From the IMG/VR virus record IMGVR_UViG_2595698668_000001, positions 32,001 to 96,000 of that record: DNA of 64,000 nucleotides; one strand, written 5' to 3'. The notes beneath the pieces are model-generated. The model searched no databases. It saw only the letters and a program-made list of their open reading frames with translations, and had not been told where the DNA came from. Source of the DNA: a virus. Lineage: Duplodnaviria > Caudoviricetes. Within the stretch, counting starts at the first letter, position 1. Every line of letters starts with the position of its first letter. Position numbers and translations under genes: made by a program. Of the stretch, positions 1 through 64,000 are shown piece after piece.

Positions 1-52
1 TCTAGTGTATCAGTTTTCTTGAACCAATTTAACATTTTTACTCCTTAAAATA

Positions 53-143
53 CGAACGTAGTGAGTACGCCTTCGGCGGTTCGCTTCGCTCTCTAATTAT
101 AGATCTTCTATATAAATACTTATAGAGATTTTATATTTTGATT
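53..143 (+). repeat. Structured ~90 bp element, copy 1 (inverted copy at 49029-49129); contains TATAAATA
   Basis: 92-135 is the exact reverse complement of 49037-49080 (44 bp); flanking CGAACGTAGTGAG and GTTCGCTTCGCTC blocks are also shared. Confidence 0.9.
111..118 (+). promoter_or_regulatory. T4-type late promoter motif TATAAATA
   Basis: Exact T4 gp55 late consensus in an intergenic position, antisense to the flanking genes. Confidence 0.5.
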
Positions 144-161
144 TCAAGTGATACTACATCA

Positions 162-242
162 TAGGAAGCTCTACAATCAATTCTATTCACAACCCATACA
201 AAATTATAGGAATACTTTTAAAATCGATTGTAGAGCTTCCTA
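162..242. repeat. 17 bp perfect inverted repeat with 47 nt spacer
   Basis: TAGGAAGCTCTACAATC (162-178) pairs with GATTGTAGAGCTTCCTA (226-242). Confidence 0.9.
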
Positions 243-251
243 GGGGCTTAA

Positions 252-515
252 TTAAACGAAATCTAGGTAATTATCTACTTCATCTTTGAACATGACTGAG
301 AAATCGGAATCTTCGTCGAATGGTTGAAATCCATTGACTGATTTGATTTCATTTTTATCAGTCAATTCTACCTCAAATACCTCGTCTGGTGCAATATCAG
401 CAAAAATATCATGTACTTCCTTGCTTGCCCACGAGGTTTCTGATGTCACAATTTCATCGCTAATTGTGGACATAAATTCATCATAACATTGGTCACTTTT
501 AAAACGTGCTTTCAT
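252..515 (-). CDS. Hypothetical protein, small acidic paralogous family
   Basis: N-terminal RFKSD..DEF and C-terminal DEVDNYLDFV resemble ORFs at 26364, 58205 and 58492. Confidence 0.7.
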   Translation of the reverse strand: MKARFKSDQCYDEFMSTISDEIVTSETSWASKEVHDIFADIAPDEVFEVELTDKNEIKSVNGFQPFDEDSDFSVMFKDEVDNYLDFV

Positions 516-518
516 TTT

Positions 519-1004
519 TTATTCCTCGATAACAAAAATTTTATAATTGGATGGGAACATAAGTTCAATCAATGGGAATTTAATTTCTGGCATACGGGCA
601 ATCGCAACCATGTCACCTTCCGCAATGAAATCCTCAGAGCGAATGACTCCTTGTTCTACCCAAATCGCAGTAAACATTCCGCTGTCTGGGTAGAACAAGG
701 ATTCTACTAGTTTGGGTTCTTTCAATTTCACCTCTTGGCGTGGTGGATCAACCTCAACAATCACCCCTTCCATGATATCATTCATACTAAACATCAACCA
801 ACCAGTAATCCCGATACCATTAACTGTATCAACGGTCTGTTCCCATCGTTCACTCATAACACATTCCATCGGTGTTTTGGTATCGTAAATTTCGTCAACG
901 ATTGACTTGTATTGGTCTAGATCAAATCCAAGTTGCTTATAAAAATCCTTTTTCCAGTTTTCTTTAGATTTGTCATCTTTCCACACAAAATATCGTACTT
1001 TCAT
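519..1004 (-). CDS. Hypothetical protein
   Basis: 161 aa ORF abutting its neighbours; WKDDKSKENW motif shared with 1001-1291. Confidence 0.75.
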   Translation of the reverse strand: MKVRYFVWKDDKSKENWKKDFYKQLGFDLDQYKSIVDEIYDTKTPMECVMSERWEQTVDTVNGIGITGWLMFSMNDIMEGVIVEVDPPRQEVKLKEPKLVESLFYPDSGMFTAIWVEQGVIRSEDFIAEGDMVAIARMPEIKFPLIELMFPSNYKIFVIEE

Positions 1005-1291
1005 TTGAAAAGTTTCTCCACTTCGTCTTTCGATAATTCTACCAAAAATTTTTCGATGTCGTCGGTTGTGAAGATCGATATACCGTAATCGTAATCGATA
1101 CCATCGATTTTCATTACATGGTTTCGACCTTGGTAGATATCACACCCACACACAAGAACATCGAGATTCATCACATCGTTGGAGATTTCAACTAGCTTTT
1201 GATAACCACTGGCGGAAATAGACCATTTGTCTTTCGACGATTCATCCTTCCAACGATACACACGCAATACATGATTACTCATATCAATCAA
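1001..1291 (-). CDS. Hypothetical protein
   Basis: ATGA overlap with the downstream ORF; YRWKDESSKDKW motif. Confidence 0.7.
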   Translation of the reverse strand: MIDMSNHVLRVYRWKDESSKDKWSISASGYQKLVEISNDVMNLDVLVCGCDIYQGRNHVMKIDGIDYDYGISIFTTDDIEKFLVELSKDEVEKLFK

Positions 1292-1293
1292 CC

Positions 1294-1548
1294 TTATTCA
1301 AACCGGATGGTGGAATTTTTAAAGAGCAAACCAGAGCAAACAGCACCGTTTACAACCTGACCGGATGCCTTGTTGACTGCGGTAAACTTGGTTGCGAAGG
1401 TATCTTTTTCACTGCAACTAAACCAAGCATAACCGCCAACATGGACGTTGGTATATCCGTTTTGAGTCAATACACGGCGGGCACCGTCCGCATCAGTACA
1501 GGCAGACAGGGACAGTACAGCAAGAATTGCGATAATCATCTTTTTCAT
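1294..1548 (-). CDS. Putative lipoprotein
   Basis: MKK + hydrophobic stretch + lipobox LSAC; GGAGA RBS. Confidence 0.75.
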   Translation of the reverse strand: MKKMIIAILAVLSLSACTDADGARRVLTQNGYTNVHVGGYAWFSCSEKDTFATKFTAVNKASGQVVNGAVCSGLLFKNSTIRFE

Positions 1549-1687
1549 TTCGATCTCTCCATTTGTTCAATTAAAATACTAAGTCCAGACACAGAATCTT
1601 CAAGAAGGTCTACGTTTTCACTCTGGAATACATCTGAGTTTACTATAGCCAAGATACCAAGTAAAGTACCTATTACCAAATATTTCA

Positions 1688-2035
1688 TTATTCTACACCG
1701 GTTACCGATTCAAACTTACCTTCTGTAATAAGGAAGGTGATCTTGTCTGAACAATGATACACCATTTTTACGGGAACTTTACTACCGATCTTGAATTCAT
1801 ATTCTACACGAACCACACCAGAATTAAAAGTGGTTTCAACAATTTCGATTTTCCCCAAGTGTTCTTTACGAAGGTCTTTCAAGGTACGGACAATATCAAA
1901 CTTCAATTCGTCCGGAATGGCCGCAACCGCATCATAAAAGTCCTGTTCCTGAACTTTTCGGATCTGGCTTTTGATTACGTTGACGAATTTTTCGATTGAT
2001 TTATTGTTTACGTTGTCAATACGAGATTGTTTCAT
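1688..2035 (-). CDS. Hypothetical protein
   Basis: 115 aa ORF with AGGAG RBS in a tightly packed run. Confidence 0.7.
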   Translation of the reverse strand: MKQSRIDNVNNKSIEKFVNVIKSQIRKVQEQDFYDAVAAIPDELKFDIVRTLKDLRKEHLGKIEIVETTFNSGVVRVEYEFKIGSKVPVKMVYHCSDKITFLITEGKFESVTGVE

Positions 2036-2270
2036 TTTTAGCTCCTAGATTTGAATGTAAACATTACAGAAACGTGTGGGCTTCTATCGTGGGTTGGGAC
2101 AACAGACCAACATAATACATCATAACCTTTGGTAGATGCAATAGGATCTAGATCATTCAGTAAAGATTCTACGGAGTTCTCAAATGCCCGATATTCATAT
2201 TTTTTCAGAGACTCAAATTCTCTTGACAGTTGAACAAATGATTTTACAACAAATTTACCAGTCCACATAA

Positions 2271-2561
2271 TTAAACCCTCTCCAACATTGGAAGAATAAG
2301 AGTGTGCAACATATCCATGTAAGTCTGATGGTAGATGTCTTGATGGATCTCTTTGAGATATTCCATGGTGTCCCGCCCGTTGAAAGACCAGCTAACAACC
2401 GCAGCATTATCAATCTCTCGCAACGGGTTTCCGTTGAAATTAACAATGATGAAATTCTCACTTCGTGGGATCTCGATGAGCCATTCGTTTTTCCCAGCCA
2501 ATGATTTACCTTTTGAAACCACGACTTTTCGTACATCTTCATTGATAAATTGGATTTTCAT
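2271..2561 (-). CDS. Hypothetical early protein
   Basis: Start reassigned to ATG at 2561 (MKIQF), behind a GAGG RBS and the promoter at 2590-2617. Confidence 0.7.
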   Translation of the reverse strand: MKIQFINEDVRKVVVSKGKSLAGKNEWLIEIPRSENFIIVNFNGNPLREIDNAAVVSWSFNGRDTMEYLKEIHQDIYHQTYMDMLHTLILPMLERV

Positions 2562-2589
2562 AAAACACCTCTCGTTTGTTTGAGAACCC

Positions 2590-2617
2590 ATAGTACCAGA
2601 AACAAAAATGGAGTCAA
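2590..2617 (-). promoter_or_regulatory. Early sigma70-like promoter
   Basis: TTGACT-N16-TACTAT on the minus strand. Confidence 0.6.
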
Positions 2618-2643
2618 GCGATTTCTCGCAAGACCCCATAAAA

Positions 2644-2976
2644 TTATTTCTTGAGCATACCAGTAAGTTTGTGGTGTGCTAGGTTAAAGCTTTGTTGTGT
2701 ATCTGACTGAGACCGTTTCCAAGTAATCTTACCAAAATCCTCAATAGGACTGATGTTTACCTTGGTAATATCTACGTTTTCTTTCACCCAACGTTTCCAT
2801 TCCCCCATCTGGATTTCGTGGAATCGTTTAGCTTCGCGCATACCAGCAGTATTCATTTTTGCTTGAACACTGTTCAACATAGAAATGTATTGGTTTACAA
2901 TCCGGTTGTAATCCTTGGATGTTTTCATTTGAAACGATTCATCGATACGTTCGAAAAATTCTTTGTTCTTAATCAT
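2644..2976 (-). CDS. Putative capsid internal protein
   Basis: N-terminus MIKNKEFFERIDE resembles T4 internal-protein capsid targeting sequences ending in a gp21-type I-x-E site; basic mature part. Confidence 0.4.
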   Translation of the reverse strand: MIKNKEFFERIDESFQMKTSKDYNRIVNQYISMLNSVQAKMNTAGMREAKRFHEIQMGEWKRWVKENVDITKVNISPIEDFGKITWKRSQSDTQQSFNLAHHKLTGMLKK

Positions 2977-2987
2977 TTTAGTAATCC

Positions 2988-3902
2988 TCAGAACTTATTA
3001 GCAGCAACGCGATCATACACAATGACTTTCTTAAATTTGGTTGGCTTTTCGAAATCTTTATCGTCATCACTGTCATTGTCTGGAAAAGCTACCGTACCTT
3101 TTTTAAGGTCTAGTTTGACCACAAAGGTTTTTTGATCACCAAAACGTCCCCCTCCGCTCATATCTACACGAACAACCCCTTTACCAAAATATTTGGTATC
3201 ATGGCTATCTGGAATCATAAGTGCAAAAGTTTTATTGTTTGGCATAAGAAGATGACCAAATTGTGCAATAGAACCAGTTTCACGTTCTTTAGCTGGGGTA
3301 TCACTATATTCAATGATACCAAGGCTTTCGTTAATCGTCATAGCTTCCATCAATTCTTCTTCGATGTCAAAGATTATAACAGAATCTATATCATGTTCAA
3401 GTAATTCTTTTGCTTCGTTTAACATACCAACGAATTCATCTTGGATCATTAGGTATTCAACCATAGATTCCATCATTGCGCTTTTTTGACCAGCAGCAGT
3501 TTGTTTATGAGAGATCTTACCACCGGTTCCTTTTGGGAACACAGTAACAATATTGATTTCGCGACCTTTTACAGAACCAACTACAGAACGGTTTTCAGAT
3601 TGGGAATGGAACATATAAGTACCACTCTTAATCTTGTTTGCTTCTACGTGTTTTACCATCTTACGAGCAAAATCTTTCCACTCTTCCGCCGTTTTAGCAG
3701 CAGCTCGTTGGTGTGCACGGGCTTGAGCATGGACAGAACTTTGAACTTTAAACGCACCAACTCGCATAGAGACAGGTAGCTTTGATTGTTTACTAAGTTC
3801 AAATTCCTGATCTTTAGTAAGTTCGACCTTTTGATTTCGGCTTTGTGCCATTTGTTCGTCAAACCGGGTCAGGGTTGCGAACAAGTCTTTAGTTTTCAAC
3901 AT
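2988..3902 (-). CDS. Putative capsid-internal polyprotein with an RNase-toxin-like (BECR/DUF4258-like) domain
   Basis: Start at ATG 3902 behind AAGGA; S-x-H-A-x-x-R-x-x-x-R ... IVTVF pattern; acidic linker with repeated (L/I/M)-x-E sites; CCTAAATA upstream. Confidence 0.45.
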   Translation of the reverse strand: MLKTKDLFATLTRFDEQMAQSRNQKVELTKDQEFELSKQSKLPVSMRVGAFKVQSSVHAQARAHQRAAAKTAEEWKDFARKMVKHVEANKIKSGTYMFHSQSENRSVVGSVKGREINIVTVFPKGTGGKISHKQTAAGQKSAMMESMVEYLMIQDEFVGMLNEAKELLEHDIDSVIIFDIEEELMEAMTINESLGIIEYSDTPAKERETGSIAQFGHLLMPNNKTFALMIPDSHDTKYFGKGVVRVDMSGGGRFGDQKTFVVKLDLKKGTVAFPDNDSDDDKDFEKPTKFKKVIVYDRVAANKF

Positions 3903-4250
3903 GTTGTTTTCCTTTCGTAGATCTACATATCTATTTAGGAAGTAGGAAAACCTCAACAAGTACAGCAATAATACTCACGCCAACCACAATAACCTTGTGT
4001 TTCTTTTTCTTCGATACCATAAAAGCAGTACCTAAGCCAAATCCGGTTGCAAACAGAGCAAAAGTCATAACATCCCCTTAAGACATGGCAAGGAGAGACA
4101 GGGAAGAAAGACCAGCTACGATATAGCCAGTAGTGAAAGCGCGTTGATATGCTGCGCGGGTAGCCTGTACCGATTTTACGAAACAAACACCCGCAACAAA
4201 ACCAAGTGCGATTACCATCTCTTTCTTCCTTCTCGTTAGTTGATATGAGT

Positions 4251-4278
4251 AGTATACACGAATACTGACGATGGTCAA
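4251..4278 (-). promoter_or_regulatory. Early sigma70-like promoter
   Basis: TTGACC-N16-TATACT followed by ACTCATATCAACT, a tract also seen after the promoter at 51277-51305. Confidence 0.7.
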
Positions 4279-4283
4279 CTACT

Positions 4284-4670
4284 TTAAAAAAGAATTTTCA
4301 CGATAGTAAAAATTATTGCGTAATGAACAAGATGATGTGCCATTTGGTCTAGACCGAGATGATACCAAAATACTGGTTCTTGTGGTGTGTGACCTCGACT
4401 TAATTCAACTTTCATTTTATCAATAAAGAAGTGAGATATAAAATCAAAAAGAGTAAGACCAAGTACAACCCATATGTTCAAACCCATAATGATCGCAACG
4501 AACATTGTCATTAATGCATGTACCGTACAATGTGCTGCAAGGGGTGTAACCCAACCAACCTCTTTAAATTTCCCAAGCATATACTTACCTTGTAACAGGT
4601 AATCCGCTGAAAAATGTTTTATTTGGTAAAACACCAACAACCAAAAAATAGTACTAACAGGTTCAATCAT
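4284..4670 (-). CDS. DUF3307-like membrane protein
   Basis: H-x-x-A-D-Y-x-L-Q, H-x-x-V-H, H-F-x-I-D-x-x-K and D-Q-x-x-H motifs between hydrophobic helices. Confidence 0.75.
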   Translation of the reverse strand: MIEPVSTIFWLLVFYQIKHFSADYLLQGKYMLGKFKEVGWVTPLAAHCTVHALMTMFVAIIMGLNIWVVLGLTLFDFISHFFIDKMKVELSRGHTPQEPVFWYHLGLDQMAHHLVHYAIIFTIVKILF

Positions 4671-5818
4671 TTCAAAAAGTCCTTACAAACAATGTTCTCA
4701 TCAAATACTTCTGGGTATCCAAGAAGGTTCACCAGACGTTGACGACATGCTACCACGTTAGATTCCACTATGTCAAAACCAAAAAGCTGATGAGAAATGG
4801 TTTCCTTATCATGACCCATATCTAGCCTACGCTCGGCAATCCGGTACAAAATGTTACCGTCACCACAGGCAGGGTCACAAAAGGAACCATCCCAGTTAAC
4901 AACACGGTCAAGTAACATATCAGTAACCACGTCTGGGGTAAAAACCTCGTGGGTGGATTTCTGTCGCTCTAAGTTAAACTCGGAAGCAACCCGATTCTTA
5001 TCCTCTGTGTGCGTCCCTGAATGGTATCTTCCTCGTGTTTCTACTTCATAGTAGGGTAACACACCCATATAGTCACAAATCCACTCACGAATCGTTGGAA
5101 GAGGTTTGGTGAGGTCTGGATATGGTACTGATGCCAGAGTACCAGAATCTAAATGCTGGTTGTTTTTATAAAGCGCCAAGAAAACTCTAGCATAATCCGA
5201 CTTGATATACTCCAAGAATTTATTCGCTTCTTCTAAAGTATCAAACCCATAGTGATGCCATTTAAGATTTGGTTTCGTTTCTACTATGTATTCTTTAGGG
5301 ACCATAGTAAAGAAATCTGCGTTAAACCTTTCCCCAGCGATTGGGACATGACCACGGATCAAACCAATATTGACGAAATAGTTTCCTTCTGGATTTTGGC
5401 TATTTAAAAGATTCTTTTGAACTGGTAACGCTTCATACAGCTTTGATATCTGGGTTCCGAAATAGTTTAGTTCATCAACTTTCATCCTATTTCTACCGTT
5501 CGTCATAGGCCCGTATACATCGATATACCCACTAAATGGAACACCAATTATTGTATGGGTTATGGATAATGGTACAAATAATCCAGCAGAAAAATAGAGG
5601 TTCCCATCAATTAGTTCCATTGATGTTATGTTTTCGCCGACTATCTTTTTAAATTCAACCACCCGTTTTTGTTCTTTGACTGGACGACGATTAAAAAATG
5701 GGGCAGATGGATGAACACAAATTATCTCTCTCCCAATAGAACTCGCTTTGTTAAAGAAGTCTAAGTGGAGATTCCTGTTATATGGTGGATTCATTATCAC
5801 GTAATCATATGAAATCAT
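4667..5818 (-). CDS. Amino-DNA (N6A/N4C) methyltransferase with circularly permuted motif order
   Basis: DYVIMNPPY (motif IV) at the N-terminus; EVFTP (motif X) and DPACGDGN (motif I) near the C-terminus. Confidence 0.85.
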   Translation of the reverse strand: MISYDYVIMNPPYNRNLHLDFFNKASSIGREIICVHPSAPFFNRRPVKEQKRVVEFKKIVGENITSMELIDGNLYFSAGLFVPLSITHTIIGVPFSGYIDVYGPMTNGRNRMKVDELNYFGTQISKLYEALPVQKNLLNSQNPEGNYFVNIGLIRGHVPIAGERFNADFFTMVPKEYIVETKPNLKWHHYGFDTLEEANKFLEYIKSDYARVFLALYKNNQHLDSGTLASVPYPDLTKPLPTIREWICDYMGVLPYYEVETRGRYHSGTHTEDKNRVASEFNLERQKSTHEVFTPDVVTDMLLDRVVNWDGSFCDPACGDGNILYRIAERRLDMGHDKETISHQLFGFDIVESNVVACRQRLVNLLGYPEVFDENIVCKDFLK

Positions 5819-6074
5819 ATCTGTTCACCTACATACATCATCACCGTAATATCTTCTTTATTACTCCTAGTCTGTTGACCGACATATACGTGTCGAGACG
5901 GATACCCCATTTCTATAATCTTTATAGCTTTTTCGTAATTTGTAGTTGGAATAATTCCCTCATAACAAACCAATTCTTTGGCCCCGTCTTCATGAGCCCA
6001 ACATGGATACCCATCTTCATTAATATAAAATACGGGGCCACCAATTCTATGTAGCATAAACACCTCTAAAAGTT

Positions 6075-6092
6075 AAGGGGGCTAATGCCCCC
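6075..6092 (-). terminator. Putative intrinsic terminator
   Basis: GGGGGC/GCCCCC stem followed by a T-rich tract on the minus strand. Confidence 0.5.
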
Positions 6093-6383
6093 AATTATCA
6101 TAGACAAATAATATCTTGATGGAAAATGTCGTTTTCAACATCACGATAAGAACGGACGTCACCAACATAATCTCGATAAAATTTAATTAGGTCTTCCAAC
6201 TTCCGGAACGAACTATGAACCTCTTTTGTAAAGAACAAGTTTCGTAGTGCGTCATAATACACAACGTGGCTTTCCATCACATGATATCGGTCTTCCATAC
6301 CGAAATAGTCTGGTTCATATACAACGGAAATAAAAGAGATCTTACCGATTTGAATGTTTTCCAACAGTTTAAATTCGTCAAAT

Positions 6384-6854
6384 TTAATATTCATATTGAT
6401 TCTCCGTAAGGATTGTAATTACTCGATCTTGGTTTCTTACTACTCGTAAAGAATCTGGTGGATTCTTTACAAATTCTCGGATTCGGATTTGTGCATTTAC
6501 ATCTAGGATACCAACCCGACCCATATACCAGACAGTATACATATCTCTATCTGCTGGTGTAAATTCTGGATATTCTTTAATGATATCGGAGTCTTTAACT
6601 TTGATATTTTCCACCCGCTGGAAATACCTTACAATAAAATGGTCTGTTAGGTTTAATACCCCGACAGTTCTCCATGTACTGTAATTATAATGATCTTCTA
6701 TCCTACCACCTAGATAATCACCGGGCTGTAATGTGTATTCTACCTCTTCTAAAATACGATGGCAATTTGCTATCTCATCGTTCATTAGTTGAATTTGGCG
6801 ATTAATCTTGGTCACTCTAGAGGGTTTAATTCCACGAATACGACGACCGTTCAT
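6384..6854 (-). CDS. Hypothetical protein with a possible BECR-like RNase fold
   Basis: LTDHFIVRYFQR ... RVITIL pattern. Confidence 0.5.
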   Translation of the reverse strand: MNGRRIRGIKPSRVTKINRQIQLMNDEIANCHRILEEVEYTLQPGDYLGGRIEDHYNYSTWRTVGVLNLTDHFIVRYFQRVENIKVKDSDIIKEYPEFTPADRDMYTVWYMGRVGILDVNAQIRIREFVKNPPDSLRVVRNQDRVITILTENQYEY

Positions 6855-6856
6855 AA

Positions 6857-7318
6857 TTAAACCCCCGGATATTCAATACGATTCTCGTTTATCTCGTTCC
6901 AATAATCGTCACTCTCATTATTACCTTCGTCGTCATCCCAGTCTCGACGGGTCCAATCCTGATTTTCTGAATCCCAGAATGCAATACACCAATCACCAAC
7001 TCCCTCGTATCCATCATCAGCACCATATCCATATCGGATTTTTTGAACCCAATAATAACCAGATTTTCGGTTCTGTACTCGGAGTTCGTCCAACTCCTTA
7101 TTCTTTGTTTCTGCTAGTTCCTGAGCAAACTTAATTACTACTGGGATTAGGTCAGGATGAATAATAGACCGACCCCAACCAGACCAAATAATAATCTTAC
7201 CGTCTTTATTGGGCCATGAGAACTCTTTGAGGAACTTGTAATCACTCATAACAACAGACAATTCCCAGTTGTTGCTCTTTCGTTCACCCAGTTCGTTTAC
7301 AATCCATTTTGCATTCAT
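6857..7318 (-). CDS. Hypothetical protein
   Basis: 153 aa Trp-rich ORF with GAGG RBS. Confidence 0.7.
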   Translation of the reverse strand: MNAKWIVNELGERKSNNWELSVVMSDYKFLKEFSWPNKDGKIIIWSGWGRSIIHPDLIPVVIKFAQELAETKNKELDELRVQNRKSGYYWVQKIRYGYGADDGYEGVGDWCIAFWDSENQDWTRRDWDDDEGNNESDDYWNEINENRIEYPGV

Positions 7319-7356
7319 AATTTTATCCTCTTTGAATTTTTAAATATTATTACATA

Positions 7357-7977
7357 TTATTTTTCTTGTGTCAACTTACACATAGCAACACAATAATCGA
7401 CAAAAGATTTTATATCTGGGTTTTTCTCTATTGGGTCTAAGTTCACTTCCGGTTGTTCTTTCACTTCCACTGTTTTAAGTAAATCCCAAACAAGGTCAAC
7501 GTGTCTGGTCCGGATACAAACCCGGATACTGTTGAATTCAATGATAATGAAAAATCTATTAGAAGAACTATCACCCCGAGGGAAGCTGTAATAAGATACA
7601 TCAAATGAATTATCGTTCATCCCAATTGCTTCATAAGAAAGTCTACCATATTTATCGCCTGTAAGTGACACATCTCCATATTTTTTAAGATTTTTGATAA
7701 AAGAACGTACTTGTCCTTTACTAGACAAATAAACAGAATTTCTAAGCATTGGCATTGCAATATAAGATCTATGTGTATTAAGCCAAAGTTCCGAACTGTA
7801 ATTAGAAAACCACATTGTATCTGATAAAGCTTTTGCAACATGACGAAGGTCATCACATGTTGCATTCTTTGCAATCATACGAGCATTCTTGTTTAAATAT
7901 AGAGGTGGTTTACTGGTCTTCTCCTTTGATGTGTTGTTCAAGTCTTCGGTATCATGTTTAGAATACATTTTAACCAT
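7357..7977 (-). CDS. Hypothetical protein, paralog of 7977-8630
   Basis: Shared LS(Y/W)xAxGMND, IRT and SFVxYC motifs; TAATG coupling. Confidence 0.8.
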   Translation of the reverse strand: MVKMYSKHDTEDLNNTSKEKTSKPPLYLNKNARMIAKNATCDDLRHVAKALSDTMWFSNYSSELWLNTHRSYIAMPMLRNSVYLSSKGQVRSFIKNLKKYGDVSLTGDKYGRLSYEAIGMNDNSFDVSYYSFPRGDSSSNRFFIIIEFNSIRVCIRTRHVDLVWDLLKTVEVKEQPEVNLDPIEKNPDIKSFVDYCVAMCKLTQEK

Positions 7978-8630
7978 TACACAGAACCCCTAACATTAAC
8001 AATACAATAGTTGACAAATGATGAAATTTCAGTGGACATCATAGACGTTGTTTCGTTTTTTGGTGCTTTATGGTATTGATTGTAAAAATCTCTGATACTA
8101 TTAATATAATTTGTTCTGATCCAGAAGATTTCACCATTATATTTTGCTTCCAACATAGTCTTATCTTTATCATGATAATCCCGTTCATACAATTTATAAG
8201 AGGTAAAATCGTTGTTGGAATCATTCATCCCCAATGCAGACCAAGATAACTGGACAACCTTTTCAAGTTTCAATTCCCCTGAATTGCACAATTCCTTAAT
8301 AAAATTATCTAATTCGGATTCGAGGTCAACACAAGCAACAAACGGGGTCTTTGTGTTTTTATAACTACGATACTTGTTTTCGTAGTTATGTGACATAGTT
8401 GGAAACTTTACAGTTTTATCTAGAATCGTTGCAATTTCCACTAAACCGTGATTACGAAGATATTCAGCATTTTTGTTGCGGAGAGCCTTAATCTTGGTTT
8501 TGTCTACGTCATCTCCGTTCATACCGATATATGAATTGTTTTTGGGTTTTGATCCTGTATGTACGACACCATTATACATGGATGAAAGCTCCTGTTCGAT
8601 TTCGTTTAGACTAATATCATACATTTTCAT
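7977..8630 (-). CDS. Hypothetical protein, paralog of 7357-7977
   Basis: Shared motifs as above; AAGGA RBS. Confidence 0.8.
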   Translation of the reverse strand: MKMYDISLNEIEQELSSMYNGVVHTGSKPKNNSYIGMNGDDVDKTKIKALRNKNAEYLRNHGLVEIATILDKTVKFPTMSHNYENKYRSYKNTKTPFVACVDLESELDNFIKELCNSGELKLEKVVQLSWSALGMNDSNNDFTSYKLYERDYHDKDKTMLEAKYNGEIFWIRTNYINSIRDFYNQYHKAPKNETTSMMSTEISSFVNYCIVNVRGSV

Positions 8631-8647
8631 GATGTTTCCTTAAAATT

Positions 8648-8676
8648 AAAGGGGATTGTCTTTCGACAACCCCCTT
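8648..8676 (-). terminator. Intrinsic terminator
   Basis: GC-rich stem (GGGGxTTGTC/GACAAxCCCC) with a GAAA loop then T-run on the minus strand, just after the 8686 ORF. Confidence 0.7.
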
Positions 8677-8685
8677 ATCTTACTA

Positions 8686-9285
8686 TTACTTGCTCAGGGA
8701 GTCAATGTAATCTTGTACTTCGATATCACTTACTTGAGTGACCTTATCACCGGTAAAGGTGTTAACTCGGGTAAGAACTTCGCTCACATCGATATCAACC
8801 AGTGCTGCGGCTTCTACCACATCTTCTGCGGAAGCAACACCAAGCTCATTTGCAGCCTTAGTTTCACGGATGAATTCCAGTTTTACTTGGAGGTCGTTGA
8901 GTTGATCATTGAGGCGGACGGTAGCAACCTCGATCTCGGAGCGCATACCAACAAACTCATCTGCTTTCTTGGTGAGGGCCTCAGAAGTCCGACGATACAG
9001 GATACCCAGCTTACCGTGACTTTCCACATTAACCCCTTTCTTGAGAAGACCACGAATCTCGTTTTCTTTCTTAACTGCGAGATTGGTTTTCTCTTCTGCC
9101 AGACTACGGAGCCGTTTTTCTTCTTTGATAGACTTGACGTGTGCAGTACGGAGACGGGTGATTTCGTTGATAATCCGTTCCGCTGCCCCAGTATACTGAT
9201 CTTCGACTGTAACGTTTTTGGTGGTGAAGGTCAGGATTTTAGCGGTGATAAATGCCCAGATTTGTTTCAGAGTTTTCATTTTCAT
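8686..9285 (-). CDS. PspA/IM30-like coiled-coil protein
   Basis: 199 aa, all-helical; amphipathic N-terminus (LKQIWAFITAKI), long heptad coiled coil and C-terminal DIEVQDYIDSL tail. Confidence 0.55.
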   Translation of the reverse strand: MKMKTLKQIWAFITAKILTFTTKNVTVEDQYTGAAERIINEITRLRTAHVKSIKEEKRLRSLAEEKTNLAVKKENEIRGLLKKGVNVESHGKLGILYRRTSEALTKKADEFVGMRSEIEVATVRLNDQLNDLQVKLEFIRETKAANELGVASAEDVVEAAALVDIDVSEVLTRVNTFTGDKVTQVSDIEVQDYIDSLSK

Positions 9286-9586
9286 TTCCTTTTTATTGAG
9301 AATTGTTTAACTATTTTAGTTCAAAGCGACAATCGATACTACAGTGTGAGTTTCAGGTCCAAACTCAAACCCACAAGAATGTTCCGATGAGTATGAGAAT
9401 TCAAGAGTTCCTGTATCAAGAACTTTTTCTGCGGATTGTATAGTATCAAATACTATAATCCGAGAGTCGTTATGGAAATCATTATGAGGAACTATTTCTA
9501 CCTCTGTATCGCCATCATAACTCCAAACTTCTTTAGTAAAACGAATCGGTTTACGAGAAAGTTTTTCAATAATAACCCACATAATC

Positions 9587-10273
9587 TTACCATCCTTCCA
9601 TTGGGAACTCAAGATAAACTTGTGCGTTCCGACGAATTTCATTACTGATCTTCTTTACTCTGTCTGTATTACGGGATACACGACCAAACCAGCGCCAACC
9701 GTTACCAATTGTCTTTGACCCAGTGTGCCATGTTTGCCAATCAAACTGCAACAACGTCCGGTCAGGAGCAGTATGCAACACCAGTTCGCCATTGTCAATC
9801 TTTTCCAAAACTTCTTTGTGCCATTGACGGTAAATGAGTTCTCCATCTGGAACTTGACTAAACTCGGCTTCACCTACTGCAAAATGAGTAGGGCAGATAT
9901 CACCATTAACCAAACCAAGGATATGATCAGACAGATAACGAGGGTTGTCATAGTCGGGTTGCCCTGCTGTGATGAAATGCTGACCTACCGGGATGTCTGG
10001 ACGCGGAACGTCATCATGATGATAGCCGGGGATTGCGGGATACCAACCGGGCATAAGCATGTGTACACGAGAGTCAAACACAACATCCCCATATTGCCAT
10101 TCTTCCGGTAGATTGGCGATGAAACTCCTAGTTATAGGACCACCATGATTTATAGCAAAAGCCAAATCGCAGTTGAAGAACATAGGTTCGTTCTTGATTT
10201 CGTCATTTGATACATGTTGAGCGAACTGTCCGAGATTCTGGAACTTGGAATTAAAAATCTTTTTGCTATTCAT
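9587..10273 (-). CDS. 2OG-Fe(II) oxygenase-like protein
   Basis: PGYHHD (H-x-D), distal WH and R-W-F-G-R motifs typical of double-stranded beta-helix dioxygenases. Confidence 0.6.
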   Translation of the reverse strand: MNSKKIFNSKFQNLGQFAQHVSNDEIKNEPMFFNCDLAFAINHGGPITRSFIANLPEEWQYGDVVFDSRVHMLMPGWYPAIPGYHHDDVPRPDIPVGQHFITAGQPDYDNPRYLSDHILGLVNGDICPTHFAVGEAEFSQVPDGELIYRQWHKEVLEKIDNGELVLHTAPDRTLLQFDWQTWHTGSKTIGNGWRWFGRVSRNTDRVKKISNEIRRNAQVYLEFPMEGW

Positions 10274-10516
10274 AATTAATCCTTATTGAAATAATCATCG
10301 GCGCTATCGGAAGTCAGTGGGTCATGTTCGCTAGTATCATATAACTCAACATTTACTTTGGTAGAGATACTACTACAATTGTCTCGGTGTTCTAAACTAA
10401 CCCACAAAGATATGTTCTCTTTGATGTAACGAATCAAATACTCTTGATTTTGCTCAACCCACTGTTCATAAGTCATTTTAGTATCCATGGTTATCTCCTT
10501 TTGTTTCGACAAGAAG

Positions 10517-10545
10517 AGTATCCCATTTCTGAGATACCCAGTCAA
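10517..10545 (-). promoter_or_regulatory. Early sigma70-like promoter
   Basis: TTGACT-N17-GATACT; AGGAG RBS and ATG at 10488 downstream. Confidence 0.7.
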
Positions 10546-11593
10546 CAATTATTTTGAAAAAGATTTGTGAATAGCTACAGCTTCCCATACCTTATTAAAT
10601 GCATCTTCAAATGCATCATTTTCAGCGTATTTCCTGTCGTATTTTTCTGGATCTAATCCACCAGAATTGACACCATGAAAAACTAAACCGTTTTTTAATG
10701 TAATTATACAGAATAGATATCTGTTATGCTTTTCAACAATACCATCCACTCCATATACACCATTTGTGTTATCAATACCCTGTTTTGCGGTAAACCAAAA
10801 AACAGTACTGATATAACTTCCTACTTCTTCTTTGCTTATTTTCATTTATCCGATCCAATCTATGAGTATAAAAAGACTCTTGGTTGTGTACACATATTCA
10901 CTAACGAAACAACCTTCTGCATACCAGATCTTTTCTCCGTTGGAGATGACCATACCTCGTTTTATCGGTTCCTCGTTGAAAGAGAACATATTAAACATAT
11001 TCTCCCAATCTTGACAATGAACGACCCAAGGTTTGATGTACCTGTATTGCCCTAGAATAAACCCGTCTCTGGTTTTTACTCCACCTCGCATTTCAAATAG
11101 ATCGTCTGGGGATTCATCTGATTGTACCATGAAAACACTAGGGCCAATTTTTACATCGAATTTCATTCTTTCTTACCTGCAACCATAAGCAAAATTCCAG
11201 AAATAACCGGACTGAACACGATAGAACCAACCATCCAAAGAGCCCAATTCCTATTCCACATATGAGCCCCAATTGAAACAAGAGCACATAAAGCAACATA
11301 CAACCCGTCGTTGATGATAAATTCCATTATACTTTTACCCCAGTTAGAACCACAATTTCATATTCATCCAGAGAGAAATCAACGTCCGGATCTGAATAAA
11401 ATGTATTGATCCCTCTTTTAATTTCTCCCCTTTCGAGAATACGCTTGACATCCATATAAGCCAATAGACACCAAACGTTGTTAGAGAATTCCGGTTCTGT
11501 TAGACAATAGTCTGTTTCTCCATCTATATGGCTGGTGAAAACTTCCCAGCCTACAAACTTCCCAGTTTCTTTATGTGCAAGTGCAAACATATC

Positions 11594-12253
11594 TTAACCC
11601 TCGTTTTTGTAACGACCATAGTATAATATCTCAGCTTCTTTCCGTTTTAGGATGGCTTCTGATTCATCAGAACCATAATAAAGTTGGATACATTTTTTGT
11701 CAACATATATGTAAGATATCCATACACCTCGGTCTTTCCTATACTTAACTCCTGATATCCCAGACTTACAATCCTCCCTAACTTTTTGATCAAAAGATTG
11801 CATTTCGTCACTAGTCCATTCGCATGTATCTTTACTGTAAATGTTACTTGAGTTTATCCGGTTTATAGAAGTACCATCCGGCCTGATTCCCATGTCTTCG
11901 ACGAAGTGTCTAAAACCTTCACCTCCCCGAGAGAGCCACCGTTCGCATACTGTTATTCCTACAGCACCATATTTGTAATACGAGTCATTATTCTCGTTAG
12001 TACACCTACTTACCATAGCATTGTACGATGAATATGTGTATTTGTCTATTATGAATTTATTATATCGTTTACAACCACAAGATTTCGTCTTTCCGTCTTT
12101 AACCCGTGAGTGTGTCGTTTCAAACTCGTTTCCACAATGACACCTACATAACCATAATGTAGGTTTTCCTGTTTCTTTTCTTATTACACGAATGAAGGTT
12201 ATCCCATTGATAACCTTCCCAGACATATCTATTAATTTCCTTCCCAATCTCAA
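11594..12253 (-). CDS. HNH/AP2-type homing endonuclease-like protein
   Basis: WLCRCHCG..SCGC, YYKYGAVGITVCERW, RPDGTSINRI and C-terminal AP2-like SGISGV..W motifs. Confidence 0.8.
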   Translation of the reverse strand: MRLGRKLIDMSGKVINGITFIRVIRKETGKPTLWLCRCHCGNEFETTHSRVKDGKTKSCGCKRYNKFIIDKYTYSSYNAMVSRCTNENNDSYYKYGAVGITVCERWLSRGGEGFRHFVEDMGIRPDGTSINRINSSNIYSKDTCEWTSDEMQSFDQKVREDCKSGISGVKYRKDRGVWISYIYVDKKCIQLYYGSDESEAILKRKEAEILYYGRYKNEG

Positions 12254-13158
12254 CTCCCAAAAGGTTTGATCAAATGTTGATTTTTCAGGAAAAGTTGGAC
12301 GTAATTTTTACCATTATGTGTCTGATCGTTGTATATATCTACCACCAGATTATGATTTTCGTATGCAAATTCCCTAAACCACCCAGATGTAATAGAAGTA
12401 CAAACCTTTTCCAATGCCATCATAAAAGCTTTGGCTGGATGAACCTTACCCGGAAATGGTACTATACACCGTTCTAGTGCCAGAACACAAGCTTCTTCAT
12501 ACACACCAAGAAGTTTAAGACGCATATCACACTGTTCAAACTTCGTTTTTGATGTCATCACTTCTTCACCATCAACCATGTATGACAAGTAAGCGGGTCG
12601 TTCTCCAACAGCAATAGCTTGGTGAACTGTGTCATGGTCCATAGTGTAAAAATCATCGGTAAAGAAATCTTTCTTCCCTACATTAAGCTTCGGGTGTCCG
12701 TAAGTCAAGGATTCTTTTTCACGTTTCTTGAAGATCTCGAATTCTTTTTCATTCATCACCACACCAAAGTCACGAAGTTCGTGAATGGATTTCATGGTTT
12801 TGATGAAATTTCGAGTATTCTTTTTGAATCGATGGGACATCTTGATTGCCAGTAGAATACCGGGATTTGCTATCTTGATCTTACCATGCTCGTTATTCAT
12901 GTAGTTCGCAATCATCTCATCAGACGAACCCGGTTGAATGATATAAGCTTCATGGTAGCAACTACGACAATCCCCACGTTCAACAACAAAAGCCCGTACA
13001 TTTGGATTCTGTACGGCTACAGAGCGGCCTTGCATACGAGCTTGGTATTCACTCCACTCTTTTTCTGTTGCGATGAAATCATAATCCATATCTTTAGTTG
13101 GGGCCATACAATCAGCGTAAAAGCATTCCAACATAGCACGAGAACCAATCAAAATCAT
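12250..13158 (-). CDS. Pol-beta-superfamily nucleotidyltransferase-like protein
   Basis: Start reassigned to 13158 (GAGG RBS); LIGSRA...DMDYD (G-S and D-x-D) motif; C-terminal HPKLN...DHDTVH domain. Confidence 0.65.
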   Translation of the reverse strand: MILIGSRAMLECFYADCMAPTKDMDYDFIATEKEWSEYQARMQGRSVAVQNPNVRAFVVERGDCRSCYHEAYIIQPGSSDEMIANYMNNEHGKIKIANPGILLAIKMSHRFKKNTRNFIKTMKSIHELRDFGVVMNEKEFEIFKKREKESLTYGHPKLNVGKKDFFTDDFYTMDHDTVHQAIAVGERPAYLSYMVDGEEVMTSKTKFEQCDMRLKLLGVYEEACVLALERCIVPFPGKVHPAKAFMMALEKVCTSITSGWFREFAYENHNLVVDIYNDQTHNGKNYVQLFLKNQHLIKPFGS

Positions 13159-13204
13159 AATATTACCCTCAAAATTTATGGGGTCAATACGACCCCATTT
13201 AAAA

Positions 13205-13432
13205 TTAGCAACTACTTTCTTCCCAGTAGCTAGGCTCTGCATCAACGGATACGGTAAAGCCTTCCCCACCTTCACCATAACAAGAACTACTCAGCCAGTC
13301 ATTAAACACGATCTCATCAGAGTCGGTGTCTAGTTCTACACCATAATCATGTTGACCAGCAAGATCACGTACTTCTTTCAGGAGTACAGCCAGTTGTTTT
13401 GCTTTTTCTACCAGTTCATTACTACGAGACAT
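13205..13432 (-). CDS. Small acidic protein with W-x-S-S-S-C and terminal WEESSC motifs
   Basis: AAGGA RBS; motifs read directly from the translation. Confidence 0.8.
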   Translation of the reverse strand: MSRSNELVEKAKQLAVLLKEVRDLAGQHDYGVELDTDSDEIVFNDWLSSSCYGEGGEGFTVSVDAEPSYWEESSC

Positions 13433-13456
13433 TTTAGTTTTCCTTTTGTTTAAAAA

Positions 13457-13744
13457 TTAACACTGATCCGAAGAACTCATCCAATAACCATGACCGTCGC
13501 CATGACCGTAATCCTCGGCTTGTTCCAGTTCCCAATATTCATGACCGAACGGATAGTAAGTCCGACCACTTCCGTAATCCCCTACTGAGAATGATACAAC
13601 ACCAGCATCAGCGAATTTAGTTGCAACATCTTCCATCATTTCCGCCAGTTTAATAACTGTACTCACGGCTTGTTTTGCAGTCATATCGCCACTTGCGTGA
13701 GCCGCTTCAATTTTATCCATTTCTTCTTTGATTTTATCAAACAT
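13457..13744 (-). CDS. Small acidic protein ending WMSSSDQC
   Basis: AAGGA RBS; tail motif shared with 13205-13432. Confidence 0.8.
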   Translation of the reverse strand: MFDKIKEEMDKIEAAHASGDMTAKQAVSTVIKLAEMMEDVATKFADAGVVSFSVGDYGSGRTYYPFGHEYWELEQAEDYGHGDGHGYWMSSSDQC

Positions 13745-16700
13745 TTTTTAGTTTCCTTGATTTTAAAATTTATTCGTTGATGACAACAACAAGACGAGAG
13801 TAACTGCTATACATATCATTGGATTTAGACCAAGATACCCCATACCCATCTTTGACCAGACGTTCAACCAGTTCAGAACGGATCTCTGACGGGATGATCT
13901 CGTTGGGGATACTAACCGTTACGTTATAGTCATTTGTCTTTTTGAGAAGATATTCGTAAACGAAATTTAGTGCGTTTTGAATCAAAGCTTCTCGCTTCTC
14001 GGTGATCTTTTTGTGAATTTCAGAGCTTTTCATTACCATCGTTCCCTTTTGTTCAATCCAAATGCAATTGTGTTTTCTATAATGTTATATTGGCGATTTT
14101 CTGATTTGTGCTTGATTTCTTTCAATCGAGACACCAATTCTTTTTTCTCATCACGATTAAACTGGTCTTTATGTAAAATACCACGTTCATTCATCTCATG
14201 AATCAAGACATTCCCTTGGTGATACACCAACTTTATCTCATGTGGTTTAAATCGTCTTGGTAGATTTGGTTCCTCGATGTCAAAAGTAAAAATCAAACCA
14301 TCTACATTATCTTTTCTTGACAAGTTCCATGTAAAAGGGTCGTTATCAATCACCTCGATAATCTTTTTTGCCAACGGTCTGATGTTTGGGATGTGTTTCT
14401 TTAACAACCAAAACATATCACATCACCTCTGGTTGTGTAAATACCGCTCGATATTTCTGTTGAAGACTACGAACTGATACAATCATTGGGGTTTCTGTGT
14501 TACTTTTGAAATCTTTTACCATCAAAGAACCCATACCACCACGAGACATAACAACCCCTTTTTGGAAATGTTCCCCGACTACCCATCCTTTACCTTCAAG
14601 AACGTATACAAGTGCTTCGGAAAAAGTCATATCAAATTTCATCATAATATCCTTACTTTAGATCCGTTTCAAGAAAGTTTTTAAACGCTTCGTTTCTTTT
14701 ATTTTCCTCTACACGAGAAGACAAATTCCTCAAGGCAGTTATAATTCGTTCTCTTTCTCTTTCGTTGAAAACATCATGAACTTTACCATCATCATCATCA
14801 TCATCATACATAATTGAGATTGGAATGTAAATACCCCACACCAATTTTACACCGTCTCCAATAACAAAAGTTGATGCGGATCTGTCTATGTGTTCACGTC
14901 TCAGATCGTCACAACTATCAATGATCTCAATAATCTTATCTACTTTTCCTTGAAGTGGGGTAGGTGTAGAAGGATTAACAACATCCCAATATTGAGGCTG
15001 TTTTTCTGAATTCAAAAGATTAAAAATCCAACCCCAAAATTTACCTTTACCTTGCATATCACTATACCTCTTCAAAAATTTTCAGGTCCGATACAAACTT
15101 GATGTGTTTGTTATCAAGAAGATACTGACCAATCCCCTTTTCGGCTGCATACTTGTCTACCGCACGATACTCTCGGGTTTCGTCGTACACTTGATCGTCT
15201 TGACCAACATAAACAACTTTAAACATATATTCTTTCATATCTATTCTCCCTTGTTTTGATACAGGTATATTCTCATGATTTGAATTTAAAGTCAACTGAT
15301 GTATCCAAACTTTTTCAGTAATTTAAAAACAGGTTCATCTCCCACCTTCGGGTTGCGCCAACATTCATCACCACGGACCCACACACGGGGCAAATGAAGA
15401 ACGGGATCGATGATTTCACCATGATATAGAGTTACCAATACCAATGATTTATCTACCTTAATCGAGTTGTCCAAAGATAAGGCGGCGATGCCGAATTTTT
15501 CTTCGAAATCAAACACATCGCCCATATTTTCAGAAACAACATAATATTTCCAACCAATGTTTTTCATATCATTCTCCACAAAACAAATCCTATATCACAT
15601 AGGATACAGGATTTTCATTTAGAGTCAATCAATTTTTGGGTATTTTGGTACTGTTTTTTCCACCCATTCACATTGATAAACCTTTTCGGTTTTCACATCA
15701 TATTCTTCTGGGATTAGTTCTTTTCCGAACGAGACCCATAACATGACCCACAGAACATACCCAACAACTTGATACCCAGACGCCCCTTTATTAAAGAAAA
15801 CCTGTCGGATTGCCAAAACAAACAATGGAAGAAAAAACCCAACACAAATAATACCGATTGCCCACCACATACGAACTTCTAAGATTGGATCCATCATGAA
15901 AGTGCTTCCTCTTTTGTAATAATAGTAAGTTCTCTGTCTCGGAAATCCCAGTTGTTTCCATTAACGCTACGGATCTCTGTATTTCTAGCTGCGTAAGCAG
16001 ATCCTTCCCCATGCCCACCACCAAATGTGGTAACTTCGGTTGTTACTTTAAATTTCTGACCATCATCGTTTTTTACATAAAATTCGTCTGGTAGTTCGAA
16101 CTGTTTTTCGCCAACCATTTTGACATAACTTGACGCCCAACCACCACCAGAAACATATACAACTTTAACACCAGAAAGATTTTTCTTCAAGATGTTACAA
16201 GTGTTTTCTAAAATTGTGATTAATTGTACTGTGTTTTCACAGAGCCCAACCATATCAGAAATCCGTGACTTCTGTTCTTCGAAAGTGATCATTTCATATC
16301 CTCAATACGAGATTTCAAAACCATCAACGCATCTTCTTGGTTCTTGAGGTCAATAGGACGATTGTGGTTGTTATACATATCCCATAAGATTTTACAGGAT
16401 TCCTCACTGAACACATTATCGAAGATCCTAGGACTTTCACTAATGTCGAAAAGAGATATAATTTTTTCTTCTTTATCGAAATGGATCTGAGTTAGACCGT
16501 CGATTTTCAAAACATTGTTCATAATCCAACTAATCTTACCATTGTTTTCTGCAAAGAACAACCACTTTACGATCTCGTTTTCAATATTTTTCATTCCGGA
16601 ACCACCCACTGAATTTCCAATTGAGAATAAAACTCGTTATTAAGGTCTACAATACACCATCCGTCAAGGGTATCCCAATATTCGATGTCATCTAGGTTGA

Positions 16701-17066
16701 TGCGCCATTTTTCCGACTCGATGCGTCCCTCACCATCAGTCCAAACCGCAATACAGTATCCCTCTCCGGGCATGATATTAGTTAGTTTCATATTAACCCC
16801 ACATTTCGTTGTATTTGATATATGCACATTCGATTATTTCGTCTTTGTGGAATGTTTCGTTTGGGTCAAATGATACCATGTCCACATTAACAGAAGTATC
16901 TGTGTTGTCTTTAAATGTAACAATAAATTTTGTTACATACTGGATTATACCGTTGTTGAAGATTATATTCTTTCCTTTGTCATTACAACCAGTGTCAATC
17001 CGAATTTCAACAATATCAGGTTTCTTCATTGCTATATCCTCAGAAAGTAAAAACCCTATACCAGCG

Positions 17067-17095
17067 ATGATATAGGGTTTTGGTTATACTGTCAA
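17067..17095 (-). promoter_or_regulatory. Early promoter overlapping a hairpin
   Basis: TTGACA-N17-TATCAT; the -10 lies within the inverted repeat 17050-17060/17071-17081. Confidence 0.6.
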
Positions 17096-17099
17096 TGGA

Positions 17100-18278
17100 T
17101 TATTTCCATTTAGTTGGGACAAATTCGTCCGGATACTTGATAATGACCGACATAATCTCTGGCATCACTTCCAGATCAGGCGCTTGAAACATCTTCATCA
17201 CGATGTTAAAGAACATTCGGTCTTGTTTGAATGTGTTCTGCATAGAGATTGCATATTCGCGCCGTTCCATTCCAGCACAAGCCTTATGGGCCTCTCGGAT
17301 CTTGGTATACGTTGAACCAGCAACACTAACCACATGGTCTTCAAATTCTTGGATTTTTGTTAGAGATAACGAATCATCCAAAAACAGTTGACGTAGGTCA
17401 TCAGACACACCTTGAGCAACTGCAATAACCAAATCCTTGTTGTTGGTAATAGAGTCTTTCAGTTTATGACGCGCTACATATGAGGTGGTCTTGATCTTAA
17501 CGCGGCTACCATCTCGCATAACCAGAATATAACCTTCGATTCCGGTTTCGTTGTACATGTTCGAAATTGCGGTATTAACATCTGTACCTTCTTCAAACAT
17601 GAACTGATCTACCGCGTACTTACGGAACACAGGAGAACGAATCAAACTATTATTTGAATAATATTCCCCAGTATCACGATGACGGACGTTCAGGATCTTG
17701 AGGCTTTCTTCTGGATACATAATAACAATCTGGTTCTTCGGAGAACACCATTCCAAATTCACGGTATAACCAGCTTCTTCGCAATCGATAATGAAGTCCA
17801 AAAGGTCTGTGTGGTTCACCAACCAACGATTCGCGTCATTTGCCTGATCACTATTAATTGAGGTCTTACTTTTCAGCATGTAGTTAATGCGATTGTCGTC
17901 TTCTGGGTCGATGAAGTGATAAGAACTCATCAAACTACCATCTGCTTTATCTTCATATCTATCGATATTAGAATAATCCAATTCCAGTTTATCGAGACCG
18001 ACGACACCGGAATTTGTTAGGTTCCATGCTTGGCGTTCTGCTAGGTTGAAAAACTTTTCCATGGGTCGAGACGCGATCCGGTATGGTTCACCGTTAATCA
18101 GCTCGAACATGATACCGCGACACTCTAGAGCATCTGGGAGCATCCATTGGGTTAGCCCTGCAATGTGATAGGAGAATACCCGAAAATGGTTTCCAATAGA
18201 AGACCAATGGTCACGAAAGAAGAAACAATCTCCATGTTCTTCGGTCAACTTCAAAAGGTTGTTATAAAGTTCTTTCAT
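17100..18278 (-). CDS. rnlA: RNA ligase 1
   Basis: ECRGIMF, PMEKFFN, KADGSL (motif I), EGYIL (motif IV) and KIKT (motif V) as in T4 Rnl1. Confidence 0.95.
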   Translation of the reverse strand: MKELYNNLLKLTEEHGDCFFFRDHWSSIGNHFRVFSYHIAGLTQWMLPDALECRGIMFELINGEPYRIASRPMEKFFNLAERQAWNLTNSGVVGLDKLELDYSNIDRYEDKADGSLMSSYHFIDPEDDNRINYMLKSKTSINSDQANDANRWLVNHTDLLDFIIDCEEAGYTVNLEWCSPKNQIVIMYPEESLKILNVRHRDTGEYYSNNSLIRSPVFRKYAVDQFMFEEGTDVNTAISNMYNETGIEGYILVMRDGSRVKIKTTSYVARHKLKDSITNNKDLVIAVAQGVSDDLRQLFLDDSLSLTKIQEFEDHVVSVAGSTYTKIREAHKACAGMERREYAISMQNTFKQDRMFFNIVMKMFQAPDLEVMPEIMSVIIKYPDEFVPTKWK

Positions 18279-19095
18279 TCAGTAATCCCCAAGTTGATAG
18301 TATTGAGATCTTTTAGTTCAGTTTCGGACAATTCGAATGTGACACATCCAACTTTTTTAGCTTGAGTTAAACGGGTCATGATATCGGCAGAACGAGCGAT
18401 AATAAGAGTGATAGTTTCTAAATGTTCTACATCTAGATTTGTCAAGTCAATTTTCATAGAGCATCCATAATAGTTTGGGTATCCATAGCCGCCAACAATT
18501 CAGATTCTCCGAAATGGGCTAGGATATCTTGAATGGTGAAGTAACTTAATACGTCAGAATCACCAAAATGGCTGATAAATTCAGATATGGAAATTGAATT
18601 CATTACTGGTTCTGGGTCTACCTGATCTAAAGTCAAGTAAATGTATGGGTCGTGTCCATATCCACCAGAAATTTCAACACCGCGAGCTTCTAATTCTACA
18701 TCAATTCTATTCATATTAAATCCAATCGTGGATCAGGTTATATTCTTCTTTTGTTAGAATAACCTGAGTTGCTTTCTTATTGAACCATGGGTAATAAATC
18801 CAAGTATACAAAGCAAATTGTTCATCTGTCATGATGTTTTCAAGATTGTCTGGATTTGTCAATTTTACATTTTTAAGGTCAATTACAATTTGCATTTAGA
18901 TATACCTTTCAATAATTTGTAGTTCTTCGATGTCTACCAATATAGTATCCACTAATGGAGACTTCAACGCAGTAACCAACTTCAACAGGACATATTTTTC
19001 GTCTGCGGTTGGTAGATCCCCTCGAATAGTACGCTGGACCCACTCAATTTTTGTGTTTTCCAAAACATATTCTAATTTAATTTCATACTTCATAT

Positions 19096-19317
19096 TTACA
19101 AATCCAACGCATGAACCCAAGAACCAATCAGATACACGGTTCCGGTTTCTGTTTTTACATAACGAACTTCCCCATCAATTTCAATCTTTTCTGTGATTGG
19201 TGAAGTTACAATACTATCCCCATTTTCAAACCGGGTCAGACAATCGTCATAGATAAGACCAGACAGACGGTTTCCGGGAACTGGGCGGACTTTAGAAAGT
19301 GTGGCGTGATGTTTCAT
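19096..19317 (-). CDS. Hypothetical protein (RFxxGxxIVTS...TGTVY family)
   Basis: Intact paralog of the frameshifted gene at 20417-20657. Confidence 0.7.
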   Translation of the reverse strand: MKHHATLSKVRPVPGNRLSGLIYDDCLTRFENGDSIVTSPITEKIEIDGEVRYVKTETGTVYLIGSWVHALDL

Positions 19318-19875
19318 CTCTTATTCCTCAAACGATTCCAGAAACTTGATAATATCAACACGGATCTCTTTTTGTAATGATAAAGTGGGGCTATACGGAT
19401 CAAAATCACAGAGGTCGTAATTTGTCTCTTTCCATGGGTATTCACAAGCCCATGAAAGCATACCTTTATTAATACCATCATTTACGTAAAAATGATATTT
19501 CCCTTCATAACAACGCACTTCCATTAGGTATTTGATGAATTCTTCTGGTGTGACTTTAAACCACTCCTTTACAATCCGTTCACGAGGGAAAGTAATCATA
19601 CCAATTTCTCCATATGTTCACGCATAAGTTCAAACCGACGTTTCATGTCTTCTTCTGTATTTTCGGGAAACCCGATAATGAATTTAATATCACCTCGTTC
19701 CCGAGCTTTCTTGATAATCATCCCCATGATATCAGACTTACCCATGTGATTTCCAAGAGAAGGGATATAGTCGATGACTTTTCCTAACGGTATACCACCT
19801 TTCGGGAAATGGTCAACTGGATACATAAACTGGACATCCATATCAGCGAAAAATTCTTTGTTCATAACAAATACC

Positions 19876-20196
19876 TCATATATCAAATAGTTTGTCTAGA
19901 GACGGTTCAAACAACTTGTTGGCCACATAAGATAGAATGTCGGCATGACACAGTTTAGGTTTACAACAACACCCTAAACGCTTACCTTCGAGTTCTTTGA
20001 AATCTTCACGAGTAAGGTTACCCGTTCTGATCTGTTCTGTCAACCAATTTTTATATTTATCTAAAACAACCTCTCGGTCTTCTTCTCGACGTAAGGGGAA
20101 AGGATTCCCCCACTTAGAAGGACGCATAACAACGACGTCGCAAGGTTCTTTATTCAGGTTTACTGCGCGACATCTATTCATCACGGTCGTGTTCAT
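19876..20196 (-). CDS. DUF4326-like protein
   Basis: RPSKWGNPF and LGCCCKPKLCHADIL motifs; start at ATG 20196. Confidence 0.85.
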   Translation of the reverse strand: MNTTVMNRCRAVNLNKEPCDVVVMRPSKWGNPFPLRREEDREVVLDKYKNWLTEQIRTGNLTREDFKELEGKRLGCCCKPKLCHADILSYVANKLFEPSLDKLFDI

Positions 20197-20416
20197 ATAT
20201 AGACATTGGCGCTTGTCCCCAACACCCAACAAATAGATAAACCAAAAGAAAGGTTACAATTAATATACATTTCATACGTCACTATTATCCTTCACTTCAC
20301 CAAACTCCAACGCACGTTTACAACGTTCTATCTGGTCTGGACGCATCAGCATAACAAGCCCAGTATCAGCCATTATAGATTTAATCGCTTCCCGAAGAAC
20401 TTTGATATGATATTCA

Positions 20417-20657
20417 TCAGACAACATCACTATTATCCTGCATATCGCCATATACCAGTTTATAAACTGTTCCTGACTTGGTTACAATATGAGTTGTTAC
20501 ATCGTTGCAATCCCGAATATATTCAATGATAAAAGAGGTAACTATTTGCTCACCGTCATCAAAACGATTCTTGGTATCACAAAAAAACATAACCAAGTGC
20601 TTTGTTTTCGTTGAACGGATATGGAGACGAGTTTTTTAAAATCGCATCGTGTTTCAT
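20417..20657 (-). pseudogene. Frameshifted paralog of 19096-19317
   Basis: MKHDAILKN...GYVF continues as CDTKNRFDDGEQIVTS...SGTVY only if one T is removed from the T7 run (plus-strand A7, 20581-20587); length 241 = 3n+1. Confidence 0.75.
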
Positions 20658-21223
20658 TCTTCTACCTCGAACAAACAATCTTCTTCATCCGGATAGCAAT
20701 TATCGATGTTATTGGGCCATTTAACCCAAGTCCAACCCGGTACTACATCCCGATATTCATGGTTTGGGATCACAACACCAATTACATCAATTGGATTCGA
20801 CTCTCCGCCGTTACCATCGTATGCCCAACGGCTTTTTGGATCCAATTTTACCAGAGTACCAATTTTAATATCTTTGTTCATTTTTAACTCTCCGAATATA
20901 CTTCAACAGAAAAAGGCTCGTCGTCAAGGTGGATAACATGGTTTAGTTGACCAAAATAATCGCAAATGGCACAAATCTTTTCTTCGTTGACTCCATATAG
21001 AACAAGTTCCCAACGACTATAACCATACTCACTTTCAGGATAATAAGAATTGTACTTAACTTCTGTTTGTACTGTAGCCAACATGGATGCAACACTGTGA
21101 AGTACGTATTCTTGTTTATCCTCGTCTTTTAATCCAGATTCGATGTATGCAAAGGTCTTACCACCGGATTTGTCTTCGTAACCTTCGAAGTCATCCCAAA
21201 TATTAATATCAATAATTTTCACA

Positions 21224-21598
21224 TCAATCACCGTTAAAATGTATGTTCCAAACAGGACGATATTCCCGAATCAGCCGCTGCTCGTCCATATCTAACATCA
21301 TACTAGAAGACCGGAAAACATACAACCACAAATTCCCCTTGTTGATAGTCTCCACCATCTTTTTGTTCTTGTCAACATTAGATTGTCGGGCGTTTCTCCA
21401 ATTTACACAATTCCTATACGTATCGAATCTCTTCCAAAGATCGTTTGCTTTACCAATATAAAGGACTTTGGTCCCTCGTACAAACGCATATACCACATTT
21501 TGGTAATATGTCGGGACCAACATATCCCTCGATAACAAACCTCGTTCATCTAGATATAGCTTTGATATCTTCTTAAACCCCGGAAGCATATCATTCAC
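21224..21598 (-). CDS. denA: GIY-YIG endonuclease II
   Basis: NVVYAF..VLYIGKA..L.KR..TY and terminal E..LI..Y.P.WN; lies upstream of rnlA as in T4. Confidence 0.85.
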   Translation of the reverse strand: MNDMLPGFKKISKLYLDERGLLSRDMLVPTYYQNVVYAFVRGTKVLYIGKANDLWKRFDTYRNCVNWRNARQSNVDKNKKMVETINKGNLWLYVFRSSSMMLDMDEQRLIREYRPVWNIHFNGD

Positions 21599-22256
21599 CC
21601 TTAAAACTTCTACGCATCTTGTATGTCACGATCTGATAATTGAGACATGAGGTAAAAATGGAATGGATCTCATGACGAATTGATTGAGTTAGAGGAATTT
21701 CGACATTTTGTAATTTACAAAACTCAGAATGATAAATTTCCTGAATGTAACCACTATGAGTTAAATCATAAAAAGCCGCCTGTATAGGTTCCTCTATTTC
21801 GTTTTTTTGTAGGTTGTCGAAAATAGACAAGGCAGCAACTATACGTTCCTCCATGATCTTAGCAATGATCATTCCATTTTCATTCATACAACATTTTTCA
21901 GTATCATGATAAATCATTTTTCTTTTTATTCCTAATATAGGTTCGACGATTTAACCGAGTAACAATATTAAAATTTACCAATTCAAGCGTATACTGTTCA
22001 TAAATCCAATAATACAAATCATCAACATTGACATCGGGGTATAATTTTAATACTTCATCACTAATTTCGTTGATATCTTGGTCTGTTGGTCTATAGATAT
22101 AAAAAAGTTTTGATACCGCAATGACAAATTTTTCATTGTCGTCGATATCATTCAATTCCTGTTTGTGCTTTTCCATTCTGGACCGAACGTGCTTATCAAT
22201 AATAGGGAATATATCCCTTGATTCTACACTATATGCACCCGTCTCTCTTGAAAATT

Positions 22257-22730
22257 TCATTTCAACATCCTTATAGCCTCTTTGGCTTTTTCAACAGATA
22301 ACCCTTCTCTATGGATCTTCACCAGATGACTATGGTCATATCGAAGGTCATCAATAATAACGTATTTTTCAACACCACTAACTTTAGCATACTCTTCTGC
22401 ACAAGTAAACCGGTATTCCCCACCACCAGTATAGTCAATTACCCCATCGAGTTTGAGACCAGTGATTTCAGTGAAAACTGTCGAACCAACACAGTCAACA
22501 TCACCACCCCGAAACCAAGAAGAGATTCCTATTAGTTTAACGTCGTCGTAGGCTCTCAGAACGTCGTATAGGTTGTTTAACATCCATGGACATATAAGGT
22601 ATATGATCCCATCAACAACTTCCCATATCGCTTCTGATGAGACGTATGACGATACTTGATTTGTGTGGGCAACTTCTGACGTTTCATAGTTGTTTAGTGG
22701 TCCATCCACATCTAAGAAAACATACCTCAT
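22257..22730 (-). CDS. HAD-family phosphatase (RNA-repair HAD_SAK-like)
   Basis: FLDVDGPLN, ISSW and YVIIDD motifs. Confidence 0.75.
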   Translation of the reverse strand: MRYVFLDVDGPLNNYETSEVAHTNQVSSYVSSEAIWEVVDGIIYLICPWMLNNLYDVLRAYDDVKLIGISSWFRGGDVDCVGSTVFTEITGLKLDGVIDYTGGGEYRFTCAEEYAKVSGVEKYVIIDDLRYDHSHLVKIHREGLSVEKAKEAIRMLK

Positions 22731-23416
22731 ACAAGAACCCGTGATGCAAGGATCGCCGAATGGCGCTTCAACTTGGTTTCCAAAGATTCTAATTTATACC
22801 AATCAGTCCATCGTGTCATTTCTTTACTTCCAATAGTACCAGTGAACCAATCGGATATTGAAGGTGGATTATAAAATCCAGTGGAAATACTCATCCTAAT
22901 TTTATGACAAAAGTAAAAAGTCACATAATAGGTGCTTTCTGAACCTAATTTCAAAGACCAGACTTTGGTTGTTGAAAATACCTTCGTCATCTCGAATTGT
23001 GCATCTGGTAGGAAAGAATGAATAAAATATTTCTTGTGATCGAATCCTTCATCAACCAATGTCTTGTAGAGGTCAGATGCTACTTCAATCAACTCGCGTA
23101 GGTTAACTTTCCAACCATATCCGAGGTTAATTACCCCGATATATGCTGGTGTAATATTTTTGTTTAAAATATTGAGGACACGTCTCCCCGAATCGGTTTG
23201 TGTGATGATGAAATCATAATCCCACAGACTGAAAACATGTGCGCGGTTTACTGATTTTAGTTTTGATTCTATAGCTTGTACGTAAGAAAATTCATGATCC
23301 ATCATACTTTTGATACCAGCCATAGCAAGAGATAGACAGATTGGATAACCGAAATAGTCCGCAGTATCTTTATGGAGTTGTGTGTACATTTTATTCCTCG
23401 TCGTAAACTGGTTCAA
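22727..23416 (-). CDS. Hypothetical protein
   Basis: 229 aa ORF with ATGA overlap to the next gene. Confidence 0.7.
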   Translation of the reverse strand: MNQFTTRNKMYTQLHKDTADYFGYPICLSLAMAGIKSMMDHEFSYVQAIESKLKSVNRAHVFSLWDYDFIITQTDSGRRVLNILNKNITPAYIGVINLGYGWKVNLRELIEVASDLYKTLVDEGFDHKKYFIHSFLPDAQFEMTKVFSTTKVWSLKLGSESTYYVTFYFCHKIRMSISTGFYNPPSISDWFTGTIGSKEMTRWTDWYKLESLETKLKRHSAILASRVLV

Positions 23417-23752
23417 AAATAACAGATTTACCGTACTTAGTAAATCCTTCTTTGGTGCTATACACCATATTTTTAAGATTACCTTTTATCCAACCGGTTT
23501 TTTGTTCTGGTGTACATTCCTCCCACGAACTCATCAACCCATTAGGATAGCAATTTTGGAAGTGATAAACCTCAACAGGTTTATCGTATTTGTTTTCCAT
23601 ATATGAAATGGAAGAATAGATCGAAGACTTATCATAGTGGGTTGGGAAGATCCAGTTCTCAACATCACCAGTCTTCTTATTGAGTGAAACTATTAGGGTA
23701 ACCGTGTTTACATTAATTTTCATGATATGTCTCCTTGTCTTTCGATACACAT

Positions 23753-23792
23753 AAGATACAGAAAAGCCGAAAGCATGTCAACACTTTCGGCT
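23753..23792 (-). promoter_or_regulatory. td terminator hairpin with overlapping early promoter
   Basis: AGCCGAAAG/CTTTCGGCT stem plus TTT; TTGACA in the loop, N17, then TATCTT. Confidence 0.7.
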
Positions 23793-23798
23793 AGATTT

Positions 23799-24671
23799 TT
23801 AAGCAGCAAACGGAATATCTAGTTTTCCGTTATGAAGATAACCATCAATTGTTACAATATCGTAAACTTTGTTCTTTTCATCAAGCACATAGTTTAGATC
23901 GACACATTTCTCGTCAAAAACCAACACGGGGTTGTTTAGTGGGTGTGGTTCTCGTTTCAGAAACTCTTCACATGCGTCGAATTGATTTTCGTAAATGTGA
24001 ACGTTGTTCATAACATGGGTAACCTTCCCGACCTTATGACCCGTGATCTTAGCCATCAGTTCTAGGAAAAACCATGCTTGGAGCATATTGGCGGGGCCAC
24101 CTAGAAGGATGTCAGTGCTACGTTGATACGACGTAAGGTGAAGGGTATCACCGATAAGCTGGAACTGGTGCATCATCATACAAGGACGTAAACAACCTTC
24201 TTCGAACCGAGAAGGATCCCAGAAGGTGATGATCTCACCGCGATTATCAATACCAGCTTTCAGATCTTCATACACATCCCAAAGTAGGTCATATTCCCCA
24301 CCCATGTTACCAAAGTCACGGGCGATTGCACCATAGACGTTACCCATATCATCCTCACCTAGTCGGTTCGGATTGGCTAACCATGCTTTTGTCTCATTTG
24401 CGTTGGCATCCCATGTACGAGTCCCGAGATCCCGAAATTGCTTTGCGCTGGTATATCCTCGCAGATAACCCACAAACTCAGCGATGAACATCTTGAAGAA
24501 AACGTGTTTATGAGAAATCATCGGACATCGGTCATAAACCATAACATGAGTTGGAATAGTTCGACAAACATATCCAGTACGAGAGTTGAAGATGTCATGA
24601 CCAGATTCAAAAACATTCTTTACTAGATTGTAATATTCTGATTCGTACTTACCTTGTGGGAGTAATGTCAT
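23799..24671 (-). CDS. td: Thymidylate synthase (no intron)
   Basis: RTG, WDANAN, LRPC, YQRSTD.LLG.P.N and HIYENQ motifs. Confidence 0.97.
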   Translation of the reverse strand: MTLLPQGKYESEYYNLVKNVFESGHDIFNSRTGYVCRTIPTHVMVYDRCPMISHKHVFFKMFIAEFVGYLRGYTSAKQFRDLGTRTWDANANETKAWLANPNRLGEDDMGNVYGAIARDFGNMGGEYDLLWDVYEDLKAGIDNRGEIITFWDPSRFEEGCLRPCMMMHQFQLIGDTLHLTSYQRSTDILLGGPANMLQAWFFLELMAKITGHKVGKVTHVMNNVHIYENQFDACEEFLKREPHPLNNPVLVFDEKCVDLNYVLDEKNKVYDIVTIDGYLHNGKLDIPFAA

Positions 24672-24961
24672 TGCATCAAGATCCCACCGGTAGATTTGCT
24701 ATAACCCCCAAGAGCCTCAGTAGAACTCTTAACGTTTTCCATCTGCTCATAGAAAGTCGTCATAGCAAGCTGCATTTCGGTAAATCCGGCGCGGAGTTCC
24801 GTATTTGATTCAACTAGACTTTGAATTGTCGCTTCGTGCGTCTTGATTGTTTCTCGCTGGTGTTCCAACTGTTTAACCATTGCGTCGATCATAAAATTTT
24901 GCACAAAAATGGATTCTTCTACGGTTGGATTTTCTTTTTCGATTAGTTCATTGATATTCAT
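24668..24961 (-). CDS. Coiled-coil hypothetical protein between frd and td
   Basis: Overlaps both neighbours by 4 nt. Confidence 0.75.
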   Translation of the reverse strand: MNINELIEKENPTVEESIFVQNFMIDAMVKQLEHQRETIKTHEATIQSLVESNTELRAGFTEMQLAMTTFYEQMENVKSSTEALGGYSKSTGGILMQ

Positions 24962-25494
24962 TTACTTTCCTTTTTGAAATGAGTATAGACAACACTCAGC
25001 CCCTCTTTGGTGGTAAGAACCTGACTATCTACGATGCTCATAGTGCATGAGATTTCCTTGACCAACCCCATATCTAGGTTTACGTCACAGAATTGTTTAG
25101 ATGGCATTGTAGCGCAGGATATAACGGTTACATGGGCTTCATTAACCATTCCAGAAGACATGAAATGATAAAGCATACTCGGTCCACCAATTACACAAAA
25201 ATCGGTTTCTGGATTATTTTCAATCATCTGATTGATCAACCCCATATCATCGGAGATAACATCCGGACCCTCACCACTCTTAGTGACTGAATCAGGATTA
25301 GATGATAACACAATATGCATACGATCTTTAAGTTTACTTGGAAGAGATTCAAACGTCCCCCGGCCCATAATCAGAACTTTTTTGGAAGTTACATCTTTGA
25401 ATTTCTTCATATCTTCTCGGATATGGGGCCAAGGCATAGTACCACAGTGCCCGAATTGTCCTTGTTCACCAACTGCAAAAACTAAACTAATCAT
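24958..25494 (-). CDS. frd: Dihydrofolate reductase
   Basis: MPWPHIREDM..FK, IMGRGTFESLP..L.DR and VIGG motifs. Confidence 0.95.
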   Translation of the reverse strand: MISLVFAVGEQGQFGHCGTMPWPHIREDMKKFKDVTSKKVLIMGRGTFESLPSKLKDRMHIVLSSNPDSVTKSGEGPDVISDDMGLINQMIENNPETDFCVIGGPSMLYHFMSSGMVNEAHVTVISCATMPSKQFCDVNLDMGLVKEISCTMSIVDSQVLTTKEGLSVVYTHFKKESK

Positions 25495-26731
25495 CTTCTA
25501 CCTCTTAATAAGTACATTCATAACAAGAAAATTCGTACTTACTTTCTTGTTTTTCATTAGGATTTTTGATCTTAACCCGGACACCACAAAGACAATTATC
25601 CTCCCATGGTAAACATCGGTGTTTCTTATTATCGACACCGATACAACGAATCAAATTCTCTCGGATCTCTTGCTTTGTCATATTTCTCATGGTTGGAGAC
25701 CCATATCCATTTTAGTTACGTCAAACAGATAAATACTTGGATGGATAGAGCAATAGTTATCACACTTAAACCCAAAATACATACTATCCCGATAAACGTC
25801 TTTATCAACAATTTCCATAGAGTAAACAATATCACCTTTCTTATACACCAACAAAGAATAACCATCAGATTGGAAGGCTCTCCATGGATATGATGTATAA
25901 TCATGGTCATATCGAACGTTAGTCAAGATAAGTTTATCTGCATAAATATAATCCAGTTCCATTTTAAACCCCCAGAAGGTTAAGAAGAGTGTATTCAGAT
26001 TTCCCTTTTGCAAAATGACAGAAAGAATGAAAATCCTCCTTGGTATATCGACCTTTCCGAACATACATTTTAAAGGTACGATTCAAAATCTTTTCTCGAT
26101 CTGATTGATGACCTAGCTTTTTCATTCTACTTCCTCCAAACACTCTTCTACCAATTTGAAATATTCTCCCTTGTTGTATCCACCCGGAACATCAAACATC
26201 AGGATACCATCATACTGTTCACCATATGAATTTTCGCTAATCCCAATAGCTTTTACACCAATCCAACCAACATAACACAACTCGATGATATCGCCGATAC
26301 CAACTATATGGTTTTCACTAACGGGAGTAGTGATCCGATACTTTTTACCTGCTTCAATCATAATTATACCCTCACCAAGAACTGTTTTTCATATTCGGTA
26401 ATGAAGAAATCTTGTCCACCCTTAGAGACCCAAAATCCACCCAAATCTTTATATGCTGGTTCGTCATGAACACGGAAAGGGTCTAGACCAACAATACCAA
26501 CGAACAGCAGGTTGTGTTGATCTGTACACGGCATTTCGGAAACAAATTGGTTCATAGCTTCTTCTGATTTGAACTTATACATCATGATCTTAATCCTCAT
26601 AAGATTTGCGAATACCAACAGAAACTTTTGCTTTTACGCCATAAGAACCGTCGTTCATTTGAGTTTTGATTAACATGACAACCTCCTTCCTGTTTCTTCA
26701 TGGGCTATATTACAAAAGTTGGGACGTGAAA

Positions 26732-27712
26732 TCAACTAATTTTTGAAAATAAATCCAGTACAGCAGATGTTTTTGCTTTCGCTTCAACTTCTAGGCAACC
26801 CAAACCAGACAGGATTTTAGCTTGTTGGATGACCATAGGATCATCAATATAATCGCTATGTGCGCGGGATACTTTGTCTACTTCACGGCTTTGTGAAACG
26901 TGGAAAAACGGTTTTTGGTTTCCCCAAGTGGAAAGGATTCGTTCAAACGTAGATGAACCAACATCCAAAAATTCGCCGGTCATAACAAGATGGTGATGGC
27001 AGTCATACAACATTTTTATACCATATTTTTCACAAATAAGCAACGTATTTTGAGTGTCCCCCGTGAAGATCTTACCGTTTTTATCGCTATTCTCAAATGA
27101 GAGCCAAGGAATAAGATCCGAATATTGACCATTATCAAGTTCTGGGAGATGATCTAAGTTGCCTTCAAGATGAATATTAATACAAGATTTGTCTGATGTA
27201 GTCAACCGTTCCATAAAATATTTGTGATACATGAGGGTAACAAAAGATTGATTTCTGGTATCTTCACCGACAGAATTGATGATAACAAACTGGTCCGGGT
27301 GAGTAGATATCACGATACCGTTTGAATCAATTACTTTTTTGCAACGATTTAGCAACATGTCCACAACGGATAACACGTCCACATCGTAAAGAGACCCTAA
27401 CACTGGGTGGTCAAACAACGGAAGTAGATCTGAACTAATCCGCAGAGCATGACATTCAGTTGGCATACCAGACACAAAAACCAGTTGGTTGTACAAAGCA
27501 TTTAGATTTTGTTTAACTTTAGGCATCAGCTTTGCCTTTAGTTTAATAGAATTTTTAGATACCACATCCAATGTAAGGAGTGACGGGTCGTCAATCCCGC
27601 ATATCTGCATCATACTTTTTCTGGTAACCGTACCCATTTTTGTATCTTTATGAGCTGTAAAAGTTGATTTAGACTTATCGAAAATACCAGTCATACATAC
27701 AGTACCAAGCAT
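26732..27712 (-). CDS. uvsE: UV-damage endonuclease (UvdE/UvsE family)
   Basis: RISSDLLP, HPDQF..INS, INIH, EN.DK, DCHHH, H.SQS, HSDYI and EVEAKAK motifs. Confidence 0.9.
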   Translation of the reverse strand: MLGTVCMTGIFDKSKSTFTAHKDTKMGTVTRKSMMQICGIDDPSLLTLDVVSKNSIKLKAKLMPKVKQNLNALYNQLVFVSGMPTECHALRISSDLLPLFDHPVLGSLYDVDVLSVVDMLLNRCKKVIDSNGIVISTHPDQFVIINSVGEDTRNQSFVTLMYHKYFMERLTTSDKSCINIHLEGNLDHLPELDNGQYSDLIPWLSFENSDKNGKIFTGDTQNTLLICEKYGIKMLYDCHHHLVMTGEFLDVGSSTFERILSTWGNQKPFFHVSQSREVDKVSRAHSDYIDDPMVIQQAKILSGLGCLEVEAKAKTSAVLDLFSKIS

Positions 27713-27743
27713 TTAAAAATCCCCTACAACATTATGTGGGTGT

Positions 27744-27780
27744 ATACTAACAAAAAGGGTTGACCTAAGTCAACCCTTTT
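27744..27780 (-). terminator. Terminator hairpin with overlapping promoter for uvsE
   Basis: AAAAGGGTTGAC/GTCAACCCTTTT perfect stem; TTGACT-N18-TAGTAT. Confidence 0.7.
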
Positions 27781-28132
27781 TTCATTTAAAATTCCAGAGT
27801 ATCGAAATCTTTATCCATCAGATGGAGAACAATCTTTTTGAACTTCGCTTTTGTCTTTGAGTTAATGGGCATAGAACCCAAAAATTCCCAGTAAGAACCA
27901 GTAAATTCAAAAATCTGCAAATCGTCCCCGTCTACCTCAGTCGCCAGATAACCGAGGTTTGGACCACCAAGACATTCAAACAACCCAGTGCAAGTACCAT
28001 CACCCCAACTCAGGGTATCTTCAAACAGTGAATTAAATTTTGCAGTTTGTTCTTTATTCATCTTAGCCATTATATTAACCTTTTATTTTTAGTTGTGTTG
28101 AGGTTGCAATACGCAACCCCTTTCTATTTTTA

Positions 28133-29659
28133 TTACAGACCAGCCAGCGCACGAGCTTGGATGTCTTTCCAGATTTGGAAGTTAACAATCTTACCATCAC
28201 GGAAAGCAATTTTCAGTTCGCCTTGGTTGAACTCATCGGCGGTTTGGTTCTCGAAAAGAACATAATCACCATCAACCTTCTCAACCCGCAGACGACCACG
28301 AGCTGACTTCTTACTGTTCAACGCGGTTTTCGGGTTCTTCTGCATGGAGATATCAATACCATCAACGATGGAGTGAGTACCCTTGATTGCGATAGAGAAG
28401 CTATCACGAGAGGAATTCTTGAGGAAACCCCAGCTGCCAGTACCCATCAGTACGTTGGAAACACACCAACCAGCAGCAGCCATACCAGCATAGATCTTCT
28501 CTTGCAGTTCACCGTCAATCGCTTCGCCGTAGATGATACCAACTTTCGGATTCAGAACACGGAAACCCTTCTCATTCACAGTACCGCCGAAGATATCCCA
28601 CAGGATTTGCAGAGACCCTTTACGCTCATTCTCATCTTCTGCCTCTGGGTCACCCATAATAACCTCATAAGGGGTCTTAGGAGAGCTATCGGGACGAACT
28701 ACGAACTTACACAGACCATTAGAATCCGGTTGACGACCTTCGATTTCGTCTTTCAGAGCCAGAAGGTCTACAGCCAACAGACGGTAATAATCTTCGCTAT
28801 CAGCAACGTAACTCAGAATCCCAGTCGGATAAGTTTCAGTAAACAGGCGACGCAGGCTTTCACGTTCTGCATGTTCGAAACCCAGACCACGGAAGTAAGC
28901 GATACGCTGGGTTGCAGTTGCATGTTCGAATGCGTTAACAGAACAACCGATCAGTTCCTCGTCGCTATTAGCACCATAATAGTCTTCAATGTAATCGATA
29001 GCCCAACCAGTGTCAGTACCAGCACTGAACAGAAGCTGACCCATACCGGAGATAGTAGAATCTTCGATACCACGATGACCCCGAGCAGCGAAACAGTGGT
29101 TTGCAATCAGAGCCCAGAAATCATTTGCACCGGTTACCGGAGCCCACTTGTTAGAGGTCTTGCGATATTGAGCGGATACTACGGCAGCATTACACATGGG
29201 CCATACCATTGCACTCAGGAAGGTTTCCATGTAGTTAACCAACCAGAAAAACTCTTTCAGGGTGTTGCTAACTACGAAAGCCGGGATACCCATATTGATC
29301 CAGTTGCCTTCTTCAATTGCACGAACTTCCAGAGGCAGATAACCCAGATCATGAAGGTCACCAAGAGCTTTAATCATGGAATCGCCGTGGTCTTTACCGA
29401 TGGAGTTTTTTACACGACGTTCAAACCGGCGAATAACTTTCTCTTTGGACTTTTTGAAGAAGTTTTGATCCCACATCTCAACCATATATTGTAGGGAGAA
29501 TTGCAGGCCAAAGAATACCATTTTACCGTTTTTATGGATGGTATTAGCCAGACGGTCAGAACGGGGTGTCAGGTTGGCGATTACCAGTTCGGTTCCATTA
29601 ACATACTGATCAATGTGACCCCATTTGTAGAAGTCGGAAGTCATATGCGGATATTTCAT
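28133..29659 (-). CDS. Nicotinamide phosphoribosyltransferase-family protein (NadV/Namat-like)
   Basis: SDFYKWGH..QY, FFGLQ, LGYLPL, ETFLS, H.F..RG, EH, S.V.DS.D, VRPDS, IYGE.I and K.PKT...KKS..G motifs. Confidence 0.93.
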   Translation of the reverse strand: MKYPHMTSDFYKWGHIDQYVNGTELVIANLTPRSDRLANTIHKNGKMVFFGLQFSLQYMVEMWDQNFFKKSKEKVIRRFERRVKNSIGKDHGDSMIKALGDLHDLGYLPLEVRAIEEGNWINMGIPAFVVSNTLKEFFWLVNYMETFLSAMVWPMCNAAVVSAQYRKTSNKWAPVTGANDFWALIANHCFAARGHRGIEDSTISGMGQLLFSAGTDTGWAIDYIEDYYGANSDEELIGCSVNAFEHATATQRIAYFRGLGFEHAERESLRRLFTETYPTGILSYVADSEDYYRLLAVDLLALKDEIEGRQPDSNGLCKFVVRPDSSPKTPYEVIMGDPEAEDENERKGSLQILWDIFGGTVNEKGFRVLNPKVGIIYGEAIDGELQEKIYAGMAAAGWCVSNVLMGTGSWGFLKNSSRDSFSIAIKGTHSIVDGIDISMQKNPKTALNSKKSARGRLRVEKVDGDYVLFENQTADEFNQGELKIAFRDGKIVNFQIWKDIQARALAGL

Positions 29660-31437
29660 TTTCTCATTTTCCTTATTACATAATTTGAGTAAAGTATTTT
29701 TCTAACGTATCTTTTCTCATAGAATACGTTGTTTCTGTTTTAACGTCAACAAAATTTACAGAACCATCATCACAAATTTTACAAACCTGCCCATCCATCA
29801 CAAAATTATCAATCGCAGTAAGCCAACCGATGTTTCGATGGTCTCTCATAAATTCGACCCGATGTCTATCTGATTTGTAGTATATCGAGGTCACGTTAGG
29901 TTTAAAAGCAAATTTTTTGCGGTATTCATTGATGATTTTCGGGGTATCTTCAAATCCTACCATTCTGGTGAATTTACTAACAGGTTCCTCTTCAAACTGT
30001 TGAATATACTCTACCACGTCACCAAAGGAAAACAAAACGATTTTTTCTGATGAGTAACGATTTTTGATGAACACAAAAACACCATCTTTATAGTCAATCA
30101 CATAGCTACTTGACATGGTAAACCGGTCCAACCGACGACGTAGGTCCGCATAATCAGAAACATCCCCATCTGCGTTTTCCACCACATAAGGAACATTACC
30201 AATAAAATAAATTCTCATAAAACCAACCTTGTTCTTTGAATAACCAGATCGCCACCTTCCTTAAACTCTAGGTTTACAAGAATGCAATCACCTTCATCTT
30301 TGTAAGAATGTACCACCAAATCGGATAGATTATATCCAATGTTTTCGAGTGTGAGGTCGATTATTTTTGTCATAACCCGTCCGGGGGTTTGCCATTTTCC
30401 AATCATACAGTTTTAACCCACAAATGTTGATTATCTCGAACAAAACCATAAATTTTTTGTTCTACAGGAGACAAAGATAGACATCTTTCCATTTCTTCAT
30501 CTGACCACATAAGTTCCATGTCAACATTAATACCACGGATTACAATTTTGTGGATATCAATATAAGTTTTCTTTGTCCGTTTGTGTTCGTTCATAATATG
30601 TGCAAAAGCATCACATAGATATTTCATATCAATAGATGTCATATTATTTCTCCTTATTAGGTATGTGGATCATAACACGGGATCTACAATTTGGGCAAGA
30701 GTAAGTTTTCTTTTTTAATGAGTCATTATAGACCCACTTTGCAGTTACCATACTATATTCATGACGGCAACCATAGCAAATAAACTTGGTATCTCCCCAA
30801 TGTTCCTTATACCATTTGTCATCCATCAAAATTTGTTCCCATCACAGTCAATACGAAGAGATTCACTTTTTCCGAACTTTCGTTCCCCACAAATAAACCC
30901 TGCCCGTTTCGCTCGACAACTACCAAGACTCTGTTTATGAATGATACGTCCAATGAATTCATCCATATGGTCATGGTTTACCAGCTTAGAGAAAACTACG
31001 GTCAAAACTTTACCATCTTTAAGATCATACTCGATGAATTTATGGTCACCGATAGTATCCCGACCAATATCAATGATTTCGATATCATTTTCTTCCGAAC
31101 GGAACCAATCATGATATCGATCGAACATCCGGATCCGGTGTACCTTTTCCACTTCATCCATTGGAATTTCACCAATAATCTTGATGGTGATAGGTTGATA
31201 TGATTCGTGACAGTCTTCTTTCTTCAATACATATGTAATTGAATTGATCATTTCTTTTCTCCAAAACAGAGAGTACCGATAGCCAGATTATGAACGAGAT
31301 TCTTGATCTCTTCTTCGTTCATCCCATTCGCCTTTTCCCGCATCAACATTTCCTGAACAGATTGGTTAGCCAGAAGTTCATCGATACGGGAGTTAATGAA
31401 TTGGGTCATAGTTTCGATACTCATCATGTTTAGTTCC

Positions 31438-32235
31438 TTATTTTGTCCAGTCGAAACGAGTATATACGTTGTCGATGTACTGTGCAAGGTTTTCTTTGGC
31501 GTTGTAAGAAAAAATTCCATGGGTAACAAACAGGTCCACTCGAACCGCACCAGACTCTTTCAATACTTTACCAAGATTGAGGAAAGAACGACCACCATCA
31601 CAAATATCGTCTACGATCAACAACCGCTTACCTTTGACGTCAGAATTGAAACGAGGTTCGCTAACTTCACCAGTGTTGATATCGCGAGTCTTCATGGCTT
31701 CAATTACTGGAAGACCCGCATTTTGAGCTTGGGGATAGATCTTTTTCAGAGCACCCGCATCCGGGGATACAATCGCGTCATAATTACGACGGGAAATCCC
31801 TTGAGAACCCCAACACCACTGTTTGTTAACAGATACGTTATTGATCAATGCGGTTGATACATCGGAATGTGGATCTGTGAGACAAACCAAATCATATTTC
31901 ATAGAGTTGATGAAATCACAAAAGACACGCAAAGACAGGCTTTCACCTTCTGTCATAACTCGGTCTTGTCGAGCATAAGGGAGATAGGACAGGTCCAAAA
32001 CATATCGCACACCAGTCCCGAAAAATCGGTGGAGCGCGTCCGTAAGAATCGCCAGTTTCATGATATCGCCATCGTGGATACTTGCATCAACACGAACAGT
32101 TTCTGCCTCATAAGACCCATATTCAATAACATCTTTTGGAAGTTTGACGTTCCATTCCCCACCGGCAAACTGTTTAAAATCAACAATTGCATTACTGAAA
32201 TTGAAGTCTTTATAAGTAACAAACAATTTATACAT
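31438..32235 (-). CDS. PRPP-synthetase-family protein (Prs/Adps-like)
   Basis: F.GGE..V, YLPYARQDR, DPHS, VSPDAGA, K.R, IVDDICDGGRSF and VTHGIFS motifs. Confidence 0.93.
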   Translation of the reverse strand: MYKLFVTYKDFNFSNAIVDFKQFAGGEWNVKLPKDVIEYGSYEAETVRVDASIHDGDIMKLAILTDALHRFFGTGVRYVLDLSYLPYARQDRVMTEGESLSLRVFCDFINSMKYDLVCLTDPHSDVSTALINNVSVNKQWCWGSQGISRRNYDAIVSPDAGALKKIYPQAQNAGLPVIEAMKTRDINTGEVSEPRFNSDVKGKRLLIVDDICDGGRSFLNLGKVLKESGAVRVDLFVTHGIFSYNAKENLAQYIDNVYTRFDWTK

Positions 32236-32633
32236 TAGATAATCCTCATTGAAATTATATCAGAGTTTAGGACGAGATATTCCCCTTCCTGTTTCAAGAT
32301 CCTAAGTAGAATCTTTCTGTAAGGTTCATAATCACAAAATTTGCGGATCATAAACCTGATGTTATCGATTGAAAGAACAGGGACTGCTTCTACTTCATAT
32401 GTATGCCCGTTGTCTGTCTTCTGGAAGTATGACCCAACAGACCTAGCCATCTTAGCACAAGAAGAAAAGCTATTCATCATGTGGTCATCATATGGATTCT
32501 TAGACGACCATCTATACAAAACACACGGTTTATTATTAAATTTTTCTTTCGCATAGTCAACAAGAATTTTAACTTCTTCGTCAGATACGGGGAGTCCGTC
32601 AAGATAACGGAACAAAACAGAATGTGGGGTCAA
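32235..32633 (-). CDS. Putative R-S-E clade ADP-ribosyltransferase-like protein
   Basis: LYR41, S55-F-S57 and Q-E116-G-E118-YLV in canonical order; TTG start overlaps the NADAR stop; TAATG coupling to the Prs-like gene. Confidence 0.5.
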   Translation of the reverse strand: MTPHSVLFRYLDGLPVSDEEVKILVDYAKEKFNNKPCVLYRWSSKNPYDDHMMNSFSSCAKMARSVGSYFQKTDNGHTYEVEAVPVLSIDNIRFMIRKFCDYEPYRKILLRILKQEGEYLVLNSDIISMRII

Positions 32634-33079
32634 AGTTGTTCTCTAATCTCGTTCAAAATGTCACAAAACTCTTTTTCTGTCAGAATTGTGATGTGTGGAT
32701 CCTTACAACCCATGGTATGGGCTAATACATGTGGTTTTGAGTGCACCAGAGCCTCTAGGAAGCTTTTGTTTTGTTCGGCCATCGAAAGATATGCGTTATA
32801 CAAAAGATTGCTATACGCTTCGCTGAGGCGGTTTACCGGCTTTCCTTTATACCACATAGTAAAGTCTTTCTGCCATCCCCTGTTAGAATGGCAAACCTTA
32901 TAAACTTCATGACCTCTCAGATTGTTTATGTCTGGGGGATTTTCATATTTGAGGCTTTGTAAGAAAGCCTCAATCGTCCGATAATACACACCATCGAATG
33001 TAAATGGGTGTTCTGTGAAGTTTGACAATTCGCGTTCGACCCAATCCCGACTCCCAGAATAGATGTCAATGATTGCCAT
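32630..33079 (-). CDS. 30.3: NADAR-family protein (T4 gp30.3-like)
   Basis: LSNF..HPF..DG....IEAFLQSLK, NAY...A.QNK.F..AL..SK..VL.H and TILTE.EF.D.LN match T4 gp30.3 as recalled. Confidence 0.85.
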   Translation of the reverse strand: MAIIDIYSGSRDWVERELSNFTEHPFTFDGVYYRTIEAFLQSLKYENPPDINNLRGHEVYKVCHSNRGWQKDFTMWYKGKPVNRLSEAYSNLLYNAYLSMAEQNKSFLEALVHSKPHVLAHTMGCKDPHITILTEKEFCDILNEIREQL

Positions 33080-33913
33080 ACTTCTTTACCAGATCATCAT
33101 AACCACTACTGTATCCATAATCTGTGGTCTTGTCAATCTTAACCTCAATTTCTGCACTATCAAATTGTTCGAAATATCCCGTTACGAAATCCATATCAAT
33201 TTTGATCCGTCCATCAGAATGGTGAATGTTCATGGATGAGAAGAAATCGAAAGGATCTTCTACATCCTTGGCCCATGGACGACGAGAAGCCAGACCCTTA
33301 ACCATTTCCTGTTTTGCTGGTGTCCAACGTTCGTTGTTGTATGCATTATAGAACTCATTGAACTCGTAGATCTCAACAAGTGCCTTCATAGCATCATCGT
33401 TGTCAAACCAAACTGGTGCTAGGATCCGGTCGGTGTCGTATGTAGTAAAACTATCACCAGTTCTATATTTTACCCGAATAATGAATTTCATACATCACCT
33501 TACTTGTAGAAAACGAATGATACAGATTGAAGTTTCCCACCCGTAACAACGGTCCCAATATCGAAGTTTTCTTGTTTGGTCATACTTTCAATAGAACGAC
33601 CCATCCGACAGAGTTGTTCAATCATTTTCTCACCACAATCTAGTTTCTGATGGAATACAATGACCCATCGAGCAGGGGCAAAGTCATTTGGTTCCAAATC
33701 CTTGATCTGGATGGATACATGCTTATCAAACCCCTTAAGACAAGTTGGTTCATAATATTCATTCATCTGAACCATACGTTGGAGGGTATTGATAAACTTG
33801 TTCATTCCATATTGATATCGGAGTCCGCTATATTTTCCGAAGCCCAGTTTATTACCGAAAACGTCAATCTCGTTTTTGAAAACTTTCTTTGCGTAAGTCG
33901 TGATTTTCATTTT

Positions 33914-34591
33914 TTATTCCCCAAAATTGGTATACTTAGATTTAAATTCCATCAGTTTTTCTTTTGCGACTTTTTCTTTTGTAGTGAGGACGTCGATCTC
34001 TTTGGAGATGCTTGTCAATTCACCATTCAGACGATTGTATTCATCATTCAAAACTTTGAATGCATCTTCAATTGATGGTGTAGAAACAGATGTATGTTGC
34101 TCTTTCATATCTTGAGATGGCTCTACCGTACCAAACAACATGTTGATTTCAAGGAGAATTTCAAAATCCACATGAGACTCGACTTCCTTCCTGATAGGGC
34201 GACCATTAGATGTAACTGAATCCTTCGACTTCACAACCTTGAGTTTACCAACAGTCAATCCGTTTGTTACTTGGGCTACGGTAGTAATAAGATGGTGAAT
34301 ATGTCGAGCTACACCAGTCCGGTATGTTTTGGTATTACTTACTTTAATAACAACTGAATTTGATGATTGTTGGAAATCACAAGAATAATTAATATGACCG
34401 TAAACATCAAACGAGGTTCGTGGGCCATATTCCCTCATAAGATTGTGAAGGAATTTTTTGTTTAGGATACGAGCTGTATATGTTGCGGCCTGACGTCCGT
34501 TAAGCGGTTTCCGGTTATCGTTGTATGGGTTTTTGTATACATCAACCTCACCACGAAGATACTGATGTACATATTTTACAAATGAGTTCAT
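33914..34591 (-). CDS. Hypothetical protein with C-terminal coiled coil
   Basis: 225 aa ORF in the operon-like run. Confidence 0.75.
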   Translation of the reverse strand: MNSFVKYVHQYLRGEVDVYKNPYNDNRKPLNGRQAATYTARILNKKFLHNLMREYGPRTSFDVYGHINYSCDFQQSSNSVVIKVSNTKTYRTGVARHIHHLITTVAQVTNGLTVGKLKVVKSKDSVTSNGRPIRKEVESHVDFEILLEINMLFGTVEPSQDMKEQHTSVSTPSIEDAFKVLNDEYNRLNGELTSISKEIDVLTTKEKVAKEKLMEFKSKYTNFGE

Positions 34592-35041
34592 AATTTATTC
34601 CTTTTCGTATTTTACAAGTTCACAGTCTAAACGATCTTCTTCAAAAAGAAAAGACATATTTTCTAATTTCCTTTCTTCACAGATCTCTTTGGTGGTTGAC
34701 AGTTCGACTTGGAAAGTCTCACACACAGGATTGTTGTTCATATCGATTACACATGATGTAAGAATCAAAGCAAACAAAGTTTCCATATCAATCACCTCAA
34801 CTGTTTCAATATCGATATCTTCTCAGATCTAAACACCACTGTCAATAACAAATTTATGTTTACACCGACGACACCGCATATCACAAATCTGATTGAACCA
34901 GTTAGTGATCTGGATCTGTTCAGAACCACATTCAGAACAAATTGGTTTCATCTTAGAAACGGCCTTACGACGATCAACCAAAATCTCCATACCATCAAAA
35001 TCAAAATCAACTTCAAACATTCCAGTTCTCCAAAAAATAAA

Positions 35042-35081
35042 ACGGTATAAGGATTATCTCCCTATACCGTGAACATGTCAA
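35042..35081 (-). promoter_or_regulatory. Promoter with -10 in the loop of a terminator-like hairpin
   Basis: TTGACA-N17-GATAAT; stem ACGGTATA..G/C..TATACCGT followed by a T-run. Confidence 0.65.
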
Positions 35082-35452
35082 CCTATATCTTTCTTCAATT
35101 CAGATATGATCCACTCAGCGAGGTCATACCTATAATCCCCATAAACACCATCATACATACCAGCATCTTTTCTCATCATCTTGTAGAATATGTCAGGTTT
35201 AACCCCACACCCAGAGGGGATAGGATAACCCAACATACCAGAATAATGAGGCCATGTAACAAAAGTCTCTTGAAGGATCGCGTATATCGTCCCAACAAAA
35301 GATTTTGTTTTGTCTGGCATTATATGATTTTGCTTTTTCTTGAGATCGTAATAAATGTTAGAACAAAGACCCGCAGTTTGTCTATAATTTGTAAAATCAT
35401 TTTCAATTGCGGTTTCAAGTGACTCAATAATAGACTGCTTTATTGTTTTCAT
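35078..35452 (-). CDS. Hypothetical protein, paralog of 62841-63215
   Basis: GLC, W.H.SG...YP and YG..R..LA motifs shared. Confidence 0.75.
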   Translation of the reverse strand: MKTIKQSIIESLETAIENDFTNYRQTAGLCSNIYYDLKKKQNHIMPDKTKSFVGTIYAILQETFVTWPHYSGMLGYPIPSGCGVKPDIFYKMMRKDAGMYDGVYGDYRYDLAEWIISELKKDIG

Positions 35453-35777
35453 TTTTACCCTCTTATCGAGAGAGGAACCATTTGGTTCTCACACAACAGT
35501 TAATACTGTCAGTAGTATTTAGGGGTTTATCAATTAAATCAACAACATAACAGCGTCAATCATACCCCACACTACACCAAACGGGAAGAGAACCGCAGCC
35601 ACAAACCGAAGGTATACCTCATTCGGAGCCCCCGGAATATAGATCATAGTGTGTACGTTCAGCGCCCAAAACGCGAAGTACAGAAGGAAAGGAATCATAT
35701 TGGTGAATACAAAACGAAACATCTTGTAAAACATATTAATCAACCACATAATTCATCTCCTTCTCAAGTTCAACTAG

Positions 35778-35806
35778 AGTATCCCATCTCCCAGAACTAT
35801 AGTCAA
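35778..35806 (-). promoter_or_regulatory. Early sigma70-like promoter
   Basis: TTGACT-N17-GATACT, with ATGGGATACTCT shared with the 10517 promoter. Confidence 0.7.
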
Positions 35807-36302
35807 CTTATTTTTTGAAGATTTTGATAATCCAACCAAAAATAGAAGCGGGCCACAATACAGAGTCGATCAATACTGTAATCGGGATGGCACACCAACG
35901 AAGAGGTTTTGGGTTAAAACCAAGACCAACCTTCTTTTTCCGGACCGGTTCATATCGTTCAATAAGGTCAAAATCGAATCCAAATTTTGGCTCAAGTTTC
36001 CCGTCCAAGATCAGAACACTACGAACTGACGTAATTGTACTGATAAAAGCAAAAACATAAATCATTGTTACATAAGCACTAAGCATTACGGAACCCTCTT
36101 TAAAAATGGTTTGGTTTCTACAAGTTCTTCCGGTAGATATAGGTTTAACTTTGTTTCCATACCACTACCACCACACATAGCACCAAGAACAATCATCAAT
36201 AGTTCTTTCATGTCATCAATCGATTCAATTTTATCCATATCAACTACAACATGAACTGGTTTCTTAAAAACCATCTCGTTGATCCTAAAGCTACCACCAT
36301 TT

Positions 36303-37271
36303 TTATCCACGTTCAATTACCTCGTTTACATAATATTCATAAATGAAATTGTTCCAATAATCATGGTCTACTTCATCGGGCATACCGTTTTTGGATGCAA
36401 CTACCGCTGCTGCTTCTGCTCGGTCCATGACATCCTCAAGGTAAGGTTGAACTTCCTTCGAAAAATCCAACTTACCTTGTTTTACAAGCTTGATGTATTC
36501 CGCATTTTTCAAGGGGAATTGAAGATCGCCGGTTGTGTAAATTTCAAGAAGTTGTTCCGCACCACGAATTGCATGACTCATCGCTTTCCAATCGATACCA
36601 GACGAAGCCTTTTCAGCCCGAGCGCCATATTCAGATTTAATCCTCATAATCTGTTCTACAAACTCAGAGTAACGGATCCCAAACAGATATTTGCGACCAA
36701 GTACCTCGTAATAGTAGACGACCTGATGGCTGGGGTCTACAAACTTACCAATAATCAAGTTTTCACTCTGGGGCATACCAGATACAAGACCACCCAACCG
36801 GTCATCCCCATAGACACTTACAGGACGATTCTCGATGAAAGACAACACCGAATTAAGCTCTTGGAGACGAGACCCTTTAACCCCATACTTACTTGCCTGT
36901 TTACGAACATAGCCAAGATAAGCTTTCATCTTAGTTGTGTAAAAATCAGACCGGTTGTTTCGCAAATGTTGGAAAATCTCAGAGTTTGTCATTACTTTAT
37001 CGATAGGTGCGTGAAGCATATCGATAGCCGCAGTTTCCCCCTTGGAAGCCATTTGAATGAACTTTTTCAGAGAAAAGTACTCTCGGTCGATGTCGTCAGC
37101 CGTATTAGCAGATCCTTTGGCTCCGGTATCCCTATGATATACCTCTTTTGTTCCCATGATGATCTGACGTGGTTCTGGGAGGAATACACCCTTATAATCA
37201 GTATCACTTTCTGGTGTGTCTGTTCCGTACAGCTTAGAACCAAACACACATTCAAAAATCAATGCACTCAT
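36303..37271 (-). CDS. Nucleotidyltransferase, T4 NrdC.11/RlaP-like
   Basis: FGSKLYGTDTPESDTDYKGVF, GY...QA.KY, DWKAMSHA.R and IK..K.G motifs. Confidence 0.85.
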   Translation of the reverse strand: MSALIFECVFGSKLYGTDTPESDTDYKGVFLPEPRQIIMGTKEVYHRDTGAKGSANTADDIDREYFSLKKFIQMASKGETAAIDMLHAPIDKVMTNSEIFQHLRNNRSDFYTTKMKAYLGYVRKQASKYGVKGSRLQELNSVLSFIENRPVSVYGDDRLGGLVSGMPQSENLIIGKFVDPSHQVVYYYEVLGRKYLFGIRYSEFVEQIMRIKSEYGARAEKASSGIDWKAMSHAIRGAEQLLEIYTTGDLQFPLKNAEYIKLVKQGKLDFSKEVQPYLEDVMDRAEAAAVVASKNGMPDEVDHDYWNNFIYEYYVNEVIERG

Positions 37272-38866
37272 CTAATTACCCCATAGTATTAATTGTATAG
37301 GCACATTCGGAAAGGTAACTTTCGACATACTTATACACATCGATAATACCACCAACTGTGTCGGAAGTTATCACAAATCCCAGAACATTATCATCTTCCG
37401 GAACGATGGAGGTATTAAAATCATCAACATATTGATCACAAAAATCAACAAAACTTTCGTAGAAATGGTCTTTCCAGATCTCAACATCAACGTCGAAATC
37501 CTTTTGAGAAATCACAACTTCAAATTTCAATTCATGAAAATGCTTTGTTTTTATATCTTTGAACATGATCATATTATGCCTTGATGGTATAGATTGGTGG
37601 ACAGTTAAACCCACGCTGTTGTTCTACAGAAACCGTATACCCCAGTTTTCGAAGTTCTAAAATGAATTTATCTGACACAGCCGAAAAAGTTTTTTGCTCT
37701 TGGGCAGCAAGAGACATCAGTTCATCACCCATATATCGATAGGCTAGACTCTTAGTCTTTATCATAAACTCATAAATTTTACGAATGATCGGAGTAACGT
37801 CGATACCACTGACGTCATCCATGTTCAAAATAGCTTCTTTAAGACTTTTTGCTGAATAATCCATAATTTATACCTTATTTTTTAGAAGGACTTACCATTA
37901 CAACACCATACCCACTCAAAAAATGGCTCCATTTAATATAAGAACCGCGATGACCATTCTTTTTCTTTGCGTATTGAAGTTCGATATACATGTGATATGG
38001 GACAGATCCCGCGACAAAAACTGCCTGTTCTAGATTTTCTTTATCAAAGAACAAAGACAACCCATTTTTAAATACAACAAGAAGATTCCCATCAATCGAT
38101 ACATGGTAATCAAAATGTGGAGTTCTATATGTTTTACCGAAGTTTCTATATTCAACGTCTGTAATACACGCACACAACCGACACATCACTTTGAATGACA
38201 CAAATTGCACACGTCCAAATCCATCCAGAACAGAGAACCCGCGAGCACCGGTATCTGTACCATTGGCAGAACGGAATCCAAGAATCGATGCTACGTCGTT
38301 AATTGCGTTAATTGTTCTTTTCATACTTTACCTACACATTTTATATTGTTCATTTTGAATTCCGCCATGAGAACATCATACAAGCGAGCTTTTTTACCAT
38401 ACTTAGCAATCAGCATTTCCAGTGATATTTTCATAACGATTCCTCGGTTTGTTTCGACAAAAAGAGTATCCCACATCAGGGGATACTCTGTCAACAACTT
38501 TAGCAACCTTTGAGGATATCAAGTTGTGTGCGAAGGGTAAGAGCAATAGAAGTTGATTTTACCTTAGAAGATTTCAACTTAGACACAACAGACTCTAACT
38601 CGTTGATCGTCTGTTGGTGTTCATTTGCCAGAAGTTGTTTTTGGGATTCATAAGAAGCTTCCAAATCTTTCAGATCCTTCATATGTGCATTAGTGAGGTC
38701 ATCCATCTGTACCATGGTATAACCAATCGCATTTGTATCGGTTTCAGCTCGTTTCTCTGCTTGCTCTTTAAGGGATTCAAGCTGCTGAATCATTGATTCT
38801 GTTGTTGGAATAGATGGAGGAAGCGGATCGCTATAAAACATATCTTTGATTTTAGAAATCATTAAA

Positions 38867-39616
38867 TTATCTCTTTGTCAATACAATTTTAAAGTTAAAT
38901 TCGAAAGTTTTTTCTGTTTCGTTGTTTGTAACAGAAAGAATACCATGTTCATTATCAATACTAACGAAGAAGCGAGGATCCTGTACACCACACCGGATAG
39001 TTTGATATAGTTCGTTACCGAAAAATTCTGGTTTCAGTACGCAGTCATAGAATCCCATGGAACTACCATCATCCTGCCACTCTTCCCAGTGAGAGATAAC
39101 AGATTGTTCAAATCCATTATCGTTTCCAAGAATACGCCAGATAAAGAAAGAAACATCACTCAGACATGTGTTTACTCGATGGTGGGTTACATTTTCTCCA
39201 ACGACACCAGACAGACCGTCCACAAATGTCCAGAAATTATCCGAGATAAATTCAATAAATTCTGGGGAATCCCCTCGTTCTTGATAACGAGTCAAAAACA
39301 TTTCTTTGATATCAGAACGTTGTTTATCCTGATACCACTGGTTGTTCTCATAAACTGGTTTTTGGGGGTATACGAGTTCGACATCATACCCCATACGAAC
39401 AACAAATTGCACAACTTCTGTATGAGTCGATATCATCACAAAATCAAAGGCTCCACTTTCTACATGAGATTCAATCTCTTTTAGATATTCGTTAGGCCAA
39501 TCATTTTTAAATTTGGAGCTATCTAGATACACAACATTGTATTGAGGAAACTTATTGTATTTTACTACGGTGGATTTCCCAGCACCGGGAAATCCACAAA
39601 TCACTTTAGTCTTCAT
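38867..39616 (-). CDS. P-loop NTPase/kinase-like protein
   Basis: VICGFPGAGKS Walker A; DSS.F and RY..RG motifs. Confidence 0.7.
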   Translation of the reverse strand: MKTKVICGFPGAGKSTVVKYNKFPQYNVVYLDSSKFKNDWPNEYLKEIESHVESGAFDFVMISTHTEVVQFVVRMGYDVELVYPQKPVYENNQWYQDKQRSDIKEMFLTRYQERGDSPEFIEFISDNFWTFVDGLSGVVGENVTHHRVNTCLSDVSFFIWRILGNDNGFEQSVISHWEEWQDDGSSMGFYDCVLKPEFFGNELYQTIRCGVQDPRFFVSIDNEHGILSVTNNETEKTFEFNFKIVLTKR

Positions 39617-40046
39617 GTTCTCGTCTCACAAACGCTTGATAACTTTCAATATAACCCTTTATGTTATCTTTACCAATTGGGTTTTTAGTATGGTAATAGA
39701 TATACTCGGGAAGTTCTTTGTTGTCATATTGAGTAATATCAACAAGATATTTTGCACATGACAACCCTGTATATTCAACCCCATCCTCATCATAATCAGC
39801 TAAGTCGTGGTCGAAGCTAATATATTTCGGGATACCGTTCGTCCGGATCTCATCCTTAAAGTCGGAATAAGTCCGAACGACAGTCCACTGAATATCTGGG
39901 TCATAATGTACCCACCCGACATCAGACGGATTTCGAATATCGTCAATAAAAATACCACGAAATTTCTTACCCATCGCATTATTCCAATGAACTAGACCGA
40001 TCAGAATTATCAACAGTCCAATCATGGATAAAACGTAACCGGTCAT
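39606..40046 (-). CDS. Cyclic-phosphate-processing receiver-like (cREC) domain protein
   Basis: IFIDDIRNP, W.VVR.Y..F, ISFDHDL, TG..CA..L and HT.NP.G motifs. Confidence 0.75.
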   Translation of the reverse strand: MTGYVLSMIGLLIILIGLVHWNNAMGKKFRGIFIDDIRNPSDVGWVHYDPDIQWTVVRTYSDFKDEIRTNGIPKYISFDHDLADYDEDGVEYTGLSCAKYLVDITQYDNKELPEYIYYHTKNPIGKDNIKGYIESYQAFVRREHED

Positions 40047-40056
40047 AAATCACCTC

Positions 40057-40449
40057 TTACAGACTTGATGGACCACGAATCAATTGTTTTGTTACAATCA
40101 ATTCGCGTTCTCCAATGATATCGATAACCTGTGAAGGAATATACCCATTAACATCAATGAAAACATGAGTTGCATCAGGTACGGTCACCAACGCTTTTTC
40201 TAGTTGTTCTTTAAGACCAAGGGGACCATTGAAATTGGAACCAGATTGAACGGAAGATACCACCAATTCAAACGTCTCTGTGTCAGGCGAAACAAAGTCA
40301 TAAAGCCGCTCAAACGCTTGTTGTTCATCAAGTTCATCAATCAATACAATTACAGGACTGATAGCCACTTGTTCCGCAGCTTTTGCCAGAAGACGGGAAG
40401 TTTTACCGGTTCCTACTTCGCCAAAAATCACTTCAAAAATTTTACCCAT
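40057..40449 (-). CDS. Small P-loop protein
   Basis: GEVGTGKT Walker A; VFID Walker-B-like motif. Confidence 0.6.
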   Translation of the reverse strand: MGKIFEVIFGEVGTGKTSRLLAKAAEQVAISPVIVLIDELDEQQAFERLYDFVSPDTETFELVVSSVQSGSNFNGPLGLKEQLEKALVTVPDATHVFIDVNGYIPSQVIDIIGERELIVTKQLIRGPSSL

Positions 40450-40450
40450 T

Positions 40451-40957
40451 TTACATTCCTTTTTGTTCAGAAGACCAACCATTTTGATTAGCCACGGCAG
40501 AAAGACGATAGAACCCCTCCTGATATTTGAAGGAACGTTTCATATCTTTTTCAGTTACTCCCTTGAGGCGACGCAGGTCACTATTATGACGGAAGTCACA
40601 CATCTTTACAAGACACGCCATCCGGTTGGATTCGATACCTTGAAGGTAAGATTCATAAACCGCAGGATCTTTATAATCGTTACCATGTTTTTTGGTCAGG
40701 AGAACCACCGATTTTACTACTTCCGGGTTAAAACCCATTTCAAGAAGATCATCAGCAGTTGCATTCTGCACGTCCTCAAGATAATCATGAAGAAGTGCAA
40801 CCTGTTTCAGCTTGTCGTCTGCTTTAGGACCAAGCTTTCGACATACTTCCATACAATGTTCGAAGTAAGGACGACCACCCCGATCAAATACTGTTGCAAA
40901 TGCATCAGAAACCAAACCATAGGCAATTGCAGTCATTTTAGCATCATGTTTACTCAT
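40451..40957 (-). CDS. HD-domain hydrolase (Mesh1/SpoT-HD-like)
   Basis: DRGGRPYFEH, ALLHDYLED, V..LTK and VKMCD..HN motifs. Confidence 0.85.
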   Translation of the reverse strand: MSKHDAKMTAIAYGLVSDAFATVFDRGGRPYFEHCMEVCRKLGPKADDKLKQVALLHDYLEDVQNATADDLLEMGFNPEVVKSVVLLTKKHGNDYKDPAVYESYLQGIESNRMACLVKMCDFRHNSDLRRLKGVTEKDMKRSFKYQEGFYRLSAVANQNGWSSEQKGM

Positions 40958-41165
40958 TTTGAATTCCTCGATTAGTTCAAAAACATTATATCAATCTGGA
41001 GTCGGATAATCAACTACTATTTTCATGTTATATCCGGGTCGATCATGGGTTCGATTCAAATTACCTTCAATGTATTCAAACATATTCTCATTGAATTTTT
41101 TATCAGTATACTCTGTATAAACAGAATTTACAAACATCATGACACCAAAAACCAGAAAAATAATT

Positions 41166-42158
41166 TTATACTTCATCAATCAATTCCTTACGACGTTGTT
41201 TGATTGCTTTACCAAGTTCTTTGCCTTGAAGTTCTGGGAAGTCCTTAGCACTTACAGATCGCCACAAATCGATGTGTTCTTGACAAATCGGTTGGTGCAT
41301 CAATGCATATTGAAGCTTCGGTGTGTCATGAGTTGCACCAGCATAATCGAGAACTTCGAACCGAGACCCAGAAAAATAGTACATCTCCGCTTCCATCCGT
41401 TGATATGAAGTAAGATGAAGTTTCTCATGAACCTTCAAATAACTATCAAAATCTTCACAGTAGTAGCAAAGGTCTGCAATAGTGCTGTCTGTATAGATCT
41501 TTCCATCTTTACTGAGGTTCTTAACAAATTCCCTATCGAACCCAAAGAATTCTACCACGTCGAGTTCCCGAAGTATACCCATGAACACATCAACATGACT
41601 CATATCTTCCATACACTTCATAAACTCAACGAATACCCTCTCTTTAGATACCATATCCAAAGCACCACCAACAATCATATCGGTTACTGCCTTTTCCGTT
41701 TCTGGTTCCATCTTGAATCCGTAGCGTCCAGCAAAACGAATTGCACGGAAAACACGAAGAGGATCATCACGAAACGCATATGGGTTTACCATACGAATCC
41801 GTTTCTTTCCAATATCTTGGATACCATTATAAGGATCGATATAAACAGAGTTTATGGGGTCATACGCGATAGCGTTCATGGTGAAATCTCGACGGTATAG
41901 GTCTTCTTCGATAGTTACATCTGGGTTGAAATCAACCTGAAAATCGTTGTACCCAATACCAGTTGATACCTCTGTACGAGCCAATGCGATCTCTTCACCA
42001 TCATCGTCAAGGTATACTGGGAAATGAGCACCGACACACTTATAACCAAGACCTTCCATTTCTTCTTTTGTGGAACCTACAACAACCCAATCACGGTCTT
42101 TGACCGGTTTCCCCATAATCTGGTCTCGAACTGCACCACCAACAAGATATTTTTCCAT
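41166..42158 (-). CDS. cca: tRNA nucleotidyltransferase (CCA-adding enzyme, class II)
   Basis: YLVGGAVRD, DRDWVV, ALARTE, DLYRRDFTMNAIA and F.DDPLRV.RA.RF motifs. Confidence 0.95.
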   Translation of the reverse strand: MEKYLVGGAVRDQIMGKPVKDRDWVVVGSTKEEMEGLGYKCVGAHFPVYLDDDGEEIALARTEVSTGIGYNDFQVDFNPDVTIEEDLYRRDFTMNAIAYDPINSVYIDPYNGIQDIGKKRIRMVNPYAFRDDPLRVFRAIRFAGRYGFKMEPETEKAVTDMIVGGALDMVSKERVFVEFMKCMEDMSHVDVFMGILRELDVVEFFGFDREFVKNLSKDGKIYTDSTIADLCYYCEDFDSYLKVHEKLHLTSYQRMEAEMYYFSGSRFEVLDYAGATHDTPKLQYALMHQPICQEHIDLWRSVSAKDFPELQGKELGKAIKQRRKELIDEV

Positions 42159-42169
42159 TTTATCTCCCC

Positions 42170-42397
42170 TTAGCGAACCATGGTTTTCATTTTCTTAACA
42201 ACCACTGTAGTCTGGGTGGAAGGACCACGACGACCAGTACGGGTGAGGGTCATCGGAGTTTTCTTTTCTACATTCACCGTAGCGGAACGACCCCAGCGAT
42301 TAGCGGAATCTTTACCGTTGTCGGTCATTTTACCGAAGGAAGCAGCACGAGCAGCGGAACGAGTACCAAATACGAATTGAACAGTCATAGTAGTCAT
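42170..42397 (-). CDS. Small basic early protein
   Basis: AGGAG RBS; promoter at 42443-42471. Confidence 0.75.
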   Translation of the reverse strand: MTTMTVQFVFGTRSAARAASFGKMTDNGKDSANRWGRSATVNVEKKTPMTLTRTGRRGPSTQTTVVVKKMKTMVR

Positions 42398-42442
42398 AAT
42401 AAATCTCCTAATGATTCGAATGTCTTTTCTGTCTACGGGATT

Positions 42443-42471
42443 AGTATCTCAAAACCAAACACGGATTGCAA
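42443..42471 (-). promoter_or_regulatory. Early sigma70-like promoter
   Basis: TTGCAA-N17-GATACT. Confidence 0.55.
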
Positions 42472-42768
42472 CAGGTTTTTCAATTCTTTTTCTTGGGCCA
42501 GAAAGGGGCCAAGTAAGCGAAATCAACAAAGTCTATTTCTACATGTTTGATATCAAAAACAAACAAGGTATTGATGTCCAAGAAAAGTTGATTTGCAGTC
42601 GAAATACTCACAGGGAAACCAAGAAGTTTATCAAGTTCATCCCTTTCTTTACTATTCACATAATTCAGATGGGCTTTGATAAACTGTTCGCGGGTAACAA
42701 CAACCTTCATAACGATTCTCCTTAGTTTGTATGGCCTATTTTACTTTGTTTTTTAATGATGTCAATAA

Positions 42769-42792
42769 CAAAAAGCCCCAATAAGGGGCTTT
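42769..42792 (-). terminator. Intrinsic terminator
   Basis: AAAGCCCC/GGGGCTTT stem with T-run after the 30.9-like gene. Confidence 0.75.
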
Positions 42793-42795
42793 CTT

Positions 42796-43011
42796 TTAAA
42801 ACTTGAATGTTGAAGCTTGGGTAGCTTCTTCACGAGTGCCGTGAGAAAGGGACTTGGAAGCAAACGCTTCTGCCTTCATAGCACGACGAACACGAGCCCG
42901 AAGTGCATCACCGAACTGATCAACACGACCGTTTGATTTGCGCTTATAACCCTGACGACCGGTCAGTTTCTTCTCTTCAACTTTTTGTACTGCTTTCTTT
43001 TGCTTTGCCAT
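42796..43011 (-). CDS. 30.9: T4 gp30.9-like basic protein
   Basis: MAKQ.KAV...GYKR.SN.R..Q pattern as recalled for T4 30.9; downstream of gene 31. Confidence 0.7.
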   Translation of the reverse strand: MAKQKKAVQKVEEKKLTGRQGYKRKSNGRVDQFGDALRARVRRAMKAEAFASKSLSHGTREEATQASTFKF

Positions 43012-43125
43012 TTTGTATTTCCTTTTTTAAATTTTCGATGATTTCTTTATCAATTTCTTCTGTCAAGATCTTTTGGTATTCTTCTGGATTTTCTTTAATC
43101 CATTGAAAGATGCAAGAAGTTTCCA

Positions 43126-43503
43126 TTATTCTTTATCTGTGTGAGTGTAAACACCGCGCACAGCCAGATGATGACAGGTAACATAGATGATATCTTTTCC
43201 GCTATCTTCTTTCAATTCTTTTCGAATTACACGAGGATCCCAGAATTTAGCAAAATTACCGGTAGTTGGTAGGGCAACCTCGGCACCAATCATTTCATTG
43301 AAATCTTTGGGGCAATTACCACCAACAGAGACGATGACACCATGGGTCGGGATACCACCTTGTTTGTTCTGGGTTGCTGTAGCAAGAACAATACCAGCAG
43401 ACGATTTTTCTTCTTCTCCCGCACGAGCGGCTTCACACCGCAGGATGAGATGATCACCCATCGCCTTAAATCCAAGTTTACTTTGGTCGATTTTTTGTTG
43501 CAT
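43126..43503 (-). CDS. 31: Co-chaperonin gp31 (GroES-like)
   Basis: KAMGDHLIL, mobile loop EEKSSAGIVL, G.IVSVG and CHH.AV motifs. Confidence 0.9.
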   Translation of the reverse strand: MQQKIDQSKLGFKAMGDHLILRCEAARAGEEEKSSAGIVLATATQNKQGGIPTHGVIVSVGGNCPKDFNEMIGAEVALPTTGNFAKFWDPRVIRKELKEDSGKDIIYVTCHHLAVRGVYTHTDKE

Positions 43504-43792
43504 TTCTTTTTCTCTTTTTATTGGTTTATATACAACGATTATATCATGTTATGGGTATCTATTTAATAATTTGTATGAGATTTCATTAAAATACCGTCTC
43601 ATCAAAAATAGGTCTTGATCGATAACCATATAATCTTTTGTATATGAATGACCCGTCCGACAAATATTTCTATGTTCTATTTCACTGATAACTAAGTTCA
43701 TTTTATGAAGGGTGGGTACACTTAGTACCTCACCTTCAAACATATCAACGAAATCATGATAACACAGTTCTCGACTTGGTTGAACTTCAATT

Positions 43793-44212
43793 TTAAACAT
43801 CAATATCAACCACACCCAAACTCATAGCTTCGATCATGTGATGAATATCACCCACAGTGGTAAATCCAACTTGGATCAAATTGCTAAGTTTGAATGTCCG
43901 AAATGCACCCTTATCCACATCAAAGAAACGAACAACATCCGGGTTTACTTTGCGAGGTTTGGATTCAGAACTACCTTCTGTAGGTTTACCAATCGCTTCT
44001 ACAATCACCTCTGTATCCAAAGTTGCTTGACCACTACGAATAGTACCATCAACCTTCTCAAAAACCAAATCTACCACCCCAGAATGAAGAACTTCCTCAA
44101 CAACAGATTTGAAGAAAACTTTCTGTACATCAGTTAGGTTTTCATAACTACGGGGCTCTTGTTCAACTAGAGCCTGACGCATAAAAGAATCACTCATTTT
44201 ATCATCTCTCAC
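43793..44212 (-). CDS. SH3/WYL-like beta-barrel protein (gp31.1-like)
   Basis: FEKVDGTIR...TL...FFDVDKGAFRTF motif, upstream of gene 31. Confidence 0.65.
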   Translation of the reverse strand: MRDDKMSDSFMRQALVEQEPRSYENLTDVQKVFFKSVVEEVLHSGVVDLVFEKVDGTIRSGQATLDTEVIVEAIGKPTEGSSESKPRKVNPDVVRFFDVDKGAFRTFKLSNLIQVGFTTVGDIHHMIEAMSLGVVDIDV

Positions 44213-44733
44213 TTTTGAATACGGCTTACTCGAACCGCATAATTGTTAAAATCAATTACATCACCACAATGGATCACTTCTATACCTTGATCCTCAAGTA
44301 CCTTTTCCCAACCATCGGGAGATTTACTATAACGGGTATGATAAATAACTTTCTTGATCCCTGCTGCTGCCATATGCTTTGCACAGTTAGAACACGGACT
44401 AAGAGACGTTACCAGAGTAGCACCATCAACCGACTGACCGGCACGAGCTGCATATAAAAGGGCATTCATTTCACTATGAACAACATGGATATTAGCCCAG
44501 TTACTATATTCCTCTTCGTGTTCTGGATAAAGACGCACCATTCCACGTTGGAATCCAGCCCATTTCATATTAATAGCATGTTCATCAGGATTAATGCCAC
44601 CCGCACGAGTACCATTATACCCGGTAGAAATAACCCGACCATCTTTAACGATAACGGTTCCAACCTTATGGCTAGGGCATTTACTTTCATTACTCACAGC
44701 CAATGCCATGGTAACCAGAGTTTTAATCTTCAT
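44209..44733 (-). CDS. cd: dCMP deaminase
   Basis: KVG..IVK.GR.ISTGYNG, HSEMNAL and SPCSNC motifs; start at ATG 44733. Confidence 0.95.
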   Translation of the reverse strand: MKIKTLVTMALAVSNESKCPSHKVGTVIVKDGRVISTGYNGTRAGGINPDEHAINMKWAGFQRGMVRLYPEHEEEYSNWANIHVVHSEMNALLYAARAGQSVDGATLVTSLSPCSNCAKHMAAAGIKKVIYHTRYSKSPDGWEKVLEDQGIEVIHCGDVIDFNNYAVRVSRIQK

Positions 44734-45302
44734 TAGTTGATATCCTTTTCTGGTGATTGATATTGTTGTCCATGACAATAATAAACCTTATCTTTATACT
44801 CATAAACGGTAAAGATTTGGATAGGTTGACCAAAAGGATCAACGACCGCAATCTCGAAAACCGTGTCTGATTTCTTCATAACCCCAACTCGAAGAGGGGG
44901 AGGTACTGAATTATCAAAACGTCGAATTAGTTCTTTAACATCGTTTTCAAAGCTCATATCAAAATTCTCACTTCTTATATTTTAGATCTTTGACTTCAAG
45001 CACACGAATGGTACTTCCAATCTGATACATCTTTCGGATTTCTTCTTGAGATAATGGTTTATAAACATCACCAAGAATTGGGCGTTTCTTAACCAATACC
45101 CCTTTCTCGATGGAAGTTTCCAAATAAGGAACAAATATATCTCGCTCGTAATCCTCGGCTTCTTTTTTTGACTTAAAGAGCAGAGCCTGTTCATTTTGAA
45201 AAATTAAATGTGTTTTTCCTGATTCGTCAGAAAATGTCAATGCAAACATGATTAATCTCCTATTTCACTGGTGATCATATCACATCGTTGACCACCATTT
45301 AA

Positions 45303-45854
45303 TTATTTACACGTTTCTGGGATCCCATAGACATACTCCATAGTCTCAATGAGACCTTTCAGATCCAAGGTTAATGACCTATGTTCTAGTGCGGGCGTAA
45401 CATACCGAACCGAAATATAATCTGATTCCCACAACATTCTATAAGATCCTGTACATCCATACAGTTCATCGTAAGAAAAAAGCTTCAACGCAATGGAAGA
45501 ATCCGAATTTCTTATTGTGGAAGCAACCCCTTTAAAACTTGAGTTCTGAGAACTATACGTTGCTTCGTTATCGCCAATAGAAACGGTTATAGGCGCTTTC
45601 GGGTGTATGTCCGTCTTCATGGTTGTCAGATTAAGATAAAATGCCCTATGGGCCTGTATAGAGCCTATATGAAGCATATACGGAAGGTCGATATCATCTT
45701 CGTAATCTGGATGTTGGAATGAACCAACCAAATGACGTTCTTTCAACGAAGCAGCATCATTTATGATGTGTTCTCTCCACACCCTCTGAGTATCTAAAAC
45801 CTCAGAATGTAACTGGAAAGAAACAACAAGACACCAAAGAAGATATTTTACCAT
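45303..45854 (-). CDS. Putative exported protein
   Basis: Signal-peptide-like MVKYLLWCLVVSFQLHS behind a GAGG RBS. Confidence 0.6.
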   Translation of the reverse strand: MVKYLLWCLVVSFQLHSEVLDTQRVWREHIINDAASLKERHLVGSFQHPDYEDDIDLPYMLHIGSIQAHRAFYLNLTTMKTDIHPKAPITVSIGDNEATYSSQNSSFKGVASTIRNSDSSIALKLFSYDELYGCTGSYRMLWESDYISVRYVTPALEHRSLTLDLKGLIETMEYVYGIPETCK

Positions 45855-46054
45855 ATTACCTCTTATAGATCTTGTGGTCTTCGGGGAGGTTAATAATTCC
45901 CCAAACACAAATGTTGTTCCAACAGGGGTGTCGTCTGAAATGAAACAGACGACCGTTTACATACTTGTATAATGCACCAAAATCATCAGTGTGGGTAGCC
46001 TGAGCTTTCAGGCGTTCCACTTTAGATTTTCTCTTTTTTGTAAACCAGTTCATA

Positions 46055-46972
46055 CTAAAAGTCTCCGGGTTGAACCTGAAAACATTCGATACCAAGGTCA
46101 CGCCACATTTTAACAACTTGATCTCGGTCATCAACGCAATGAGTTACGTTATAGTATGGTGCGATCTGTTCCCAGAAAAGTTCTTCTTTGATGATCTTGT
46201 CAGAACGTTGATCCCCCGGTTTACGTTGGATATGAACGTCGATAGGCATACCATGCTTAACACACCAGTCATAAGTATCCTGCATACATACACCGTCACG
46301 ACCAGAAGCAACGATGATAACATAACCACGATATTTCAGAAGTTGTGCATATTGGATAACAGTATGGCGCGGAGTATCTTCCTTAACACGAGACCAGTCA
46401 AACGGGTCACGATCATTCTTTTCAGCTACAGTACCATCAACGTCAAAGATAACTGCCATCGGAAGAGACTCATCAGGAGTATATGTTACCTTATATTCGA
46501 AGTCAACAACAATCCCGCCACCATAGTAATCAAAATGAGACCACTGGTCGTCAAATTGAGAAACCATACGTTCCAGAACAGAATCGTTTACAGACCAACC
46601 ACCACGAGTAGAGTTGCGGCGTTTCAGTTCTTCCATCGGAACAGGAAACCAAACCAGTGTTACACCATATCCCAGATCCTTAAGTTCTTTGATCATAACC
46701 TTGCGAAACTTTTCATTCAGGTTTGTATCAGAGATAACAATTTGTTTACCGGCCTCGTAAGCAGCCAGAACCTTGCGCCAGTTGACGTCAGTAACCAGAG
46801 CTTCACGATCTTTCCCGAAGTTATAACCTTTCCAGCTCTTGATCTGGAACAGGCTACGGCGAGTATCATCACGGTTGATATTAATCATCTTACCTTGTGA
46901 CTTTTTGACCATCATTTCAGCCCAAGTACTTTTTCCACTAGAACTAGCACCGATAGTGATATATGCTTTCAT
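46055..46972 (-). CDS. pseT: Polynucleotide 5'-kinase/3'-phosphatase
   Basis: GASSSGKST, NRDDTR, SDTNL (kinase); FDVDGT, SGRD, DDRDQVV and QVQPGDF (HAD phosphatase). Confidence 0.95.
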   Translation of the reverse strand: MKAYITIGASSSGKSTWAEMMVKKSQGKMININRDDTRRSLFQIKSWKGYNFGKDREALVTDVNWRKVLAAYEAGKQIVISDTNLNEKFRKVMIKELKDLGYGVTLVWFPVPMEELKRRNSTRGGWSVNDSVLERMVSQFDDQWSHFDYYGGGIVVDFEYKVTYTPDESLPMAVIFDVDGTVAEKNDRDPFDWSRVKEDTPRHTVIQYAQLLKYRGYVIIVASGRDGVCMQDTYDWCVKHGMPIDVHIQRKPGDQRSDKIIKEELFWEQIAPYYNVTHCVDDRDQVVKMWRDLGIECFQVQPGDF

Positions 46973-47175
46973 ATTTTTCCTTAATATTGTTTGATGATAA
47001 AACGGATACGATCTTTCATGGCGATCATTTCCCATCGCATCATATTTTTACCATGTTCAGAAATGTAATTCTCAAACATAATATTAGCTTCAATTGTATC
47101 AGATTGATAAACTTCCGCAACTTTCTGGCAGAAGTTTTCGGTATCTTGGTTTTTGAAAGGTTTCACAAAACTCTC

Positions 47176-47433
47176 CTATCTAAGTTGAGAATCTTTACTT
47201 CCACGACGATTATATAATGGTTTCATCTTTTTGTCTAGGTCACTTTGACATTTAACACAAAAATGAACAACCATTATTTTCCTTCTACCTTCTGGGATCC
47301 TAACTCCGCATTCTTCACAGAATTCAGAAGATACACCTTGATGAAGTTGGGAACGAGCAAAGTCAATTCCATTATTGATTGTGGATTCAATAGTTTCCAA
47401 ATGGTTATCACAACCACCAAACCCAACAGCCAT
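47176..47433 (-). CDS. TraR/DksA-type C4 zinc-finger protein
   Basis: C.ECG..IPE.RR.....CV.CQ and terminal NRRGSKDSQLR motif. Confidence 0.85.
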   Translation of the reverse strand: MAVGFGGCDNHLETIESTINNGIDFARSQLHQGVSSEFCEECGVRIPEGRRKIMVVHFCVKCQSDLDKKMKPLYNRRGSKDSQLR

Positions 47434-48156
47434 TACTTCACCTCTTCCAGAACGTTAAAGAGGAAACTTCCATAGTCTGTACCGAAGGTTTCGATACCCT
47501 CATCGCTCATCGCAAGAATATAATTTCCACGGTCCCCGAAGTTTGTCCACATCAGTTCGTCGAACCAAGCAACCCCAGCATCTTCATCAAAATCTGTACA
47601 GACAATGATATCGTTAAGACAATCCATGTGCTCAACAGCAACACCAAACATAGAAACGATTTTATAAGACTGACCGATTTTAAGTTTCATAATCATCTCC
47701 TTTTTGATTTATCTTTATTAAATCACATTACATTAATTTGGTCAACAACAAATTTTGGAACCATCACACGATAAATCTCAAAATCCTCAAGCGTGACGTC
47801 TCGAATGGTTTTGCCAAATGTAGACATCGGTTCTTCTGACAGGAAAGGGTAACCACGAAGAATAGAGCCTCGAAGAATACCAACAACTGTAGGTTGTTCT
47901 TCGTATATGTACCCAAGGGCATATTCGTTAACAACTACATACCGAACTTTACGGATCCCGTTATCATCATACCACTTAGCCATGTTTTATTCCTTATCAA
48001 AATCACCAGACAGAACTTTTGCAGCCAGAACACAGGAACCATACCACACAAGACCACCAATAGTAAGTACTGATATAGTAATTAGTTCGCTCATGTTTTC
48101 TAGTCTCCAAAAAGAAAAAGGTCTCATCCCGAAGGACAAGACCTATTATACTCATA

Positions 48157-48684
48157 TCACTGACGATAGCAACCACAAGATCGTAAAAACTTGATGTTTT
48201 TTGCGATCCGTTCGTAATACTCAATCCCATCAGCACTGTTTGGGTTGTATCCAGCGTTATAGCTTTTAACAACCATTTTCCAGTCGCCATTTCGGATTTT
48301 CTTCCAGTACTCAAGCTCCATAAGTGCATAGTTTGCGGAACTCTCCATACTGTTAATGAGTTCGGACCTTAGCTTTCGCTGTTGTTTCCAACCCATCTTA
48401 GCGCCAGTTAGCTGTTCAACTCGTTTAACTGTATATTTCAGGTTGTTCTGGAACACACCATAATCACCAGTACGATTGTTGATTAAAAATTTACCTGCAC
48501 GACTCTCGGTAAGAGCGATTGCAGCCAGTGTAAGCCCATAACCGGAAGACTCTCCCAGCTCATAAGCTCGCTGAATTGTATAAATCTGATTATCCGTTAG
48601 TTCACGGTTTTCATACATAACAGCATTTGCCGATATCGACGTTAGAAGTAGGAGGATCCCTACTAATATACTACCACTTTTCAT
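48157..48684 (-). CDS. vs.1: Lytic transglycosylase (SLT fold, T4 Vs.1-like) with signal peptide
   Basis: AIALTESRAG, DYGVFQNN and SYNAG motifs. Confidence 0.85.
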   Translation of the reverse strand: MKSGSILVGILLLLTSISANAVMYENRELTDNQIYTIQRAYELGESSGYGLTLAAIALTESRAGKFLINNRTGDYGVFQNNLKYTVKRVEQLTGAKMGWKQQRKLRSELINSMESSANYALMELEYWKKIRNGDWKMVVKSYNAGYNPNSADGIEYYERIAKNIKFLRSCGCYRQ

Positions 48685-49028
48685 CTTCGATCCTTTTTAG
48701 TGGAAGGGGTGAATTGTGGACTTTCTAACACTCATCTAAAAACAAGCAAAGCCCAAAGTATTATTTAGGGTTTATAAAGCATTGTCAAATTGTTTTACCA
48801 AACTCCAAATCCATTCAGGGCGAATTTCAGTGTGATACACGGATTTGATGTATGTTCTAAGAGCCTTTTGACGTTTCTCAGTAGTCTGGTTACGACCCCA
48901 GATCAGAAGACATTCACCAAGACATATAAGCTCCCGGTTGTTCAACTGGTGTCTTACATCTGAAAAAGCGTCTAAGACCTTGTTAGAATCTACTTGACAC
49001 ATGGTTAAATCCTTTTAGTTTCAAGTGC

Positions 49029-49129
49029 AATCAAAGTATAAAATCTCTATAAGTATTTATATAGAAGATCTATAATTAGAAAGTGTGAGCGAAGCGAACA
49101 GGCGGCTACGCCGTCTCACTACGTTCGAA
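49029..49129 (-). repeat. Structured element, copy 2 (inverted relative to 53-143), with TATAAATA on the minus strand at 49054-49061
   Basis: 44 bp exact identity plus shared GC-rich hairpin blocks. Confidence 0.9.
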
Positions 49130-49293
49130 CATCTTTTCACATTCTTTGTCAAAATCTCTATTTTTATTCTTATTTGTAATAAAATTGTATAAATTTGATT
49201 GACCTGTAATCCATTTTGTGGAAGAACGTAGTTTGTAACTATACACATAAAAATTACAAGGGCAGCCATGTAGTGAGAAATTTTTGGTGTTAG

Positions 49294-49809
49294 TCATTCT
49301 GCTTCCCCAGTCATCATAGCGACCTTTTCAATCACGCTTGCAGCCTTTTCGATGTTCAGACCTGAGATGATACAGTTGTTTTCACGTCCTGTTTCATATT
49401 TGACCTTCATCCCAGTATAACGAGCTACTTGATCACCGGTCATGTCTGGGTGATGGAAGCGAACGATAACGTCTGAATCCAGACTCTTACCAAGAACAAT
49501 ATAGAAGTGGATTTCGTTGAGGATGACGTTCGGCATGGTTTTGTTTTTCCACACCTTCGCATCAGTAAGAGAGTTTTGGAGAATGTCGATAGCCGCAGGA
49601 ACGAGGTCATTTAGTTCTGCTTCTCGTTGTGCTTTTTTGGCCTGACGTTCGAATTTTTTCAGACGATTTTCAACATCGATTTTCAGATCAAACAAGTTAC
49701 CAAGAATCGTACCGGAAGGCTTGTGAAGAAAATCACCAGAAAGTTTCATGGTAACTTCTTGTTCGTTCCAACCGTAGGCTTTGCAGAAATCAGCAGTGGT
49801 AAAGCTCAT
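49294..49809 (-). CDS. alc: Alc-like host transcription shut-off protein
   Basis: TT....AYG, N.T.PNV..N....YI and I.GL patterns match T4 Alc as recalled; similar length. Confidence 0.75.
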   Translation of the reverse strand: MSFTTADFCKAYGWNEQEVTMKLSGDFLHKPSGTILGNLFDLKIDVENRLKKFERQAKKAQREAELNDLVPAAIDILQNSLTDAKVWKNKTMPNVILNEIHFYIVLGKSLDSDVIVRFHHPDMTGDQVARYTGMKVKYETGRENNCIISGLNIEKAASVIEKVAMMTGEAE

Positions 49810-50469
49810 ATTATTTCTCTCTTTTGTTTTGATGTGGGTATAGTCTCATACCCACGAATTATAATCAATCATTATTTTGATTTTTTGCAAACTCTTTGAT
49901 CACATCAATATTGACACCAAAGTTGTATTGGTCTTTTAGATTGTCAAATTCACAATCAAAACCACGTTGGTTTGCTTGTTTGATGACTTCAACCAATACA
50001 AGGTTTTCATCAAACTCCATGGATGCAGGGACAACAGCAGAAATATAATCGCACACCATTGAGTATGAAACGGTTCCAATCAGAGAACGACGATTGAGCA
50101 TATCCCGAATTACAGCATTCAGTATTTCATCAACAATTTTATCGGTACTACGCTTATTCCGAATGGTGATCTCCGTCAGCAAATCTTTTGCGTCATACAT
50201 TTCCAACCTCCAATTCCAAAAAACCTTTCTCATCAAGGATCTTACATGCATCAATTACAACAACGTAGTCCATAGCACAACACACTGGTGTCCCATAAAC
50301 TGAACTGTAATAAACCACATCTTTCAATAGCCCCGGAAGGTTGTTTCCGTAGATATCTTTCAGCGGAGAACGGATTTTTCCTTGAAGATGAGGCTTACAT
50401 GCCAACATCAACCGATCCGCACAACGCCCTGCTTCGTTCCAACTTACATTTTTCATCAGATATTTCCTC

Positions 50470-51246
50470 TTATTTTCCAAACCACATTCTACACAGTTTA
50501 TACTGGTTTTCAACTGTTTCGAGACGACCTTTACCATAATCACGATTGAAAGAGCCCCAACGATTAGAACCACTTTCCCAGATTTTGATGGCCTTCTTTG
50601 TAGGTGCTCGCATCATAATTCCAGATGGAGCCATTACCTTTGATTCTTTTTTCGCGATGATTGTCTCACCTTCCAGATAATGGCCGTATCCGTCAGGGAT
50701 TGAGTCCATTACAGTTCCAGAAAGAAGATGTTCCTTCTTAATCTCAAAAGCCCCACCACCACAAGTAAACGGCTTGTCGTAATTTTTACCTTGAATGATC
50801 ATATGGGTGCTATTTGTAACAGTTACTTTACCATACCCCGGAACCATGTAAACAACACGTCCACGACCAGCAACTGGGAGACTATGACGGGATACACCAT
50901 CACAACCAAGAGATTTCGCAATCCGTTCCCACACACGATCATGGTTACTTTTACCACGAGTAACATAATCAACAAGGTGTGCAATTTCGTGAGGGATCGT
51001 GTTGTGGAAAATATGATTCCATTCCTTCATCCCTTGCACCATCAAATTGATGTTAATCTTGATAGTGTACTCTGTATCGCTCCATCCTTTATTGGTGTAA
51101 CTGGCGATACCTGCACAACGCCCTGTACATTCTTTAAACGTATACTTAAAACCAGCCATCTCTGGGTAGAGTGTCTTTGCAATTTCCACAACTTCCGCAA
51201 TCCGTTTCTCAACAATCACTCGGGCTTGGCTCTTAATCAAAGACAT
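50470..51246 (-). CDS. SprT-like zinc metalloprotease
   Basis: AG.A, TIPHEIAHL and H...W..IA..LG motifs. Confidence 0.85.
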   Translation of the reverse strand: MSLIKSQARVIVEKRIAEVVEIAKTLYPEMAGFKYTFKECTGRCAGIASYTNKGWSDTEYTIKININLMVQGMKEWNHIFHNTIPHEIAHLVDYVTRGKSNHDRVWERIAKSLGCDGVSRHSLPVAGRGRVVYMVPGYGKVTVTNSTHMIIQGKNYDKPFTCGGGAFEIKKEHLLSGTVMDSIPDGYGHYLEGETIIAKKESKVMAPSGIMMRAPTKKAIKIWESGSNRWGSFNRDYGKGRLETVENQYKLCRMWFGK

Positions 51247-51276
51247 CTCTATTTCCTCTCATCAGTTGATATGAGT

Positions 51277-51305
51277 ATACTACATCAAAATTTATACCGG
51301 ATCAA
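51277..51305 (-). promoter_or_regulatory. Early sigma70-like promoter
   Basis: TTGATC-N17-TAGTAT followed by ACTCATATCAACT and a GAGG RBS. Confidence 0.6.
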
Positions 51306-52014
51306 CAGTTTTATTTCCAAAAACGCTAGAAGGGTCAAAAATCTTTTTGTTGACCTCTTCTTTCAACTCGTCATACCCAACCCCAGTAACCCATTGACTC
51401 ATGGAATCGGTTGCAAATATGATAGAATCATCAATAAAATATTTGTAATGGGTGAAATCCATGTACATTTGTGATCTAGCAAGAGATATAATGAAATCAG
51501 CAAGAGTTTGTTTGTTCGCACAACCACTCATGACGAAAGCACTAATCACATTTCTATTTTGAGATTTGGATAGACGGTGATTCATCGGATCACCTTAACA
51601 ACACGAGGGTCATTGTAAATACTGAAATTACTTCCCTCTTGGTCTTCTCTCCAAGTCTTCAAGCAATCTTCACACTCGATATCATACCAATATGAATCAA
51701 ATCCATCCCAGTTTCCGGTATTGGAACCTAGTTTCAGGATAACAGCATTGTGTGGACATTTACACCGAAGTTCTTCTATTTGACTACGAAGTTCTTCAAT
51801 CTTCTTCAATTTTGCGATAATTTTTACTCGACTCATAGCAATTCCAGATCTGCATCAGAATGAATTTCAAACTCTTTATCACAGAAGTCACAAGTTGTAG
51901 TTTCCCCTCTCGGGTCTACACACCAACCATCCAGTTCCTTATTGCAATGTGGACAAACCACATAAACACCACACAACTTAACACCAATTTCAGTTACTTT
52001 CATTATATTTTCCT

Positions 52015-52581
52015 TCATGCATATTGTTTTAGAGTCTCAACCATAGCATAACCGTGCCAAGAGATTTCTGCCACCTCTCTTTCGTATTTTTTCAGGTTTT
52101 CTTGATTGAACCAATATTCGTTACGTTCACAAACAGGAACACGAACACCCAGATTTTCAAGTCGTTTGAAGTAGGTTTCGCAGCAGAACGGAACAAATCC
52201 ACGTTTCAACCATACGATCCGACCATCAAGAATCGCGGACGTAACAACTTTTGTTATACCAAGTGCCTCGCATATGTCAACAGTACAACGAAACATATGT
52301 TTAACAAGCCCTTTCCCTTGAAATTCTTCACCAAGGGAAAATGTGTCGTGCTCATAATGACCTGTACGCAGGTTAACGACACGGATCATACTGAGTTTCT
52401 TTCCGCAGGACAAAGAGAATTCGTATTGGTTCCCTTCATATTGAGTAACAAGAAGTTCCATATTTGAATCGTCGATTATTTTAGATGCAACAACCGCAAA
52501 TTTTGTGAAATGCTTAACAACAATGTCAACACCTTTGCAATGTTCAAAGCTTGTGTAATCACATTCATATGAAACTTTCAT
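52015..52581 (-). CDS. GNAT-family acetyltransferase-like protein
   Basis: EFQGKGL acetyl-CoA-binding motif A; W.KRGF. Confidence 0.7.
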   Translation of the reverse strand: MKVSYECDYTSFEHCKGVDIVVKHFTKFAVVASKIIDDSNMELLVTQYEGNQYEFSLSCGKKLSMIRVVNLRTGHYEHDTFSLGEEFQGKGLVKHMFRCTVDICEALGITKVVTSAILDGRIVWLKRGFVPFCCETYFKRLENLGVRVPVCERNEYWFNQENLKKYEREVAEISWHGYAMVETLKQYA

Positions 52582-52611
52582 TGTACTACCTCAGAACAGT
52601 TGATAACCATG

Positions 52612-52639
52612 ATTATAATCTAACGGCTATGGGAGTCAA
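52612..52639 (-). promoter_or_regulatory. Early sigma70-like promoter
   Basis: TTGACT-N16-TATAAT upstream of the GNAT gene. Confidence 0.65.
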
Positions 52640-53634
52640 CTATAATCGAACAAAAATTCTTTTACTTCGTCTGGCTTGAAAATCAAACCATCTTCTGTTT
52701 CGAAATACCAGTTGTTACCGTGTCCTTGTTCCCAGTTTAAGATAACAAGAAAGACATCGTTATAATGTGGTGGTTCTCCAAGGTCTTTTGTGCGAATCAC
52801 CAGTTGTGCATCATATTCCATATAGATGGCATCACACATATACTCATGAAAGGGTTTCCAACCCAAAGAGTCGTAATATTCGACCATACCCATAATTGTT
52901 ATTCCTCTTCTGATGTGCAGTATTCGCATACATCATCGATACCACCATCAAGGGCACCACCACATTCAGGACAAAAACATACTGGTTGATAAATGATATC
53001 GATGATTTCCATAATTATTACCTCAGTGATTTTATTAATTCAATAATCTCACGTTCTCCATCAGCTTGCTTGATAAGGTTCTCAGCCTGCCAACGGTAAC
53101 TCGCTTCTGTATCAACACACCTAGAGTACACCTTAGAGATCCATTGGTCAATACCTTTTTTATAGGTTTTCTCATAATCATTACACTGACCTAGTTCTAT
53201 CTTCTCCCCGTTAATAACCGCAACTAGATAATAACGACTACTCCGGATTACAGAAAATGGGCCTTTGGTTTCAATCAGCTTGTCATTTTTGTATTCTTGA
53301 AAAATTTTCATTCGAATTCTATTGCCTCAAAATTCTAAAAATCGCTCAACCAATTTACCATTTTCATCACGAATACCACCTAACCCTTTATTGATCAGAT
53401 GGATATCACCAGTATACTTAACAACTCTGTCATAGTCTCGGTTATGACGGTTGTTCAACCACATTTCATAGTACCCCTGTTCATGCTTATGAACATAGTA
53501 GAACCAACATTTCTTACCTAGTTTAAACACGCGACCTAACAACAGAGTAGAACCGTTATCCATACCATGGATAACATAGTCTCCTATTTTTAGTTCATTA
53601 CCAAACATATCCAACATTTTTAAATCTCCAAAAG

Positions 53635-53659
53635 AAAAGGGAACCCCGAAGGATTCCCT
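53635..53659 (-). terminator. Intrinsic terminator
   Basis: GGGAA.CC-TTCG-GG.TTCCC then T-run (UUCG loop). Confidence 0.8.
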
Positions 53660-53670
53660 ATAGTTTACTA

Positions 53671-54624
53671 TTATTCACGGGCATTAGTCAACAGAAGTTT
53701 TGACTTAATCTTAGTGATTTGGTTCTTTCGTCCCCGCCAGTGTTTACCACAGTGGGTACATTTATACTGCTTGAACTTACTGACTTCGGTATACGCAAAT
53801 CCAGCATCTTCAAATTCATGATTACCACATACACAAGTGAATTTATCGGAGTCGGTATAAAGAGAGAAGTTCGGAAGGCGATCTGACCATGGAGCCAATT
53901 TAACATACAGTTCTTGGAGAGATACGATATCATCAATATTATATTCTTCCATTTCTTTCCAAGCTTCTACATTACCAGCCAAACATTCTTTCCACAATTC
54001 GAAACCGGGGAATTGAGTATGTTTAGATTTCTTGGTTTCTGTACATAGCTTATCGGTCATATATTCCAGCTTATTGGAAGTAAAACCAAACGTGCGTTTT
54101 GCGATCTCAAGAGTATCAATATGCTTCACGGTAGAGAACGGTTTCATACCATGAACAATCATACGACTGCGAATCTTTGGAATATCAAACCGACGACCAT
54201 TCTGATGAAGAACGATATCTGCTTCATCAAGAAGCTCCCATAGAACTTTCAACATTTCTGAATCGTCTTCGATATTTGGAGCATTTCGCTGATCCATATA
54301 AATGATTTCGTCACTGTCAAACCATTTAGCAGCAAAACTAAGCATATACCAATCGGACTCGATCATATTCAGACCAACGTTGGTCTTAAACAAGCGCCAT
54401 ACATGAGCCATAATCGGGGCAGTTTCAATATCTAGAACTAGAACACGGGGACCGGTTTTGATGTCATCCACGATATTATTCTCTTCCATGAAACGCTCGT
54501 AATAATAGTTTACGGAAGATTTTGAAATACCAAGTTCTTTCGCAATTGCTCGCGAACCCATACCCTTGTTCTCTTTCATCTCGACAATCTGCGAGATGAC
54601 AGTTTCGTAATTACTGATAGCCAT
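53671..54624 (-). CDS. HTH + DnaQ/RNase H-like 3'-5' exonuclease + Zn ribbon
   Basis: IAKELGISKSSV (HTH); LDIET, NG.RFD, HIDTL, SNKLE and YNIDD (DEDDy); C-terminal CVCG..CTHCG. Confidence 0.85.
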   Translation of the reverse strand: MAISNYETVISQIVEMKENKGMGSRAIAKELGISKSSVNYYYERFMEENNIVDDIKTGPRVLVLDIETAPIMAHVWRLFKTNVGLNMIESDWYMLSFAAKWFDSDEIIYMDQRNAPNIEDDSEMLKVLWELLDEADIVLHQNGRRFDIPKIRSRMIVHGMKPFSTVKHIDTLEIAKRTFGFTSNKLEYMTDKLCTETKKSKHTQFPGFELWKECLAGNVEAWKEMEEYNIDDIVSLQELYVKLAPWSDRLPNFSLYTDSDKFTCVCGNHEFEDAGFAYTEVSKFKQYKCTHCGKHWRGRKNQITKIKSKLLLTNARE

Positions 54625-54707
54625 TATTTAAAGTACCTTATGTGTTTTGTTATAAACATTATATATCACAATGTACTCATGTTTTGATTTTGATTTTCTC
54701 ATAGGTT

Positions 54708-54727
54708 AAAAGGGGATTACTCCCCTT
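54708..54727 (-). terminator. Intrinsic terminator after rIIB
   Basis: AAGGGGA/TCCCCTT stem, GTAA loop, T-run. Confidence 0.75.
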
Positions 54728-54729
54728 AT

Positions 54730-55923
54730 TTAGAACTCGTGAGTTACGTCTGAGATTACTTCATAAGTCCAAGTACGAAGTTTCGCATTGTTGTAATCAG
54801 TTGGAATAGCAACAACGTGAGCTGGGTTGATCTTAACCATCACAACCCGATCATTCTCACAAGATGAATAGTATGGGATGTAGTGACGAGCAGCAGCATG
54901 AAGACCCGCAGCACAAGTATTGTTTCGGTCGTCATCTACCTCAAATGGCTCGACTCGTGGCTTAGAACCAATACTATTATCAAACGTGCGAGTGCGGATA
55001 TCCATATAATCACCCGTGACGCGCTTGTACGCTAGGAAATGACCATCGTTGGTAATTTTGATGTCACTATGAGTAAGGAAGTCAAAAAGCTCGTATACAG
55101 CCGCACGGCGAGGATTCTGCAACAGATTTTTCAGGAAGATAACCATATACTCAAACTCTTCACCAGACGCCCACATATCAATGATTCGTCGGGTCATCGA
55201 TGTATCAAGAACAATATCACGATAATAGAGTGTGTCGCATTCAATCCGAATATCACCAGAAGAATAGGTTTTTATCGCTTCTTTGATAGAAATCAGGTTT
55301 ACCGCACCGACCACATCATTGTCACGGATCAGGAGTTGAAGCGCATCTTCAAATCGTGGGTGGGCTCGGTCTGCAACGTATGGGGTTCCATCAATGAAGC
55401 AGTTAATAAAGTCATAACTTGCATTCCAAGATACCACTGGGGTATGAACCGGTTCTATGATGTCCTTCAAATGGATTGTTTTATCCGACTTCTTCTGAAT
55501 CCCCTTATAGCGACGAACTACATCACCTACTGTTGAACGAGGGATACCAGTTTGACGGGAAATTTCGTTTTGACTGATTCCTCGATTATGAAGTCGAATA
55601 ATTTTATCATCACGACTTTCTTCAACTTTATTTTCAGAAGAATCATGTACATCAAATTGCAAATCGATTTTATTAGTCCCAACTATCAATTTAATCAATT
55701 CTTTTATTGTAAGAGCTTCCCATCCTTCAAGTACATCGATATCGCCAAGATCTATATCAAGTTCTTCCTCGATATACATAACAAGTTCTACAACATCGAG
55801 ATCGTCTAGGTTATAATATGCAAAAGTTCTATTATTATCAAGTTCTTTTACTTTATGACCACTCACATCGTAAATACCGCTACGAATCAATGCTTCAAGT
55901 TTTTCAATATGGATAGTTTCCAT
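54730..55923 (-). CDS. rIIB: RIIB protein with N-terminal ACP-like domain
   Basis: C-terminal L..NP...AV.ELFDFL, DG.FLAYK.V..DY, DNSIG, TC..GLH, V.I.P..VV.IP.DYN.AK.R...YEV; internal HTH; downstream of rIIA. Confidence 0.93.
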   Translation of the reverse strand: METIHIEKLEALIRSGIYDVSGHKVKELDNNRTFAYYNLDDLDVVELVMYIEEELDIDLGDIDVLEGWEALTIKELIKLIVGTNKIDLQFDVHDSSENKVEESRDDKIIRLHNRGISQNEISRQTGIPRSTVGDVVRRYKGIQKKSDKTIHLKDIIEPVHTPVVSWNASYDFINCFIDGTPYVADRAHPRFEDALQLLIRDNDVVGAVNLISIKEAIKTYSSGDIRIECDTLYYRDIVLDTSMTRRIIDMWASGEEFEYMVIFLKNLLQNPRRAAVYELFDFLTHSDIKITNDGHFLAYKRVTGDYMDIRTRTFDNSIGSKPRVEPFEVDDDRNNTCAAGLHAAARHYIPYYSSCENDRVVMVKINPAHVVAIPTDYNNAKLRTWTYEVISDVTHEF

Positions 55924-55947
55924 TTTATTTCCTCATTTAAAAGGGGC

Positions 55948-58182
55948 TTACACCCCTTTGTAGTTTTCCATAATACGTTTAGTTGCAAGTTCGAACTCTT
56001 CGTTTTTTACACAACTATAATTTTTCTTCAACCTAAGAATCGCACATTCCATGGGGAATTGCTTTTTCATTTCGTCATAAAAATTATGATATACATCATA
56101 CATACTCTGACGATAGTTTTCAATGATATCGGTGTAAACTTGATATTCTGGTTCGCTCAAATACTCTTTGGCGTGAACATAAATATTACCAAGATCATGA
56201 TCCCAATCACCGGATTCCGAGACACCAAAATGGTCCTTCATTTCCCGAGTAATTTCCATATCAACCCTTGGCTTATCAGACCTATTGATATTCCAGCCAA
56301 TTTTCTCATCCTTTAAATTGTTATTGAGATATTCAACAAGTTTATCTTTGATCATTTCCTTTGTAACGAGAGCCAAATTCTCATTCATACCAGCCCGTCG
56401 TTCAAGGGTTTTCGGAAGTGCATACAACGTTGTATCAAACACCTCAGACAACCAACTTTGAAGACCATCAGTTACTTCATGACCATCAACAACAATATAT
56501 TCACCAGAACGAAGACCATACAACCCACTAAGCTCGTGTACATCCTTGGCAAGGAAATTGTCAGTACTGCGATACCCTTTATTATAATAATGTGAGTTGT
56601 CGGGTTTGTCTCGTGGAGTTTTAGCCCGATTCCGCTGTGCTTCTAAGCGACGTTGGCGTTTCTCTTCTGCTTCTTTCTCTTCGATCTCTTGAACGTGCTT
56701 ACCATACAATTTCTCAACATGGAAAACATCGATATCATCTTTATGGTAACGTTTTGCAATTTGAATAAACAGATTGCGAGTCACATTCTTGAACGGTTTA
56801 CGAGAATACGGGTAATCACTCATAACGACAACACGTTCATTAGGAATGATACCATACTTCATAAGAAGCTTGATTCTCACCTTCCACTTACCATCCATAT
56901 TAGACAGAAGGATTGGGAATGGATACCGTTTATTTTTTACTGATGGCATGAAGTAATCATTGAACTCGATTTTACGAGACGACCCGTAATATCTTGCGCG
57001 TTCCAGATTCCAAACATTTCGTACAGCATTACTAAATGTATCGATATAAACGAAATTTTTATTTTTGTAATTATAATCTACACAGAAATCTTTAAACAAG
57101 GACCACTCTTTAGAAGATGTAATACTTTCGTAGAAGAAGCGCCAATCTTGAAGAGACTTACCGTTATGGTCAATAATCTTTGATACTTTGTTAAAGATAT
57201 GCTCACCAAAATCCATGGACAAAATAGCATGAATTTTACTTCGAGCATCCTTTCCATGTTCAGAAACCTTCTTATTGACTTCATCAATAACTTGGTCCGA
57301 CTGGGATTTAAAATAAGAATCCAGTGTATTCAGTGTGTGTTTATCAAGACTCAATTCTTCCCGGTTCGGGAGAGGATTGAGAGACCCAACAGGAAAATCG
57401 ATAAAGCTATATGAATTATTAAAGAATACCGAACAAACCTCATTTTCATAAAGCTTAGATGGGATCTTGTAAGAAACACCACCCATAACAGCATACACGC
57501 CATTATCCATGATGGAACCATAGTAACCAGATGACTTGTAGTTAGTCAACTCGAAATTCTGGTTGACGATGTTCGGATAAAACCCATCTTTATCAAATGT
57601 GTGGTACACCGCCCTAGTTTCATTCCGAACTTCTGTAATATCGTCTTGATCGATAGGGATCACGATTTCGATGCCTGTATGCTCGTCTGACGGTTCTTCG
57701 AAGATAGGTACACACTTTGGTATACCGTTGTTCATGAAGATGCTATAGACGGTTTTGAGGCCCTTACACCACGATGTAACAGTGAACGTAGTCGTATAAC
57801 AGAATGGACTTTTAGAACCAAGACCAAACGCACCGATAAAATCGTCAGAATCTTCCTTGGTTGATGCGAAATATGTGGTGAACAAGTTGAAAATACCATC
57901 CTTGTCCATACCAATACCATAATCGCGCAGTCGCCATTGCAAATTAATATCAGACGGAAGCTCTACATCAAAATATTTCGGTGGGACTCCGCCAATCTTT
58001 TCCAGTGCAATGTGACCATCGATTGCGTTACAGCTCAATTCACGAATGAAAGCACGGATCTTAAATTTATAAAGACCGGAACTAAGAATGGTATAAGCTT
58101 TTTCATCAAACTTCATACCGAAATCGCGGGACTCTTCCATAACAGTCCCGAACACAGGTTGCTTATTTGTAACAATTTTCAT
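55948..58182 (-). CDS. rIIA: RIIA protein (GHKL ATPase N-terminus)
   Basis: ILSSGLY..KIRA.IREL.CNAID, RDYGIG and YFASTK..S...IG.FGLGSKSPF.Y motifs. Confidence 0.95.
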   Translation of the reverse strand: MKIVTNKQPVFGTVMEESRDFGMKFDEKAYTILSSGLYKFKIRAFIRELSCNAIDGHIALEKIGGVPPKYFDVELPSDINLQWRLRDYGIGMDKDGIFNLFTTYFASTKEDSDDFIGAFGLGSKSPFCYTTTFTVTSWCKGLKTVYSIFMNNGIPKCVPIFEEPSDEHTGIEIVIPIDQDDITEVRNETRAVYHTFDKDGFYPNIVNQNFELTNYKSSGYYGSIMDNGVYAVMGGVSYKIPSKLYENEVCSVFFNNSYSFIDFPVGSLNPLPNREELSLDKHTLNTLDSYFKSQSDQVIDEVNKKVSEHGKDARSKIHAILSMDFGEHIFNKVSKIIDHNGKSLQDWRFFYESITSSKEWSLFKDFCVDYNYKNKNFVYIDTFSNAVRNVWNLERARYYGSSRKIEFNDYFMPSVKNKRYPFPILLSNMDGKWKVRIKLLMKYGIIPNERVVVMSDYPYSRKPFKNVTRNLFIQIAKRYHKDDIDVFHVEKLYGKHVQEIEEKEAEEKRQRRLEAQRNRAKTPRDKPDNSHYYNKGYRSTDNFLAKDVHELSGLYGLRSGEYIVVDGHEVTDGLQSWLSEVFDTTLYALPKTLERRAGMNENLALVTKEMIKDKLVEYLNNNLKDEKIGWNINRSDKPRVDMEITREMKDHFGVSESGDWDHDLGNIYVHAKEYLSEPEYQVYTDIIENYRQSMYDVYHNFYDEMKKQFPMECAILRLKKNYSCVKNEEFELATKRIMENYKGV

Positions 58183-58204
58183 AATGTATTTCTCATTTAA
58201 CCTT

Positions 58205-58492
58205 TTAAACTACTTCGAGATAATGATGTACGTCTTCCGGGTAGAAGTGGAACAGAAGCGGTTTATCGATATGGATGATTTCCGCGATTCCAAAATCTCC
58301 GTCATCGTCTTCAATCATGATACAATACTGATGATCTTCCGTTTCGTCAACATAAAATTCTTCAATACCTTCCATATCCAAGAATTTACAGATGGATTCG
58401 TTATAGTTGAATTCCATTTCATCCTCAAAATCCCACGAAGAATTCAGAAATTCCTGTTTATGGTTCTCACTTTTAAACCGGTATTTGTTCAT
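58205..58492 (-). CDS. Hypothetical protein, small acidic paralogous family
   Basis: KYRFKSE..KQEF ... HHYLEVV. Confidence 0.75.
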   Translation of the reverse strand: MNKYRFKSENHKQEFLNSSWDFEDEMEFNYNESICKFLDMEGIEEFYVDETEDHQYCIMIEDDDGDFGIAEIIHIDKPLLFHFYPEDVHHYLEVV

Positions 58493-58764
58493 TATTCCAC
58501 CTCTACAAGATAGTTTTCGATGTCGGCTTGGCTGAAATGGTAGATCAAGTCTTTCAGTTCATCCGGGGTTTCTTCTAAATCGATTACGTATTTTTCATCA
58601 GGTACAAATGGTACAAGATCAAATTCGTAACGACCAGTCTTTTTAAGAAAATCAACGATCACCTTGTTTGAGTTAATACCACCCTCTTCAAATTCGGTAA
58701 AAACCTCACCAACAGAAATGAACTCTTCTTTCTCATAATCACTTCGGAATTTGTACATACTCAT
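58492..58764 (-). CDS. Hypothetical protein, small acidic paralogous family
   Basis: MYKFRSD..KEEF ... ENYLVEVE. Confidence 0.75.
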   Translation of the reverse strand: MSMYKFRSDYEKEEFISVGEVFTEFEEGGINSNKVIVDFLKKTGRYEFDLVPFVPDEKYVIDLEETPDELKDLIYHFSQADIENYLVEVE

Positions 58765-59128
58765 TTTTTAACCTCATAATCAAGATACAGATCTAACCAG
58801 TCAAGCGCAAGCTTGTCAATGTCAACATTATAACCCATAACCAGTTTCCAATCAACAGTTTTCTTTGTGATTGTAGTACCTGTTTTGATTGCATTGAGAA
58901 GTTTCATGTTCTCTTTTAGAACCTCTTCGATAGGTTCTATACCATCTTCTTTACACCATTCAAGCCAGTATTCTACACTTTCTTCAAACCACCCTACAAG
59001 CTTTTCACGGATAAACCACACAGGGGATTTGTCTCCGATTGAGATTGTAGGTCTTACTGAGTGAGCGATATCATTTAGGTTAGCCATAATTGTTCCTCTA
59101 TTTTCCACTATTATACACAATAAAAAAG

Positions 59129-59156
59129 AAAAGGGAACCCCATCGGTCCCCTTTTT
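59129..59156 (-). terminator. Terminator after the topoisomerase gene
   Basis: GC stem flanked by A and T runs directly after the stop codon. Confidence 0.65.
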
Positions 59157-59157
59157 A

Positions 59158-61161
59158 TTAATCATCCATCCACACCTTACGAAGATCAGATTCGGTCCCA
59201 AAGAACATTTCTAGCGCATCGGCTGCTTGTTCATCAACCCGAACAACCTCCATATAAGGGTCTCGAATACATTTCTTGTAGTCGGCTCGGTCTAACTGAC
59301 CCAGACCCTTAACGTGTTCATGTTTCCACCCAGACCCCTTAAACGTCTTGGAGTGGAATTCTGTAGTGTCGTAACTCCACACAGTTTCCTTACCATTTCG
59401 GCTAATAAACTCAGGGGTACGACATACCAGCAATCGCCCTTGGTCAATAAAGTGTTTCCAATACTTATGGAACAAAGAGATTATCAGGTTACTGATGTGT
59501 CCGCGACCATCTGGATCCGCATCCACCAAGATAGCAACATAATCATAATTTGCCTTGGTGTTACGTCGAACTCCTTTTTGACCACGATATTTTAACATAT
59601 CAGGTTGTAGAGTTTGTTCCCAATCCTTACCGGTTACAATACCACGAGTTTCAACCCATTTACCATTAACCAACATTTCATCATTTTCTGCAACAATGAA
59701 ACCATCTTTATTTATAAAGAAATCTCCTGATGGTAGCTCTTTTGTATCATCTAGAGTCATACCAAGAATTGAAATAATATTGGCAATCTCTTTGTTGGCA
59801 ATTACCTTTACCTTTTCGCATTTATGAACAGATAGAAGTTTACCCTTCAACGGGAATCCACCCTGAGTGTCGTGATCGCGAGTTATACCCAGCGGGCCAC
59901 TTGCAGAATCACCTTCTGTCAAGAACAGAGTTGTTTCAAACCCTTTTTTTCCATATTTGTTAGCCTGAATATGTTTTGGTACGTTCGCCGTTAGAGCCTT
60001 CTTTTGTGCCTTGGTCGCTAGTGCCTTTTCCACCGCATCCCGTTTTGCAATTGCACTCTCTACAATTGGCATGATAACAGAATCGTTGGAGATCATCTTT
60101 TTGGCAATAGACTTGATATCGATCCCACAATGGTCCTTAATCTGACCGTTGGAATTACTCAGCCGCTCTTTAGTTTGACCGTCAAATTTAGCACCTTCAA
60201 AACCACGAAGAGAAAGGAACAATAAAGTGTTTTCCTTAATACGAGCTTTGTTAATCTCGACCTTAAACTTACGTTTGATCATCGGTGTCAATTCATCACA
60301 CAGGCTGTTGATCAGATATTCAACATGGTTACCACCCTGTTTAGTGTGAACCCCGTTAACATAACTCAGTTGACGGAATTCGTCTGATGTACCGATAAAG
60401 AACGAACAATTCTCATTTTCAAAGACAACAGGATCCCCAAAGTCACTAGCAAATTTCTTGAACTTGGAATCTACTTTTTTCTTATTGAATGTGAATTTTA
60501 CTTGTGGGAACAAAACAGAAAGGATTTCTACCCGAGAACGGATAACATCAACTACATCAGGGGGCATACCACCAAAGATGTTAAATTTATCAAGCAGGTC
60601 TGGGATAAATTCAACAGTTGTGCCCTGAGTACCACCTTTTTTCTTGGTGTATGATTGGTGTTCTGCATTTTGTGTACAATAGATGGTGACCGTATTTTTC
60701 CCATCACAAGTTGTCGCCCGGAACATTGTAGAGTATAGATTAGTCAATACTGAACCAACGCCATTTTTCCCGATACCCTTACGATCAGCAGAGAAGTTAC
60801 CACCAGAACGGGCTCGGGTGTAACAAGCTTGTGGATATGGGATGGTTTCGCCTTCCGGGGTCTTTACGTCATATTGTGGGATACCACGACCATTATCAGA
60901 AATGGATACCTGATTTGTCTGATCATCAACAATAATATCAATTTTATTAGCAAATTTAAAATCAGTACGAATAGCTTCATCAACTGAGTTATCGATTATC
61001 TCATCAATAATTTTAACCAAACCCGGAATGTATTGCTTTTCTACAAATTTCCCATCAACCAACACTAAATGGGTCTCTTCCGAAAGTGATCCAACATACA
61101 TATCACTATTGAGGAAAATATGTTCATAATCACTTAGGATTTTACCTTCTTGTTCTTTCAT
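59158..61161 (-). CDS. 39: DNA topoisomerase II large subunit (gp39+gp60 fused)
   Basis: EIIDNSVDE, DNGRGIP, GKNGVGS (GHKL); TEGDSA, PLKGK, DADPDG and KGLG (TOPRIM) in one ORF. Confidence 0.97.
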   Translation of the reverse strand: MKEQEGKILSDYEHIFLNSDMYVGSLSEETHLVLVDGKFVEKQYIPGLVKIIDEIIDNSVDEAIRTDFKFANKIDIIVDDQTNQVSISDNGRGIPQYDVKTPEGETIPYPQACYTRARSGGNFSADRKGIGKNGVGSVLTNLYSTMFRATTCDGKNTVTIYCTQNAEHQSYTKKKGGTQGTTVEFIPDLLDKFNIFGGMPPDVVDVIRSRVEILSVLFPQVKFTFNKKKVDSKFKKFASDFGDPVVFENENCSFFIGTSDEFRQLSYVNGVHTKQGGNHVEYLINSLCDELTPMIKRKFKVEINKARIKENTLLFLSLRGFEGAKFDGQTKERLSNSNGQIKDHCGIDIKSIAKKMISNDSVIMPIVESAIAKRDAVEKALATKAQKKALTANVPKHIQANKYGKKGFETTLFLTEGDSASGPLGITRDHDTQGGFPLKGKLLSVHKCEKVKVIANKEIANIISILGMTLDDTKELPSGDFFINKDGFIVAENDEMLVNGKWVETRGIVTGKDWEQTLQPDMLKYRGQKGVRRNTKANYDYVAILVDADPDGRGHISNLIISLFHKYWKHFIDQGRLLVCRTPEFISRNGKETVWSYDTTEFHSKTFKGSGWKHEHVKGLGQLDRADYKKCIRDPYMEVVRVDEQAADALEMFFGTESDLRKVWMDD

Positions 61162-61176
61162 TTATACCTCAATGAT

Positions 61177-61196
61177 AAAAGGGGACGAATCCCCTT
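61177..61196 (-). terminator. Intrinsic terminator
   Basis: AAGGGGA-TTCG-TCCCCTTTT on the minus strand. Confidence 0.75.
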
Positions 61197-61683
61197 ACAA
61201 ACCTTTTTCTATAGAATACAACGTATCTTTACTGGTTGTGAATTTTATTTTTGTAGCCATGTAATGAATACGGTTTGAACCGATCTTAAGATAGTGTCTA
61301 TGTCGCTCCATTGATGGGTGAAAAAGGTCAGGAACCACAGAAACCATATCGTCCACGGAAGTTAGATCTATGAATCGCTCAAACGTAATATATTCTTCTT
61401 GAGAAGGGTTTAAGAAACCCCCCGGTTTAATTCTGGTTTGATAATCAACATTGACATCAACCCATGGGTGGTTAAATGGGTTTAGATCACTCGCGCCCAT
61501 CATCCACCTCGACAAATCGAACGGTTACGTTATCAGTACAATCCATCTGCGCAACCAGTTCACCATCCAGATAATACGCTTGGGTATACCCTTCCGGGTC
61601 GTAAGACGAGCGCATTACAACACCCTCTTGGTTAACGATTGATTCAAATTCTTCGATAGACAGATATTTAATAGTCATTTCAA

Positions 61684-62337
61684 TTACCTCATTGAGTTAG
61701 GGTCTACGTCAGTCGGGATATCTTCCAGACCATACGCATATCGTTTTGAATAGATTAACATAAGAATATCACGAGCGCAATCATGAAGTGAGTTATGTTT
61801 TACGAAACCCGGAAGACTCCCGTTAGGGAGGGGGCAATACGTCACATCACGATCCATATTTGCTTCGATTGCGGTTCGTACTTCACGGAAGTTGTTGAAC
61901 ATCACAGGCATAGCAGCAGAAATATCATCATCTGCTAGATCCATAGCATCACAATACCAACTACGGAACCAAATGATATCCATTTCCCCACGAGTCCATA
62001 TATGTGACTTCTTAAACTCAACCCCAGTTTCCACAAACCAATCTTTGATATCCATATACCCATCATATAGGGTCTTATCGTCGCGGGATGGCTTCAAGAG
62101 AGCTTTTGCTTCATCTCCCTGAGATTTCCACCACTCCACGGTGGAAGCACTCACACGACGTCCTAGGGCCTTTTGATGTTTCAGATCGAATTTGATTTTC
62201 TTTCCGGATTCAACCAGACTTTGAAATGTAGGTGGATTTTCAATATCCATTTTGAATGGTATCACAGAAAATTCAACTAAGGTAGCTTTTTCTACCGTAT
62301 TCAAAGTCTCAAAGTCAGTAATATAATCGGTAACCAT
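61684..62337 (-). CDS. dexA: Exonuclease A
   Basis: DFET, KIKFDL..Q, ST.EWWK.Q, W.RG..D, R.VRTAIE and GF..H.S.HDCA.DILML.Y motifs. Confidence 0.92.
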   Translation of the reverse strand: MVTDYITDFETLNTVEKATLVEFSVIPFKMDIENPPTFQSLVESGKKIKFDLKHQKALGRRVSASTVEWWKSQGDEAKALLKPSRDDKTLYDGYMDIKDWFVETGVEFKKSHIWTRGEMDIIWFRSWYCDAMDLADDDISAAMPVMFNNFREVRTAIEANMDRDVTYCPLPNGSLPGFVKHNSLHDCARDILMLIYSKRYAYGLEDIPTDVDPNSMR

Positions 62338-62828
62338 TATTTTGTCCCCGACGAACCAATCCCAGCAGAACCACGAACAGTTTGTGTATTGAAATCATCA
62401 ACTTGGTTAAACTTGATCTGATTGAATACAGGAATGAACACCATCTGACAGAAACGCTCACCCTTCGGAATATGGAGAACCTTGTTGAAACTCATCGGGT
62501 CATCTTCGTTAACAATATGTTCATTCCGAACCTTCACCATGATCTCACCATGATAGTTACCGTCGATAAGACCAACTGTGTTAGCCAATCGGGTATAAAA
62601 TTTGAACCCGAGACCAGAACGAGGGAGAATCATTGCAGCAATACCAACACCCTGAATACCAGTATCGATCTGGCTCATATCAAATCGCATACCAGTGTTA
62701 ACGATGATGTCTTCGCCCGGTTTCAACATAATAGCTTCTGGGGTGCGAAGGTCAATAGCTGCATCGCCTTCTCGTTGAAAATCAGGACACACACCATATT
62801 CAAAACCACTAATAAAATTCATTTCCAT
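62337..62828 (-). CDS. dut: Trimeric dUTPase
   Basis: A.IDL, PRSGLG, NTVGLID..Y.GEI, GERFCQ and RG..G.GSSG motifs. Confidence 0.95.
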   Translation of the reverse strand: MEMNFISGFEYGVCPDFQREGDAAIDLRTPEAIMLKPGEDIIVNTGMRFDMSQIDTGIQGVGIAAMILPRSGLGFKFYTRLANTVGLIDGNYHGEIMVKVRNEHIVNEDDPMSFNKVLHIPKGERFCQMVFIPVFNQIKFNQVDDFNTQTVRGSAGIGSSGTK

Positions 62829-62840
62829 TTTTATTCTCTC

Positions 62841-63215
62841 TTATTTCAATTTTTCAGATAAAAAGGCTGCGAGCTGCTTCCGACTCTCGCCATATTCAAG
62901 TTCATAGTGACTATCCGCTTCATCGTACATAATCCCATGATGGATATCACTATAAGGGGATTTTACGGGATAACCGTCATCACCAGAAAAATGTTCCCAT
63001 TCAACCCAATACAAGGCAAATACCTCACTCATACAAACACATTCTATGTGGTTCTGTTTTTCGAACGTATCATCATAGTCTGTACAATAATGCCAATCTT
63101 GGTTGCAAAGACCAATTTCAAAACACCACCATTCAGGAAAGACCCCAACCGATACGTTACAAAGAACCTCAGAAACGGTCATTTTATAATCTTGTTCATT
63201 TTCAATATACATCAC
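62841..63215 (-). CDS. Hypothetical protein, paralog of 35078-35452
   Basis: GLC, WEHFSG...YPV and YG..R..LA motifs. Confidence 0.75.
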   Translation of the reverse strand: MMYIENEQDYKMTVSEVLCNVSVGVFPEWWCFEIGLCNQDWHYCTDYDDTFEKQNHIECVCMSEVFALYWVEWEHFSGDDGYPVKSPYSDIHHGIMYDEADSHYELEYGESRKQLAAFLSEKLK

Positions 63216-64000
63216 GAAATCCTCTTATGTCCAAATTTACGCCACTTGCTAAGTGCAAGTTCAGCTCTCAAACCACTATATGTGTGGTCTTTCAGGTATT
63301 GTACCACATCATCTATGGTTGCGCCATCGTTTTTAATGAAATCATTGATATCCTTGGAAGGCCAAGGACATTCATCCCAGATAACAACCTTTTCACCGGC
63401 TTTGATTAGATTTTCGATCCGTTTTAGTGTGTCAAATGATCGACCCTCTTTATCAAGTACCCATACCCGTTTATCTGGGAACGGTGCATCTTCAAGAGCC
63501 ATAACACCACCGACGATAGCACATGCATTAGGGATGAACACACTGTCAATTGGTCCTTCCAACATCCAAACTGTTTTTGATTGATCTACACGTTCCATAC
63601 CGTATACTTTCGACGCTTTGTCATCAGCCTTGATAGTCAAATATCGTCTACTCTTATCAACGTTTGGGTCTAATGCTCGACCCTGCAAAGATGAATATGT
63701 TCCATCTTTGTTATAGATTGGGATAACCAATCGATATTCTTTCTTATCGTCATACAGATAGGTTTCTGGTTTAACACTATTAGCAACCTTCTTCCAATCC
63801 GCAGTAAAGAAGAACAGTTTGTATTGATGTTTTGGGATTTTACGAGCTGCAACCCATTTCACGGCTGGATGATTTTCTGGGAGATCCGCTATACAAGTTG
63901 AATATGGTATCACACTCTTTGTGATTAGTTCAACTGGTTTCTCAACTGTTTTTTTAGTTTCGAACCATTCGCTGTCGTCTTTGTTTGCAAATTTTTCCTT
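63212..64000 (-). CDS. 61: DNA primase (5' part outside the window)
   Basis: Frame open to the window end; RLVIPI, QGRAL, Y.TIK, EGPIDS.F.PN and W.SKDIND motifs of T4 gp61. Confidence 0.95.
   Translation of the reverse strand, partial: KEKFANKDDSEWFETKKTVEKPVELITKSVIPYSTCIADLPENHPAVKWVAARKIPKHQYKLFFFTADWKKVANSVKPETYLYDDKKEYRLVIPIYNKDGTYSSLQGRALDPNVDKSRRYLTIKADDKASKVYGMERVDQSKTVWMLEGPIDSVFIPNACAIVGGVMALEDAPFPDKRVWVLDKEGRSFDTLKRIENLIKAGEKVVIWDECPWPSKDINDFIKNDGATIDDVVQYLKDHTYSGLRAELALSKWRKFGHKRIS

Follow-up and report, generated by a model that had tools for sequence, protein, structure and literature searches.

Between a NADAR gene and an Adps gene of a T4-like Aeromonas phage, kin of phage 65 (Ishigurovirus), lies a small gene under strong constraint, whose product carries invariant residues in the order of the R-S-E motifs of ADP-ribosyltransferases (ARTs). 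In our estimate, the chances are even that this middle gene encodes a new, small and divergent R-S-E (cholera-toxin/Mod-like) ART in an early cluster concerned with NAD+ and ADP-ribose.

The window analysed, a stretch of 64,000 nucleotides of the phage genome, contains on its minus strand the genes for a gp30.3-type NADAR, which is an AdfN-like ADP-ribosyl glycohydrolase (positions 32630–33079; 149 aa), for the candidate minimal R-S-E ART (32235–32633; 132 aa; TTG start; phrog_18982) and for Adps, a Prs-like ADP-ribose pyrophosphokinase (31438–32235; 265 aa). The middle ORF begins with a TTG that sits on the TGA stop of the NADAR gene (4-nt TTGA overlap), and its TAA stop shares 1 nt with the ATG start of Adps (TAATG). 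A NAMPT-like gene for Namat (nicotinamide ADP-ribose transferase; 28133–29659; 508 aa) follows on the same strand after a gap of 1,778 nt. Coordinates, overlaps and the distance of 1.8 kb to the NAMPT-like gene are thus as described in the initial annotation. The gap accommodates six small early-type ORFs, likewise on the minus strand (29676–31427; 180, 63, 79, 61, 141 and 59 aa), which are not counted as part of the system; all three of those tested fall into PHROG families of unknown function. The TTG/TTGA junction is kept in the four relatives read (the window, vB_AdhaM_G2, AS-zj and avDM6). As counted from the ORF list, genes overlap at 7 of 12 successive junctions on the minus strand (28133–34591), and the coupling of the trio is therefore not special. 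A scan of the region detected promoter-like and terminator-like sites at a frequency no higher than in shuffles.

NADARs are enzymes that take ADP-ribose off DNA bases. The toxins ScARP and Scabin belong to the R-S-E class. Guanosine and cytidine ADP-ribose written by these members of the pierisin family are erased by NADARs, according to excerpts of two studies (PMC12945103; PMC11125620). The gene upstream of the middle ORF encodes, judged by homology, an AdfN-like NADAR with the corresponding predicted activity. Its product matches PF08010 (E 5.1e-33; 114 bits, cut-off 36) and phrog_652 and aligns over the full length (residues 1–149) with T4 gp30.3/AdfN at 39% identity (E 1e-28), which bears out the gp30.3-like identity assigned earlier. 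The SNF, E-x-x-x-Q-x-x-K and C-terminal VL-x-H stretches are common to both proteins. A histidine in the last strand is said to set phage NADARs apart (PMC11125620, available portion), and H121 of the Aeromonas protein (V-L-A-H-T), aligned with the histidine of T4 V-L-K-H-S, is presumably this catalytic residue. As far as the available text of the pertinent preprint goes, the role known for a phage NADAR is to counter host DarT1, and T4 AdfN is most effective in the context of T-even phages, for which the authors credit modified DNA (bioRxiv 10.1101/2024.07.11.602962). The surroundings differ from those in T4, where gp30.2 is the downstream neighbour; the gp30.2 homologue of our phage is encoded elsewhere (genome positions 133056–133607).

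On the other side of the middle ORF, the Prs-like gene product contains Pfam Prs domains, matches phrog_619 at 4e-86 and shares 41.5% and 38.3% identity with its homologues from Vibrio phages ICP1 and Gary, respectively, whose Adps enzymes are characterised (excerpts of bioRxiv 10.64898/2026.01.28.702374 and PMC13586617). The Adps signature, as given in the accessible part of the latter, is a PRPS-like core devoid of the C-terminal alpha11-alpha12 module (PMC13586617). With 265 aa the protein studied here is short; aligned with a PRPS of 326 aa, it matches as far as about residue 273. A PRPS-like core without alpha11-alpha12, together with homology to the characterised enzymes, thus marks it as a predicted Adps. 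The NAMPT-like protein matches phrog_448 at 8.6e-165 and the PDB entries 9W5X and 9W5W, which are structures of SpbetaL1 Namat, with E 3e-97 as compared to about 3e-37 for canonical NAMPT, and is accordingly predicted to be a Namat rather than a NAMPT. The Adps/Namat assignment made in the initial annotation holds, and the two genes of the window constitute NARP1, by which ADP-ribose and nicotinamide are turned back into NAD+. For the flanking genes, the identities suggested at first sight are confirmed.

NARP1 operons are known to take up additional ADP-ribose enzymes, e.g. Adpp (bioRxiv 10.64898/2026.01.28.702374, section 7). The present locus has Adps and Namat in common with NARP1, NARP1-AP, which includes the Macro phosphatase Adpp, and RyDEP, and its ADP-ribose-handling extras adjoin Adps as they do in Vibrio phage Gary. 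In contrast to these extended forms, the locus has 1.8 kb with the six small ORFs between Adps and Namat, and its extras consist of a NADAR and an ART-like gene. A literature search found no paper describing a NADAR and an ART-like gene beside NARP1; supplementary tables were outside its scope, and Table S1 of the aRES paper, on NARP1-associated genes, may include the middle-ORF family.

The middle ORF is a real, strongly constrained gene. Its dN/dS ratio is 0.08–0.11 in the three pairs with unsaturated dS, the TTG start is conserved in four of four sequences and the first 15 residues are conserved as well. The motifs LYR41(W), S55-F-S57 and E116-G-E118, the latter followed by Y-L-V-L, occur in R-S-E order as first noticed. 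In an alignment of eight sequences reaching down to relatives of 33–34% identity (A3), R41, S55, S57, E116 and E118 are all invariant and thereby belong to only 15 invariant columns out of 132. Y40 is also invariant, with a strand context (E37-40) taken from a low-confidence model. The two most distant relatives, at 33–34% identity (P0010 and P0011), display LYRF/S-T-S/E-Q-E and VYRW/S-T-S/E-K-E, in which S-T-S is the canonical form. At the level of sequence, the protein would accordingly qualify for the R-S-E class, which is characterised by an aromatic residue before R, S-x-S and [Q/E]-x-E with a hydrophobic strand. With R, S-x-S and E-x-E as its conserved residues, the protein is not of the H-Y-E/D type of DarT and YarT. 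The spacing between R41 and S55 is 14 residues as compared to 26 in the Mod family, so that the protein would have to lack an element normally present between strands 1 and 2. A generous R...SxS...ExE pattern with hydrophobic context retrieves 2 of the 1,599 six-frame ORFs of the genome and 1 of 326 ORFs of 100–200 aa, as compared to 0.3 expected per 1,599 ORFs (20 shuffles); the motif trio is thus rare but could arise by chance. The second ORF retrieved is a DNA polymerase fragment.

The structure prediction and fold search that had been proposed for 32235–32633 were carried out and returned a weak model. Proteins of ART fold have a split six-stranded sheet and an NAD+ cleft. AlphaFold2 reached a pLDDT of 43.7 with four sequences and of 59.8 (pTM 0.53) with eight, the motif regions 35–65 and 117–132 staying below 50. 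With this weak model, Foldseek against the PDB (best E 0.77) and VIA-align against 48,161 chains (best Z 4.9) retrieved no ART, and a BFVD fold search returned the own family only. Since there is no usable AlphaFold2 model of the motif regions, these fold searches say nothing about the fold. Among six members of the middle-ORF family, none matched an ART family in Pfam at E<=10, and PDB profile searches with the family yielded no ART either; ubiquitin matches of the latter were rejected as sums over repeats with a per-stretch E of about 2,000. The silence of Pfam means little, because T4 ModB, a proven ART, which served as control, is likewise without a match in the library used.

Profile comparisons of the middle-ORF family by hhalign were not significant (P 0.69 for ModA, 0.039 for ModB, 0.11 for the Mod family and 0.24 for the ART domain of Alt; an unrelated control protein gave 0.18). 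The alignment with seven ModA/ModB sequences, also not significant, is co-linear over 98 columns, pairing LYRW with LYRG (R73), NSFS with SFS (S99) and EGE with E171-x-E173, and takes in the final strand-turn-strand after E-x-E. Accordingly, the middle protein resembles T4 ModA and ModB as a small early-type phage protein with a helical N-terminus, an L-Y-R strand, S-F-S/T, and E-x-E leading into a terminal hairpin, but differs in its length of 132 aa as compared to 200–207, in lacking significant sequence or profile similarity (P 0.04–0.69) and in its genomic neighbours. Also considered was the ORF that precedes Adps in Escherichia phage Av-05; it is unrelated (hhalign P 0.18; weak HTH matches in Pfam only).

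In a protein-language-model search, the first seven of the eight named clusters listed were ART-fold families, namely DUF4765 (0.91, 0.90 and 0.90), DRAT (0.89), ADPrib_exo_Tox (0.84; family present in 20% of the cluster members), Mod_ADP_RT (0.84) and NarE (0.84). DRAT, NarE and ADPrib_exo_Tox we take to be ART-fold families from their names. These nearest named clusters are thus all of ART fold, whereas the middle ORF has no Pfam match to DUF4765, DRAT, NarE or ADPrib_exo_Tox. The scores are modest (0.84–0.91, with 74–137 of 256 features shared; the best, 0.91, with 136), shuffled proteins reaching 0.9 in 4–10% of cases by the tool's own statement, and the search may lean on the very motifs noticed at the outset. 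In the toxin CNFY, DUF4765 is present as the ART-like domain D4, for which the accessible part of the study reports that neither NAD+ binding nor ART activity was found (PMC7883292). Of the ART reading in the initial annotation, the invariant motifs and the ART neighbours in the language-model search stand, while a confident fold, a fold match and a significant profile match did not materialise. On balance, we regard an ART-derived fold of the middle protein as fairly probable, and whether it is also an active transferase could go either way.

That the middle protein is no ART, but a small early protein of different fold peculiar to this lineage, appears unlikely. In this case R, S-x-S and E-x-E would be structural or have another role, and the position of the gene would be an accident of the early-gene mosaic. 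Such an origin would accommodate the missing significant profile or fold match, the roughly 0.3 pattern matches per genome expected by chance along with the one in a DNA polymerase fragment, a weak match of the family profile to a 115-aa ORF without R and S-x-S, and a 194-aa gene that separates the middle ORF from Adps in a metagenome relative. However, seven of the eight named language-model clusters listed are ART-fold sets, a superfamily that had been predicted beforehand, the distant relatives carry the canonical S-T-S, the three motifs and the final strand-turn-strand are co-linear with Mod, and a proven ART such as ModB escapes Pfam as well.

We therefore favour an ART and infer fold, catalysis and target as follows. 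The trio would be part of an early-type minus-strand cluster of small genes that handle NAD+ and ADP-ribose, and the middle protein would found a very small family, most likely a stripped-down divergent R-S-E ART. Its predicted layout comprises two helices at the N-terminus, a first strand that ends in Y-R and, after a short loop, a second strand bearing S-x-S, followed by a hairpin, two helices, and E-x-E leading the final strand-turn-strand. Early in infection, the protein may use NAD+ to ADP-ribosylate a host macromolecule and thereby stand in for Alt, ModA and ModB, while NARP1 would sustain the NAD+ pool. The genome is without detectable Alt, ModA and ModB: PF03496 has no match at E<=1 (T4 Alt as control, 5.8e-36), the Mod profile, run on 1,599 ORFs, has no match below E 0.2, and the best tblastn hit for Alt/ModA/ModB (E 0.013) is located inside a tail-fibre-like ORF. 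No DRAT, ADP-ribosylglycohydrolase or ADPrib_exo_Tox turned up when the genome of the phage was searched for them.

The initial annotation had gone further and seen in the trio a possible write/erase/recycle circuit. In a strong form of this idea, the middle protein would mark nucleic-acid bases, the NADAR would erase the same marks, e.g. from phage DNA, as an antidote, and NARP1 would recycle nicotinamide and ADP-ribose; we consider such a pairing of writer and eraser improbable. Its closest precedent is the YbiA-YarT pair, in which a NADAR gene lies directly upstream of a 114-aa minimal ART of the H-Y-[E/D] type (PMC11125620, section 2.2), an order that is mirrored here by a NADAR gene upstream of, co-directional with and overlapping a very small candidate ART. 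The erasure of base marks of ScARP and Scabin by NADARs (see above) is in line with it, and the superior performance of AdfN with T-even phages could permit selective repair of phage DNA, as far as can be gathered from excerpts (bioRxiv 10.1101/2024.07.11.602962). However, the pairing depends on the unproven ART fold, and YarT and DarT are H-Y-E/D enzymes of bacterial defence or toxin modules, whereas R-S-E motifs are found here in a lytic phage. Moreover, the role known for the NADAR, countering host DarT1 (bioRxiv 10.1101/2024.07.11.602962), requires no phage ART, and overlaps are common in the region. The trio is confined to one Aeromonas phage lineage, that is 16 records as compared to 1,506 with a NADAR and 1,472 with an Adps-like gene, so that all NADAR-bearing phage records but these 16 are without a middle-ORF partner. 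NADAR neighbours differ in all three other T4-like lineages examined (T4, phi-Grn1 and Riv-10). The linkage, whose lack of conservation had been named at the outset as grounds to reject the circuit, is thus kept within this lineage and absent from other NADAR or Adps records, which amounts to a partial refutation, and little can be concluded from a gene neighbourhood that is lineage-specific.

ART domains that have fallen silent have, as a rule, lost the catalytic triad. It also appears rather doubtful that the middle protein is a silent ART derivative, be it a binder of NAD+ or ADP-ribose, a decoy for or inhibitor of a host defence enzyme that consumes NAD+, or a substrate donor to Adps, as R, S-x-S and both glutamates do not vary down to about 30% identity and dN/dS is near 0.1. 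This idea gains from the nearest named cluster, DUF4765, for which neither NAD+ binding nor ART activity was detected in CNFY (PMC7883292, in the portion available), from the existence of small phage blockers of NADase active sites, e.g. aRad1 (bioRxiv 10.64898/2026.01.28.702374, section 8), and from the short R-to-S spacing, which may mean an incomplete NAD+ site. A self-contained ADP-ribose cycle, in which the 132-aa R-S-E transferase marks host DNA or RNA bases as a shut-off weapon, the coupled NADAR strips the same marks from phage nucleic acid and NARP1 remakes NAD+ at no NAD+ cost, is improbable as well.

Should the middle protein prove to be an active transferase, it would represent a new, very small phage ART family, among the smallest ART-like proteins, and a compact scaffold on which to find out what the ART fold minimally requires. 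The phage would be the first case with an ADP-ribose writer, an eraser and NAD+ rebuilding side by side, which would widen the picture of NAD+-centred phage-bacteria conflict and suggest how host reprogramming might be achieved by T4-like phages without Alt, ModA and ModB. Should the middle protein be no ART, the locus would be an ordinary early-gene mosaic with two known counter-defence systems, AdfN and NARP1.

The family of the middle ORF comprises 16 Aeromonas phage records and a few metagenome proteins. A word-indexed homologue search retrieved four proteins, and a full phmmer scan of 1.84 billion representatives five at E<=1e-3; the latter include a 1,013-aa repeat protein (P0009) judged spurious, in which only query residues 54–92 match, in four stretches. 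A family profile search retained 7 of 975 candidates, all already found, so that no new member emerged, and scans with P0010 and P0011 as queries gave no further members. Scanning of IMG/VR returned two loci, both in known phages, and of JGI metagenomes one partial locus. One locus from the genome collection (L009) was discarded as a false positive, lying inside a 319-aa ORF and matching the typed pattern only. In the phage's own genome, the match of the profile to the 115-aa ORF (E 2.7e-4) covers the C-terminal half, and the 'E-x-E' of this ORF is located in a Lys/Glu-rich stretch. The middle gene had been called unannotated, and it is indeed omitted in avDM6 and truncated in the phage 65 record, where it appears in two pieces, whereas vB_AdhaM_G2 lists it as a hypothetical protein.

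The trio lies on the minus strand, where a gp30.3-type NADAR ORF (32630-33079, 149 aa) is followed by the middle ORF (32235-32633, 132 aa, start codon TTG) and a Prs-like ORF (31438-32235). ORF coordinates and DNA both agree with the gene order and the TTGA and TAATG overlaps described in the initial annotation, and the NAMPT-like gene that it had placed near the Prs-like gene is present at 28133-29659 (minus strand, 508 aa), 1.8 kb downstream of the latter and separated from it by six small ORFs. By our count from the ORF list, the minus strand has 12 successive junctions from 28133 to 34591, of which 7 overlap, and thus coupling does not set the trio apart. A strong terminator-like hairpin at 35042-35081 (minus strand) has 12 pairs with a T-run after them; it overlaps the promoter-like site that scores best in the region (TTGACA-17-GATAAT, 11/12). 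The hairpin is flanked by ORFs 35078-35452 and 34829-35020, and the transcription unit containing the trio may begin there. A listed 100-aa GTG ORF (31248-31550, minus strand) overlaps the 3' end of the Prs-like gene; its PHROG match spans residues 42-100 only, so that the 59-aa ORF which relatives have annotated (31248-31427) is probably the true gene.

The flanking genes proved to be of the known kinds originally assigned to them. The NADAR gene matches Pfam Phage_30_3 (5e-33) and its product is 39% identical over the full length to T4 gp30.3, described as AdfN, a NADAR that strips DarT1-made ADP-ribose from DNA and shields T-even phages from DarTG1 (bioRxiv 10.1101/2024.07.11.602962; PMC11125620). 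The Prs-like gene falls in phrog_619, and its protein shares 41.5% identity with the homologue of Vibrio phage ICP1 and 38.3% with that of phage Gary, both reported as biochemically characterised Adps enzymes (PMC13586617; bioRxiv 10.64898/2026.01.28.702374); at 265 aa it is also short, in agreement with the length described as typical of Adps proteins (PMC13586617). For the NAMPT-like protein, the match to the solved SpbetaL1 Namat (9W5X, 9W5W) has an E of 3e-97, compared with ~3e-37 for canonical NAMPTs. The Adps and Namat matches indicate that the phage carries NARP1, which rebuilds NAD+ from ADP-ribose and nicotinamide, albeit with its two genes 1.8 kb apart. NADAR, Adps and Namat all belong to counter-defence systems that are already known. 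A T4 gp30.2 homologue (49% identity, E 9e-56) is encoded outside the window at genome positions 133056-133607, ~68 kb from the NADAR gene, showing that 30.2 and 30.3, neighbours in T4, lie apart in this phage.

The middle ORF is a genuine gene under constraint: dN/dS between the window and relatives is 0.08-0.11, and the TTG start within the NADAR stop codon is retained in all four sequences read. Its family is very small. By tblastn it was detected in 16 of 50,697 phage records, all from Aeromonas phages, while a word-indexed search of 5.8 billion proteins returned four matches and phmmer, run in full against 1.84 billion representatives, returned five at E<=1e-3. Of these five, P0004 is the cluster of the protein itself, P0008 the form truncated in phage 65 and P0009 a repeat protein judged to be spurious; P0010 (147 aa) and P0011 (197 aa) are true distant relatives, as confirmed by reciprocal tblastn. 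Additional scans for homologues added one partial metagenome copy and nothing else new.

The middle protein was originally read as a possible R-S-E ADP-ribosyltransferase (ART), and the residues named, L-Y-R41, S55-F-S57 and E116-G-E118, are all there. An alignment of eight family members has just 15 invariant columns out of 132, among them Y40, R41, S55, S57, E116 and E118. The two distant relatives carry LYRF / S-T-S / E-Q-E and VYRW / S-T-S / E-K-E, which is the textbook R-S-E pattern. A generous motif-trio pattern occurs in 2 of the genome's 1,599 six-frame ORFs, where shuffles predict 0.3, and the middle ORF is the only match among 326 ORFs of 100-200 aa. The strongest single support comes from a language-model search restricted to named clusters. 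Among the eight matches listed, the first three are to DUF4765 (0.91, 0.90 and 0.90), which corresponds to the ART-like domain D4 of CNFY (PMC7883292); these are accompanied by DRAT (0.89), ADPrib_exo_Tox (0.84; a family present in 20% of cluster members), Mod_ADP_RT (0.84) and NarE (0.84), the eighth being DUF7587 (0.83). The first seven thus return the superfamily forecast from the three motifs, although the search may partly read these same motifs.

Independent confirmation by fold, Pfam, PDB or profile comparison was not obtained. AlphaFold2 reached a pLDDT of 43.7 with four sequences and of 59.8 (pTM 0.53) with eight, both motif regions staying below 50. With this low-confidence model, Foldseek against the PDB (best E 0.77) and VIA-align against 48,161 chains (best Z 4.9) gave no ART match and BFVD returned the own family only; the model is too weak for these searches to be informative. 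Searches of Pfam with six family members (E<=10) and sequence and profile searches of the PDB likewise retrieved no ART. The Pfam silence counts little, since T4 ModB, a proven ART, is also without a match in the library used. By hhalign, ModA (P 0.69), ModB (0.039), the Mod family (0.11) and the Alt ART domain (0.24) were not separated from an unrelated control (0.18). Speaking for an ART, the non-significant alignment with seven ModA/ModB sequences (probability 0.5%, P 0.11) is co-linear across 98 columns, pairing LYRW with LYRG (R73), NSFS with SFS (S99) and EGE with E171-x-E173, and downstream of E-x-E both families show an aromatic-hydrophobic strand, a turn and a strand. R and S are 26 residues apart in the Mod family and just 14 in the middle protein (R41-S55), so that the helix normally located there would have to be missing. 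On balance, an ART-derived fold is probable, and the chances that this candidate is an active R-S-E transferase appear about even.

Two other loci of the genome resemble parts of this family. Adjacent paralogous ORFs of 115 and 130 aa at genome positions 19287-20023, outside the window (L014 1287-1634 and 1631-2023), both end in HRKNKP; the 115-aa ORF matches the C-terminal half of the family profile (E 2.7e-4 among 1,599 ORFs) and is devoid of the R and S-x-S motifs. Near its start, a 98-aa open frame at 1004-1297 (minus strand) reads VYRW and further on SISAS, recalling the R and S-x-S motifs of the middle ORF; with a family-profile match of only E 0.06, this likeness is probably chance.

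If the middle protein is indeed an ART, it would be the sole recognisable one of this phage: Alt, ModA and ModB were not detectable in the genome, nor were DRAT or an ADP-ribosylglycohydrolase found. A NADAR-ART pairing is reasonable in the light of published cases. In myxobacterial YbiA-YarT, a NADAR gene is described as preceding that of a minimal ART toxin of 114 aa (PMC11125620), NADARs are reported to erase the marks of ScARP and Scabin, toxins of the pierisin family (PMC12945103), NARP1 operons recruit ADP-ribose-feeding enzymes such as Adpp (bioRxiv 10.64898/2026.01.28.702374) and RyDEP, and Iyer et al. note NADAR genes close to NAD+ salvage genes and to ARTs in T4-like phages (PMC9503650). 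A full-text literature search found no paper combining NADAR, ADP-ribosyltransferase, phage and NARP1. The closed circuit initially proposed, in which the ART writes marks, NADAR erases them and Adps/Namat recycle the products, is built on genes lying side by side in one lineage and is in our view quite unlikely.

The window is part of a virus record of 231,743 bp (completeness rating 98%). A 3-kb stretch around the trio matches 16 phage records, all of Aeromonas T4-like phages, 12 of them at 93-95% identity across at least 98% of the query (nearest, P19 and vB_AdhaM_G2) and four, representing phages 65, 65.2 and avDM6 (genus Ishigurovirus), at 75-77% across 70%. The trio is contiguous in 16/16, all of a single lineage. 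A gp30.3-like NADAR is present in 1,506 phage records and an Adps-like gene in 1,472; the NADAR neighbours differ in T4, phi-Grn1 and Riv-10 and the Adps neighbours in Av-05 and Gary. A metagenome relative has a 194-aa gene (L006 312-896), which by its sequence looks like an HNH-type homing endonuclease, inserted between middle ORF and Adps, and in the phage 65 record (L002 5230-5550) the middle ORF is truncated or frameshifted into two tblastn pieces, while being intact in 65.2 and avDM6. Given these differences and the single lineage, the neighbourhood argues weakly for a shared function. The Namat gene of phage 65 is annotated as two pieces of 1,392 nt and 126 nt (L002 1494-3024). In avDM6, an opposite-strand 'putative endonuclease' gene (L003 2353-3324), missing from the window, is located directly upstream of the Namat-like gene and is probably another mobile endonuclease insertion.
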